DNA of 63,257 bases, the filler included, from Rhabdomonas costata (Eukaryota), in the NCBI GenBank assembly GCA_019059605.1. It is 49 parts of 49 records of this genome, joined end to end, with 100 filler letters (N's around TTAATTAATTAA, not from the genome) between each part and the next. Parts side by side here need not be neighbours in the genome. Positions count along the whole stretch, not along the records: positions 15,513 to 16,705 come from JAHMHO010024160.1; positions 16,806 to 17,998 come from JAHMHO010024161.1; 47 more parts are not named here. One strand, 5' to 3'. The translations under genes were made by a program, and so were the position numbers. Below the pieces are notes generated by a model. That model had not been told where the DNA came from, did no database searches, and saw only the letters and a list, made by a program, of their open reading frames with translations. This document shows positions 1-63,257 of this stretch, one piece after another; position 1 is the stretch's first letter; every line of letters starts with the position of its first letter.

Positions 1-1194
1 TGCGGTACACGTGATTTTGTAACAGTAGGCTCCACTGAATGAGAATTATTGTCAACTCCACACCTCAGGTACTCAATCAATACCTTGCTCCTGTAACGCG
101 TTTCCAACAGTATCTTTGATTGTGGTGAATGGAAGTTTCTGCAACGAAAAATTTGGCGCGCCTTCGGCTGTGTCAAGCTACAGACGCAACCGGGAGTTTT
201 GCACCTCAATTCAAAAACACCTGTCCGAAAACAGCGGCAGGAATATAGAGCAAAAAGACTTAAGGTCGGGATGTCAAAGACTTCTCTCCCAATTTCCCGG
301 AGGAGCTTACCTCATTTAAATGATGTGCAGGATCTTAAAATTCAAGCAAAAATTTGAACTTTTCTTCAGAAAACCAAAAAGCAAAGGAACACAGCGAAAC
401 TCACCAACGATAAGACCGGAAAATGCAACACACTGCTCGGAAAACGAAACAGCCGTCTGAAAGAGCTTCCCCATGACAGTCTCCAGCATCCCCACCGTGG
501 CGAAGGCCCAGCAAGAGCCACACGTACCCTGACAGGCGAATGATGTGCGGGGGTTTCAAGTTGAATAGAAAATACATTTGCTGAACCCGCCGCCACATGT
601 TTCGCGCTCCTTAACCAAACAAGCACGCATCCACACCGAGAGGTGCGCGCATTGACCTTTGCCATTGCTGTGTCTCCGCGGCAATGAAAAAGCCAATTGC
701 TATTCTCGGTTGCTCATCAACTCTCGAAGCCAAATATACCAATTTTTTCACAGTTTTTCAGTTCAAAAGGATGGAAATTTGTCATACAAACGAAGGTGCT
801 TCAGTATCGAGGCTCCATGGGAAGCAAGCCCGGAAGGACACCGCCGTCATCACCAGCACTAGCACCGCCACCGCCACCGAAAAATAAAATGAACCAACTT
901 TCCGCTTAGTTCAAAAGCACAGGAACAAAGCAAGTCAACCCTGGGCGCCTCAGTTCCGTGGCTCCACGGATTCACGCCACCACCACCTTAATCTTTGTGC
1001 CTAATCTGGAAACCACTTGTATGGCAGCCGAGCCCACACCGAAACACTCAGGGCCCCTCTGCGCAAGGTACGCGAACCTGGTCTTTAGGCGAAGGAAAGC
1101 CTGGCAGGACTCGGGGATCGTACACCAAAGGGAGGTTGCCCGTGCCCTGAGCACGCTGACGGGAGTGCGGCAGGCTTTCCTTCACCCAAACAAA

Positions 1195-1294
1195 NNNNNN
1201 NNNNNNNNNNNNNNNNNNNNNNNNNNNNNNNNNNNNNNTTAATTAATTAANNNNNNNNNNNNNNNNNNNNNNNNNNNNNNNNNNNNNNNNNNNN
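1195..1294. other. Artificial contig spacer N44-TTAATTAATTAA-N44 (first of 48, recurring about every 1.29 kb)
   Basis: Identical 100-nt block with stops in all six frames separates 49 contigs of nearly equal length (about 1193 nt). Confidence 0.99.
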
Positions 1295-2593
1295 GTTTTG
1301 GGGTTCAGGAATGGGTGGGGGTAAAACCCTTCGATTGCCTTCAGTGATCCACCAACCCGCTCCCTGGGTGATCTCTCACATGAACCCCCCTCCCCCCCCA
1401 AAAAAAAAGCAGAGGAGGGAGCCCGACGACACCGCAGGACGGTGGCGGGTGTCGTAAAGTCGAAAACTGAACTAGATCGCCGGTTGGGACCCATGAAAGA
1501 CACTCTTGAGTTGAATCCATGATCCTGATTTGAGCTTCTGAGCCTCTGCCAGCATGTTTTACCCCGACTCGACAGCCTGAAGTGTCCCGTTTTTTTTGTC
1601 AGCAAATGTGTGTCCCCCCCACCCCCGAAACGGGATGTTAGTGGAAAGTTAAAACACGTAGTATCTTGAGCCGCTGCGCTCCGCGACCCTGAAAATCCTG
1701 ACAAACGCCAAGGGATGTGGTCATTATCCTCTCACAGCAAAAAACCATTGGAATACCAGGGACAGGTGGGTCACCGCTTCTTGGGAGTGGGGTTTGTGTT
1801 GATAGCCTGGCCATCAGTCATCGAAATCATTGAGGGGAGGGAGTCCAAAACAGTTGCACCAATATGGACCCATTTCAAGGCCTTGGGCCAGACCCACCCG
1901 GTTTTTTCCGTCGGGATGCCGGACGGTTGAGACCAAAAGGAACTGCCTGCATTGCCTGCATTGAAGTGGGCTGTGAAGTCTCGATTCTGTGTGTGTTTCC
2001 ACCTCGGAAGCTCATGAAACCAAGCCTGCCCACATAAAACATTTTACACAGCAGTGCCACAAAGTGTGGACGCCTGCGGCAAGGCCTCCACGGCAGAAAA
2101 GCTCTCTTACAAGCAGAAGGATGAACAGCCATGTCCTTAACGCGGGAAGGGGCCCCGGCGCCATCACCGCTGGAGGGGCATCACGAGCGGGGGCTGGACA
2201 ACTTGGCGCCAGAGCGGGGCAGTTTCGCAGCGCTGCAGCCCTCCCCGCACAACGTGCTGCAGTACCAGTACAGGATCTCCTGGATCTGCGAGTTGACCAC
2301 CTCCCCAGAGAAATGCCTGTTGTGCCCTCCAGCGATGAGCCACGTGCTCAGCTTGGCTTCTGGGATGTTCCTGTTCAGAAGGGGATACCAGGAATGTGGA
2401 CCCGAAGCTATTTTGAATGGGAAGACCCAGACAAGGATTGAAGAACATCTTCCTCATGGAAATTCGGGCAACGACATTCCACGAAAAANNNNNNNNNNNN
2501 NNNNNNNNNNNNNNNNNNNNNNNNNNNNNNNNTTAATTAATTAANNNNNNNNNNNNNNNNNNNNNNNNNNNNNNNNNNNNNNNNNNNNGGGGG

Positions 2594-3781
2594 TTGGTTT
2601 TGTTCGACAAGGTTCCTGCGCTTCGCAGCTGCACCGTGCTCTGGAAAGCTTTTGCTGAAAGGTCGATCATCTTGATACCGCAATTGAATCAGCTGAAGTT
2701 GGTGGTTTTGTTCAGCTACTTTTCGCAAGTGCCTTCGACCTTTAAGTTTGTGCACCTTTGGGACGTTTTTGCGTCTAGCTCGGTTTTGCTCATCAAAAAG
2801 GCGAATGCGCTCACTGTTCTCGGTTTTGTGAACACATTCAGCAAAGCTCCTGCCCTCCTGTCTCACAAAGGTCTCTGGCGATCATTGGCAGATCGCGCAA
2901 TAGTTGTGGCACCGCAAATAGGTCGTCAAAGCATCTCGATACTCGTGAGTGGCTTCTCCAAAGTCCCCCAAATCTGTGAATACCCGAAGCTATGGGAGAC
3001 ACTTTCGGCTTCTGTGACACTTTTCGTCCGAAAAATGACACCGAAGGTTCTAGTCGACACCGTTCTTGGGTTCAGCAAAGTGCCGTCGGTTTTGGCTCGC
3101 GTGAACCTTTGGGAAGCGCTTTCGTCTCGAGCAGTTGCGTTGGCTTCCGAATTTACCCTGGAGCACCTGTTGGTCTTGGTACGCTGTTTTTCCAAAATTC
3201 CTGCGACCCACCGGGACCGGGACCTGTGGAGAGTTCTGTTCGATGGTGTGATTCATTCAGTGTCTCAGCTCTCTGAGCGCGATCTTGCCAACTGCGTGAA
3301 TGGCTTTTGTAAAGTTCCGTGTGCTTCTGGACACGCCGAGCTTTGGAATGCTTTGGCGAGGCAGTGCGTATTTTTGATCCCACAACCCTCGCCCCATGGT
3401 ATCGTTATTTTTGTTGGCGGCTTTTCGGGTGCGTCAGCAACAATTGGTGACAAGCAATTCTGGAATGCTCTGGCAAACAAATCCATCCCACTGATTCCAA
3501 AAATGACTTCGCAGGGTTTCCGCATCTTCGTGCATGGCTTTTGCAGCAATCCGGCTACTTATCCACACCGACATCTTTGGAAGGCTGTGGCATATCGTAC
3601 CGTTGCTCTAGCTCCCCATATGACACCTCAGAGCCTCTCCTTGTTTATTATTTGCCTTTCGGAAGTTCCCCTCACCACTGAAAACCGTCAGTTGTGGGAA
3701 GCGTTAGCTGATGCTGTAATACCCCTCATCCAGCAGATGACCGCGCAAGAAATTGCGGACTGTGTGAGTGGGTTTAGCAAG
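2594..3781 (+). CDS. Intronless alpha-solenoid protein fragment with about 10 tandem 39-aa repeats (OPR/HPR/FASTK-like, putative RNA-binding)
   Basis: Open across the whole contig. Repeated unit ..GFSKVP......LW.ALA..A......MT.Q.+.. with a 39-aa period, e.g. FVNTFSKAP/LVSGFSKVP/TVLGFSKVP/CVNGFCKVP. Confidence 0.75.
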
Positions 3782-5687
3782 ANNNNNNNNNNNNNNNNNN
3801 NNNNNNNNNNNNNNNNNNNNNNNNNNTTAATTAATTAANNNNNNNNNNNNNNNNNNNNNNNNNNNNNNNNNNNNNNNNNNNNAAACGCCTGCTGCCAGGG
3901 GTATCCTTGTGCAAATACAAGTGCACATGGTTGTCGTTTTTGAGGAGCACGTGCTGTTTCTCCTTTGCTCATTTGCTGGCCAGCGGACCTCCATTGTTCC
4001 CCTTCCCGCCCACACTCCTCACTCTCTCCCTCAACCATAAGGTTCGGTGAAACGGAGTGGCTAATATCCACCTCTGTCCCGAGCGCATCCCATAAAAAAC
4101 AAATCGATCTTTACGTTTGAAACTTAGAGTTGCGTAGCGCCCTTTTCTCACCGCGCTCCTAACGAATGCGCACCTCCCCTCCCCTCCCGTCTAATTGACG
4201 GAACGCATCCGGGGTTCCAAGGCGCAACAACGCATTTAATGAGATCAGAGTGATCCTATAGCCGCCGACAAATTTATGATGCCCGGTGGATACCTCATGT
4301 TTGTCCATCATGTTTGTCCTAGTGTTTGTGTATCTAACCCGCCAGGTGTTTTTAAGAAATAAACAAAAAAAGGAACTCCTCTCTCCCTCGGGCAATACTG
4401 TCTCTGTGTTCCTTCTTTTGTAGAAACTGATACCTCGCTGGAGAGCATTTCGTCAGCATGACTCCCACCGTGCTGAGCAAGAGCCGAATCGAATCCCACC
4501 CCACTCATATGCTTGCTTCTCCTGTCTTTTTTTTTCTTTGCCCGAGCTCCTTTGAAGCGGTCGGTGGAGGGCAAGAAAGTATGACTGCAGAGACCTTCTC
4601 CTCTTCGTTGAGACTCACTTACAAACAGTCTCATACACTCACAGTGGATGAACAAAGAACGAAGACGATGGAAAACATCCCAACTCATGCGTTCGCACGT
4701 TGTCACACCCAGACTTACTGAAACGTTGCTGCAGACGCATTGGCCCAAGGAAACAAAACAGCCTCCTTTCTAAGATCAAAATGTGTCTGGAAGAAGAATC
4801 CCTCAGTCTCCTCTCTGCCCATCTACACGCGTCGGACACGACTGTGTTACTCACGTTCCCCCTTCCCCCGCTCCCAAAATAGAGCATTCTCTTAGCTGGG
4901 ATGTGGGATGGGCAAAAATCTGCTCCACCTCGAGCAGTTCTGTCCCCTGGAGTTTGCTATCGAGGGTGGGGGATCTGTCTGCTCGCCGTTCTGCGTTGAT
5001 TTTTGTGCATCTTTGCGTTCCTCTTCATTCCTTCTTTTCCATCCGTCGGTTGCCAGCTGCCACTGACAATGGCAGTNNNNNNNNNNNNNNNNNNNNNNNN
5101 NNNNNNNNNNNNNNNNNNNNTTAATTAATTAANNNNNNNNNNNNNNNNNNNNNNNNNNNNNNNNNNNNNNNNNNNNGGGGGGGGTGGGTCAGGACTTGAT
5201 GGAATTAACCTTTAACTTGGAAATCACTTTTCCGAACGATTTTCGCACACACACACATCCTACGACACAAGCACTGACCAGGAACCTTGGACACAGACTC
5301 GGCATGGTTGCTACAGACCCTGACACTGACACTGACTCCGATACACTACGCACCACCACCACCAACAACAACAACAACACCTATAGCATAACCTAACCCT
5401 AACACTATATATAGCATAGCATCACCATAACATAAGAAGAACGCACACGCACGTAAGATACCCACAGCACCCTTGTCCCCCTAGCGCAAGAATCCACCAC
5501 GCCACCCACCTCAGCAACGACCTCGCCGACCCACTCGATACACACGACACCATCCCCAACCAACCCTGCATTCAACCCACACTCTAAGCAAACCGAAGGA
5601 CAAGTACCACACATCATGGGTAAGACAAGACTCGCCGAAGAACCACCGCAACACAACCACATCCCAGCACCCGAAGCACCCATCGTC

Positions 5688-6160
5688 TCAGAAACACCCG
5701 CATGGGGGGCCAATGGGCGACCCCAGAACGACGGCAGCAGGCTCAGAGCCTTCCATCACCAATTTGAGGTCACCCCACCCGTGTTGCTGAAGTGTTTCTG
5801 ATGTCAGTCCCTGGCCAGTGATGGTGGACTTGCTGAGGTTGAGGTGCACTCCGATACGCGGGCTATCCTCCAGTTGCACCTGTACACTCTTTCGGAGCGC
5901 AGGGAGGGACCCGACCATATTACCATCGTCGAGATACCATCCACTCCACTTCATATCTGGGATTTGTCGCGTTGGGCGTACGAGCGGGGCAGTTCGAGGG
6001 AGAAAAGCAATGGTTCAAAGGGGTCCCCTTGCTGAACCCTTTCTTGTGACAGTAACACCTGGTTATCGGACACAATGAGGGGAGCGGGTTGACCGTAAAG
6101 AAACCCCACCAGGGTCGCAAGTTGGGCACAAGTTCCCGCACACACGGAGCGGTACCATCC
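5688..6160 (-). mobile_element. Degenerate non-LTR retrotransposon RT fragment (CRE-like/RLE group)
   Basis: Minus-strand ORFs give FLYGQPAPL..VQQGDPFEPLLFSL (motif B), then after a frameshift WYLDDGNMVG (motif C), GVHLNLSKS and VLGSPIG. Confidence 0.85.
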
Positions 6161-6799
6161 TACAGAGCTCGCGGGCACAAGAAGGCCCGCGAGTGGAAGC
6201 TCAGGATGCTCAACCACGCTTTAAGCACAGGGCTCTGCCCTGCCGTGGGCTCGGGCTTGCGGATGCACAACCCCACCTAAGTCGGTCCACATACCTTCCA
6301 CCGAAGCCCCGACCGGTAGAAGTCCTGAAGGTTGGCCACCGCGGTCTGGCCCTCCTTCTTGTAACCAAACNNNNNNNNNNNNNNNNNNNNNNNNNNNNNN
6401 NNNNNNNNNNNNNNTTAATTAATTAANNNNNNNNNNNNNNNNNNNNNNNNNNNNNNNNNNNNNNNNNNNNGTTTTGTTGTGCACGCACTGTCCTCCATGT
6501 TTCCGACGCCTGCGCGCTTTGTAAGATGAAGGAATCTGAGTGCCAGTATTTTCTGTTGACTTCCCTGACTCATGAAAATGTCTGACTCCGTAGCCTTGTT
6601 TTTTTTGCCAGTGCTCGCGGTTGCGCGTTCGCTAATGTCATATCCGCTGTGAGCTGACTCTCGCGAATCATGGATGAATATTGCGAACCTCTTCCTGGAG
6701 TCAGGCCTTTTGGATGTGGGTCTGATGCACCCACCGGCAAAGGAAGAACTGAAAAAGTGCGGGCCTCTACGCTTGTTGGCACTTTTCCCGCGCATTCAG

Positions 6800-7659
6800 C
6801 GGCTGTACAAGGTGGGCAGTGTGCTGTGCTGGCCGGCCTTCAGCAGCACTACAGCCAAGACGCTGGTGTGTGAAAAGCTGCCCCCCCTCAAATTATATGC
6901 AATTGTTAGGGAGCCCTAACACGCTCGCAAGAGTGCTCTATTCTGGTCATTTTTTGGGGCAGGAGGTTAGGGTGTCTGGTGTAGGTGAGTCGGGGTTTTG
7001 CACGCCAGGTGGCCAACGAGTTCATCGCCCAGTTGGACACAGGCACACTATTCATGCTCACCCCGCTGGCCGAGGACGCAGGAATCGGGCAACACAGCAT
7101 GGCGAAGCACATCAAACTCTTCTCCGCGTTCCCCGAGGAGGAGGTACTTCCCCACTCCTATTCTAATTCCACCTTCACCACCTTCCCCGGCCTCCCCCCT
7201 GCCAGCATTCCTGTGCAGCAAATTGTACGTGTAAGGGCACTTGCTGCGTACTCACGCTTCTGCACTGAAGTGTAGACAACGTTGTGCCACTTCTTGACTT
7301 CTTTACTGCCGTCATTGATATTGCGGTGCCTTCCGTAGAATCCCTCATGCTTTGTGGTTCATTTTCACTGCGTCATAGGAAGTACTGTTCCCGTTCAACA
7401 CGAAATCCAAGCTGAAATCCAAGCTAGGCCACAACGCTAAGAAGTTCCTCGGGGAGCGCTTCGGAGAGCGCGACATGACCAAAGGCTACATCTATGACCT
7501 GGTCGAGATTACCGAGGCCCAGGCCAGGGAGCTCGCCCAGCGCTCGGAGAAGCAGCTGCAAGAGGCCCAGCGAAACCTCATTCTGGCCATTCGCAAAGGT
7601 GGTCTCACCGCGGTACTTGTGCACCCCATCGGAAGCGTCATCATCAGTGGGGATTCTTA
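6800..7659 (+). CDS. R-S-E class mono-ADP-ribosyltransferase (ART) domain protein, partial; exons 6800-6865, 6985-7143, 7379-7659
   Basis: Two GT-AG introns join RLYKVGSVLCWPAFSSTTAK (STS-type motif), GTLF and IKLFSAFPEEE|EVLFPFNT (ExE catalytic motif) in frame. Confidence 0.85.
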
Positions 7660-10600
7660 NNNNNNNNNNNNNNNNNNNNNNNNNNNNNNNNNNNNNNNNN
7701 NNNTTAATTAATTAANNNNNNNNNNNNNNNNNNNNNNNNNNNNNNNNNNNNNNNNNNNNAGACAGTGGCTAAAGGCTCTGAGCCCAGTGGCGTTTGAAAC
7801 TCCTGGTCTCATGGTTTTTAGGGCTGGGCGTTCTGGCCACAGGTCTGTGCCTTCGCCAGCGGTGTTATCGTCGCGATCAGCCCCTACGTTACTGCTAACG
7901 CTGACCTTCTGCGGCTCTCCTACTCCTTTGATACCGGAATGATGATGTGAGCCCACAACGTGGTGAACGTTTTCAAATCATCCGTGCCCATCCCGCCGTA
8001 CTACCTGCTCGGGGTCGCCCTCAAGGATGCCGGAGCCTCGCCCATTAACCTTATCGTGCAGCAGTGGAGTGTTGTCCAGGTGCCGGTAGGTTCTCGCTCC
8101 ATGTGCTGAAAATGCATCCGGAAAATAAATGGGAAAATCTGGCGGTGGATGGGGCCTGCTGGCAAAGCTTTGCAACTCCGATCGTTTGGTCTGTCGACCA
8201 AAGCAATTACATCGAATGTCGGTAATGTCACCAGTGGCTACAGCAAAGGCTCGAAACTCAGAGATGGAAGAGCAGAGGGACAGCGGGAGTCCAAGGCGGA
8301 GCCAAGGAAACAAGAAGGCCGCCAAAGTACTAAATAAGCTCCAATTAAAAACAAAAAGAAGAAAGTTGAAAGCCACGAAGGCACGTTGCATGACGCAGGT
8401 TTGGAAAATAGCACTGAAAATCAAATTTATTGAAGGATGTTTTTTTGAAAGTTTTTTGGACCAGTTTTTATTACTTTGTCCTTTTGTTATTAGGGTTGAA
8501 TGTGGCAAGTTTTCTAAACGGAAATGCCGGCTCAAAATTCAGAGTGTAGTGCAGTTTTTTAATGCAGCTGTTGCCGCTTTTATGGTGAACGACGGCGTGG
8601 CTTTGCTTTTGCTTCTGGTTGTACTTTTGCGTAATTCCAATCAAAAGCTGCACCAGAAAAGCCACGTTGAATACCTAGAGATCGCTGCAGCGCTCCCGCA
8701 GAAGTTAAGTCACCAGGTTTCCTTGCAAAGCTCGTAACCACTTCCAATTCTTAGCTTGTACTCCTGATATGGGACGCAAGGTCATGTTGACACACAATGT
8801 AAGTTCATAGTAGTGATACTGCTGAACATCGAGACCAGTGAAGCCAGAGTAATACGCCCGCTGGTGAAGCATAAGTCGTGAGGCTGCAAACCTGGCCGCG
8901 ACATGTGGCACCAAACCTTGTGCTCTACTTCTACTACTTTTTTCCAACCACCCNNNNNNNNNNNNNNNNNNNNNNNNNNNNNNNNNNNNNNNNNNNNTTA
9001 ATTAATTAANNNNNNNNNNNNNNNNNNNNNNNNNNNNNNNNNNNNNNNNNNNNGGGGGTCGAGTTTCAGCCTCACACCCGTCTTGTTGTTTGAGCGCGTT
9101 CTGCATGGGTCGTGACCCTCTTGGTTAGCATATTTTACTTCTTCCAACAATTCTGATAGCCACTGTGATAGCCCTATAGACCATCAGCGTGGTGTAAGCC
9201 TCCCGCCCAAGATCACCCCCTCCGCTGTTGAGACATAAACCGATACAAGACTCCTGGTGGAGGGACGCATTGTCGCGGGAATAAAGCGTATGCAGCTCCC
9301 ACTCCCCCGGGGACCGTGCGCCGCATTCTCAACCGCCCTCGAATTCTGGAGCCAGAGTTTTAGTTACTCTTGTCACTTTGAAAAGGTGAGTTTTCGACAA
9401 ACGGTGCCAACACCATGTGAATGATTTCATTTTAGAAATTGTAATGGTTTCTTCCATGGGTGCACTGCCGGTATGGTTCTTACTGGGGGACACTGTCTGG
9501 GGATTCCCATCTAAGAATGATGCTGTCCAAGGACCTAGATTTGACTTTGATGAAACGAGCTGGACAGCTTTGCGCCGCCGGAACGTAGCGCGCTGAGGGA
9601 ACTTGCCCTTTGAAGGATGGGGTTGGGAAATGTAACCAGTATTCTTCGTGAGCGACGAGGGAATGCTGTCTACCCAATCCGTGGAATTCCCTTGTCGTTG
9701 CCTTGTCGGGTGGGGCACCGTGGGCAATGATGATGTCCTGAAGCAAACACGGGGGGCAGCAATCGTGATTCCGTTTTATGCTCTCTTATATCAATTCGCG
9801 GTAGATTAGATCTGTCAAGGCGACCAGTTCAGTTCCTTGAAGGGAGTGCTCTTCCGGTGCTCTTCCTTTAAGGGAGGCCTTTTGGGAGGGGAGGTTGTAT
9901 CGCTTCGCCACCTCTTTTTCTTCGATGTCTCTTGCCTGGGGTTTTTGTTTGTGTGTGGGCTCACAGGAGATGCCCGCGACTGCGGCGGGAGTCACTTCTC
10001 AGGTGCGGAGAATACAGTCGGCGGTGTTCAGTGGCTCTCTTTGCGTGTGTTTTCCGTGTGTTTGCGGTGTGGACTGTTCTGATCCTCGATGCAGTGAGCC
10101 GTCGGGTGAAATCTCCGACGAGTTGCGGGAGCGCTGTGGGGATGTGGCAAAGTGTATGCGCTCTTTGGGTCGAACGTGCATGTGTGGGTGTGAAGTGGCT
10201 GCTCCGATTTCCCTCGCCCCCTCTCTCCGGGGCATGGGANNNNNNNNNNNNNNNNNNNNNNNNNNNNNNNNNNNNNNNNNNNNTTAATTAATTAANNNNN
10301 NNNNNNNNNNNNNNNNNNNNNNNNNNNNNNNNNNNNNNNGTTTGTGGGGATGTCGATAGGTGGTTTCAGTGCCACAAATCAATACTCTGAAAAGCCGCAA
10401 TGAAACCACCTATCGACATCCCCACAGTTGACATAGACCTGCATTAAAAGAAACATGCACCCATTCAAAGTAGTCCCAGTAAATGCTGGAACTAATACTA
10501 CCATGGTGGTACCACTGCAAAGTGCGGATTCACTACCCAGTGCGAAGGATATTCCAGGGCAGTCGTTAAAGTTTTGATATCGGTTCCTTAACCGTTCGCT

Positions 10601-11097
10601 TGACTTTGTATTGCATTATATTGTTGACGATGTATTCCATGTCGTATTCCATGTCACAATAATAATGAAGTGCTTCACTCCCAACTTTCGTAACGACGAT
10701 GGGCTGCAGGACTGAGAATCAGCATTCTAAGCATTAGCCCGCCCCGTTTGAGAGAAGTAAATGCAGCAACGCGGAAGCTGACCCAATTGCAGCGAACATT
10801 ACGAATACACCCCGTGCCGCAATCGATTGCCTTGCCTCTGCTCTTACGAAGGACTGAGACAAGCCGCAGTCACCCAAACTCACAGAAAAGTCTGGCCCAA
10901 CCCCAAATGTAACTTGCACAAACAACGAAGGCGATAGGAAAACTTTCTGATCCAGTTACAACAACAGCACACTCAAGCCTCAAGCCAAAGGCGGCTCTGT
11001 ACAGATGCATCCTCACCATTTCACACAAACACACTCTACTTCGCCAAAGGACCGCACGTGTGAGAAGTAGGGCTGATGGCACCGGAGTGCAGCAAGC

Positions 11098-11407
11098 TCA
11101 AATGTCCATGAAAGCAATGTCGTATTCGATGGTGGGAATCATCACCTGGATCATCTTCAAGAAAACGATCAGGTACCTTGCAGAGAAAGGGAAATTCAAG
11201 CAAGCATCGGATTTCTACCAATCACAAATTCTGCCGTGAGGCTGCCACTTTCCCGAGGATAAGAGATTTCTATCAGTTTTTCACTCAGTTTCTCTCGCCT
11301 AAGCCGAAGCGCAGGGCGAGGGGAAAATACAGCGACCCAGAGCGCAGGACAGAGCGACATACAAGTCCGGACGCATCATCGGGGCTTCCGCCGGGTCGAA
11401 GGACTCG
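11098..11407 (-). CDS. Putative 3' end of an unidentified gene; exons 11407-11363, 11176-11098
   Basis: GTATGT..AG intron joins ESFDPAEAPMMRPDL|YLIVFLKMIQVMIPTIEYDIAFMDI* in frame. No family recognised. Confidence 0.4.
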
Positions 11408-11713
11408 CTGAGTCAGACCGAGAAACAGAGAGGTGAGAAAACGCAGGGAGGATGTTCAGCGACCCATCCATTCCATCCTTTTTTCTATCTACGTGATCCA
11501 AAAACTTACTCCACAAAAAGTGCCACCAACACNNNNNNNNNNNNNNNNNNNNNNNNNNNNNNNNNNNNNNNNNNNNTTAATTAATTAANNNNNNNNNNNN
11601 NNNNNNNNNNNNNNNNNNNNNNNNNNNNNNNNGGTGGTGGGGGGAAACATATGTGTGAGGGGATGGAGGTTTGAGGGAAGGTCTGTACCTTCTTCCGCAC
11701 CCTTCCCCCGGGG

Positions 11714-11791
11714 GACCTTACCTGGCATTCCTTCCGCCGTGGGGGTGCCACCACACTCCTTCACCTCGGGCTCAACCCCGCCCAACTGCAG
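11714..11791 (+). mobile_element. Tyrosine recombinase fragment (DIRS/Ngaro/VIPER/TATE-type YR element remnant)
   Basis: Translates DLTWHSFRRGGATTLLHLGLNPAQLQ, the H-x-x-R box II (HSxRRGGAT). The downstream GRW..Y segment is missing. Confidence 0.7.
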
Positions 11792-13668
11792 TCAGCCCTG
11801 AGCCTGACCCTCGGGCTCGGACCCCGCGAGTACGTAAACGAACTTTTGCACAGACCTTCCCTCAAACCTCCATCCCCTCACACATATGTTTCTTCCCACC
11901 CTCCAATTCCTTTCCACCCTCACCAACAACCACTTCTGCTTTCCCATTTCCCATTTCGAGATAGCTCTCCTGCGTTCACAACTTTCAAGTCTGCCACCCA
12001 AGCTCGTCTCTTGATCGATAAAAAATGATGCACGGAATGCCTTTATGCCTGACATTGCATCCCAAAATGTATTATGTGATTAACATAAACGCATTTTGGG
12101 ATGCAGTTATGTCAAACGCACTGCTTTTCGGTGGGGAGTGGAAGGTTGGGTTGTGCACATCTTAAACACGTGCAACAACACGCTGAAGCGACATGCACTT
12201 TTTGGAATTGCACATCCCCGGGATGCCAACATAATTTTACGTGGCGAGGCAAGTACGGCAAAGTGGGCCGGAGCCCCCCCCCCCCAGGACCTTTCTCGGG
12301 GTTAGGTAATTTAATTACGGCTCTTGGGATTTGCTCGGTAAAATCTTTCAGCCTGCTGGCTTTTCACCGCTTTATCGTCACGTCTTGGCTTAATTTAGTG
12401 AGTAGTTTGGTAGTTTAATGAGTATTTTTGCACGCTGTCGCTGTCGACCAAATGTTCATTTTTCTCTCAAGTGATGCGATGCTATGTAAGTGCATGAATG
12501 CTTCATTTGTGCACTTGCATAAATGCTTCCGGTTGCATTTATGCTTAGCATAAATGCAACGCAAATGGGGGAGGGGGGCTATTGAGTGGAGCTGCCGCAA
12601 CTTTGATCCATTTTCTCTTTGATTACGTAATTTTGGTTTCAAAAACACCCACGGTAAAGCACACGGGGGGCTGAGTGAAGCGGTCAGAACGCGGCAGTGA
12701 AAAACAAATTCCAAAATCCAAATTTTGAATGTTAGTGAAGTTGGATCTTGAGTTTTTTTGAAGTAAGGAGGACCACGGCACTTCTGCGGCAACGTGGGTC
12801 AGTACTGTAATTACAGCACGCACAAANNNNNNNNNNNNNNNNNNNNNNNNNNNNNNNNNNNNNNNNNNNNTTAATTAATTAANNNNNNNNNNNNNNNNNN
12901 NNNNNNNNNNNNNNNNNNNNNNNNNNGGGTGTTTGTGGTGCAGGTTAGTTTGCTATGGAATCGGGTGCTTCTGGGTTGCTGTGGGTTGCTGGGTGTTGCC
13001 TGTGCGTGGTCTTTGTAGTGTAACTGGTTGTGGTAGATTCTGTGGGGCTGGGGAGCTGGAGTGCTCTGGTTATGGTGGTGTTCCTTGCGGTGGGTTTTGC
13101 ATAGATAGGGGTTGGCTGAGTTTAGAGTATGGCTGTGTGTGGAGGGTGTGGGGGGGTGTGCAGACTGTGGTGTTGCTGTGGCTCATGGTATTACATCTGT
13201 TCTGGGTTCCTTGTGTCCTTGTGTCCTGGTGTGCTTCTTGCGGTTTTGGGTGTAGGATTGACGACGTGTTGTGTACTGGTTTGTGTTGCGGTGTGCGTGG
13301 ATGTCGTAGGGTGGGTGGTGAGCTGTGTGGTGTCGTGCCTTGTGGTCTGTGTCCTGTGAGCCGGACCGATGACTCGAAGGATAGGTGGTGCTGGAGAAAA
13401 AATGTCCCGAAAAATGCGTTTTCTTTTTGGACAAAGCGAACCCCGGTTCAAATGTCTGCTTCAGAATGAAAGAACTTCTGGCCGCCCAATGCCAAGTTCT
13501 TCACTTTGCCAGAGCTTTTGACCCCATCTTTTCGGAGAGCATTTCTTGAAATTTGAACTGTCATGTTTGTGTTCCTGTTTTCGTTTGCTGCAGAGCCTTT
13601 TTCGAAGGTTGCGGTGGTTTTGACAGTTTTTTGCTCCCCTCGACAACCTCCAGAGTTCAGTTCGCGAG

Positions 13669-14110
13669 ATGACCGCAGTTGTGGGCGTTCCTCAAATCTC
13701 TGACCCTGATGGGCAATCTCCGCTCAGCTCCCTCCTCTTGGGCCTCAATCACAGCGTCTCCGATGAGGACCTGGAGGATCCCGGTCATGTCTTGGGTTCG
13801 CTTCATCAGAGGCTATCTCAAGGGCTGGCCCCTCCCCAGGTTCTCGCAGAGTACGTGGCCAAGGTTTGTGTCCTCCTTCCCCTTTTCTCAACACCCCCCT
13901 AATGCATCTGCCGCAGTTCCCGCGTCTCCTCAGCTGCCATGGGACTGTCCAACCTCTCCAGGCACGTTGGACCCGTGATTTCACTGCAATGAACGTGTAC
14001 GTTTTTTCGCCACGTATTTGCGCCTAGTTCTTGCTCTTAGATGCCGCTGCGCTCTGGCTGCTCTCCCCATTTCCATGCCTTTCCCTTGCGGTAGGTTCAA
14101 GCCAAGGCTA
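13669..14110 (+). CDS. Putative 5' part of an unidentified gene; exons about 13669-13863, 13917-13961, 14095-
   Basis: GC3-rich ORF MTAVVGVPQ..LAEYVAK ends at a GTTTGT donor. In-frame 45-nt exon follows, ending at a possible GC donor (GCACGT). Confidence 0.35.
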
Positions 14111-14630
14111 CCCAAAAACNNNNNNNNNNNNNNNNNNNNNNNNNNNNNNNNNNNNNNNNNNNNTTAATTAATTAANNNNNNNNNNNNNNNNNNNNNNNNN
14201 NNNNNNNNNNNNNNNNNNNGGGTTGTGGTTTACTTCCCGCGTCTTTATTCCCCCTAAAACATGCCTCGGGGTGAGCCAAAATAGGAGAGTGAGCATGGTT
14301 GGGGTTTGGGCATGCCAGGCATCAAAAGGCTTTGGCAGAGAGACTTCGTTCTCGATTGTCAATGGTGCCGTTGCCACGCATAAAATTGTCAGGCCCAGCT
14401 CGAGAGCGAGAAAGCCTATGGCGATGGCCACCAATGGTATTTTGGTCATGGCTGCACTGCCATCGTTTTCATGCTTTTTGTGTCAACCCTGTTAATCCGC
14501 ACCGCTTGTCCTAGAACTGAGGTTTCCTAAATAGATTCACCAGCTCTTCTGCAGAGACGCTGCAGAGATACTGGGTTCTCTGCCTCTTTTGGTACCATTC
14601 GGGGCATGCGCCTCCCTCCCCCCCTCCTCA

Positions 14631-15240
14631 CCGCTTATGCTGCTGGGAATGGGTATGAACCCTGCGGTGGCCGCGGCGACGAGCAGTGCGATGATCTTGT
14701 TTACGTCCTCCAGCACAGCAGTGCAGTACTACGTCCTGGGGATGCTTTCCGGACCCCCGGCGCTGTGGTCCGTGTGTGGGGTGGTGGAATGAAACACAGT
14801 GGATTACTGAGCAGTGTGTTCTTATCCCGCTTGCCCAGTGACGAATGACCGCAGAAATCAAGTTGGTCGCAGAGGATTTAATAAGACTGTTCAGGTCGTC
14901 TCTTGCATGATGTTTCTTGGGATATGTTGCGTTGCAACTTCTTCGAGCCCTTCCCCCCACCACATCATCGTCGTTAACCCGGAGAATCACTGCATGACCA
15001 CCCATGGGTCCTGCACACTTTAGGTATGCGTTCATGGGATGCTGCGGAAGCCTTCTGAGCACCGCCTTGTTGCGGACGAGGTGGGTCTCGCCGTACATGA
15101 GAACAGGGTGCCTGCAGCTGTATGCCCTGGCCGCCGTGATCGGGGCCTCGGCCGCTCTGACTGCTCTTGTCTGTGTGCTGATGCTGCACCAGTACGTTCA
15201 GGCTGGCCGTCACCTGCTGTGGGTGTCCAGCCACGAGTGA
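14631..15240 (+). CDS. Sulfite exporter TauE/SafE family membrane protein, C-terminal part; exons about 14631-14767, 15024-15240
   Basis: PLMLLGMGMNPAVAAATSSAMILFTSSSTAVQYYVLG matches the eukaryotic TauE P.VA.ATS...ILF.S motif. A GT-AG intron leads to a hydrophobic last exon ending TGA. Confidence 0.85.
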
Positions 15241-15512
15241 GCGATGAAATGTGTTCAAGCCGATGCTGGGGGGTTTTCTTTGGAGGGCAAATTGTGATTG
15301 TAAGCAATACTGGCGCTTCTTCCACGGCTTCTTCTTACCACGTCGGCGTTGCAGCTGAAGTCGGTGTTGTTATTCTGACCCCAGGAGCGGTAAGCTAATG
15401 TTTCCGCGAGTCNNNNNNNNNNNNNNNNNNNNNNNNNNNNNNNNNNNNNNNNNNNNTTAATTAATTAANNNNNNNNNNNNNNNNNNNNNNNNNNNNNNNN
15501 NNNNNNNNNNNN

Positions 15513-15583
15513 AAAACTTCTCCGCCACCAAAACGATCGATTCCCCATGTGGAAACAATCAAATATATGAGATTGTCTAACAT
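15513..15583 (-). CDS. N-terminus of a probable GT-B (GT4-like) glycosyltransferase, truncated by contig end
   Basis: MLDNLIYLIVSTWGIDRFGGGEV: hydrophobic first strand followed by a GGGE loop, as in GT4 N-termini. Only 23 codons are visible. Confidence 0.5.
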
Positions 15584-15687
15584 GTATATATTATTGCTAT
15601 TTTTTAATTGAGTAAGAGTGTTAAATTTTTTATTAATAACCTATAAATAAATATAATTGTTATGTAACATCAGATTTACAATCTTGT

Positions 15688-16164
15688 ATGTTTTATATAA
15701 TTAACCCAATACCAGTCGTTGATTCATATGAAGTTGTTTTTATAACAAAAAATATAGATGTTGCAGAAGAAATGTATATACAATTAATAAATATTATAAA
15801 TGAAGATATAATTCCACATTTAAATATAGATTGTAACATCGAACTACATGATTTTTTTACAAATAAAAAATTTAAATATGTGGATGATAATTTAAAAAAT
15901 AATTTGTTGGTTTTTATGAAAAGATTTCCAGATCTTGTAACTAAATTTCATGAAAAACAAAAAAGAATTAAAGAAGAACGTAAAAGAATTAACTTATTAA
16001 AACAGAAATATAATAAAAATGATATAACAGAAGAACAAGAACATGAATTGTATGATTTAATAAATAGTTTGATACAAAGAAAACAAAAACATAAATATGA
16101 ATTTGTAAGTATCAAAAAATCAGATATTAAAATAATAAATGAATTAAATATAAAATATAATTAA
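15688..16164 (+). CDS. Hypothetical 158-aa I/N/K-rich protein on an AT-rich non-host contig
   Basis: Complete intronless ATG-to-TAA ORF in very AT-rich DNA, where chance ORFs this long are unlikely. Confidence 0.75.
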   Translation: MFYIINPIPVVDSYEVVFITKNIDVAEEMYIQLINIINEDIIPHLNIDCNIELHDFFTNKKFKYVDDNLKNNLLVFMKRFPDLVTKFHEKQKRIKEERKRINLLKQKYNKNDITEEQEHELYDLINSLIQRKQKHKYEFVSIKKSDIKIINELNIKYN

Positions 16165-16316
16165 TAGAAACCTATTCATTTCTGTAAAAAAATAAAGTTA
16201 AATATAAATATAACAAACATAATATAGTGGGAATTTTTATTTATATTTTTAGGACTGTGGAAAAATAAAAAATAGATTTTAAAAGTATATAAAAATATAT
16301 TTTTAACATCTTATTA

Positions 16317-16550
16317 TCAATACAAAAATTTTATTTTTAGTATTAAATATCTAAAAATAAAATTTATAAAAATTCTTATTTCTTCTATGTTATTGTATAT
16401 GTTAGTCACATAGTGACTAACTATGTCATTGTATATTTCATTGACTTTGATATTGACTATGTTATGGTATATGTTAGTGACTATGTGACTAACCATGTCA
16501 TTGTATATTTCATTGACCGAGTATGCGCGCATATTTGGTAATAAAAACAT
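16317..16550 (-). CDS. Hypothetical 77-aa ORF containing a 72-bp (24-aa) tandem duplication
   Basis: VNEIYND(M/I)VSH(I/Y)VTNIY(H/N)NI occurs twice in frame (DNA repeat about 16386-16517). Confidence 0.45.
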   Translation of the reverse strand: MFLLPNMRAYSVNEIYNDMVSHIVTNIYHNIVNIKVNEIYNDIVSHYVTNIYNNIEEIRIFINFIFRYLILKIKFLY

Positions 16551-16560
16551 TATGATGTTA

Positions 16561-16680
16561 ATAATCTTTTTTATAAAATATTTTATTATTTAATAAAAAA
16601 ATTTATAAACATATGTACTAATTATTTTTTTTATAAAATATTTTTTTGTTTTATAAAAAAATCTATAAACATATGTATTA
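16561..16680. repeat. Two tandem 60-bp AT-rich units, each containing a palindrome/hairpin
   Basis: TTTTTTATAAAATA..(A/T)ATAAAAAAAT(T/C)TATAAACATATGTA repeats at exactly 60-bp spacing. The second copy has about 15-bp arms with one mismatch. Confidence 0.8.
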
Positions 16681-16812
16681 AAATTGTAATGTAATACCAA
16701 CCCCCNNNNNNNNNNNNNNNNNNNNNNNNNNNNNNNNNNNNNNNNNNNNTTAATTAATTAANNNNNNNNNNNNNNNNNNNNNNNNNNNNNNNNNNNNNNN
16801 NNNNNTGTTGTT

Positions 16813-17849
16813 GTTCGTCAGGGCGTCCAGCCAGACGTAGATGCAGTGCTCATGGCTGGGGTGCCGCTCACTGTCCGGAACCTACCAACGAGCGGACCGG
16901 GAGATGAACTCAGCTGTGATGCCTCACTGGAGTGACTGGCATTTCGACCCTGGCGGAGAGTGGTTGGGTCATCATGCCTAGGACGCTCTTCGTCGGGTTC
17001 TTTGCGACTGTGTGGGTGGAGGTCGACTTTTCGTGGGATGCTTCGCATCAGAAACGGGAGGATGGGTCGGGTTTTGGATGTTCGAGGTGCGGGGTGACGT
17101 GATGATGGATGGGGCTGTGTTTGAGGTGGGGTTATTTGTGAGACAATTTTAGAGAGAGGGGGGGTTGTTGTAAAGAGGTGTCGAATGGATAAGAACGGAT
17201 TAGATAAACAAGGTATGAGGAATCATTCTTTTTTTAGCACACGACCCAACTTGAAGTGGGGGCACTGCAAGCAGGTAAGCCCCTTTACAGCGCCAAAAAC
17301 GGGAATAGGCCGTTAAAAATAAATATTGTTGCTGTATAACCTCAGAATAACCACGTCCTGTGTTAACTACTAACCCTGTGCCCAAACCAGGCCAAACGTT
17401 GGCACCAAGCGTGTGGTATCATAGTGACAGGAAACCTCGAAAGATTTATCACCGTATGTCGCTCTTACAAGCATCATTCTGGAGTCAAGATGCCGAAAAC
17501 AACGTAAGGAAAAACATCACATGGTTTTTGGAAATGTGGAAATTTTTTTCAATGAATATAGTTTGGGCGGAGACAGCTTCATAAGCTCCACCGTGTGTGT
17601 GTGGCACAGGGTGCTTCGGTATTGCCACTTCACCGGCTCGGAAACGAAGTCTCACCTTTCTGACAACGCTTGCAATTCACGCCGTCTGTGAAACCGAATA
17701 CGTGAGAGGCGCAGTGATGCCCACCAGACTTTTCCCCTGCCTCTGTGTCTCTTTCTGCGGACGCACACCGGAATGGCCCACTGGCAGATGCTTCGCTTGC
17801 GGGAGATCGACAGGTCAGGCAGCCCTCCCGCAACCAGCCTCTCCACCTC
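16813..17849 (-). CDS. MARS: Methionyl-tRNA synthetase, internal exons 17849-17769 and 16881-about 16813
   Basis: Spliced (GTGTGC..TAG): EVERLVAGGLPDLSISRKRSICQWAIP|VPDSERHPSHEHCIYVWLDALTN, containing the MetRS DLSISR and YVWLDAL.N motifs. Confidence 0.92.
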
Positions 17850-19554
17850 CTGAGCGGGAAAAAGGGCTAAAAAACAAAAACAAAGCGCCATCAATTTTGG
17901 GAGATCGAACTGAGGCACTCAAACCTTGCTCAGTTCAAATCGAATGTGAAGCATTGCACTGCACGGAAGTTAACCGAGGTCAAACCAGGAAAACGGAGNN
18001 NNNNNNNNNNNNNNNNNNNNNNNNNNNNNNNNNNNNNNNNNNTTAATTAATTAANNNNNNNNNNNNNNNNNNNNNNNNNNNNNNNNNNNNNNNNNNNNTG
18101 TTTTTGGGCGTGCTGCCCCAGGGCCCATCTCGGTCTGGCACCCCGAAAGGCCTCCACTGCCCATCCCCGCATTGCGGGAGTCCTGGTTTCCAGGTTTTGA
18201 CCTTTTTTTATACACGGTAGGTAACGCAGAGCAGTATTTTCTCGCAGGGAGGTCGGAAATCTCTGCGAAGAAGTTGGTACCCCTTCTCCCTCTGTACTCC
18301 TACTTCTCTTCCTCCTCCCATCCTCGTTCTTTTCCTCGTTCCTGCCCGCTCGGTTGAGCAGGCCTCGGGCATTCTTTGGTGTCAATGCCTGTGAATTTTC
18401 TACCGTTTCCTATAAAAAAAATCGCCAGAAAGAAAGCAGAATGGCGCAAGACCAGCACATGGCCACCAACATCGCACATTCCCTCTATTCGTTACAAGCA
18501 ATGGCAAGAACCAAACAAGCAAAGGGAGAGCAGATGCGTTCTTGTGCACACTTGCAATCGTCTGCGTTTTCCGGTTCAGTGCTGTAACTTTGGTGCCACT
18601 TTGGCTGCGGCCGGTGAAAGTGCAGTGTGCTGTGGGTGGGTTGGGTGGAGGGGTTTCTGGCAATTGCAGCTCAAAATTAAAAAATCAATTCTCTAGTTCT
18701 ATTGTAGGAAGTGCCGTCTTCCGTACGTCGGGTGACTGTAAGCAAAGCCCCCGCCCTACACACTCGCACCTTGGTTTTCGTCTAACATTCTGGCATTTGT
18801 TGTGGTAAGAACACCGTCGTTAGAAACGAGCTCGTCTTTTTCTGACTCACACGTATCTTATGTTTTTCCCTGGGCACCGTCGCCCCTTTCTTTTTTCTCC
18901 TTTCTTCGCCTGCAGGGCCCATTGTTCTTCTGCTCGTTTTCCAGGTTCCTGCTCCGCCGGGACAGTCCCCCCCCTGCCCTGCTCCCCACCAGCAGCGGGG
19001 CCATCTCGAAGGGCCTCAAGGCAACCGAGCGCTTCCCTCATGCGGCGCCCTTCCCAAGAAGCCACACAGCCTACTGCTAAGCCAGAGAGGCGGATGGAGT
19101 GAGGGAGGAGGTTGATTTTATCTGGCGCAAAAGCAAGTGGCGGATTATAGGCCTTAAATATGGTCAGATGTTGACTTAACTTGCTGGTGGGGTGCACGAA
19201 AATCTCCCCAGGAATCCTCCCACCTTGTCGTGTGGAATGCATGGGCACCCAGCTCTGATGCACCCCACCAGCAAGTTAAGTCAACATCTGANNNNNNNNN
19301 NNNNNNNNNNNNNNNNNNNNNNNNNNNNNNNNNNNTTAATTAATTAANNNNNNNNNNNNNNNNNNNNNNNNNNNNNNNNNNNNNNNNNNNNGGTTGGTGT
19401 TGGGCCTTTGCCGCGTGGCTACGTTTATCCACCGGTTACCCACGCTGCTCCATTCGGCTGGGTTCTCGCTGGTTTTTTCTTGGGACGGGGTGAAGGGAAG
19501 CTTCAAGCGTCAGGTGCGCTGCATAAATGTTAATGCGGAAATGGGCCGGTATGC

Positions 19555-20584
19555 CTTTAAGGCATCGCCACTGAACTGCACCGACACCACGCAGTCGGTG
19601 TGGCCGCGGAGCACCGCCAGCTGCCTCCCCGCCACGCAGTCCCACAGGGCCCCAGTGCAGTCGTTGGAGGCCGTCAACGCCCGCGAACCCTCCCCGCTCA
19701 GCGCCACAGCGTTCATGCCGTGACCCCGCATCACAAGGGAGGGGGGCCCCCCCTCCGTGCCATCCCAGGAGGCCGTGGCCACCATCGCGGGTTGCGTGCC
19801 GCCGGAGGAGCTGAAGGCCACACCCATCACCTGAGAGCGCGGGTGGATTGCGCTCCGTTGTGAGCCGTCTTTGTATCCTTCAATTGCCACAACTTCTTCT
19901 GCGAGACTTGACCTCACTTTCGTTCGCTTTTGCATTGTGTGAAAAGCAAACCAGCTTGGTATGGCCGTGGTAGGACACCACGGGGTTCCATGTGGCCACG
20001 TCCCACAGGATCGCGGTGGCGTCCCCGCTGCCGCTGAGCAAGTGCCTGCCGTCCGGGCTGAACCGCACGCACAGCGCGCCTTGGTCGTGCCTCTCCAAAG
20101 TGCGCCGCTCTCGCCCCGTGAAGGTGTCCCAGACCTTCACCAGGTGATCCCATGACGCCGACGCCACAAACTGCCCTGCAGGATGAAAGGGCACAGACGA
20201 TCGGAAGGGTTGAGAGGTAACCAACACCAATACCATCTGATGGCACAGCGGAACCGATTGCGCTGGCCCATCGTTTTTCGCACTGTGGGAACGAAAGTGA
20301 GCATACGCAGAGCCCACCATTCCAGATGGGCAAAGCAGACCCAGTAAACCCAAGCAAGCCTTCGTAATCATCAATGCATCAATGCCAACTTGGACTTGCT
20401 GCGACATTGCTTCTTGTGCAGGTTTGCTTTCACTAAAGACCCAACCATTAGCAGTCGACAATCAAAATAGTGAGTACACTTCGCCCTACATCGCACTACA
20501 CGGTGCCCGCCACGTGAAGACGGACGTCCCCCCGGCCTCACCCCATCCTACACCGCTCACCCGCCCACTAACCTGACGGGGAGA
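19555..20584 (-). CDS. WD40-repeat protein, partial; exons 20584-20573, 20175-19952, 19830-19555
   Basis: SPSG|QFVASASWDHLVKVWD, FSPDGRHLLSGSGDATAILWD, LRGHTDCVVSVQFS; GT-AG introns in frame. Confidence 0.93.
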
Positions 20585-21094
20585 NNNNNNNNNNNNNNNN
20601 NNNNNNNNNNNNNNNNNNNNNNNNNNNNTTAATTAATTAANNNNNNNNNNNNNNNNNNNNNNNNNNNNNNNNNNNNNNNNNNNNGTGGGGTGGGACCTTA
20701 CTGCCGTTCTAATCGTTAAGGCCTCATTCCCAAGTGCGCTCGGACCTAGGACTCAAATCGGCCCCCTCCAAATCGACTAGATTACCTGCCTTGGAAATGG
20801 AACCCTGAGCTAGACTGGCATGGAGCTCCCGTGTTGAGACGTTGGGGCATTTCTAAATTGGACAATAGACTACTATCTTTTGGGGCATTTTTTTTCGCCG
20901 CATTTCTTTTGAACTTTGAACCAAAGGGGCCTGAAGTTGGCTGGTACATATCGCACAAGTGAATGCAGAGTGAGTGCCCGCACAAAACGGAAGATCTTTG
21001 CGGTGTGTCCTGCTCTCCAGTTGCAATGCACGTTCTGGCCCCCTGACCCAATTACTTGCGGCATTCCTTCCTGCACATACCCGGTTCGCTCCAG

Positions 21095-21554
21095 GCTCTG
21101 TGTACCGGGGAATGTTCCTCAACAACCGGAGGCATGGCAAAGGCAGGCTGGTGCTTCGGAGTGGGGATGACTACCAGGGGGAGTTCCAGTACGGCGCCTT
21201 CCATGGCGAGGGCACGCTGCGGTACGCTGCTGGGGACGTCTACAGCGGGCACTGGCAGCATGGCCTTCCCTACGGGCTGGGCCGGCTTATTCATCCCGAT
21301 GGCTCCGCGTACATCGGCCACTGGGAGGTTCGTACAAGGAAGGAATGGGAAGATCCTTTGAGTTTGTCGTGATGCAAATGTTTGTGCGAGAAGAGACTGC
21401 CGTCGGCGCATAAACGTAGTATCGCTTTTTCTATTCAGCGTGGAAAAAGAAACGGCCACGGGAGGTTCACCACAGATCAGTCGACGTACGTGGGGCAGTG
21501 GGTGGACGACTTCATGGAGGGACAGGGCACTCAGACGTTCTGCGATGGAAGCAG
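21095..21554 (+). CDS. MORN-repeat protein, partial; exons 21095-21327, 21439-21554
   Basis: Repeated Y.G.(F/W)..G..HG.G units, e.g. YRGMFLNNRRHGKG, YQGEFQYGAFHGEG, YVGQWVDDFMEGQG. Confidence 0.93.
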
Positions 21555-23270
21555 GTAGTGTTGTGGTCGAGGGTTGAGCAGGGCAATTAGCACTGGAGAG
21601 GGTGAGCGCCTGAACGCGGAGAAATGTCATGGAATTGCAATTTCGAGTTCCGCCATTGGATATTTCGATAATTTTCCAGCAGCGACTGACACACGCACAC
21701 ACACACACACAGAATCATTCTAGAATGATGCTCCAGTTATTCAAAGGAGGACAGGGTCTCACAGGGCCGACGAGCAATGGAGCAGCGTGGATACTCGCTG
21801 GCTAAAGGTGGCTTCATGACAAGGGCCCGCGTCCTTGAAGCCCTTCGGTCATGGTGAACACCGTGACCCCACACACCNNNNNNNNNNNNNNNNNNNNNNN
21901 NNNNNNNNNNNNNNNNNNNNNTTAATTAATTAANNNNNNNNNNNNNNNNNNNNNNNNNNNNNNNNNNNNNNNNNNNNTTTTGGTGGTTTCTCCCCCTCTT
22001 GCGAGGCGCAGGAATACCATGGCCTCATATTCTGACCTGGTGCACAGTAAGTTTTTCGTTGCAGCTGTCGTGGGCGACGAGCATTGCCAGGGTTGCGGAG
22101 AGAAGGCTGTTGCCAGATCACCAGAGGAAAAAAGTACAACCTAAACGAGTCACTAGCCTGTGGCACAGACAGTTCGGTTCGGGTAAAGGAGAGAAGCTGG
22201 ACACCAGCTCAATGTTTTCTTGGGGTATCATCCGCGGAAAGAGCACCCTTTGTTCCTTGCAACCCTAAAACTGCCGCCTTCACCCCCACCAGTAAGTAAT
22301 TTTGAGCAAATTGTGGAGCCGTTTGAGGCCTCGCTCCGCTTCGCACAAATTATTTGAGAGCCGCCAGGTGGGTACCCGTCTGAGGGTGCAAGGACCGGCC
22401 ACGCAGAGTTTTGGGAGCCCCAGTGTATGTAAGAGCCCCCTGATTCGGCTTTGCCTTCTGACAACCCACCTGCCCCCCTTCACACAATCCATTTTGTTGA
22501 GCACCATAACTTGGTGCTCTCTCATAGTCAACGATGTGCCGCATCCAAAAATCCTGAAAAATTCCTGACATGGGGGGGGGGGCGGATCAGGTCATGGGAA
22601 AGCATAGTTTGTTTGCCTTGCTCTTATTCCATCTTTTCTTTTATTATTTCTCTTATTCCATCTTTCTTTCTTTTCTTTTTCACAGCGTCTGTTTTTAATT
22701 CGAAGGAGACAAGCCCCAAGCGCCTTGTGTGAGTTGTGTGTGAGGAGCAGGACGCGCAGAGATGCGGAGGTGCCTGCTTCGGCTTCGGCTGACTCCCGCA
22801 GAAACGGGCACGGAGACCTTCTTGGTGCGTCCCTTTTTCCGTGGCGAAACTCCTGTGCACTTGTACTTTTCTGCTTCAAAAGAGAGTTTCCCTTGGATGT
22901 TCGGCAGAGCTTACAGAAAAAGTTCTGTGTAAGTCTTTCCTCTCTCGTGACCAGTCAGAGAACCCCAAGGCACTTCGGCGTCCGCCCCCAGAGCCTGCTG
23001 TGCCATATTCGCCTTGGTTGCTTGTGCGGTGGTTGGGGACCAACGTGATATGATTTGATCACTGCGTTGCGACGTAATCTTGCGACTGTGTCTCCCTCAC
23101 GCACGAAGGCACAAGGATGGGAACACCTGTGAGGTGCCGCAGAGGTGTCGCCTCAGACTGCGCCTAATTGNNNNNNNNNNNNNNNNNNNNNNNNNNNNNN
23201 NNNNNNNNNNNNNNTTAATTAATTAANNNNNNNNNNNNNNNNNNNNNNNNNNNNNNNNNNNNNNNNNNNN

Positions 23271-23590
23271 TGCCGCCTTAGAGTGCCGGCTGTTGTGGAT
23301 GGTCCCCTGAAGGGCTCTAAATTTCTTTGAAGCAGTTCGTTGTTTTGGCCTAATTGTGGGCTCATGACTGTGCTGGGCTAAGGGCGGAGCACATGCTGGG
23401 CCATGGTCGCGCTACTGTTGCTGACTGGAGTGGTCGGTTTCGGCAATGTGTTATGAACTATGAGGCTTCCTGGGGTGCTGGAGTGATAGGTGGCCCTGAT
23501 ATGGAGGAGTTCCAGTGGAGAGCAAACTTGGATGGCAAGGACCCCTTTCTTTCGTTGATGGAGCACATTCGCAATGGACATTTCCAGTGA
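23271..23590 (+). mobile_element. Internally deleted Merlin/IS1595(ISXO2)-like transposase pseudogene
   Basis: LGHGRATVADWSGRFRQCV..IGGPD (region before the first catalytic D) is fused directly to the C-terminal MEEFQWRANL..DPFLSLMEHIRNGHF*. A stop and a frameshift lie upstream. Confidence 0.75.
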
Positions 23591-23598
23591 ATATTGTA

Positions 23599-23698
23599 AT
23601 ATTTGATCTCGCAGGGGGTTAGGAAGCCATGCACGTGTCCCCTAGGACAAGATATTTGATTTCACAGGGGGTTAGGAAGCGATGCACGTGTCCCCTAG
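23599..23698. repeat. Tandem pair of 47-bp direct repeats (53-bp period) just after the Merlin-like ORF
   Basis: ATATTTGAT(C/T)TC(G/A)CAGGGGGTTAGGAAGC(C/G)ATGCACGTGTCCCCTAG at 23599 and 23652. Confidence 0.9.
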
Positions 23699-23923
23699 AA
23701 AAAGGTTCACTGCTGAACGTATGCCATACATGTATTATGCAGCTCCTTGCAGATAATGCTTGCCCATTTTAGCTTTCTGTGCAGTTGCGAGGAAATGGGT
23801 GTGTGCGAGGTGGGGAGACGGACGTATGGGCCAAAGGAGAGCCAACGCGATCGGTTTGCATGCCCGACGAGGGCCCATTTGGACCATTCTCTGAAACCAG
23901 AAGGAGAGGGGATCGACGCACAC

Positions 23924-24063
23924 CACTGGGGTAAAGGCGGCCAGACGGAAGAGATGGTGGTAGGTGCTGGCCAAGTCCACCGCAGAGGCCAGCAGCAGCC
24001 CACACACGGCACAGCTCGAGGGTAGCCGGCACACCCGAGCCCCGCACTGCGGGCACCCGAAGC
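23924..24063 (-). CDS. GTF2H2: TFIIH subunit p44/Ssl1, zinc-finger exon
   Basis: GFGCPQCGARVCRLPSSCAVCGLLLASAVDLASTYHHLF matches the p44 C4 finger and LARSYHHLF motif; flanked by AG and GT. Confidence 0.88.
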
Positions 24064-24073
24064 CTTCACACAT

Positions 24074-24079
<6 letters not shown>

Positions 24080-24106
<27 letters not shown>
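24080..24106. repeat. (GA)n microsatellite in the intron's polypyrimidine tract
   Basis: Uninterrupted GA run. Confidence 0.95.
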
Positions 24107-24110
<4 letters not shown>

Positions 24111-24574
24111 GAAACCAAATCACCCGCAGAAAAACGTGCCTTGACCAAAACAACGGTAGGCAGATAACGAGGGGTCCCTTTTGCATCAGATGTTCGCCCG
24201 CAATTTTAGATGAAGTGTCATGATTGCGCTGTTCGAGACTGAGTCGAGGAACTCATCAGCTGCTGCAATGGCTCTCATTCAAAACGGCAGCATTGCATCA
24301 AAAGCGCCGAATCACTCCCTGCTGCGCAATGGGCGCACTCGCCCCGGTTCCACAGAGTGAGGGAGCGACGCACCGTGGTCCGTCACTCGGGTCTCATTGA
24401 GGTGGCACGCGCAAAGTCCCATCCCCGTCAAGGGAGCGGGGAACCCCATCGGGACCAACCCCCCNNNNNNNNNNNNNNNNNNNNNNNNNNNNNNNNNNNN
24501 NNNNNNNNTTAATTAATTAANNNNNNNNNNNNNNNNNNNNNNNNNNNNNNNNNNNNNNNNNNNNTTGTGGGTGT

Positions 24575-25715
24575 GGAGGCCTTGGTGGTGTCCTTCAGGC
24601 CGGCTAGCTCCTCGGCTAGGCGGCTCTTCTCCTTCATCATCGCGGTGTGCTGAGCCTAACAACCCACACAAGCAGATGGAGGTGCAAATCCAAGGTATTG
24701 CTAATGATGCAAGCCAGGGAATTTGCTGAGAGGAAGCAGACCTGAGGTACTTTGCTGGTACAGTAGGTATGACTCCCAAAGTAGCCCACTCAGCGTGCCC
24801 AGTCGGGCTTTTTATCCAGGTACACCAGGGCACCCCACAACAAATGACGTCATGACGATAAACAGGGCCCAGGAACGTCGTGCTCGAGGCAATCCCACAA
24901 AGCGGGTTGAGATAGGGGCTAATTGCCATGAGTCCATTACTCAGAAATCACTCCGGCAATCCAACATTTGGTGTTGTGGTGGCATGCCGCCGGAGTAACC
25001 CCCATTTGAGAACAGTAATCCTGCTGTGCAGCGAAGGAATGTGGAGCCGATGCGGGAGTGTGAAAAATGTCAGGCCCTCGAATAACCTTAACCTCTTCAA
25101 GCCATGCCAATCCCTCCAATACTTACAAACCATGAAACTGAATTTTCTTCACGAGTCTTCACGTGCCTATATCCCGCCTGCCGCACCAGCTTCTCGGTAG
25201 CTTTCATCAACATACAAGAACGCATACTGGAGGTAAGTCGAAGCCCCAACACTGTCTGCGATGGTATTCTTCCGTTTCTTTTTTGAGGAGTACGGAATTA
25301 ATGATCGAAGCGAAGCCACAGCAGGCTTGGACAGGGAGAGCAACAGCAGACTTCCAAAAACTCCCACACGGGTCCAGGGTCCAGTGATTCCACCCGCCGC
25401 TCGTGTGTTCTATGTTCTATCCCACGGAATGCTTTAGAAATCCACCTCCCAGAACGCCCCATCGGAAAAGAGAGGGATGAGGGAGGGAAGGGCCTGGAGC
25501 TTCGACAGCTTCTCCGTCAGTGCGGCCTTCTCCTCCTCCAGCTTGCGTTCCGTCTCTGAGGGACCCGCGGGCCCGGGTGCTGGGACAGGGGCGGCACCCA
25601 GAGGGGTGAGCTGTGCTCCCAGGGGGGCCTTCGCCGCCAGCAGCCCCGTAGTGGGGGCCAAGGGGGCGATCGCCTTCCCCGCCTGCAGGGCCTTCTCCAG
25701 GTTCTCCGCAAGGAC
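24575..25715 (-). CDS. Coiled-coil protein, possibly LZTFL1/BBS17-like; exons 25715-25494, 24655-about 24575
   Basis: VLAENLEKAL..LAP..ETERKLEEEKAALTEKLSKLQ|AQHTAMMKEKSRLAEELAGL resembles the LZTFL1 central coil as I recall it. Coiled-coil similarity is weak evidence. Confidence 0.5.
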
Positions 25716-27460
25716 CTGGGGCCATGAGACCACACGGTATGTCCCTCCCACACACCCNNNNNNNNNNNNNNNNNNNNNNNNNNNNNNNNNNNNNNNNNNN
25801 NTTAATTAATTAANNNNNNNNNNNNNNNNNNNNNNNNNNNNNNNNNNNNNNNNNNNNGGTGGTGCCGATTGCTGATGAGTGTGATTTCGGCTGACATGGA
25901 GTACCTTGCGTTGAAGGCAGCACGACGGTGGGCAGTCTGGACCATTCCCTTTTGGCATCAGAGGTGTAATATAACGAGATGGTTGTTTGTGGGCTTCCTG
26001 GTCTCAAGGACTCCGATTACCTGGGTGCCTGCGCAGAGTCGATGAGTGGGGAGCATGCTGCAAACAGCACTTTGAGACTTTTCATCACGTTTGCAGTGGA
26101 GGGGAGCGGGTGAGCTGATTGTGCAGCGGCAGGGTCCAAGTGGGCCTGAGCTCTGATGGCCTGTCAGTTCAGCGGTGACACTGGTGTCACCAGTAATCCG
26201 ACAAGACCGCAAAGTAGTCGGAGTCGTGTCACATCCAGGCGTTCGGCGATAAGATGGGGACGATCTGTCGGGCAGAGCTCCCGACGAACTCGCCCTCACC
26301 GCTCACCTCCTCGCAAGTGAGCTCGCGTGCAGGCTTGAAAGTGATCACAAAAACCAATATCATGATTGAACCGTGCACATGTCGACACAAGACATCCTCG
26401 TCAAACCCCTTCTGCTGCCCGACCTCACCACAGAAGCCGTTCCAACCTTCCATTGCCTCCGTACGTTGATCGACGCGATTTCAGCGGGGTGGTCGTTGTC
26501 GACACTCCATCCAATCGCAATATTCACGTAGTTGCCAGTAGCTCAGGCAGTACTGTCGGCACTCCTTGCTCAGGGGAACGGGGGACTGTGCTGCCCACCA
26601 CACCATGCAGTGTAGCTATTCCTCATTAAATGGCAGAAGACATGGCAGCAAAGCACGCACTGCATGTTGCGACGCACACGCACGGCACCTCACTGAACGA
26701 CCAAACGTAACCGCCCACACAGAGACCTGAACGGACCCGCCTTACCAAACCACCAAACCGAGCGCAAGTGGGCGAAGACAGCGAATCGTTCATTCATTCG
26801 GTCGTTCCCTACACTCCCAACTTCAGTGCACACCGACACACGCATCGCAATCATGCACAGAACACACACAACATGCACAAAACGCTTCCCATATATCTCT
26901 GCGTCTGTATACCCCACACGAGACCCTCTTTGCATTTTCACATCTCATTCATCAAGGGCACTTGATAATGAAAATTTTAAAGAATTTAACTTTTCCCATT
27001 ACTGAGGAAAACAGCCCCACCAGGACCGCTCCCATTCTTCACCACCACAANNNNNNNNNNNNNNNNNNNNNNNNNNNNNNNNNNNNNNNNNNNNTTAATT
27101 AATTAANNNNNNNNNNNNNNNNNNNNNNNNNNNNNNNNNNNNNNNNNNNNTGGGAAGTGGCCGGCTTTGTGTGTAGGATGTTTGACCTGGTAAGTGCAGC
27201 TTGGGTTTTGTGTTTTGTGAGCGGGTCGATTTATCCCTTCAATGTAAGGCACTCGTCTGCCCCCCTATCACTTGGCAGTATTCTGTTATTGAAAGGGACG
27301 ATCATCAGCACGTTTTCCAAGAAAAAGTTAGCGCAGTTGCTGCTGATGTTCGGGTAATTGGACTTTGACTTTGAATGAGTGAGTGAATGAACGGTTCAAA
27401 TGAATCCCCATCCTTTTTAATGTGTTCAATTCTGTTTATCTCTGTCTTTGCCGTTTTCAG

Positions 27461-28282
27461 GCGGGCTTTGAAGCGGATATTTTCCCCAACGTTCGTGCCC
27501 TTCAACGGGAGCGCCGCAAGTTTGTTGTGGAGCAGGCTGGTGCTCTACTCGCGGCACGGGATGTCTCCGCAACGAAGGTGCAGCGCACTCCGATGCACCA
27601 GCACTCTTCGTGTCCTGGCAGGCCTTGCTTGTTTTTTGAACGAGGGGAGGGCAGGGGGTGACTTTTATTTCACCATCACGAAAGCTCGAACAATACTTTT
27701 GGGAAACAGGGACCTGCCAGTTTTGATTAAATCTTGCCTTAACCATGAACGAACGCTACGCCGGAAGGCGGTACTGAGGGAAAACTCTTGTTCTTTGTGT
27801 GAAATGTGGCAAGTGCAGCACGAATCCGATGCAGACTTCTTCCGTTGCCACCTGACAAGCAGTGCACTGATGGATCCCAAACCCTCCATTGATCTGCACC
27901 TTTGCATGCCTTTCTTGTGTTGTTTGATACCTCGAGTCGCAGTTGCCCGGACTCCAAGGTTTTCCGAATAAAAACTGCTTCGCGGCAATGCCCCCACACG
28001 CACCTATTCCACACTCCCCCGCAGGTACAGTCCATATGGAGGGGTATAGCTGCGCGGCGGCGGCTCGCTCGACGCTACCCAGCCGCGGACCGCGGCCCTC
28101 CGGAGGGCACCATGTGGACCATGGAGGAGCTGGCGCAGCGCAGCCCCGAGGCTGGGGAGAACCTCGCCGCCGTCTCTGGACAGGTGGTGCGAAGGTTTCT
28201 CGCGGATCAGTGGCAGCAGCTGAGAGCCATGGAGGCGGTCACAGTTGGCGAGAAAGTGAAGGACGTGGAGAGACGCGCCCAG
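27461..28282 (+). CDS. IQ-motif protein, partial; exons 27461-27577, 28025-28282
   Basis: Spliced SATK|VQSIWRGIAARRRL fits the [IV]QxxxRGxxxR calmodulin-binding motif. Confidence 0.75.
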
Positions 28283-30279
28283 GTACCTTTCTCGTCTTCA
28301 TGCACGGGGGCTGTCACCCAAGCCTGGATGCACCCCACACAATNNNNNNNNNNNNNNNNNNNNNNNNNNNNNNNNNNNNNNNNNNNNTTAATTAATTAAN
28401 NNNNNNNNNNNNNNNNNNNNNNNNNNNNNNNNNNNNNNNNNNNGGGGTTGTGGAGGGAAGTGCGTGTGTGCGTGTGTGAAGGCCGAAATTGCGGTAAACG
28501 TGGGTGACGGGCATGCCAAGAAAGCGTAGACCGAGGAAGAGTGAACAAACCAGGGATATCAAAGAGTAGGTTCTAGTTGCGCACGTCGAGAACACCACAG
28601 CGAGGAGGAATGGATGGAGAGGTGCGCGGGAAATGGCATCGAAACATTGGAAAAGGGAGCAAAGATAAAATAATGGAAAGACACGGAAGATAGGTGCTCA
28701 GCCATATTCAATCAAAACAGCCATACAAAACAACGTAATCATTCAAGAAAACGTGATTCTTCATTAAATCATCACGGCACTGCGGCACAGGCACAAGAGT
28801 TCGTGAAGAGTCCGGGGTGCAACAGAAATGAACAAGCAATTTACAAGAAGGACCGCGAGAGAGATTTGCAGGGGGAAAACTAAACAAAAGAAACAAAGAC
28901 TACAAAGCAAAAAATACATATAAATACAAAGACTGAAACAGGATAGGAATGTGACGGTGATATGTTAAATCATGTTCTGCACTTTCTGAGTGAGGCTTCT
29001 GCTTCGTCCCTTGAAGCAACCAAGCACGGAAGCGCTGGGTATCAGCTGGATGGCGTCTGGGAGCTGTTTCACAAAAGGTAATTCCCCAGAGGCCCGTTCC
29101 GGGTCCTCATCGTACTCCTTGATGAATGGCAAGGCGTGGGAAGAATCTAATCGAAAGAAAGCAAACCATGCTCGCTATGGCCTGGTCGCTGGCGCACCCC
29201 ACTAGCCGCGCCGTAGAGCCGTTGAAGCCCACGCCGTCAGTGAACACCCCAAAACGGTAGTCCCACTCCGGGCTGAAAGTTGCCAGTGCGGAGGTCAGAA
29301 CCTGAGTGGTGCCTGCTTCCCCCTATGATCAAAGGAAAAAAGGGCCCGACTTTCCACATATGGCTGGTCCAAAAAGTCGCCACCACCCCCAACACCACCT
29401 GACAGGTATCTGACTGAACTTGAATCCGAGCGTTAAGCTTAGCAGCAGGCATCCTGCTAGATGATTGGTCACCACAAGTTTGAAGTTGCACTGTGCTTTG
29501 CCATCACCGCAGCACTAATGAATTCAAGGATACCCGCTCCCGATCAGCAATACCCGGGAATCCCCCCCCACATTTTCTTTCAGTGAAAAGTGCACCGCCC
29601 CAACCAACCCCAAGGAGGGCCTTCCCACCCGACAGCNNNNNNNNNNNNNNNNNNNNNNNNNNNNNNNNNNNNNNNNNNNNTTAATTAATTAANNNNNNNN
29701 NNNNNNNNNNNNNNNNNNNNNNNNNNNNNNNNNNNNTTGTTTGGGTAAAGTCGTGATTCGGTTGGTTGCAATAGCGGCAAACCGCGGGGAGGGGTCCCCT
29801 TCCTCGAAGTAGGTGTAGTTCATGTTGGGATAAGCATGCACCCTCGTTTCGTTACGGGACCCGCGCCACGCGCAGCGCCCTTACTTGTGATGTAGAGAAA
29901 ATGAACCTAGGTCGGAGGTTTGGCTTCAAAAACACTTTTTTTTTGCACTTTTTGCGCTTCTCATTTTCGGTCCCGTTAATTTTCATTTTTTTTCCCAGCC
30001 TTCCCAGCCCTTTGTCCAACCGATCGAGCTTTGTCATTGTCTTTCCACCTCGCCCCGTACGACGCGGTCACTGTCCGATCAAAGGGAAGTACGGCTGAGC
30101 ATTCTTACGCTCGCCTCTCCCGCGTATCTGAGGTCGAGCTTTGCCTCTCGCACGCCTACAAGCAGAAACCGCGTTACCGTGTCATTTCAACGGTAGGGGG
30201 GCCTTCTGTCTCTCCTCTGCGGGTTTGACAGCGGCGGCGGTCCACAACGTCGCGTGGCGCCCACTTTCCCTAAAAGCAT

Positions 30280-30930
30280 TGACAAAACTCGAAATGAAAA
30301 GGGGCTTAAAATGTGTGTATCTCGTTACCCCCTTCCCCCGCCGGTCAATGTTGGACCCGAAAAAGTGCAGTGCCGGGAGGGACATACTACCACCATAGTT
30401 TCCGATCCAACATTGACCATCAGGGGGGGGGTGTCGAATTTTTGGTCAAATGCCCTAAAATGGGGCAAACCCAAGCAAAATGGGTCAAAAATAGGCCAAA
30501 CAGGATAAAAAAAAGCCCAAATCATGGCCCAGGCGCCATTGTCGGCGGAAGTGGAGTATTTTCAAAACGCTTCTTCGTGCTAACCAATCATTATCGGGTG
30601 GGAACAGGACCTGAGAAGCGTTTGCACGCGAGAAGGTGAATTATTGTCCATTTTTTCCATAGCGATGGCCCCTTTTTAAATCGAGTTTTGTCATATAAAA
30701 TGGTCGAAACCAGCAAATACCCCGCTGGGGCACGCTGTTTTCATATTTTCCGATCCAACATTGACCACAAGGGGGCAGGGAGGTCGAGTTTGTGTAGAAA
30801 ATCACTTAAAATGCCCCGGGCAAAACGGGCAAAATGGGCATATAAAGGGCAAAATGGGCATAAAAAGGGCAAAATGGGTCAGAAATACCAAAAACAGGCG
30901 AAATAGGCCAAAAACAGGCGAAAAACGAGC
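30280..30930. repeat. MITE-like dispersed repeat, copy 1 (30280-30708), plus a second partial internal unit (about 30745-30930)
   Basis: Colinear with 37781-38242. Bounded by the inverted repeat TGACAAAACTCGA..AAAAGGGGC / GCCCCTTTT..TCGAGTTTTGTCA; non-coding. Confidence 0.85.
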
Positions 30931-32117
30931 NNNNNNNNNNNNNNNNNNNNNNNNNNNNNNNNNNNNNNNNNNNNTTAATTAATTAANNNNNNNNNNNNNN
31001 NNNNNNNNNNNNNNNNNNNNNNNNNNNNNNGGGGGGGTGGGGGGCGCGAAAAGGCCGTTGTGGGAACGCCGCGGACTCGTGGCCCATCCATAGTTGTGAC
31101 CACTTCTCCAGCGCTAGCCGCAACCTGGAGCAGTTGCAAAGGTTCTGGGAATGTTGGACCTTCAGAGCCTCCAACCGATGAGCTGCGCCCAGGCGGTGGG
31201 GGCAGGCGACTGGAGACACTGAGACTGGCAAAGGGTGCACAGCGTGAACAAGAAAGGTGGACATCGCAAGAGCGCAAAATTCAGAGATATTCGACCACCA
31301 CCGGCATACTTCTGAATTTTGCGCTGGGCTTTCTTTATATCGGACCGAATTCAACAAGACCCAAACGGCACTCGAAAAGGAAAAAAGCTTTCCAAAGCTC
31401 ATTCCGGGAAAGCAAATACATTGTAAGCTGCAAAGAATACTATCAAAGTTGGGTGTTACGCATACATAACACCCAACTTTGATAGGTTTTGAGCCCCACT
31501 GTGTAACCGCATGTACCGGTTTGATGAGGAAAGAGCTGCTATTTAGACAGACAGCCACGGCGCGGCTTTGCTTATTTGTTACTTTTGTCTTTCCCATCCA
31601 AATTTGAGCAGACAAGAATTCCATAAAAAAGTTCATTTCAAGGCGAATGAACGAATTGTCGGTACAGCCGCAGCAAACCAACGGTCAGGAGCCTCAACAT
31701 CTGGCAGGCTTTTTTCGTTTTCCTCGCGATGATTCCAAGGTGAGTTGTTATCTGAACGGAATGAATGACCAAAGCATTCTGAGCAAGTTCCTTGTTCTGT
31801 GTTTGGGAAGGCAGGGGGAGTCGTGCGAACCCTCCTACAGAAGGAGTCTCAAGCGTTGGGCTGCCTTGTCGGCGTCTTACACGGGTGCGCGGCACCAGGG
31901 CCTCCGATCTCGTCAAAGTTCGTCTCTGCCCCCCGAGGCTAAGCCCAACCCAAGCCGGGAATGGGAAGGCCGAAGGCAAAGCCTCACGCATTTCCGGAAG
32001 CGTTCACCAACCCGCTCGAATTTCTGAACGGCGTGCCCTTCCGAGAAGATCACGAAGTAGTTCCCAGGGAGAGCGTGTGTCTAACGTCTAACGGTGTGAC
32101 CGCCAGGATTCATCGGT

Positions 32118-32210
32118 TCTGCTCTGCCCTCCCTCCCCCGTGCTGCACGACACGGTGGTGGCGGTGAAGGGTGGGTCTGAGCATCCCCATCCCCACCATG
32201 AACGGCATCC
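32118..32210. repeat. Short dispersed repeat shared with 36467-36561
   Basis: CCCTCCCCCGTGCTGCACGACA..GGGTGGGTC..CACCATGAACGGCATCC occurs in two unrelated contigs. Confidence 0.85.
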
Positions 32211-33642
32211 AGAAACAAAACAANNNNNNNNNNNNNNNNNNNNNNNNNNNNNNNNNNNNNNNNNNNNTTAATTAATTAANNNNNNNNNNNNNNNNNNNNN
32301 NNNNNNNNNNNNNNNNNNNNNNNTTGTGTGGGTTCTGAGGCCCGTTTTGGTGGTACCCGGTGTTATTTTGTTATTTTACCTTCCTAACTACTGCGAGGCC
32401 TGCCGACCTCCTCTCTTCATTGACGGATTGAGGATCCCGTAAATCTCTTTTTGTAGAGATCCCTGCAAACTGCATGGTTGAGATCGCTTTGAATTCCGGT
32501 TGTACGCGCTGCCACCAACCATCGGATAGTTTCTTTTATTGCACTGACGTTTTTACTTGCGGAAATCAGTTGGTTCCTGATCTTTTTCGTGCTCTTTTTT
32601 ATCTTCATCGTGGTCTTTCCTGCGTGGCAATGCTCGCCCAAGGGCAATTAACTCCCGATGACGGGAGGCTGGTTCCTCCACAGGTACCCTATCTTGTTTT
32701 GTGTTTGGTTACCCGATGGAAATGCACACAGTGGTTCCAGCCCGCACTCTTCTGCGCTCCCGGACCATTGGGGTGGTAACCACGGTCTTCGACCAAACAA
32801 CTGACCCTGACCCGTAATCCGCTGCAAACCAAGTTGCCAGAAAAGATAGAAAGTGCAAGCTTCACTTTGGAAGTTGAGAAGCGGTTGCTTTGAGTCACGT
32901 TGCGGTTTGGAGCCTTCGTGAATCCGGGAGCAGGTCCTTGTACTGATTTGCCTGGATTTTGGGGAATGAGGGGTATAGGGAATGTGGGTTATATTTGACA
33001 TCCAATTGTTGCCCGACGTTCTTCAGGTTTCACCTCCCATAAGAAAGATTTTGAAAAACCTCCATACTGACTCAAGAAACTCGCTGTTATTGTCGCACAC
33101 CTGGCCATCCTTGATGGCCATGTAGGTTTGTACACATGCATATGGGTGCGTCTCTCCTCGTTTTCTTCTGGTTGGGGTGCGCTTTAGCTACGCAGCAGCT
33201 TTCTCCGCGGAGACGGCTCCCCTGGGGTATTGTTGACTCCCTGTCCAGTTGGCTCTGCAGATCCCCAACACCCCGCAGGGACTGTTCCGCCCACGGGAGG
33301 GCAGGTCACTTCTCACTTCTCTTTTTCTGCTGAGCGAGGAATTATTCCTGACGGATTGCAACCTATAAGCGGCAGTGCAACCGTTCATTTGATCGTCCGT
33401 CCCTTTGGATTTAAAGATGTCGGAAGACCCTGACAAACTTTTCTTTAGAAGTTTTCTTTAAATTATCTTGAATCGCAAGCGAAGACAGTCACATTTCCTG
33501 ATAATGCCCCACAAACNNNNNNNNNNNNNNNNNNNNNNNNNNNNNNNNNNNNNNNNNNNNTTAATTAATTAANNNNNNNNNNNNNNNNNNNNNNNNNNNN
33601 NNNNNNNNNNNNNNNNTTTTTGGGTGGTCATACACGGCATAC

Positions 33643-34744
33643 CCACGGGGTCCTGCTGCACCCATACGTTGCAGCGCTCCAGCCCAAGCTCCTGCGCCGT
33701 CCCCCGGAGGCCGACAAAGACAATCACCGATGAGTAGGATGGTTGCGCGTCCTGCAAAAACCTGTGGCGGAAAGGTTGGAGCCAAAGATGGAATTCATGG
33801 GAAGATTCGTGCGAATCAGTTGGCAGTTGGCAGTAGCCGTAGTTATCTCGACAATTCGGAATGGCTTTTCCTTCCACGAGAGGAAGGCATACAACGTTAA
33901 AGATTTCCAATATGCATAATCAAAACAAAGCACCACATGGTTTAGAGCACTTCATTGCATATTGATAACCGCAACACCATTGCATCCTCGTAATTAAGGC
34001 GCTGCACGCGAATAGGTGTTGGTTTCACCTTATTGTTGGGTTCCGGCACCCCTGGGCTCCACCTTGCCCCGGGATCAATGGCCAACCTTTGGGCGGCGCC
34101 TCCCCGACTCCGGACGGCGTTGGGGCTTCCAGTCAGGAGGGAACTTGCGTAGCCCTTTCACATCCTCCAGAGCCGACGTGCTGTCTCCGTCTTCAGGCAC
34201 AAGAGTATCCCTTCTCCTTCTTCTGACGCTCCACTCCAGTGCTGTTCACCACCGGCATGCGATGGAGGTCAAGAGGTCACGCCCGCCCATCCGCCGTCTT
34301 CTCATATGCCTTTCCTCACACGTCCCGCAGCGTTTCTGTTGCCTTCAGTTTTCTTTACCGTGTTTGCCGCGACTGCGGGGAGAAAACAAAAGTTTCCAAA
34401 GGAAACTAGCAAAACTAGCCTTTCGTGATGTTGCTGAACGACAAGGAGAGCCTCCCGATGGCCTCTTGGCCTGCTGACGGCCAGCGAATATATCAATAAC
34501 GCGAGCCTTGAGGGTGCAGTGGCAGCAACAAAAAAGCCTCCCCCCTTTGCAACACCCCAAGACCGAACCTGTCCAGAGGGAAGAAGGGGCGGACATCCAT
34601 GTCCGGGTTGAGCAGGCGGCAGTACGTGTTAATCACGCCGACATCAGACACCACGGTGGGGGCAGGGATCTGAGTACCGTCCTCCATCTCTACCCCCCAC
34701 ACGCGCCGCCCCCTGCCACAGCCCTGCACCAGAATCCGCGAAAC
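33643..34744 (-). CDS. RETSAT/phytoene-dehydrogenase-like FAD oxidoreductase, partial; exons 34744-34595, 33751-about 33643
   Basis: VSRILVQ..VWGVEMEDGTQIPAPTVVSDVGVINTYCRLL and PSYSSVIVFVGLRGTAQELGL..CNVW are collinear with retinol saturase family motifs. Confidence 0.82.
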
Positions 34745-34913
34745 CTGAACGAGCAAGCAGTTCCCTTTCTCTCGACCCTGTCCCAACCGCTGGACGGACT
34801 CACATCCATNNNNNNNNNNNNNNNNNNNNNNNNNNNNNNNNNNNNNNNNNNNNTTAATTAATTAANNNNNNNNNNNNNNNNNNNNNNNNNNNNNNNNNNN
34901 NNNNNNNNNGGTT

Positions 34914-36102
34914 GTGTGTCAGTGTAAAGTTGCAGGGTTTTCTCGTAGCTGCTGCGAACGTGCTGCACAAACTGTTTTGGAGGAACTCTTCCCACTGCTA
35001 GAACGATGGGCTGCTTCCCTCCCGCGTTTTTTGCAACTGCGCTTTCTTCGACCTGCATTGAAGAATGTGTATGACGCCGGATTTTTGTTTCTGCAGATTG
35101 ACCGCAACCCGCAGAGACTTATTGCTCTGTGTCGTCATGCCTGGTTCGAGCTTCACTGTGATACATTTCTTACTCTTCGGTACCAGGTGACCTCCTGCCC
35201 ACCCTGTTCTTTGAATAGTGCCTGGGAACAGCAGACCATAGATTCATTGAAGCAGCTGTTTGCTCGCAGAGGACTCAAGTTGTGGCCTTTCCGCCTGCCT
35301 TCCATATCATCCCGCCCCTCTGCTCATTTTACCATCAAACAGAAAAGCACCCTCTCCAGCTCACCTCCGCAGGTCAAGCTTCGCCCTATTGTGGCTCACC
35401 ACCTTCACCCACTGCGTGGCGTCCTTCGCAGAGCTGGACGTGCGTTGTCCCTTTTGGTGAAGGGCGCCATTGAGGTGGTAAGGTCCTTTCATCCCCTGCA
35501 CACGCCAATGTGGCAACTGCATGTGGGCACTGCCACCTGGTTGGCTGCGCTGGCCAAGTCCGACGTTTGCCTGGGAGAAGTTGCTGAGTTCGACGTTTCA
35601 GACTGTTTCCTGAATACGTCGCGCGACCTAGCTGCTCCTGCTGTGGACTTTTGGGTTGGTCGCCTCAGGCGGCGGGGGCCGCTTTTCTTCTCCATCTCCA
35701 AGGACTCGTCGGATGCGGATTACCTGGGAAAGTCCTTCTCCCCACACTTCTGGTGCTTGTCTGCTACGGAGCTTCTTTCAGTGGTGGAGTGGGAGCTGTC
35801 CCACAACGATTTGTTTGAGTGTGTCAGCGCCATGGCGGAGCGGCCACTGGTGCTGAAGCAGGTGGTCGGGCTCCCGATGGGAGGGCATCTCAGTGCTGCT
35901 CTGGTGGAGCTTGTTGCGTTGCAGCGGGAACTGTTGCAGCCATGGCCCTCCGTGCTGACTGGGCTCCCTTCGGCCCGATATCGCGATAACTTCTTTGTTG
36001 CGGTACCGGCGCCCAGGCTTGCATCAGTGCTGAGTGGTGGCGCTGCTGCGTTGACTGAGCTGCTGGGGATGCCCGTGAAGCTTGAGGGGTCCTCGCAGCA
36101 GC
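34914..36102 (+). mobile_element. Penelope-like element RT (Naiad/Chlamys-like), uninterrupted partial ORF with motif C YRDN
   Basis: Order of motifs: CQC; FLFLQIDRNPQRLIALC (DK-box equivalent); IKQK..KLRPIVA; EFDVSDCFLN (A); KQVVGLPMGGHLS (B'); RYRDNFF (C). Intronless with no stops. Confidence 0.85.
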
Positions 36103-36466
36103 NNNNNNNNNNNNNNNNNNNNNNNNNNNNNNNNNNNNNNNNNNNNTTAATTAATTAANNNNNNNNNNNNNNNNNNNNNNNNNNNNNNNNNNNNNNNNNN
36201 NNGGCAGCAAAGAAGACAGCGAATTAAAAAACGAAATGAAACTGTTCTAGGAGACTTCCTCAACTCAAAGTCTCAAACAAGTTGACAAACAGTTACTTCA
36301 AATCCCCTTTACAGAGGAGTGCTTCAATTGTGCTTGCATTTCTGAAGTAGAGCAAGAACAACGAAACCATCAGCCAGCACCCATCCATTACGACATCCAC
36401 AACCACGGGGTGGGTCATGGTGCTCGTGCTCGTGCTCGTGGTCGCCTGTTCTGACATAGGTGTGGA

Positions 36467-36561
36467 TCTGCTCTACCCGCCCTCCCCCGTGCTGCACGAC
36501 AGGGTTGTGGCGGCGAGGGGTGGGTCCATGAGCATCACCATCACCACCATGAACGGCATCC
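36467..36561. repeat. Short dispersed repeat shared with 32118-32210
   Basis: Direct sequence similarity; lies downstream of the second visible alpha-SNAP exon, probably intronic. Confidence 0.85.
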
Positions 36562-36775
36562 GGAAGAAACACAACGAAAACGCAATGAAGACCATGGTGG
36601 ACAACGCTCTATTCCTCAAATACCTTAAGAGCCCCTCACAGCGTCCCAATTGTGCAATGCTGAATGAGCTGAAAATCTAAAACCAAATCTCATCATCACG
36701 CAACAAACGGACCTCCCAACGGTCAATTTTATCATCCCTTAGGGGTTTTACCCAAACGAGACATGTTCGCGCCAC

Positions 36776-37089
36776 CTTCTTGAAGGAAGCCCGCTGCTTT
36801 CAAGGGATTGACTTTCTTGTACATAGCTGCGGCCTCAGCGAGATTGTCTGCGGTATCCAGAGGTTCCCTGAGATGGCAAAGAACGAAAAGAAAACGCTGT
36901 TTCCGAAAAAACAAAAAGCCTGAAAGGATATGATCGGAACCGCAATGGAGCATGAAAAAGCATGCTTTAGTTTTGCACAGCACTCCGACGCACGAATGAA
37001 AGCCCTCCCGGCCTCCTCCCAAAGGCTCGCTCCCTTGAACTGATTCGCAGCTTGAAGAAAGAGCGGCTTGGCATCCTCGTACTTGTTTC
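36776..37089 (-). CDS. NAPA: Alpha-soluble NSF attachment protein, partial; exons 37089-36966, 36867-36776
   Basis: GNKYEDAKPLFLQAANQFKGASLWEEAGRAFIRASECCAKLK|EPLDTADNLAEAAAMYKKVNPLKAAGFLQE is collinear with alpha-SNAP/Sec17. Confidence 0.92.
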
Positions 37090-37496
37090 CTGCAGACACA
37101 AAGGCACTGAGAGAAGTCAAACCATTCACCTTTTCCGTGCGTCTTTCGCTTTCAAACAAAAAGCATTTTCCTTCAACGGCTGCACGGGCTGTGCATTTTT
37201 CTACCAATCCAACAGACACAAAGCACTCGACCCCCACGTCAAGCACCGCTGTCCTGGACTGCAACGATTACCGACCGTTCGTCGAGTCCATTTCCAACGG
37301 AAATTTTGAACCCGAGTCGTTCCCTCCACAGAATGGTCGCGTTGTCATTTTCGCCGGAGCCGGTCCTTCGTGCAGCCAGGTAATTTCCACTGAAGTNNNN
37401 NNNNNNNNNNNNNNNNNNNNNNNNNNNNNNNNNNNNNNNNTTAATTAATTAANNNNNNNNNNNNNNNNNNNNNNNNNNNNNNNNNNNNNNNNNNNN

Positions 37497-37523
37497 GTGG
37501 TGGGTGTGTTTGGTTTGTTGTGG
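37497..37523 (+). other. Whole-genome-amplification primer remnant
   Basis: GTGGTGGGTGTGTTTGG plus a G/T-only tail at the contig start resembles the GenomePlex/PicoPLEX-type adaptor (TGTGTTGGGTGTGTTTGG). Confidence 0.75.
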
Positions 37524-37780
37524 AAGGTTCACCTTCTCGGTGCATTCGTTAGTTGGGACGTTCAATAGACCATTTCCTTGCACGCATCATGAGCTAACAA
37601 TATCTTCATATGCTACACAAAAGAACATGCTTTTCAAAATGTTATTCATTGTGTAACAAATAAACAGCTTTTTCTAAGAAAGTTATAATTAAAACATTAT
37701 GAAAACACCATTTAACTGTTTCCGGCACTGAAGTTTGATATATCATTTGGAAATCATTTGGTTTTAGTTTACTTAATATT

Positions 37781-38242
37781 TGACAAAACTCGGATAAAAA
37801 GGGGCTTAAAATGGACAATAATTCGGTATCTCGTTACCCCCTTCCCCCGCCGGTCAATGTTGGGTTGGTCCCGAAAACGTGCAGTGCCGGGAGGGACACT
37901 TCACCACCATGGTTTTCGATCCAACATTTACGAAACGTGGGCAGGGGTCAAATTTGTAGTAGAAAATCGCTTAAACTGCCACCAAAACGGGCAAAATGGG
38001 CACAAAAAGGGCAAAATGGGTAAGAAATGGGCCACAAAACGCGAAAAACGATCCCAAAATATGGCCCAGACGCCATTGTTGGCGGAAGTGGAGTATTTTA
38101 AAAAAGCTTTATGGTAACCAATCATAACATGGAGGGAACAGGACCTGAGAAGCGTTTGCACGCAAGAAGGTGAATTATTGTCCACTTTTTCGATAGTGAT
38201 GGCACCTTTTTAAATCGAGTTTTGTCATATAAAATGGTCGAA
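37781..38242. repeat. MITE-like dispersed repeat, copy 2
   Basis: Colinear with 30280-30708; same inverted ends (37781.. and ..38227); unrelated AT-rich flanks. Confidence 0.85.
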
Positions 38243-38790
38243 TTGGCGAATAGATTGGCTTGGGTGTTTACCAATGAAGCTCTGGTTTTGCTCTGGTGAA
38301 CAAACATCAAGCGTTGTTGCGCCATCGTTCGACTATTTCTTGCGCATTAAAATGGCTTATTTTGTAGAGGTGCATGATAACGTGTCATTGAAGTGAGACA
38401 CATAAGCTATGAAAACATTTGTTGTGTGCAGATAAAAAGCTTTCATTACAAAACCTGACGCTAAACTGTACCATTGCATTCAAGTGTGTTACAGTGACCT
38501 GAAATATTCCACAACGTTGTAAGTGTACTCTCCTGCTCATTTTTGTATCATCTATCAGTCTCCCTCTTCTATACACTAATGCGCTTAATTTGTTTTAAAT
38601 GCTGTGAAGTCATTGTGGTTCGCGTGTAACAAAGTCTTGTAGAAACGTAGAGTATCAGCTGTCTCTAAAGCATCTTGTCAACGCGTGGTGNNNNNNNNNN
38701 NNNNNNNNNNNNNNNNNNNNNNNNNNNNNNNNNNTTAATTAATTAANNNNNNNNNNNNNNNNNNNNNNNNNNNNNNNNNNNNNNNNNNNN

Positions 38791-39012
38791 AGGGTCCACA
38801 CCAATGGGATCGACGGTTGCTGGGGCCGCCTCAAGACCTGGATCAACTCTCGCGGAGGGATCAAAGATCACCTCTTGTGGGACAATATGAAGGAGTTTCA
38901 GTGGAGATACAATCTCCTGGTTGACGCTGACCCCTGTTTGTGCCTGTTGGACGCTGTTCGGAATGGTCATTTTCCTTTTTTAATCTTCTTCCTGTGGTGG
39001 GTCCAATAATCC
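38791..39012 (+). mobile_element. Merlin/IS1595(ISXO2)-like transposase C-terminus with possible right end
   Basis: VHTNGIDGCWGRLKTWINSRGGIKDHLLWDNMKEFQWRYN..DP..LLDAVRNGHF matches the HTN.IE..W..LK and EF.WR.N motifs. Followed by GGTCCAATAATCC. Confidence 0.85.
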
Positions 39013-40387
39013 AGTTATGCCGAATATGTATAACCCCCTCTCTCTATCGCTACCAAGGGATCAGCGTTGAGTGCTTTTGGATGCACCTTCCCACGCCACA
39101 CCACAACACTGACTGTTGGAGGGGGGACCTGCTCCGAGATTTGGCTAATTCTGGCCTTTTTCGATCGTTTTGGGGGATTTTGGCAGGATGCGGGGAGGGA
39201 GACAATTAGAAATAATGGCCCCTTCTTTCTTACATAAAGATGCATTACAAATCAAACTTTCCCATAGTAATATCAACCATGACTGAATGCTAACCTCTGG
39301 TTCTCAGCGGAAGCAGCGGCAGGCTCAGTGGAGGATCGAGACTTCGGTGAGGAGAGACTCACCATCCCTGATAACAGCAACCAATGTGAAGACAATCCAA
39401 TGATTCGGAACTCGCATCCGCAACACAAGGATAACAAAACCCGCTCAAGAAACTGCTTTCGCTCCACAGAACGCCAACGTGACAACGTGACGTTGCTCGG
39501 AGTGTTTCGCAGGCGAAGGCAGAGATGGTAAAGGAAGAAATAGGAAACTTCGGTTTTTTGTGTATACAAAAGAGCGAGATACTTTAGGAGGAGCAGTGAC
39601 GGGCAGTAGGCATCATGATTATCATCATCAGTGAGCAGGGAAGGCTGGGAAATTAAGGGGTTAGAGGGTGGTGAGCACCAGCGCAAAAGTCTTTCCCCCG
39701 ATAAATCAATGCCCCCCCCCCGAAAGGGTTCACCGAAGAGAGTCTTATCCCTAACACCACCACCAGCACTACCACTACCACCTCTACTAAAGGGATGGAA
39801 AATCACCGTCACCTTGCAGCAAACTTTCGCCTTGCTACCTCGAAGGAGAAAAAAAAAGGAGAAACAACACTCGGGTGGGCTGATTTGTTTAACCTGCAAT
39901 CAGCCTTTCCACGCAAAAACTGCAGTGAACCAGTGTCGCCCTTCAGTCCCCACAAGTCCAACTGACAGGGCCCAAGCCTAACCNNNNNNNNNNNNNNNNN
40001 NNNNNNNNNNNNNNNNNNNNNNNNNNNTTAATTAATTAANNNNNNNNNNNNNNNNNNNNNNNNNNNNNNNNNNNNNNNNNNNNTCATCTCCCTCGGCTGG
40101 AAAAGCAAAAACGGTGGGTTCTCCGTTCCTTGTTGTTATTTCTTTTCCGCTTGATTGATTTTGGATAGTTTGGGAGCTGTTGAACGCATGTGCGGTATTT
40201 GCTATTTGTATTTTGCATTTGTGTTCCGTCTTCGTTAGGAAGAAGTATTTTTCACACCTTCCCTCCCTCTGTTGTGCCTTCGATCTCACTACCATGGTTT
40301 ATTTGTCTGTTGACAATCCGGTTTATTTGTTCCAGAGGAAGGCGATTTGTTGATGATGGTGAGTTTCTGTGCCTTTCCTTTGCTCAG

Positions 40388-41276
40388 TTGGAGGCGCTTC
40401 CCTTGGTTGTTGTGGGGCAGCCGCCACCCGACCAGCAGGCCCACGTCTCGCAGGGGCTGGGGCTGAACCCCCACGACCGCCGGCTGGTGTTCCCCTGCCT
40501 ACTGGTGAATTTCCCCGCGCTGCGGTCGTTTGTGATCCGCAACGTCACTGGGGAGCCCCTCACCATTAGCCTCCAAAGCAGTGCGTGGGGAGTGAGAAAT
40601 ATAGTCGCAAGCGCGCTCCTTCTCATGCTGCCCGTTCGTCGAGTGGACGCTTGCTCACCCCTTTCTTTCTTTGCCGTTTTTTCCAGGAACCCTAACACTC
40701 TACTGATTCGATCGGTGTCCCCTCCACACCATAACAACCATCTTTACGTATCTTTACGGCGCTAGCCCATTATCAGTTATACGTCAGGAATCTTCTAGGC
40801 TTCTCTGCTCAGCGCTTCAGCCTTTGCTTTTCCGGTTTCAGGCTGCGGCTTGGCAATGCCCGACTCACCGCTGTGCCCGCTGAAGGCCGAGCTGTCGCTG
40901 TTTCAGAGACGCCGGTGCGCTTGCAATGGGTCGCAATTTTCTTTGTAAGATCATCTTCCCCAAAGTTCTTCCAAAACATTCCTTGTCAAAGCCTACTGGA
41001 TATACGAACCCCCCTCAAGTGAAGGTCGGACATAGATTTGTTCTCCGGCCGGTGGATGCTTAAATGAATTAGCTACAGCGCGCGTGTGTCGGCACGTGGG
41101 ACTTCACTCTCACTGCACACAGGGACTGCACGGAGGAGCAGAAGGCTGCTCTGCGGGCCCTGCTGCAGCCCTGTGAGGGGGACCCCCTTATGTGGTGGGG
41201 TAGCCCCGGCAGCAGTAGCAGCAGCAGCACGAACAGCAGCGGCACAGGCCCAGCTGTCTCCCCTCCCAACCCACCC
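40388..41276 (+). CDS. Multi-exon gene fragment with a possible ASH/Ig-like domain
   Basis: RLVFPCLLVNFPALRSFVIRNVTGEPLTISLQS, followed by two further in-frame GT-AG-bounded exons. Confidence 0.5.
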
Positions 41277-41888
41277 NNNNNNNNNNNNNNNNNNNNNNNN
41301 NNNNNNNNNNNNNNNNNNNNTTAATTAATTAANNNNNNNNNNNNNNNNNNNNNNNNNNNNNNNNNNNNNNNNNNNNGTTGTGGTTGGAGGGGGGGCCTGC
41401 GTGATATTCGGGGTGAGCGGGTGCGGGAGCTGGGCAGGCTGTGAGCCTTGCTGGGAACGTGAGATGTTGCACCATCTTCCCTGGATTGTCTAAAACATCT
41501 TCAAGATACTGGTTAGATGGTGGACCTGGGTTGCCTCCCAGTCACAGCTGGCATCCTTATCCCACCGCCTCAGCGGGCAGCACGCAATTATAGAGAAGTA
41601 AAGAAACGCACTTTATACGTTTGCTCATTCTTTCCGTTGGTCCCCGCTGTGTCACCCCTGCACCGCTCCAGCTTCACCCATCCGCATCTGGCTTCAAAAC
41701 AGTGGTTACATGTGATGTAGCAAGCCAGAAGAAGCGGATCAGTCAGGGAGAGGTAAGAATACCAGACCGCGCTTTGCATTGTTCGGGGATTGTGTTGCGG
41801 CGCCACACAGGTGTTGTCGGCGATGCGCAACGTACGATGCCTGGGCCCGGCGCATGGGCTGCTGAAGAGCTTCCGGCTGTTCCTGCAG

Positions 41889-42569
41889 GACAGCCAGGCC
41901 GTGAAGAGATGTCTGGACGACCAGGCCGCGGAGGTCTTCGTGTTCGCGAGTGCGCGTGCGTTCACATGAATTCCTCTCTTGGTAGTTCGGTAGGCCGGGA
42001 GGATCGTTTTCCCCATCTTCCTCGAGTGTTGGCGTCCTTGTTGGTGCTCTAATCGCCAAAAGGTGAAAAAGAGAGGACTGGAGGCCGAGGGGGTTGGATC
42101 ACTTGCTTCGGTTCAAGCGTTCAACTAATTCGCTGTGGGACCTTTTGGGACTGGAAGTGGACTGGAGCACGTGTAACTTGAGCTGGACTGGCCCGTTGGT
42201 GCTCATAATTGGTGGGGACGGCTGAACTTTTTTGTCTAAGTCGTGTGAAGCACATTCAGAGGTCCATTCTGGGCCTTTCGGCGTTCGCCGCATTTCCAAT
42301 AACTGGGGTGAGCACTTCTTATTACCGGCATCTCCCCCCCCCGAGCCTCGCACGAAAACCCTGGCACCCTCGCCCTATGCTCCATGTCTCTCGAAGTGGG
42401 AGTGGGGGCGAAGGGTCGTATGGGTGATGGGCGCGCTCAGATTCTAATAGATGAACTTGGCTCGGACCGGGAGAATTATCTCAGCAACCTGAAGCTCATT
42501 GTGGGGATACTGGCGATCGCCACGGCGCTGGTCAGCCAGTTCTACCCCCTGCCCTTCCCACAAAACCCC
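41889..42569 (+). CDS. SPCS2: Signal peptidase complex subunit 2 (SPC25), partial; exons about 41889-41933, 42441-42569
   Basis: DSQAVKRCLDDQAAE|ILIDELG..YLSNLKLIVGILAIATALVSQFYPLPFPQN fits the SPC25 K..LDD and SN.KL..G..QFY..FP.N pattern. Confidence 0.8.
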
Positions 42570-42715
42570 NNNNNNNNNNNNNNNNNNNNNNNNNNNNNNN
42601 NNNNNNNNNNNNNTTAATTAATTAANNNNNNNNNNNNNNNNNNNNNNNNNNNNNNNNNNNNNNNNNNNNCCCCCCACCCACACACAGTCACGGCGTACCC
42701 TTGCACAAAGGAAAC

Positions 42716-43769
42716 TTTCAGGATGCGGATGTTCTTCAGGAAGAGCAGGATGGGGTGCTCGATGGACTGCAAGGTCTGCTTCACCAGCGGAAGTACCTTG
42801 GACTTCAGCGGGAGAATGATGTTCGTGGTGTGAGGTTGGACGTAAACCGGGACCTCCTCGACCCAATGCGGGACAACGTACCCCATGGGGTCCTCCGAAG
42901 TCAGCCTGAAGGCATTATATGCGTGTGGAGTTCTTTAAAATCACAAAGGATGCGCTTGAAAGTAGCAGAGGGACCGGGTTTTATTTGCGTCCGTGAATAG
43001 AAAACGATGTGAAATGGGTCATTGGTCTGGAAGAAAAGTGCAGTAATCGATCGAGTTGCATAACAACATTTTCGGCGAAGTCATGCGAACTCATGACTTG
43101 GCACCACAATGAGGAGCAGCGTTACAGATATCGATGCGTGATGAATGGGCCGTGCTCTCTCTCTCTCTTCAGGCACCAGGTACGAACGATACCCAATGGG
43201 TGTTCCATTTGGCGCAATATACACCCTTGCTCTAAAAGGGCAAAGCCACCATGCTAAAAGGGCGGGAAGAAAACCTGAATTGAAAACGGTACTCGTTGGA
43301 AACGATCATTGGAGTGCTGCTGACAGCAAACACGCTCTTGAAGCCGATTCCCTTCTCCCCAATGAAGCCCACTTTCTTGGCCTTGGTGGACTGCCCACTG
43401 TCGCAGATCGCATAGACGTTGGCCTCACTGAAAAAAAACACCCACCCCGCCTACCGGTGCAACCAGACCCTCCCATGGTCTGAAGATGAGTATGGTCACT
43501 GAATGCCGTCATTACACCAACTGGTCAAAAGCTGGTTTAGCTTTACGATAGAGCCATGCAGACATCATGGTTCACTGAGGATGCAGGACGTGCAGGACGC
43601 CCCCCACAAAAGTCACATACCTGAAGCCCACCTCGTTGTTTACGACTTGAAGTAAGGGTGCTTGCAAGTCCAGCCGGAGCTCAAAAGTAGGCGTAACCTC
43701 AGCCTCGTAGCTGTTGTCGTCCGCGTTCTGCAGGAGCTCCAGCAGAAAGTGCGTGGATGTGGAGTACAG
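42716..43769 (-). CDS. NO VEIN/sacsin-like GHKL ATPase domain protein, partial; exons 43769-43621, 43427-43275, 42905-42716
   Basis: LYSTSTHFLLELLQNADDN, NNEVGFS, AICDSGQSTK, IGEKGIGFKSVF, GYVVPHW and LLFLKNI motifs; GT-AG introns in frame. Confidence 0.93.
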
Positions 43770-44430
43770 CTGCATGAAGGAAATGACGATAGTGAAGCGT
43801 AGTCATGTTAAGCAAAAGGCAGAAGCAGGGTTAACACAAGGTCCACTTTAGCTTTTCAATTCNNNNNNNNNNNNNNNNNNNNNNNNNNNNNNNNNNNNNN
43901 NNNNNNTTAATTAATTAANNNNNNNNNNNNNNNNNNNNNNNNNNNNNNNNNNNNNNNNNNNNGGTTGTGGTGAAATCGAACTTCATGAAGTTCGATTTCA
44001 CCACAAGGACTCCTGTCACCTTCTCCTCAGCAATGTCCTGCGCGACCCGGATGTGTACATAAAACATCCAGAACCTGAGGTCGTTGCGTCCTCCATGGTT
44101 CGCGACAGGTTTCGGCCGCAGTGTCAGGCCATCCTCAGCAGGATCTGGACCTTTCCAAAGCTCTGAATGATTACCTGAAAGATTGCAAGTGCAGAAGATG
44201 CCTGTTCAAGCCATAGACTTCCAGCCTCAATGATTTCGGCCACGTCAACAGCATTGACGCGAACAACCTCAAGTGGCCATATATCCGGACGAAAGCAAAG
44301 AGGTTCCGCAAGTTCCACCTTCAGGGGATATCGACCACGTCTTCTAGGAACTGAAGATCTCCATGGACTCTTAAGTCAGATGGCGCGATCGGTCAGATGA
44401 CGCGTCTCACAAAGCGCGAGAACTAGGCCG

Positions 44431-45060
44431 ATGCGGTATACGCAGCTTGAAAGAAGAGCTTGGCCAGAAAGGTGCAAGATGGCACTCACAGCCCTGAGCC
44501 GCAAGGTTTCCGGGGATGCAATTCGTGAAGCTCATGAGCATCTGGTTTTCCTTATGGATTACAGGGCTCCCCTTGGCATGGTGGTAGTCTGCAAGCGCTG
44601 GTACCAACAAGAAATGGCCAGATCTGGACAACAATTTCGAGCCATGCGACACCATGATCTGGAATGACGTGGAGTGCAAGGCAATTGAGTTCAACTCGAA
44701 CTGGTGCTTCTGCACTGTGGATGGAGTGGTGTACAACTACGGCATTTGGAAGCCGACAAATAAAAAGTTCCGATTTATTGTGGGAACAAAATCCAAACCC
44801 GCCCAGACCGGCAAAGAGCGCAACCAGTGTCCACCTTGGCAACCGCTATTAGAAGCCCACAAGACCCTCGTTTGCCTGCTGCAGGCAGTGTAGAAAACTA
44901 TCAAGTAAATGACAAGCAGCGCCAATGGGATGATGGCATCAAAGAGTTTTGTGGGAAAGACAGTGTCGGAGCGTTCACGCGAATGGTGAGAAACTCAAAA
45001 GATAAAGTCCTTGGGCATGTGCACAATACTTCTGCACCATGTAAAGGAGCGGGTTGGTGA
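44431..45060 (+). mobile_element. Degenerate second Penelope-like (Naiad/Chlamys-like) RT, N-terminal and fingers region
   Basis: Across frameshifts: HLVFLMDYRAPLGMVVVCKRWY (DK-box..VCK..Y), YNYGIWKPTNKKFRFIVG (motifs 1-2), QPLLEAHKTLVCLLQAV..GIK. Confidence 0.6.
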
Positions 45061-48000
45061 CCTTCTCTCATACCATATCACATATGATACGCCGCATAAT
45101 CATGGGAATGCAAATGTGTATGCCAGCCGCGCCTCAAATCTCCAACTTTGCTTGTNNNNNNNNNNNNNNNNNNNNNNNNNNNNNNNNNNNNNNNNNNNNT
45201 TAATTAATTAANNNNNNNNNNNNNNNNNNNNNNNNNNNNNNNNNNNNNNNNNNNNAAAGATGGGAGGCTGTTGCACACCTCCTCTTTTTCGCTTTCGCTT
45301 TCATTCCTTGTCTTCTCGTGGAGGGGAGGATGCATGTGCTTAAGGAGGCTATTTGGTGACCCACGACTCTGATTTTTGGCCGGATTCTTGGAACTTGGTC
45401 ATCTCTTCAACACGCACTAGCTGATTCCCTGGTTTTCCATTTTCCCGTGTTTCTTCAGTGTTCTTCGGTTCTGACGGCAATGAAAAGAGCCTTGTCCAAT
45501 GCGATGTCATGCTTCCGCTTGCCCACCCCCTACCTGCAGGCTTTCCTCGCGGCCGAGTTCCGGAGGGGGCTCCCCTTCGAGCTGGTGGCGGTGCGCGGGG
45601 TTTCGAGTCCCTGCTTCTTAGCCGCCCACTTGCGGGGCAGCCATCTGCCCCCCGGGGGTTCAACCCCTCATCAAGCACCAGCACCGGCATCGGCAGCATG
45701 GGTCGTTCCCTAAAATAGCTTCTCTCTGCAGGGTTGCGTCGGGATCTGCATTGACCCTTCAGCGAGACTGTGTTAATGTCTGTGCATGTTGATGTGCATA
45801 ATTCAGTGTACATTGTTCAGTGTGTACTCCCGTGTTTTCCCTGTGCTGTACTTTTGCTTGCGAAGTACTAAGTTGTTGTTGTTGTTGTTGTTGCAATGTA
45901 AGCTCTCGGACCGACCCTCAGTATTCGAGTGACTTCCTGCACGGAGTCATGCGACGAAGCTGATTGCCCGTGTCATCTATCCACCGCAATGAACATGGGG
46001 GGGGGCGTGATAGTGGTCCTCCCGCGCGCGTGATAAAGTTCTTATTGAATTGAATAAGGATCGTCTTCCAGCATGAAATCACCTGGGAGAAGATAGAATA
46101 AAACCTCTTTCTGTGCTTCCTAGTGCTTTTCTTTTCTTTGCGCGTTACACTCCGTTCCGCTACTCTTGCGGCGGAGAAAATGTCATGTGATGCTTTGACC
46201 TCCCAGCTGCGATATGGGCTGCCCACAGAGTCTTCAGCTGTGACTCCGACCTTTGAGCCTTCTCAGTTTGCTGTTTCGGCGACAGAACTGATGATGCCGG
46301 GGAGTGTTCCTGAGGCCCTGCCAGTTGCCCCACCAGTTGCAGTCGCAACAGTCATGTCACGTGATGTTGTGGTTACTGCCTCCGCCCGCAACGGCGGCGA
46401 AGAGCTCGCCTCTCAGCCCAGTTCGCGTGCTGGCAGTAACCACAACACNNNNNNNNNNNNNNNNNNNNNNNNNNNNNNNNNNNNNNNNNNNNTTAATTAA
46501 TTAANNNNNNNNNNNNNNNNNNNNNNNNNNNNNNNNNNNNNNNNNNNNGGTTGGTGGTCCTTCTCTATGTTCTTTGGGGCCTGGTAAACGCAGTAATAGC
46601 TTTGCCTTGTGTCCTGTCGCGTATCCGCTCATGTGCTCATTTGTCACACAATTGTATCCGTGCTATGAGCGTTTTCACTCTTGGAAGCTCTTTTTCGTCC
46701 TCCTCCACACACACTACGCACTCAGTTTGTGGTCTACCGAAAACCCTCTGTTTCCGGTGGCAACCACTGACTGAGGCACTGCGCCCTTCCCCCTTCAGAA
46801 TATAGCCAGATGCGCGCTCGTGTTTGCTTATGTTTCAGGCGCGCTGCCTGCAGCCCTTTTTTCCTGTAAACCGCACCGATTCTTGTTCTGTGATGTCGGT
46901 CTGGCTGTGCCTTTGTTGTCCCCTTGTTACCGGTCGTTAAAATGAGCTTTTGTGTCATCTCGCCCTGAGCGGAGGGGCGGCGTTAAACGTTCAGCAGGTG
47001 CTAAATGTTTCGCACGGTTGGTTGTTCAACGCTTTTAAGCGCCCATTTTTTCTGTCGAATTTTGGCGTATGTAGGGTGCGGCACAGTTCACGTGACACCG
47101 ATGATCACGAAAAACAACACGAAGAAGAACACGACCATTTTGATCGTTTAACGATGTTAGCAACGTGTATCGTCGAGAGTAACTGTGCGGCTTCAGTGTG
47201 CGCCGTCCTTTGAACACTGAACAATGTGACAATAAATGTAATCATTTCTTTTCGAAAGTAACCGTCGGCGCCCGCTCTCGCTGCGCTAGAACTGTGGAGA
47301 CCGCCCACTCGTTCGGCCGAACACCCCCAACAATTTTACAACTCTCCCTAGTGATGACCTTGCGCTCACGTGGTAGTGACTTTGGCTGTAACCGTAGCTA
47401 ACTTGAGCCTATGCTAGGGAGTGCCGGGGCGGACGGTACCCCTGCTGTGGTAGTTGTGATGTGAGCTGTAGAGTATGCCAGCAGGTCGCTTAGCGCTTTG
47501 TGATTGTGTTCAGGCTCGGGGGGGGGGGCTCCATGCAGTCTTGGAGGTTATATGTGTCCGTTCAGTTGTCTCTGCGTTGGAGAACGAAGCATTGGAAAAT
47601 CAAAAGAGGTGGAAGAAAATCAAATCAGATGCAAATCCAAGCAAGCAACGTGTGAGCAGTATACTTTTATCATATGGCGGCAAGGTGTGGGGGACCCCCA
47701 CGCACATCTGAGGTCCTTACGTGTCATAATCGCATTGCCCGNNNNNNNNNNNNNNNNNNNNNNNNNNNNNNNNNNNNNNNNNNNNTTAATTAATTAANNN
47801 NNNNNNNNNNNNNNNNNNNNNNNNNNNNNNNNNNNNNNNNNGTTGTGGTGTCATTGGTAGTCCTTGGTAGCGCCCCGGAAGAATGAGGTCCAGTTCTGGG
47901 TCTTACCGTCGGATGCGCAACAACTGTACGTGTGGTTGGCGGTTGTGGTGGTTGATGGCAAACGTGCAAGGTGGGTCTTAGGTCTTTAGCGCTCCTTGTC

Positions 48001-48507
48001 GTCCATGTGCAACTTCAAACTGTGAGCGCTGTTAAGCCCCTAAGAACAGAAATCTCAATAATTATCAGAATGTCCGAAAGCAACGAGATAAGGTACCCTT
48101 TCCGAGGTGGGATCTGATGTGCATGGTGGTGCTCCAATTCCATTTTGACGATGGGCAGGTTTTCTTCGCTCTTGCGCAGGTGACCACGTTTGGGTGGGCA
48201 CTTTTCCTTCCCAGCGGTCCACCCCGCGTCCTTCCCTCGCAGCGGGCTTCATGAAACACCGTTTGGGTAAGCGTTTGTACGCACACACACAAACGTCTGT
48301 GATCGTCGTGAACTTTTCCGCTCGGGACTTTTTTTTGCTTCACTCCTCCCAGCGGATTGCCAACAGGAGTTAGAGATTATTATCTTCCTATTACATGATA
48401 AGATGCCTTTTTCTGATGCTGTGCTGTGCGTCCCTTCGCGAATTTTAAGTGGCCCTCTGTTGTTCCCTCACTACTTTCCTCTGCATGTTCCGTGTGCTTG
48501 CCTTCAG

Positions 48508-48977
48508 GGTCTGTCTACTTTCAGCTTGCGGTCCCTGCAGAACGCAGTGGAAGCTCTCTCCGGCTTGTCGCAAGCCAGGTCCATGAGTCACATCACCTTT
48601 GCCATTATCAGCAACCTTTTGATCGCTCTGCGAGGGAGGAACGCAGTTATAAATGTACGCAAACGCCAAATCTCCTGCGCTTCCAAATAGATTGTAAAAT
48701 AGCGGTGCCAGGCCCAATCTGATATTTCGGCTATGGGCTATGGGCTGTCACTGTTTTGCAGCCGTCGCCATCACTACGAGCTAAGGCGACGTTTTGGGTG
48801 GTTGCTCATTCGCGCTTTATACAGGGCGAAAAGTGCAGGGAGCGGGAGATGAACCGAAGCTTTGCGGTGCTGCTACGGCGGCAGGTGCTGCCTGACGCTC
48901 TCCACTACGACCTTTCTGTGACGGCGGAGAATTCCGAGCTGGTTGTGCCGTACCCCGCACAAGGGCTGTGGTTTCTG
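48508..48977 (+). CDS. Two exons of an unidentified gene
   Basis: SVYFQLAVPAERSGSSLRLVASQ|VLPDALHYDLSVTAENSELVVPYPAQGLWFL with AG/GT boundaries. Confidence 0.4.
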
Positions 48978-49134
48978 GTGTGTACCTTGACTCACCCCAC
49001 TGGGCTACCTCCCAAATTGAACCCCACAAACACCNNNNNNNNNNNNNNNNNNNNNNNNNNNNNNNNNNNNNNNNNNNNTTAATTAATTAANNNNNNNNNN
49101 NNNNNNNNNNNNNNNNNNNNNNNNNNNNNNNNNN

Positions 49135-50079
49135 GTGTTGGGGGTGTCTCCTCCGTCCTTGCTGTTGACAGCGCGGAGTACGAGCACGGTCTTCCTGAGA
49201 ACCTTGCCGCGCTGGTCAAGGTTGGCATTTTCTGCCCTTCTGCCCGTCTCCGGCACGGACGGGCTTCTGTGGTTGCCTTGTTCTTCCTTCCTTACATCCG
49301 CAGAAAGTGCAAGATGACAAGAGTTCTCTCACATTGTGGCTGCCCATTCTTCCTTCGGCAAGTCGGTCCTTCCTCGGGTCGCTGCGCAGTTCGACTGCGC
49401 CATCATCGCTGACGTGGTATGCGGTTTGTGTGCGTACTTCGCGTGCCTTTCTAAAAAAACAATTCGTGGGTTATCTCTCACGGCTAAACGGGGCGCTGAA
49501 GAGAACTCTGCTCTGTCCGTGTTCTCACTGCTCTCTGTTTCTCCTCCTCCAGATCGGGATCAAGGACGAGACCACCTTCGTCCGCTCCACCTATGCGGGC
49601 AACGCCCTCGCCACCGTGAAATCCGCCAAGGACCCCATCAAGTTCCTCTCCGTGCGGTAAGGTTCATTTTTTTTTCTTCCCTTTTCGGTTTTTCTTTCAC
49701 TGTCGTTGTCGCCCCTTGTTCTTCTTTCACAGACCCACCTCTTTCGAGAAGGCTGCCGCTGGAGGCAGCGCCAAGGTTGAGTCCGTGGCTGCCACTGGGG
49801 AAACTGGTTCGCATGCTCGTTTTCCAGTTAATTGACGTTGCTCACCGTAGAGTGGTTGTCTGCGGCTGCTTCCACTGCCCGAACTCCCGGCGCAGTTATC
49901 AGTGTTTCTGCGGCGTCGGTGCACAGGCCTGTCGAAGTGGCTCTCCGAGGAGGTGGATACCTCTGGGAAGGTGGACCTCACTGCGGCCCGCGTGGTGATT
50001 TTTGGTGGCCGTGGGTTGAAGAACGGCGACAACTTCAAGATGCTGTACGAAATGGCCACCAAGATTGGCAACGCCGCTG
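49135..50079 (+). CDS. ETFA: Electron transfer flavoprotein alpha subunit, partial; exons 49135-49220, 49304-49416, 49553-49656, 49733-49806, 49927-50079 (one apparent 1-nt deletion)
   Basis: LPENLAALV, FGKSVLPRVAA, TFVRSTYAGNALATV and DLTAARVVIFGGRGLKNGDNF motifs; four complete GT-AG introns. Confidence 0.96.
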
Positions 50080-50587
50080 GTGCGCCCCCTCCCCTCCTGA
50101 CTTTGACAACTGTTTTCGCTCCCATGTGTGTGGGCTTTTCCTATTTCTAGTCAACTGCAGTCTTGTGCTGAAACACACTTCCTTCGTTTGCACGCGCTGT
50201 CCTTCGTTGCCCATCACACCCCATATGTTGAAACTCAGGTAAAACGCCTTTCACTTTCCCCTGTTTTGCCGTGGAGGGCGAAACTAACATCCTCCTTCCT
50301 CTGACATTCCCTCCTTTTTTCGTGGATNNNNNNNNNNNNNNNNNNNNNNNNNNNNNNNNNNNNNNNNNNNNTTAATTAATTAANNNNNNNNNNNNNNNNN
50401 NNNNNNNNNNNNNNNNNNNNNNNNNNNGGTTGTTCTCGAAAAATATGAGCGAAGTGTGGACCTGGGCCAGCGGGAAATACCAGCTCCCAAACGAGCTGCT
50501 CTCATCACTCATCGTCGACCTCACGGCGACGCGGAAATCCGTCACGATTGGACCAGTCAATAGTGGTAACACCCAGGTGGAGAAAGC

Positions 50588-50810
50588 ATGGTCTGGTGCG
50601 CGCCCCTGCGTGCGCGCCGTTTGCTGCGATGTTTCAGACTTGCTCGGTCCGAAGATGGCGAAGAATCTACCCTCTCGTCCCGCGCGTGGCAGCTCCTGGC
50701 GCGCTTCAAGCTGGGGAGCCTTGGCAACAACTGGCCTTGCCCAGGCTGTGGACAGGTCCTGGGTGTTTCGGTGAACACGTGTTGAGTTGCCACCAGCTAG
50801 GAATCAACGC
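50588..50810 (+). mobile_element. Degenerate C-terminal zinc-knuckle region of a CRE-like/RLE non-LTR retrotransposon
   Basis: LSSRAWQLLARFKLG..WPCPGCGQVL, then after a frameshift FGEHVLSCHQLG, giving the CCHC knuckle that precedes the RLE endonuclease. Confidence 0.65.
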
Positions 50811-53800
50811 AATCCACCTTTGAAACAAGTTCGCCTCCCTGTGCAAAGACTCTGCCCTGGAGGTCAGTGTCGTAAAGTGGCCCACTGGTCAAAGATCTCT
50901 CTCAGGAGACTGCCGGGCGGAGCTGTATGTGCGTTTTGCATCAGCCTTTTTTTTTTTGCTTACTACGCCGTGCTCAACCGACTTTGTGTCACGCTCACCC
51001 TTCAGGTGCAGCTTGCCCTGACTCCTCTGCTTCCAACCTTCATTTTTCTCCCTCTCCTCCCCACCGTTTTCGTGGTCGTGTATATCAGAACATCCTAGCG
51101 TCACGGGGAGCGTTTGGCATAGTTATTCTCGATTCTCGTGTCCCCCCCCCCCCGAATTCAAGACAGCCTCGATTTACAATCACACAGTCACCATACTCCC
51201 AACCAACGCTTCTTGTCGGTGTTTTCTTTGTCGGTAACGCACGCACGCACGCACACACGTATTTACCGTTTCGCCAGATGCTCCGGTGCACCAGGGCCTT
51301 TGGAAAAGTTCTTCGGAGGGTGGTAATCGAGAGAGAAAGTGTAACTCAGAGATTGCAAGCCTCTCGGTGACGTGCAAGACGATCCCGTGGATAAAAAATC
51401 CAGGGGAAGGGGAATCAAGATTGAGCGCACCTGCGTTGCACAGCCAAAAAAGATGGGACTGGCATTCAGCTCAGTAAGGTCCCAAAAAAGAGAGGTAGAC
51501 TCAGCAAAACGAAGAACAGCTTCCGATTCATTTGAACTTGGGGATGGCTCTAAGTTGGCACAGGAGAGGTGCGAAGGCCAGCAAAGACTTCCCTGCACTC
51601 ACACGCTCGCCCCCACCCCCNNNNNNNNNNNNNNNNNNNNNNNNNNNNNNNNNNNNNNNNNNNNTTAATTAATTAANNNNNNNNNNNNNNNNNNNNNNNN
51701 NNNNNNNNNNNNNNNNNNNNCGTCCTGGCGGTGCTTCTGGAGAGACTTCCCCAGGTACTCCTCGCCGGGTGGGGGAACCCGGCGAGGGGTGTCCTCGAGA
51801 CTGTCCCCGGATGCTCCCCACACAGAGGCCCCGGGGTAGCGCACGGCATGCTCCAGAGTGCCTAGAAACTCAGCACACCTGTGGTTGTCGTTGGAAGCGG
51901 GGAGGAGGAGGGTAGGGGGGCACACAAAGGGCACTAACGCGGCCACTGTGCTCACCACAATACCACCACTCTACCCCCTCCCCCCTCCCCGAAGGAAGCA
52001 ACGGGTATGCCACAGAATGCTGGTGTCGTGACCAAGGGAAGGAAACAAAGCAGAAACCAAGGGAAAGTAATCGACACGGAGCGTGCCGAGGAAAAGCTGA
52101 GGAAGCCTGCCGCCTGGATAGTGAGGGGGTCACCCAACAGATTGAACCCGAAAACTACCCTTTTGTTTATAGGATGAGTAGGGTCAAACCAGACAAGATA
52201 TGGTTGTGCATTCAGACCTAAAATACTACTGCAAACATAGTACTAGTAGTGGATTTTCCCGTCACTGCACCCCCTTCCGAATTCCAGAAGAAAGTCGTAC
52301 GTACTCTTTGGGGTTTTGCGGGTCGCACCAGCAGCACAGCACGTCTGCCAGGATATTGGTGAACCCTACAAAGGGAAGCCCATCTGCGGGAAGAGGGCAT
52401 GACGGAGACGGCGCCGCGTTAGCTGTGCTGCCTTGACCAGCGAGCTCGGCAGCAATGGACGGATGGACGGGAGCAGAATTCGCGTCCACCTTCCACATCT
52501 CCTGAGAGCAATTCCCAGACTTGAGAAAAGTCCTCAGCCACACCTCCGAAATGGAAGAAAGGAGGAGATAAATGGAAAAAAAGAAGGGACCCATCCAAGC
52601 CCACACTGCAGCACTTTTTGAACTCACCTTGAGTCAGAGATAAACACGAAAAAAAAGGCGGAAAGCAATTGACAACAAACCTTTCAACTTTTGAAACCTT
52701 TGACATCGCAACGGTTTTCACGAGCTCCCAGAAGATCGTTCAAGCTAAAGTAAAAACTAACATCCCCCCGTTCACCCCTCAACTTCATTCGGAGACAACC
52801 CGGGAGGCAGGCACCAGGGAGCAAAGAAACACACGCACACGCACACCACACATATACAAACCTCAGCAATCTGCCTGGCCATCTGTTTGGAAATTCCTGT
52901 GAGACAAGGACACNNNNNNNNNNNNNNNNNNNNNNNNNNNNNNNNNNNNNNNNNNNNTTAATTAATTAANNNNNNNNNNNNNNNNNNNNNNNNNNNNNNN
53001 NNNNNNNNNNNNNGCTGGGGCGGCTGCCGCGGCGACAGAGTTGGGAGGACACGGGTAGCCCAGCTGAAACCAGATACTGCAGTTCGGGAATTCTGCGCCA
53101 GGAACAAAATGCAAGGTGTCCGGATCCCAAAGAATCCCCACCACCCCAAAGCTTCCATCCCTGCACACGTCACACACGCATGAACTTCGTCCAATATCGT
53201 TCTTCCTTGGTTTAATTCAGCTGATCGTGCAAAAGCGTGAGGCTGCCCCCATGTATCATTCAGAAGGTTCAAAGGTATCAAGACTTTGCTTTCCGAATTT
53301 TTGAAATTTCATTTCGCATGCATACATCAGACCAGATGCCCTGCGAAAATCCCCCCCCAGCCATTCGCCTACCCCAACAACTAATCAGCACACACCTTTC
53401 CGAGCCAATTCGCTCGCTCGCTCGTTCGTTCGTTCAGGCCATGATATTTGCGGCAACATTTGCCTTTAAGGGGAACAGTGGACTGTCTTTTCTCACAGGA
53501 GGCAAATCGACCCAAAGCGAAGCCCAGCAAATCACGGTTTAAATGCCTTTCTCTTCATCCATCCATACTCTTTGCCACCGCACACCCACAACACCAATCG
53601 GTCGAACATCTAGCGTGTCCCAAAGTGGCCCACATTACGAATTATACTCGGCCCCATACTCCCGCACACATATGCAACCCGCTTCGCAGCAGTCGCCCAG
53701 CCTGCAGCCCAGGGCGGGACACGCTGAGGCACGAAATGGGCGGAGGGCATAGCCCTCGGGGCAGCTCACGTTCACACAAACAAAGGATGGGTTCCCTGTG

Positions 53801-55064
53801 AGCAGACCAGCAGACCAAGCGAAGGGAAGGCAAGCCGAAGGTGTGTGGTGCCATCACTGGGGAAGAGTCCTAGTAGACCGTGGTACCGCAATGCTGGGCT
53901 GGTAAAAAAGGAAACTCCGGAGGAAGAAATACCGGTTTATGTATGCGCGAAAAATTGCTTCTGCTGAAACGTGCTACCGGCCAGGGTATCGTGAAGACAC
54001 TCTCCAACGGGAGGGCAACAAAAAACAGAAAAGTCGGAACAGAAAGAAAGCCAAAAAGTTCTGGTGGACCCTACGTTACGGAGGTGGGCCACGGGCACTG
54101 TGAACACAATCATTCAGCGAAAACAAATGACAAAGAATGACTGGGAAAACGGGGTTACTACCAACAAGGGTAAACTCCGAGGAGACCCAGCTCCCCACCG
54201 CGGCATNNNNNNNNNNNNNNNNNNNNNNNNNNNNNNNNNNNNNNNNNNNNTTAATTAATTAANNNNNNNNNNNNNNNNNNNNNNNNNNNNNNNNNNNNNN
54301 NNNNNNTGTGTTAGGTGAGTTTGGGGTTTTTGGGCTTTACTTTAGCCGGTCTTTCAGTATGCTCTCCAGCATCTGCACAAGCTGGAGAGCATACTGAAAG
54401 ACCGGCTAAAGTAAAGCCATAAAACCAGGAAAGCTCCTTCCGACTGGAAGGAGAAACGAACGATTGCTTTTGCTGAAAAGGAAGTCAGCGAACGAACGAA
54501 AAAAGCAGTGGAACAGCGCGCAGCCATCCTCCCAAGAGAAGACGTCACAAGGCGACACTCTCTGCTTATCTTTTTTATTCTTATCTTTTTTACCCTCGGA
54601 GCGATCCAAGGTCAAGCGCGACGTAGTGGCAAACATGGCGGTTTTGGTGGGTGGACACGAGCATAGTACCGCACAGCTGTAAATCGACACACAAAAAAAG
54701 CAATTTTGTAAGTTTTGGTGGGCTGCACTATGTCGGGCAGAGCTCTTGTCTGGGGTTTGGTAATGTGCTTGTGGCTTCGATTTTGCGTCCGTTGTAAAGG
54801 GAGAGGCCCCACTCACCTTTTTTATTATCTTTCTTTTTTACGTTAACCGTTAAATGCCAGGTGCTGGTTTTCTTTCTCTCGGGTTTTCAGTGAAGGATGC
54901 CTCAGTTCCAACTCTTACAACTAGCATGTTTCAGCCAAAACGAACACCCAATTTCATCAAAGAAAGGTAAAGTGAAGACGAAAAAGAGGGGAAGAAACAC
55001 AACGTCAGGTGAAAACAATCGAACAGTTTCTCTGGTTGAAAGAAGAAGAATCTGCGAAGGCAAC

Positions 55065-55186
55065 CTTTCCCTGGTCTGAGCAGGAACAAGCTTCTTGGGA
55101 AGACGCTTCCTGTGCGGGTGCCTTTGCGGGTGCTTATGCTCTTTGACAGCCGCCTCTTCCACCTTGCCCTTTGCTTTAGCAGGCAT
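55065..55186 (-). CDS. First exon of a small basic protein, unidentified
   Basis: MPAKAKGKVEEAAVKEHKHPQRHPHRKRLPKKLVPAQTRE ends at a GT followed by a pyrimidine-rich tract. Confidence 0.35.
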
Positions 55187-57034
55187 TATTGAGTAGCGTC
55201 TTTGAGGTGTGCCTAGCAAGTAGTTTTCCTTTTCGTCATTGACCACGAATGACCACAAACATGGAGAAACGAGAAACCTTGAGTTTTAAATCCTTTTCAA
55301 TAAACTTGGATAAACGGACAGCGCGTAAACGTTGGAAATAAGCACCGCCCTTGTGTCGCGCAAAATTTCTACCACGTGAATTTCTGGAAGGCATAGACAG
55401 GACGAACTATTCAGCGTTCGATGGCAAACTACAGGGTACTTTCTCGAGAATTTAACACCAATCGCGCAAGACACGGAGGGTCGACGTTTCCAACAACACN
55501 NNNNNNNNNNNNNNNNNNNNNNNNNNNNNNNNNNNNNNNNNNNTTAATTAATTAANNNNNNNNNNNNNNNNNNNNNNNNNNNNNNNNNNNNNNNNNNNNG
55601 GTTGGTTGGTCATTCCATAGTGCCAGAACCAGCAGGTTAGGTGTCACAGTTAGGGTGAGAGGACCATATCCGACAGGATTCCTCCGTCATTTTTGAGGTA
55701 TTGCCGTGAGGAGAAAGACTAAGAACAAAAAAGAGAAACAGAAAACGCCAATGGCAAGTGCCGTTACTTTCCTCTTAACATGACACAAGGCAAAATACCC
55801 CGCGATCTCGACGGAGATTTTTTCCGCCCACAGCGGGAACTGGCCCAGTATTTCACATAATAGCACCCTCCTGATCACATAACCTAACCATAGCAGCTTG
55901 TACAAGAAGAAACGCAAATAAAACGAGCAATGATTTACGCGAAAGGCCTGACACATACTACGAACAAAGAACAAAAACAAGAGCACAATGTGCTGATTTT
56001 GTGTTCGTCAGAAAAACTGACCCACTATTTGAGGATTATACCCGCATTTTTAGCGTCCAATTGCCACGCATGGAGGTTGTGTGGGTTGGGCAGTCCAGTA
56101 CCGTACCACGGCCACGTATGAACTCGAAACTCGTTTATCGGCTTTCCCTTTCCGTCGTGGATCTGAAGCTGTGATAACCAGCTCATAAAATAGACTATAA
56201 AAAGGCAAAAGCACAGTCATGGCCTGACGTCAGATCGGACTACCTACTTCTGGCTCCAAGCCATGAGAGAGCGCTGCGTCCAACAGCTGGCCAACAAAGC
56301 AGTCACACGTCTAGTAGGACAATTGTTTTCAGTTGAGTTTTAATGTGTGCAAGGTTTATGGAGCGTTCTGCGTTACGCGGGGAGAAGAACGCGCAAGGCT
56401 GAAAATAGTACCACCTGGCAGAGTTGAGGTGAATTTAAGCATATATAAGGCTCTTGTGGTTTGCGCAAGGGTCATCACTTAAGCCTAAGCCTAAGTCAGG
56501 CGCCGGATGACCCTTCTCCGGCACCGGGAGCATTTATTGCTGATGGCTTCAGGAACTGGCCACCTTTTCACTTAAGAGTGGAGGTTTAGAAAAACAAGAT
56601 CCGGCGTTTCAAAAGATCCACTGGGAGCCGTCGACAGGCATCTGTTGGCGCGCTTGGGGCCAGCATCTGGTGAGTTCGCCTAGTGGGTCTGGTCTGAATT
56701 CCTCCCACATAAACAAGCAGCGGTAATAGTAAACGAGCGTGCATTAATGTACGTGGTCAAATGAGAAAAGCGGACACCACACACCACACACCNNNNNNNN
56801 NNNNNNNNNNNNNNNNNNNNNNNNNNNNNNNNNNNNTTAATTAATTAANNNNNNNNNNNNNNNNNNNNNNNNNNNNNNNNNNNNNNNNNNNNGTTGTTGA
56901 CAGTTTTTAATTGTTTATACGAAGGTCTTTTTTATTCTAAAATGAAACACACAAATCATTACAGAATAAAAAAGACCTTCGTATAAACAATTAAAAACTG
57001 TCAACGAGTCAACGAGAGACTAACAGGCACTTCC

Positions 57035-57955
57035 TCAGAGCGAGTTGGAAGTCAGGTCACAGCCCCCAAATGGCGGCGAGAGAGAGGGAGGGGAGATGCT
57101 GCCTCCCGAGGCCACTGTTCCCTGAAGGAGTGCCATGCCACAACTGCTGCCACTGCTGCCACTGCTGCCACTGCTGCCACTGTTAGGAGCATTCTCCGGA
57201 TCCTTAGCTAGGCTGTGAATCAAAGCAGTGACGCTGCTGTAGCGCTGCAGCCGCTGCGTGAGGTCGCGGGTGGTGGCCTCGCTGAGCCGCAGCTGTCGCG
57301 TGGCCTCGACAAGTTGTTTCTCTGTGGAACGCAGAGCCTGAAGGTTCTGCGTGGCGGTGGCTTCCGAGTGCTGCAGCTGTTGGGCAGGGGGCGGGAAGCT
57401 CGACCAATACAAAAAAAAAGCATGCACCAAAAAAGAGGCAGAAAAGCCTTCCTGCGGAGCAGCAGACAGTGAAGTTACACGAATATCACTCACAGAATTC
57501 GCAAAAAGCGAATAGCACAACGGCAGCAGAAACAAACAGTCAAATAGTCAGACTGACACGAGCCATTGCAATGACCCATGACCCATGACCCCCATTGCAA
57601 GGTAGCGAGGAAAATTCAATTGGTTCTCGGCAATGTTATGTTTCGTTTTCATAGAGCAGAACTGATAGGCTACGCTAGTCCAGAAGGAACAGATTGTGCA
57701 GATTCGCTGCAACGTTCTGAGATTTGGCACCATGGCGTGGGGCAGGCAGGCGCTAAGCTAAAAACACAGCAAACATCCAAGACAAAGGGTGACGAAAGCC
57801 CCTTTAATCAGACAGGAATACGAGGAAGGAGGGGAGGCTATCACCTGCGCTCTCACAGCAGAGAGCTGGCTTTGGACTGTGGCAAACTCGCGGGTGAGCT
57901 TCGCGTGGTCCCCCTCGAGAGTCTGCAAGCTGCGCACGTGGGCCTTGGAATGAAC
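57035..57955 (-). CDS. Coiled-coil protein, 3' exons
   Basis: VHSKAHVRSLQTLEGDHAKLTREFATVQSQLSAVRAQ and LQHSEATATQNLQALRSTEKQLVEATRQL..(SGS)n..* with splice-like boundaries. Confidence 0.5.
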
Positions 57956-58445
57956 CTGAAAGAGTGTGGGCCACGCAGTTACCCAACGATAAAATTCCGC
58001 GAACCGCTCGCTCTCTGACCAAATAAACACACATTTAACCGCAGCTCTCGGTAGTCCGCTTCGAAGCTCCGAAGCACACCCCCACNNNNNNNNNNNNNNN
58101 NNNNNNNNNNNNNNNNNNNNNNNNNNNNNTTAATTAATTAANNNNNNNNNNNNNNNNNNNNNNNNNNNNNNNNNNNNNNNNNNNNTGGGTGGGGGGGTCT
58201 GCACTTTTTGTGAGAAGGGAAAATGTGGTGGGGCGAAAGGCGAACCAGAGCTGGGATAAAATGCTGACTGGCGAGGCCGAAAATGGGATGCAGCCGGGGG
58301 CAAGTTTATCAGAACGGTGCTTAACTGTGAATTGCAACACTGCGCCTGCAGCAGGGTGCAACGGTATGGTCGTGTAGAAGTATTGTTTGGAAGATTGGAA
58401 AAATTGGCTCGGAAACCAAAAGTTGTCGTGTCTCCTTGAAAAAAC

Positions 58446-59378
58446 CTGATTTAAGGCGCGAATCTCGGTGAACACGGAGGTACTGGTAGTGGCCAGAGCT
58501 GCTGCATCAAAGCTGTCGTCTTCCAATGAATGACTCGCTGCGCTGTCGTGATCCACGGCATTCCGAAGATTCACAAGCCCTCGAACCAAGGTTCGCATGT
58601 GAAAAACCAGAATGAACCGGTAGAAGAACAGCTGCACCACGAAGAAAGTCACCGAACATACAGCCACTAATATCGCGGCAACGCGGTTATTCCTCCACAC
58701 TTTTGAGTAGTAGTCTGCCTGAGGAATAACCACAAAGAGCCTCCAGTTCAGTCCACTGGCGTAAAAGTCTGGTCGAATCTTCCCGGAGATGATAACTTGA
58801 AGGACAAAGCATGGGCCAAAGGGGGCGAGCGAGGTTTGCAGCACATTGCCAGGGCCAAAGATGGGGAGAGAAGGCAGCATCGCAATGGTCTCCTGGATCC
58901 CGTTATCGTCACTTGAAACGGATTTCGCAATTAGGCTGCCATCTTCAGTGAAGAGAACAATCATCCCGGTGGTTTCCAATGCTTGGTGGGCAACCTGCAA
59001 TGCATCCTGGATGGTGCTTAAATCATAATCAACGACAACAACTCCCATAACAGAGCCGTTGGTTGACCGCACAGGGACTCCTAACGAAAGCCCATTCGTG
59101 CCTTGAATCGACTCCGCGAAAACCGGGGAGAAGGTTGCTGTGAAGTTCCGGGAGGCGACCGCAACGTACCACGGCCGGAGCAAAGGGTTGAAGGGAGTTA
59201 CCGAGGCAAGTGAAAGCTTCTGCAAATCCGAGTTCACGTTCCAATACTGCAGGGAAAATCGAGTGAGGTTCGTGGTTCCTGAAATGTTCGTAGAATCGCA
59301 GTACCCAATCTGAACAGCACCGGTTAAATCCGTCCTGGCCGCCGCATAGAGCCCTGCGACTGTGGAAAAACCAAACAA
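58446..59378 (-). CDS. dCache sensor domain plus transmembrane helix and HAMP-like linker (receptor-type signalling protein), partial
   Basis: FNPLLRPWY (YDPRxRPWY-like), GVVVVDYDL and NWRLFVVIP..DY motifs, a hydrophobic helix, then SVFTEIRAL. Single long exon ending at GT. Confidence 0.88.
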
Positions 59379-61060
59379 NNNNNNNNNNNNNNNNNNNNNN
59401 NNNNNNNNNNNNNNNNNNNNNNTTAATTAATTAANNNNNNNNNNNNNNNNNNNNNNNNNNNNNNNNNNNNNNNNNNNNGGGTTTTTGTGGATACATACAG
59501 TACAGGTTTACCCTTCCCCTGGCACACCGCCGATGCCATAGTGGTGTTTCGGGTAGAGTCACGACACACATCCGTCAGGGTATTCCATCGGTGTGGTGAT
59601 CCTGATGTGGTAAAGGGCAGCGCACAGCCTGCAAGCTACATCCCGACACTGACAGGCGAACACAACCAGCGACCATGAGCTTGACCTTACACTTATGCGG
59701 AGGGTGACACGCACTACCACTATGTTGGCACTGCTACTGCCAGGGTACTCTACGCAAGGATGTGGGTACCCGGATAGGTAGCAGGATCACGACAGGAGGC
59801 TTAGCAGATATACCCAACGTGAGTCAGGGCATCTACCTAGCGCACCTCCATCGCACACTCAGGCTTAGCGTTGGGAGCTAAGTTACTGACACCCATAGCT
59901 GCCTGCATGGCGTATACATCCAGCACTACACACTTAAAACACACAAAAGTTGTGCAGCACTACTACCACGGCAGAAGAATCTCGCTTGCGGCAAGTATTC
60001 TATATTCCCCATTGACCGTTTCGGTTACGGTGTCACCCTGCGGTTCCCACCAGCAAACTGCACGAATTTGCTGCAAGAAGGATACAACCCACCATTTCCC
60101 GACAAGACCCCACCGCAATGCAACAAAACACGCCCGTCGCACTCCATAGTGGCGTCATCGTTTATGTCCGAGTGCAGGGCAACAGAACTGCGGACGGTGC
60201 TTCTTTGGCCGTGGCGGAAAGTTGCGGGCAGCGCATCGTTGTATTCCTTTCACTTTCACTTTTCAGACGACAGGTAGTGGACACGGAGATATGCAGCCCA
60301 CCGCAACCCTGCACCGAAGATCAACGACAGCTCAGGCGAGCTGCAGATGGTGACTCACCTGGGACGGCGTACAGCGAGAACATCAGTCCATGCGCCCCAA
60401 GGGCTCGCCGCCTGAGGAGGCCGGAACCACTGCTCGAGTTCCCGAAAGCCCGTTGGCCTATTCAAGACACAGGCAGCAAGCACATTCCAAAGAGTGCATT
60501 TTCTTTCACATTGCACTGACACCTTTTCGTAACACCTTGGCGAATGCCAAGAAATACCGTAGATCTCCAAGCTTGCAGCCCAGTATGCTACGGAGTGCCA
60601 TGATGGTCTCTGTCCCATGTGTGGAGTGAGAGAAGCCGCCGTGGGGACTTCAGCACATAATAAACAACCCCNNNNNNNNNNNNNNNNNNNNNNNNNNNNN
60701 NNNNNNNNNNNNNNNTTAATTAATTAANNNNNNNNNNNNNNNNNNNNNNNNNNNNNNNNNNNNNNNNNNNNCTTGCCAATGTACAATTGTGTTTTTTGGG
60801 TTCAGTGTATTATTTTCTGCCGTCTCGAAGGATCCATGCCTGACCCTGGTGGCTTGGATTGACTTGTACATGTGCGGCCTCCCGCTCCCCCCGATCGTCG
60901 GCGTTGCCTCACAGGGGGCTGGGGTTTAAGACAGCCTACTTCAATTTTGTATGTGTATGAATGGTTAGGTCTCGTAGTTTTTTTTTTGCCCATTTTGCCC
61001 CCCCCCCCCTCTTCCTTCTCTACGGGCCTCCTTCGGGTTACCCGTGGGAGCTTTTGCTCT

Positions 61061-61101
61061 TCGCAAGGTTCGCAAGGTTCGCAAGGTTCGCAAGGTTCGC
61101 A
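61061..61101. repeat. 9-bp tandem repeat (TCGCAAGGT) x4.5
   Basis: Direct inspection. Confidence 0.95.
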
Positions 61102-62786
61102 GAGTGGAGATTGTAAAGCACTTCTACAGGCAGTACATCACCTCAGCGTTTATTTCAATTACTGCTTTGGTTTTGCATCTTTGTACGTTTTCCTTTCTTC
61201 TGACTTTCCTGCTGCGTTGGTCGTATCCTTTCCAACACTTCGTGGCACCAACTCACCTTGTTGTGCCCACTTCATTTCTTTGCCTCTTCATCTTATTGTA
61301 GTGCCCTGTTGCCAGCCGCAGGTTCTTGTTCTCTGGGGTTGGGTTTTCTTCGCGTGTCACCTCGGTGAGACAACTGGAAGCACCAAAATCACATACATTG
61401 TGTGCGCTCATCTGTTCTCGCAGCAAAGCTGCAAAATGAAGTGTGGGTCTCGTGAAGAGCCTGCCATTCGATTCCGCGTTGGTGACGCTTTGGTGGGGGG
61501 ATTCTGCCCACTACCAGGCCTTGTCATATGTCCCGCAGACGTTTACCCGCCATCGCGATTACAAATCGGGTTGTCTCAATACTTCGTCACATTTCCAGGT
61601 GATGTTTCTCATCCAAGGTCATTTAAAGTCCTGTATCAACCGGAGTCGAGCCAGGAGTCGAGCCGGACAGGGGGTGTTGGGGATTGCAGTTGGCCTGAGT
61701 CCTGGGGTGCACACAGCCGGAGAATCACCGCTCCTTGAACATACCCTTGTCACGGTCTCTTTTAGTTTTTTTATTTTTCCACTGTTCAACTTTTTTTCCT
61801 TCTCGCTTAATTACCTTTCGCTTTTTTGCCCTCTCGTGTGATGGCCTCCAAAAGAAAGCCCTCGGCTCGCTTGCCCAACCCTCCCGCCTGGGAGGTGCCT
61901 GGGCATCCCTACCACGGGCTCCGCCACAACCCCTCCGCAGCGGAGGGCCTTCGTACCCTTCGCTNNNNNNNNNNNNNNNNNNNNNNNNNNNNNNNNNNNN
62001 NNNNNNNNTTAATTAATTAANNNNNNNNNNNNNNNNNNNNNNNNNNNNNNNNNNNNNNNNNNNNGGTGTGGGGTGAGTGTGAGGGACCCATTTGCCATGG
62101 CGACGAGGTTGTCCTCTCTGTTGAGGGGTTGATACACTGACGCAATCGCACATCCCCAGCTCACACAGCTCACACTCACTCACACGGCCTTAACATATTC
62201 TCACAAAATCGTGGAATTGACCCTCAGAACTCTACAAAAACCCACGTTTTCTCTTCAGAGTTGTGAGAACCACCTTTCAAAAAAAATGAATTATGACGCT
62301 ATCTGCATTTTCCGCCCAAATTTGCTTGGATTACGCAAAAGTTTGGGCTCCACATTCAAGAAATGACTGGTTGACCGCGAACTTTCTTCTCCAAGTTCCC
62401 CGCTTTTTGATGGGCCTTGGACTCCGTACGTTCGCAGATGTCTCTCAAAGGGCGGCAAGCCTTCGACGGCAGGCTTCTAGGTTTTTTCGGTTTGTTTTTA
62501 GCCTGAGAGCGCTTTTTCTTTACTCTGTCCTCTCCTCTCTTCCTCTCTTCCATCTCCCAGTGACCAAAAGAACAAGAGAAAGCAAGCCACAAATTCGCTC
62601 GCTGCCTCGAGCTGTTTGCTTGGACCTTTGGAAAGCGTTATAAATACAAAGAGACACAGCTAGCAAATCTGAGACCACGCGCAAGCCCGAAAAATGCGGT
62701 TGGGCTCAGAGCTGGGGTTAGGATGGGGATCCTCCACCTTTCTCTCTCGTTGTGCACTGCAGTGTGGTCCCCCACCTCGCTTGCAG

Positions 62787-62933
62787 CTGTTTGTACGGAT
62801 GAAGCTCGGCGAGGCGACGCAGTTTACACAGGCCCTCCCGTACCAGAACCGGGGGGTCTCGTGGAACCAGGACATGGTGTTTGTGGAGGTGCCGTTGAAG
62901 CCCCATCCCTTCGACGCCTCCGCCACATGCAGC
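62787..62933 (+). CDS. Exon of a probable C2-domain protein
   Basis: LFVRMKLGEATQFTQALPYQNRGVSWNQDMVF resembles C2 strands (V...G....T......WN...F). Preceded by TTGCAG. Confidence 0.5.
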
Positions 62934-63257
62934 GTGCACCCCTTGGTCTGTATGTGTGTGTGGGATTTACTGTTTTCAGCGCAAGCAGAACAAGAACAGT
63001 TCCTTGAAGGTTAGTTTAGATGAATAGGAAGGAAGAGACTCTATGCACAATGCAATGCAGATTTGCTGTTTGCTTTTGCTTCTCGTCGGCATTATCAGCC
63101 TAACTGCTTCAAGACTGCAATCAGTCGGATTTCTCCAAGTCCGCCAGGATCTCTCCTGTTCAATTCTTTGTCTGGTTTTCTGGGAGAAAGAAAGGTCCAC
63201 GCACCAACTGCCAGCACACTCCTCCGCGCCCCTTAGGCCATCTCCTCGGAGTGCTTT

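What the first reader, a model, noticed from the sequence alone, without database searches (positions are those of the whole stretch)
15513..16705. AT-rich foreign contig that looks like giant-virus (Mimiviridae-like) DNA
Seen: composition is far more AT-rich than every other contig. It has closely spaced intronless ORFs, including a divergent ORF starting ..IVSTWGIDRFGGGE (GT4-like) and a 158-aa I/N/K-rich orphan, plus AT-only hairpins. Known: Mimiviridae are AT-rich, encode glycosyltransferases, use hairpins in 3'-end formation, and include a virus of the euglenozoan Bodo saltans. Inference: an infecting, ingested or endogenised NCLDV in this cell, potentially a new virus-host link.
Basis: partly seen in the sequence, partly recalled or inferred. 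Interest (0 to 1): 0.7.

Follow-up and report, generated by a model that had tools for sequence, protein, structure and literature searches.

The report
AT-rich orphan contig, origin unresolved
One 1.2-kb piece of very AT-rich DNA sits among ordinary eukaryotic contigs and carries one real gene with no known relatives, but nothing in it shows whether it comes from a giant virus, an organelle or another AT-rich organism.

Summary
The observation largely holds. The contig at 15513-16705 has 19.3% GC, against 40.1-60.1% in the other 48 contigs of the window. Its 158-codon ORF is far longer than chance allows and has coding-type codon periodicity. Its AT-only hairpins exceed shuffled controls.

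The interpretation cannot be tested on 1193 bases. The ORF has no relative in Pfam, PHROGs, NCBIfam, 5.8 billion clustered proteins, 1.84 billion representatives, IMG/VR, JGI metagenome contigs, GTDB genome contigs or phage records.

The "GT4-like" gene is a 23-codon stub that runs off the contig. No family, structure or motif search supports the label.

There is no giant-virus marker gene and no exact mimivirid early-promoter motif. Only 46% of the contig is coding.

No whole assembly was available for binning. A giant-virus origin remains my single most likely reading, at about 0.35. Organelle, AT-rich eukaryote and bacterium/phage origins are not excluded.

The last 10 bases of the contig are a primer remnant from whole-genome amplification. 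Interest is low to moderate.

The parts
15513..16705 (.). Whole AT-rich contig (1193 bp, 19.3% GC), bounded by N spacers
15513..15583 (-). 23-codon N-terminal stub (MLDNLIYLIVSTWGIDRFGGGEV) that runs off the contig end. It has 38% GC and GC3 of 8/23. It may be a real gene start with a Gly-rich motif, but its family is unassigned.
   Evidence: no hits
15584..15687 (.). 104-nt divergent intergenic region (17% GC), the presumed promoter region for both ORFs. It has no Shine-Dalgarno sequence and no exact AAAATTGA.
15688..16164 (+). 158-aa I/K/N-rich orphan gene ending in TAA followed directly by TAG. The predicted fold is helical, with only residues about 90-130 and 141-158 modelled confidently.
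16274..16311 (+). AT hairpin (16 pairs with one bulge, 4-nt loop) in the 3' flank of the orphan gene
16326..16365 (+). Perfect 15-bp hairpin with a 10-nt loop, 162 nt after the stop codon. It is a candidate transcript-end signal.
16385..16528 (.). Tandem repeat block, called as period 36 with 3.5 copies by TRF. Two 72-nt units differ at 15 of 72 positions and contain the palindromes 16401-16421 and 16473-16493. GC is 29%.
16522..16533 (.). Perfect 12-nt palindrome with a GCGCGC core, next to the repeat block
16559..16678 (.). Two tandem 60-nt units (88% identical) that also form a 52-nt imperfect inverted repeat and a 13-bp perfect hairpin (16626-16661)
16696..16705 (-). G/T-only 10-mer (read on the minus strand). 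This is a remnant of a degenerate amplification primer, not native sequence.

Best explanation
Shown: this is real biological DNA, not an amplification by-product. It was co-amplified with a eukaryotic genome of about 52% GC and comes from a replicon of very different composition (19% GC). It holds one real protein-coding orphan gene (158 aa, helical C-terminal half) and possibly the first 23 codons of a second, divergent gene. It also holds a 541-nt non-coding stretch built of AT hairpins, tandem repeats and palindromes.

Inferred: the most likely single source is a large AT-rich DNA virus of eukaryotes (Nucleocytoviricota, mimivirid-like) or one of its satellite elements. On this reading the virus was present in or on the sorted cell, as an infection or as ingested material. 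The two genes are transcribed outward from the 104-nt AT-rich spacer. The orphan's transcript ends at one of the two strong hairpins, 110-200 nt after its stop codon, as under the mimivirid 'hairpin rule'. The repeat block is one of the repeat-rich non-coding stretches that such genomes contain.

The origin is a plurality guess, not a demonstrated assignment.
For: - Composition: 19.3% GC against 40.1-60.1% in the other 48 contigs.
- Real gene: 0 of 5000 shuffles, under each of four shuffle schemes, reach 159 codons, and GC at codon positions 1/2/3 is 33/12/9%.
- Same amplification chemistry as the host contigs: the right end carries the same G/T-only 10-mer type as 52 of 98 contig ends, against a 1.2% internal background.
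- Orphan status fits viral dark matter: no hit in 1.84 billion representatives or in the 5.8 billion clustered proteins.
- Hairpins after the ORF exceed chance.
- No Shine-Dalgarno sequence before either ATG. There are 12 sigma-70-like sites against 15.8 expected and no intrinsic terminators.
- No tRNA, rRNA or other Rfam family.
- The one Trp codon is TGG, not TGA.
- The BsV paper (PMC5871332, passages read) reports 25.3% GC against about 50% in the host, 40% orphan ORFs, palindromes after ORFs and repeat-rich non-coding stretches.
- Priet et al. 2015 (PMC4402537, passages read) describe hairpin-defined polyadenylation in Mimiviridae.
Against: - No NCLDV hallmark gene or any viral homologue. 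IMG/VR gave nothing for the ORF, for the stub motif or for the palindrome.
- BFVD fold search gave 0 matches at E <= 0.001, on a weak model of mean pLDDT 60.5.
- There is no exact AAAATTGA in the contig. It has 7 one-mismatch sites, but the window as a whole has 74 against 76.9 expected.
- Coding fraction is 46%, against 85% reported for BsV.
- The strongest hairpin lies 162 nt after the stop codon rather than close to it.
- AT-rich hairpins and tandem repeats are also typical of organelle non-coding regions and AT-rich eukaryotic intergenic DNA (my own knowledge).
- ESM Atlas best score was 0.79, at chance level, and to phage hypothetical proteins.
Confidence: 0.35

Rival explanations
1. A piece of an AT-rich organelle genome: the cell's own mitochondrion, or a mitochondrion or plastid of prey. 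On this reading it was caught in a non-coding repeat or control region next to a fast-evolving lineage-specific ORF.
For: Every eukaryotic single-cell assembly contains mitochondrial DNA, which is usually much more AT-rich than the nucleus (my own knowledge). The 541-nt ORF-free stretch holds tandem repeats, palindromes and hairpins and folds strongly as single-stranded DNA (z = -8.3). There is no Shine-Dalgarno sequence. Orphan ORFs are common in protist organelle genomes (my own knowledge).
Against: There is no tRNA, rRNA or any Rfam family in the contig, and neither ORF matches a Pfam family. The ORF is hydrophilic (GRAVY -0.54) and its sense strand is A-rich, unlike typical membrane-protein organelle genes. 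The one Trp codon is TGG, and table 4 does not lengthen either ORF. The apparent match to the kinetoplast minicircle 12-mer at 16693-16704 has 2 mismatches and lies in the primer-derived end.
Confidence: 0.25
2. Nuclear or nucleomorph DNA of a different, very AT-rich eukaryote, such as prey, a symbiont or a co-sorted cell. On this reading it is a short gene with long AT-rich intergenic DNA.
For: The 46% coding fraction and the intergenic GC of 5-19% resemble AT-rich eukaryotic genomes. I/N/K-rich orphan proteins are typical of such genomes (my own knowledge). There is no Shine-Dalgarno sequence and there are no bacterial-type terminators.
Against: A 104-nt divergent spacer is very short for a eukaryotic bidirectional promoter. 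The ORF's GC (18%) is hardly above that of the flanks, whereas AT-rich eukaryotes usually show a clear exon/intergenic contrast (my own knowledge). There is no homologue among the 15 billion predicted proteins behind.
Confidence: 0.15
3. DNA of an AT-rich bacterium (symbiont or prey) or of its phage.
For: Bacteria and phages are the commonest contaminants of single-cell protist assemblies (my own knowledge). The ESM Atlas nearest clusters and the top BFVD rows are phage hypothetical proteins, but at chance-level scores.
Against: Neither the ORF nor the stub motif was found in one genome for each of 185,579 prokaryote species. There was no PHROG or NCBIfam hit. There was no tblastn hit in 50,697 phage records, and blastn gave only a 36-nt AT-rich chance match. 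There is no Shine-Dalgarno sequence, no excess of sigma-70-like sites and no intrinsic terminator. 19% GC is extremely rare in bacteria, and 541 nt without a gene is unusual for them (my own knowledge).
Confidence: 0.15
4. An artefact: template-independent AT-rich synthesis during amplification, or a chimera in which the GC-richer left 45 nt comes from the host.
For: The assembly comes from primer-based whole-genome amplification. The left end has 38% GC and GC3 of 8/23, against 9% in the orphan ORF. A 13-codon stop-free run across a junction would not be unlikely by chance.
Against: A 174-codon open frame with codon periodicity cannot arise from template-free synthesis. The sequence is complex, not a simple repeat. 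The left end matches no other contig of the window, with a best match of 13 nt. Most third positions in the stub are still A or T (15 of 23).
Confidence: 0.05

Closest known systems
Genomes of Mimiviridae/Klosneuvirinae-type giant viruses, for example Bodo saltans virus (PMC5871332)
   Same: Very low GC compared with a host of about 50% GC, many orphan ORFs, palindromic hairpins after ORFs and repeat-rich non-coding stretches (passages read). The contig shows each of these.
   Different: There is no hallmark gene and no homologue in IMG/VR. There is no exact AAAAATTGA early promoter. Coding fraction is 46% rather than 85%, and GC is 19.3%, lower than the 25.3% of BsV. The hairpin lies 162 nt from the stop codon.
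Mimivirid 'hairpin rule' polyadenylation signals (Priet et al. 2015, PMC4402537; Byrne et al. 2009, seen only as a citation)
   Same: AT-rich, sequence-unspecific palindromes lie downstream of a gene, with stems of 15-16 pairs.
   Different: No transcript ends are known here. Similar hairpins occur in any very AT-rich non-coding DNA. The Byrne paper was not held, so its quantitative criteria could not be applied.
Non-coding repeat or control regions of AT-rich mitochondrial genomes
   Same: Tandem repeats, nested palindromes, a lone GC-cluster palindrome and strong single-strand folding.
   Different: No mitochondrial gene or RNA lies next to it. The adjoining ORF is hydrophilic and has no relatives.
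GT4-family (GT-B fold) glycosyltransferase N-termini
   Same: By recalled pattern only: a hydrophobic first strand is followed after about 7 residues by GG-x-E.
   Different: Only 23 residues exist. Pfam, NCBIfam, PDB and phage searches gave 0 hits at E <= 10. The motif WGIDRFGGGE occurs nowhere in three contig collections.

Membership tests
Nucleocytoviricota (Mimiviridae-like) genome fragment | Presence of hallmark genes (MCP, PolB, A32 ATPase, VLTF3, viral RNAP) on the contig or on co-binned contigs | tested here: not met
   Neither ORF matches any Pfam family. The contig has room for only 1.1 genes. Co-binned contigs could not be examined because no assembly is held.
Nucleocytoviricota (Mimiviridae-like) genome fragment | Protein homology to any known giant-virus protein | tested here: not met
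   IMG/VR scan found no relative. There were 0 hits in 1.84 billion representatives. BFVD fold search gave 0 matches at E <= 0.001.
Nucleocytoviricota (Mimiviridae-like) genome fragment | Early promoter motif AAAATTGA / AAAAATTGA upstream of genes (PMC4402537, PMC5871332) | tested here: not met
   There are 0 exact matches in 15513-16705. The 7 one-mismatch sites are not above expectation for the window. The motif marks only a subset of genes, so its absence before two genes is weak evidence.
Nucleocytoviricota (Mimiviridae-like) genome fragment | Hairpin-forming palindrome after the ORF | tested here: inconclusive
   Hairpins at 16274-16311 and 16326-16365 exceed shuffles. They lie 110-200 nt from the stop codon and are not specific to viruses.
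Nucleocytoviricota (Mimiviridae-like) genome fragment | High coding density (about 85-90%) | tested here: not met
   548 of 1193 nt (46%) are coding, against 85% in BsV. One 1.2-kb sample is a small basis.
GT4 glycosyltransferase | Match to a GT4/GT1 N-terminal domain profile or to a solved GT-B structure | tested here: not met
   There were 0 families or chains at E <= 10 in Pfam, NCBIfam and PDB sequences. Six word-sharing candidates did not score. With only 23 residues the test has little power.
Mitochondrial / plastid genome | Organellar genes, rRNA or tRNA | tested here: not met
   Rfam gave 0 matches and ARAGORN found 0 genes. There were no Pfam hits.
Mitochondrial / plastid genome | TGA read as Trp (table 4) in AT-rich mitochondria | tested here: inconclusive
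   Table 4 lengthens neither ORF. The single Trp codon is TGG. This is one codon only.
Kinetoplast minicircle | Universal minicircle 12-mer (recalled motif) | tested here: not met
   The site at 16693-16704 has 2 mismatches. The window has 9 such sites against 5.1 expected, and this one lies in the primer-derived G/T end.
Bacterial or phage DNA | Shine-Dalgarno sequence, sigma-70 promoters, intrinsic terminators, homologues in prokaryote genomes or phages | tested here: not met
   signals; no homologues

The most novel reading that the evidence does not exclude
The contig is a fragment of a so far unsampled, extremely AT-rich (about 19% GC) giant-virus lineage that was infecting, or had just been ingested by, the sorted protist cell. 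On this reading its genes have no relatives even among the metagenomic giant-virus contigs of IMG/VR, and it would give a new virus-host link.
Probability: 0.3. Interest if true: 0.5.

Novelty: new member of a known kind. Interest (0 to 1): 0.22.

Why it matters
If other low-GC contigs of the same assembly carry giant-virus marker genes, this cell would document a physical link between a protist and a very AT-rich, divergent giant virus. Such links are still scarce.

On its own, the 1.2-kb fragment adds only one more orphan gene and a set of AT hairpins and repeats, and cannot support that claim.

The practical lesson is that compositional outliers in amplified single-cell assemblies need whole-assembly binning before any virus call. 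The first and last 10 bases of many contigs here are also primer-derived, not genomic.

Tried and rejected
1. Kinetoplast minicircle idea. The right end, read on the minus strand, resembles the recalled universal minicircle 12-mer. It has 2 mismatches and is one of the G/T-only primer 10-mers found at 52 of 98 contig ends. Rejected.

2. Alternative genetic codes. Table 4 does not extend the two ORFs. The only new long frames are the antisense of the orphan ORF (155 aa, one TGA read as W) and a 91-aa frame across the tandem repeats. The two 72-nt repeat units differ at 15 of 72 positions. Comparing by eye the 24 residues of each unit that lie in the 77-aa minus-strand ORF, I counted 6 amino-acid differences, so I treat that ORF (16317-16550) as repeat-generated.

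3. Homology searches for the orphan ORF all came back empty: Pfam, PHROGs, NCBIfam, word-indexed 5.8 billion clusters, exhaustive 1.84 billion representatives, IMG/VR, JGI metagenome contigs, GTDB contigs and phage tblastn.

4. Structure route. The single-sequence AF2 model had mean pLDDT 60.5, with residues 1-66 below 50. BFVD Foldseek gave nothing at E <= 0.001. ESM Atlas best score was 0.79, at chance level.

5. Stub motif hunts. WGIDRFGGGE back-translated gave 0 hits in viral, metagenome and genome contigs. The shorter pattern for IDRFGGG gave 13 IMG/VR hits. All were in contigs of 37-63% GC, none at an N-terminus after a hydrophobic strand, and all were judged chance.

6. DNA similarity. 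Phage records gave six 36-nt AT-rich matches in Lak phages, and plasmid records gave one 110-nt match at 72%. All were judged chance.

7. Host lineage. A recalled dinoflagellate spliced-leader motif and a recalled euglenozoan spliced-leader core each gave 0 matches. A dCache-bearing host fragment found no homologues among longer proteins. The lineage remains unknown.

8. Earlier notes of this scan held nothing on this genome or sequence. A word search returned only unrelated giant-virus windows.

9. Whole-assembly binning and read mapping could not be done.

Full report
**What the window is.** The window is not one locus. It is 49 contigs of about 1193 bp joined by N/TTAATTAATTAA spacers. The finding covers exactly one contig, 15513-16705. 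Everything below therefore rests on these 1193 bases and on public collections.

**Composition.** The contig has 19.3% GC, while the other 48 contigs range from 40.1% to 60.1%. The outlier status is real and extreme. At a 100-nt scale, GC runs from 5% to 32%. The only GC-richer parts are the left 70 nt and the tandem-repeat block.

**Contig ends.**
- 52 of 98 contig ends in the window start with at least 8 G/T-only bases, and 51 with at least 10. Only 1.2% of internal positions do so.
- This is the footprint of a degenerate G/T primer used in whole-genome amplification. The chemistry is my inference.
- The target contig's right end (16696-16705, read on the minus strand) is such a 10-mer. Those bases are not native sequence.
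- It also means the AT-rich DNA went through the same amplification as the eukaryotic contigs.
- This removed my own interim idea that the end was a kinetoplast minicircle universal sequence. That site has 2 mismatches, and the window has 9 such sites against 5.1 expected.

**Genes.**
- The ORF at 15688-16164 (+) encodes 158 aa with I 14.6%, K 13.3%, N 10.8% and GRAVY -0.54.
- Its stop-free run of 174 codons was never approached in shuffles. None of 5000 mononucleotide shuffles (maximum 142) or 5000 first-order Markov shuffles (maximum 155) of the contig reached it. None of 5000 shuffles of each kind made with the ORF's own A-rich composition did either (maxima 97 and 102).
- GC at codon positions 1/2/3 is 33/12/9%. 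I take it to be a real gene.
- The second 'ORF' is only the first 23 codons of a minus-strand frame (ATG at 15583) that runs off the contig, reading MLDNLIYLIVSTWGIDRFGGGEV.
- The stub's GC (38%) is partly explained by Gly, Trp and Arg codons. Its GC3 (8 of 23) is nevertheless higher than the orphan's 9%.
- The stub could be a gene of a different expression or age class. Less likely, the left 45 nt could be a chimeric end. It matches no other contig of the window.
- The two starts are divergent and 104 nt apart. Neither is preceded by a Shine-Dalgarno sequence.
- The other 541 nt (45%) hold no convincing ORF. The 77-aa minus-strand ORF at 16317-16550 lies across the tandem repeats. The two repeat units differ at 15 of 72 positions. 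By my own comparison of the translation, the 24 residues from each unit that lie in that ORF differ at 6 positions, so I regard the ORF as a by-product of the repeat.
- The coding fraction is 46%. 'Closely spaced intronless ORFs' is therefore an overstatement.

**Non-coding architecture.**
- The 3' flank of the orphan gene folds better than all 200 shuffles (z = -3.68).
- It has two strong AT hairpins. One is at 16274-16311, with 16 pairs. The other is at 16326-16365, with a perfect 15-bp stem and a 10-nt loop.
- The 15-bp stem exceeds the best stem in all 300 shuffles, whose maximum was 14.
- Next comes a tandem block at 16385-16528. TRF calls it as period 36 with 3.5 copies, and the 72-nt units contain the palindromes 16401-16421 and 16473-16493.
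- A perfect 12-nt palindrome with a GCGCGC core follows at 16522-16533.
- Then come two 60-nt tandem units at 16559-16678, 88% identical, with a 13-bp hairpin.
- As single-stranded DNA, 16380-16700 folds with z = -8.3.

**Searches for relatives of the orphan protein.** It has no match in any of these:
- Pfam, PHROGs or NCBIfam.
- The word-indexed search of 5.8 billion clusters.
- The exhaustive phmmer search of 1.84 billion representatives.
- IMG/VR, JGI metagenome contigs or one genome for each of 185,579 prokaryote species.
- Phage records by tblastn.

The ESM Atlas best score is 0.79, at chance level. The single-sequence AF2 model has mean pLDDT 60.5, with residues 1-66 below 50 and a confident helical stretch at about 90-130. 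It finds nothing in BFVD at E <= 0.001.

**Searches for relatives of the stub.**
- It gets 0 hits at E <= 10 in Pfam, NCBIfam, PDB sequences and phages.
- The 42-codon frame containing it gets nothing among longer proteins.
- Its motif WGIDRFGGGE, back-translated, occurs nowhere in the viral, metagenome or genome contig collections.
- A shorter pattern gave 13 IMG/VR hits that are plainly chance.
- Nucleotide searches against phages and plasmids gave only short AT-rich chance matches.
- The 'GT4-like' label therefore rests only on a recalled pattern, a hydrophobic strand followed by GG-x-E, and is unsupported.

**Giant-virus reading.**

Compatible with it:
- The GC gap to the host, the orphan gene, the short divergent spacer, the hairpins after the ORF and the repeat-rich non-coding DNA.
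- The BsV paper describes all of these. [quoted passage not shown]
- Priet et al. 2015 describe hairpin-defined polyadenylation in Mimiviridae (PMC4402537, passages read).

Not compatible or missing:
- There is no hallmark gene and no viral homologue.
- There is no exact AAAATTGA. The 7 one-mismatch sites in the contig are unremarkable, since the window has 74 against 76.9 expected.
- Coding density is 46% against 85%.
- The best hairpin is 162 nt from the stop codon.

**Other origins.**
- Bacterial or phage origin is disfavoured. There are no homologues and no Shine-Dalgarno sequence. There are 12 sigma-70-like sites against 15.8 expected and 0 intrinsic terminators.
- Organelle origin is disfavoured by the absence of any RNA gene or organellar protein, by the hydrophilic ORF and by TGG for Trp. 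It keeps a high prior because every such assembly contains mitochondrial DNA, and the repeat and hairpin block looks like a control region.
- An AT-rich foreign eukaryote cannot be excluded.
- A template-free amplification product is excluded by the long periodic ORF.

**Host.** The other contigs are eukaryotic. One has WD40 repeats (E = 3.8e-11). One has a dCache-like ectodomain with a hydrophobic tail. One is a fully open contig of 38-aa FAST/RESC6-like repeats. Recalled spliced-leader motifs of dinoflagellates and euglenozoans are absent from the window.

**Verdict.** My odds are:
- Giant virus or its satellite: about 0.35.
- Organelle: 0.25.
- AT-rich eukaryote: 0.15.
- Bacterium or phage: 0.15.
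- Artefact or chimera: 0.05.
- Other: the remainder.

The fragment alone is of low interest. Its value lies in prompting a whole-assembly search for low-GC contigs with viral markers.

Noticed in passing
ends of most contigs, e.g. 2589-2598, 5177-5186, 31031-31040, 16696-16705: 52 of 98 contig ends begin with at least 8 G/T-only bases, and 51 with at least 10, against 1.2% of internal positions. These are remnants of a degenerate G/T amplification primer left untrimmed in the assembly. They can mimic G-rich motifs such as telomere-like or minicircle-like sequences.
   Followed up: yes
2589-3782 (+): The whole contig is one open frame of about 38-aa helical repeats (GFSKVP...LW..LA). It has no Pfam hit. 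ESM Atlas neighbours score 0.93-0.94 and carry FAST_1/RESC6 domains, so it is probably an organellar RNA-binding repeat protein of the host.
   Followed up: partly
34910-36102 (+): The whole contig is one open 397-codon frame without any Pfam match at E <= 0.01. It is an uncharacterised host or mobile-element protein.
   Followed up: partly
58186-59378 (-): An open frame spans the whole contig, with a dCache_1-like ectodomain (E = 1.1e-8, below Pfam's cut-off) followed by a hydrophobic segment. No homologue was found among longer proteins.
   Followed up: partly
43963-44002: The contig starts with a G/T primer-like run that leads straight into a perfect inverted repeat of about 34 nt. This looks like a snap-back chimera from amplification.
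   Followed up: no
37497-38690: This is the second-lowest GC contig of the window (40.1%). Its ORFs are short (at most 133 aa) and unremarkable, and it is not comparable to the 19% GC contig.
   Followed up: partly
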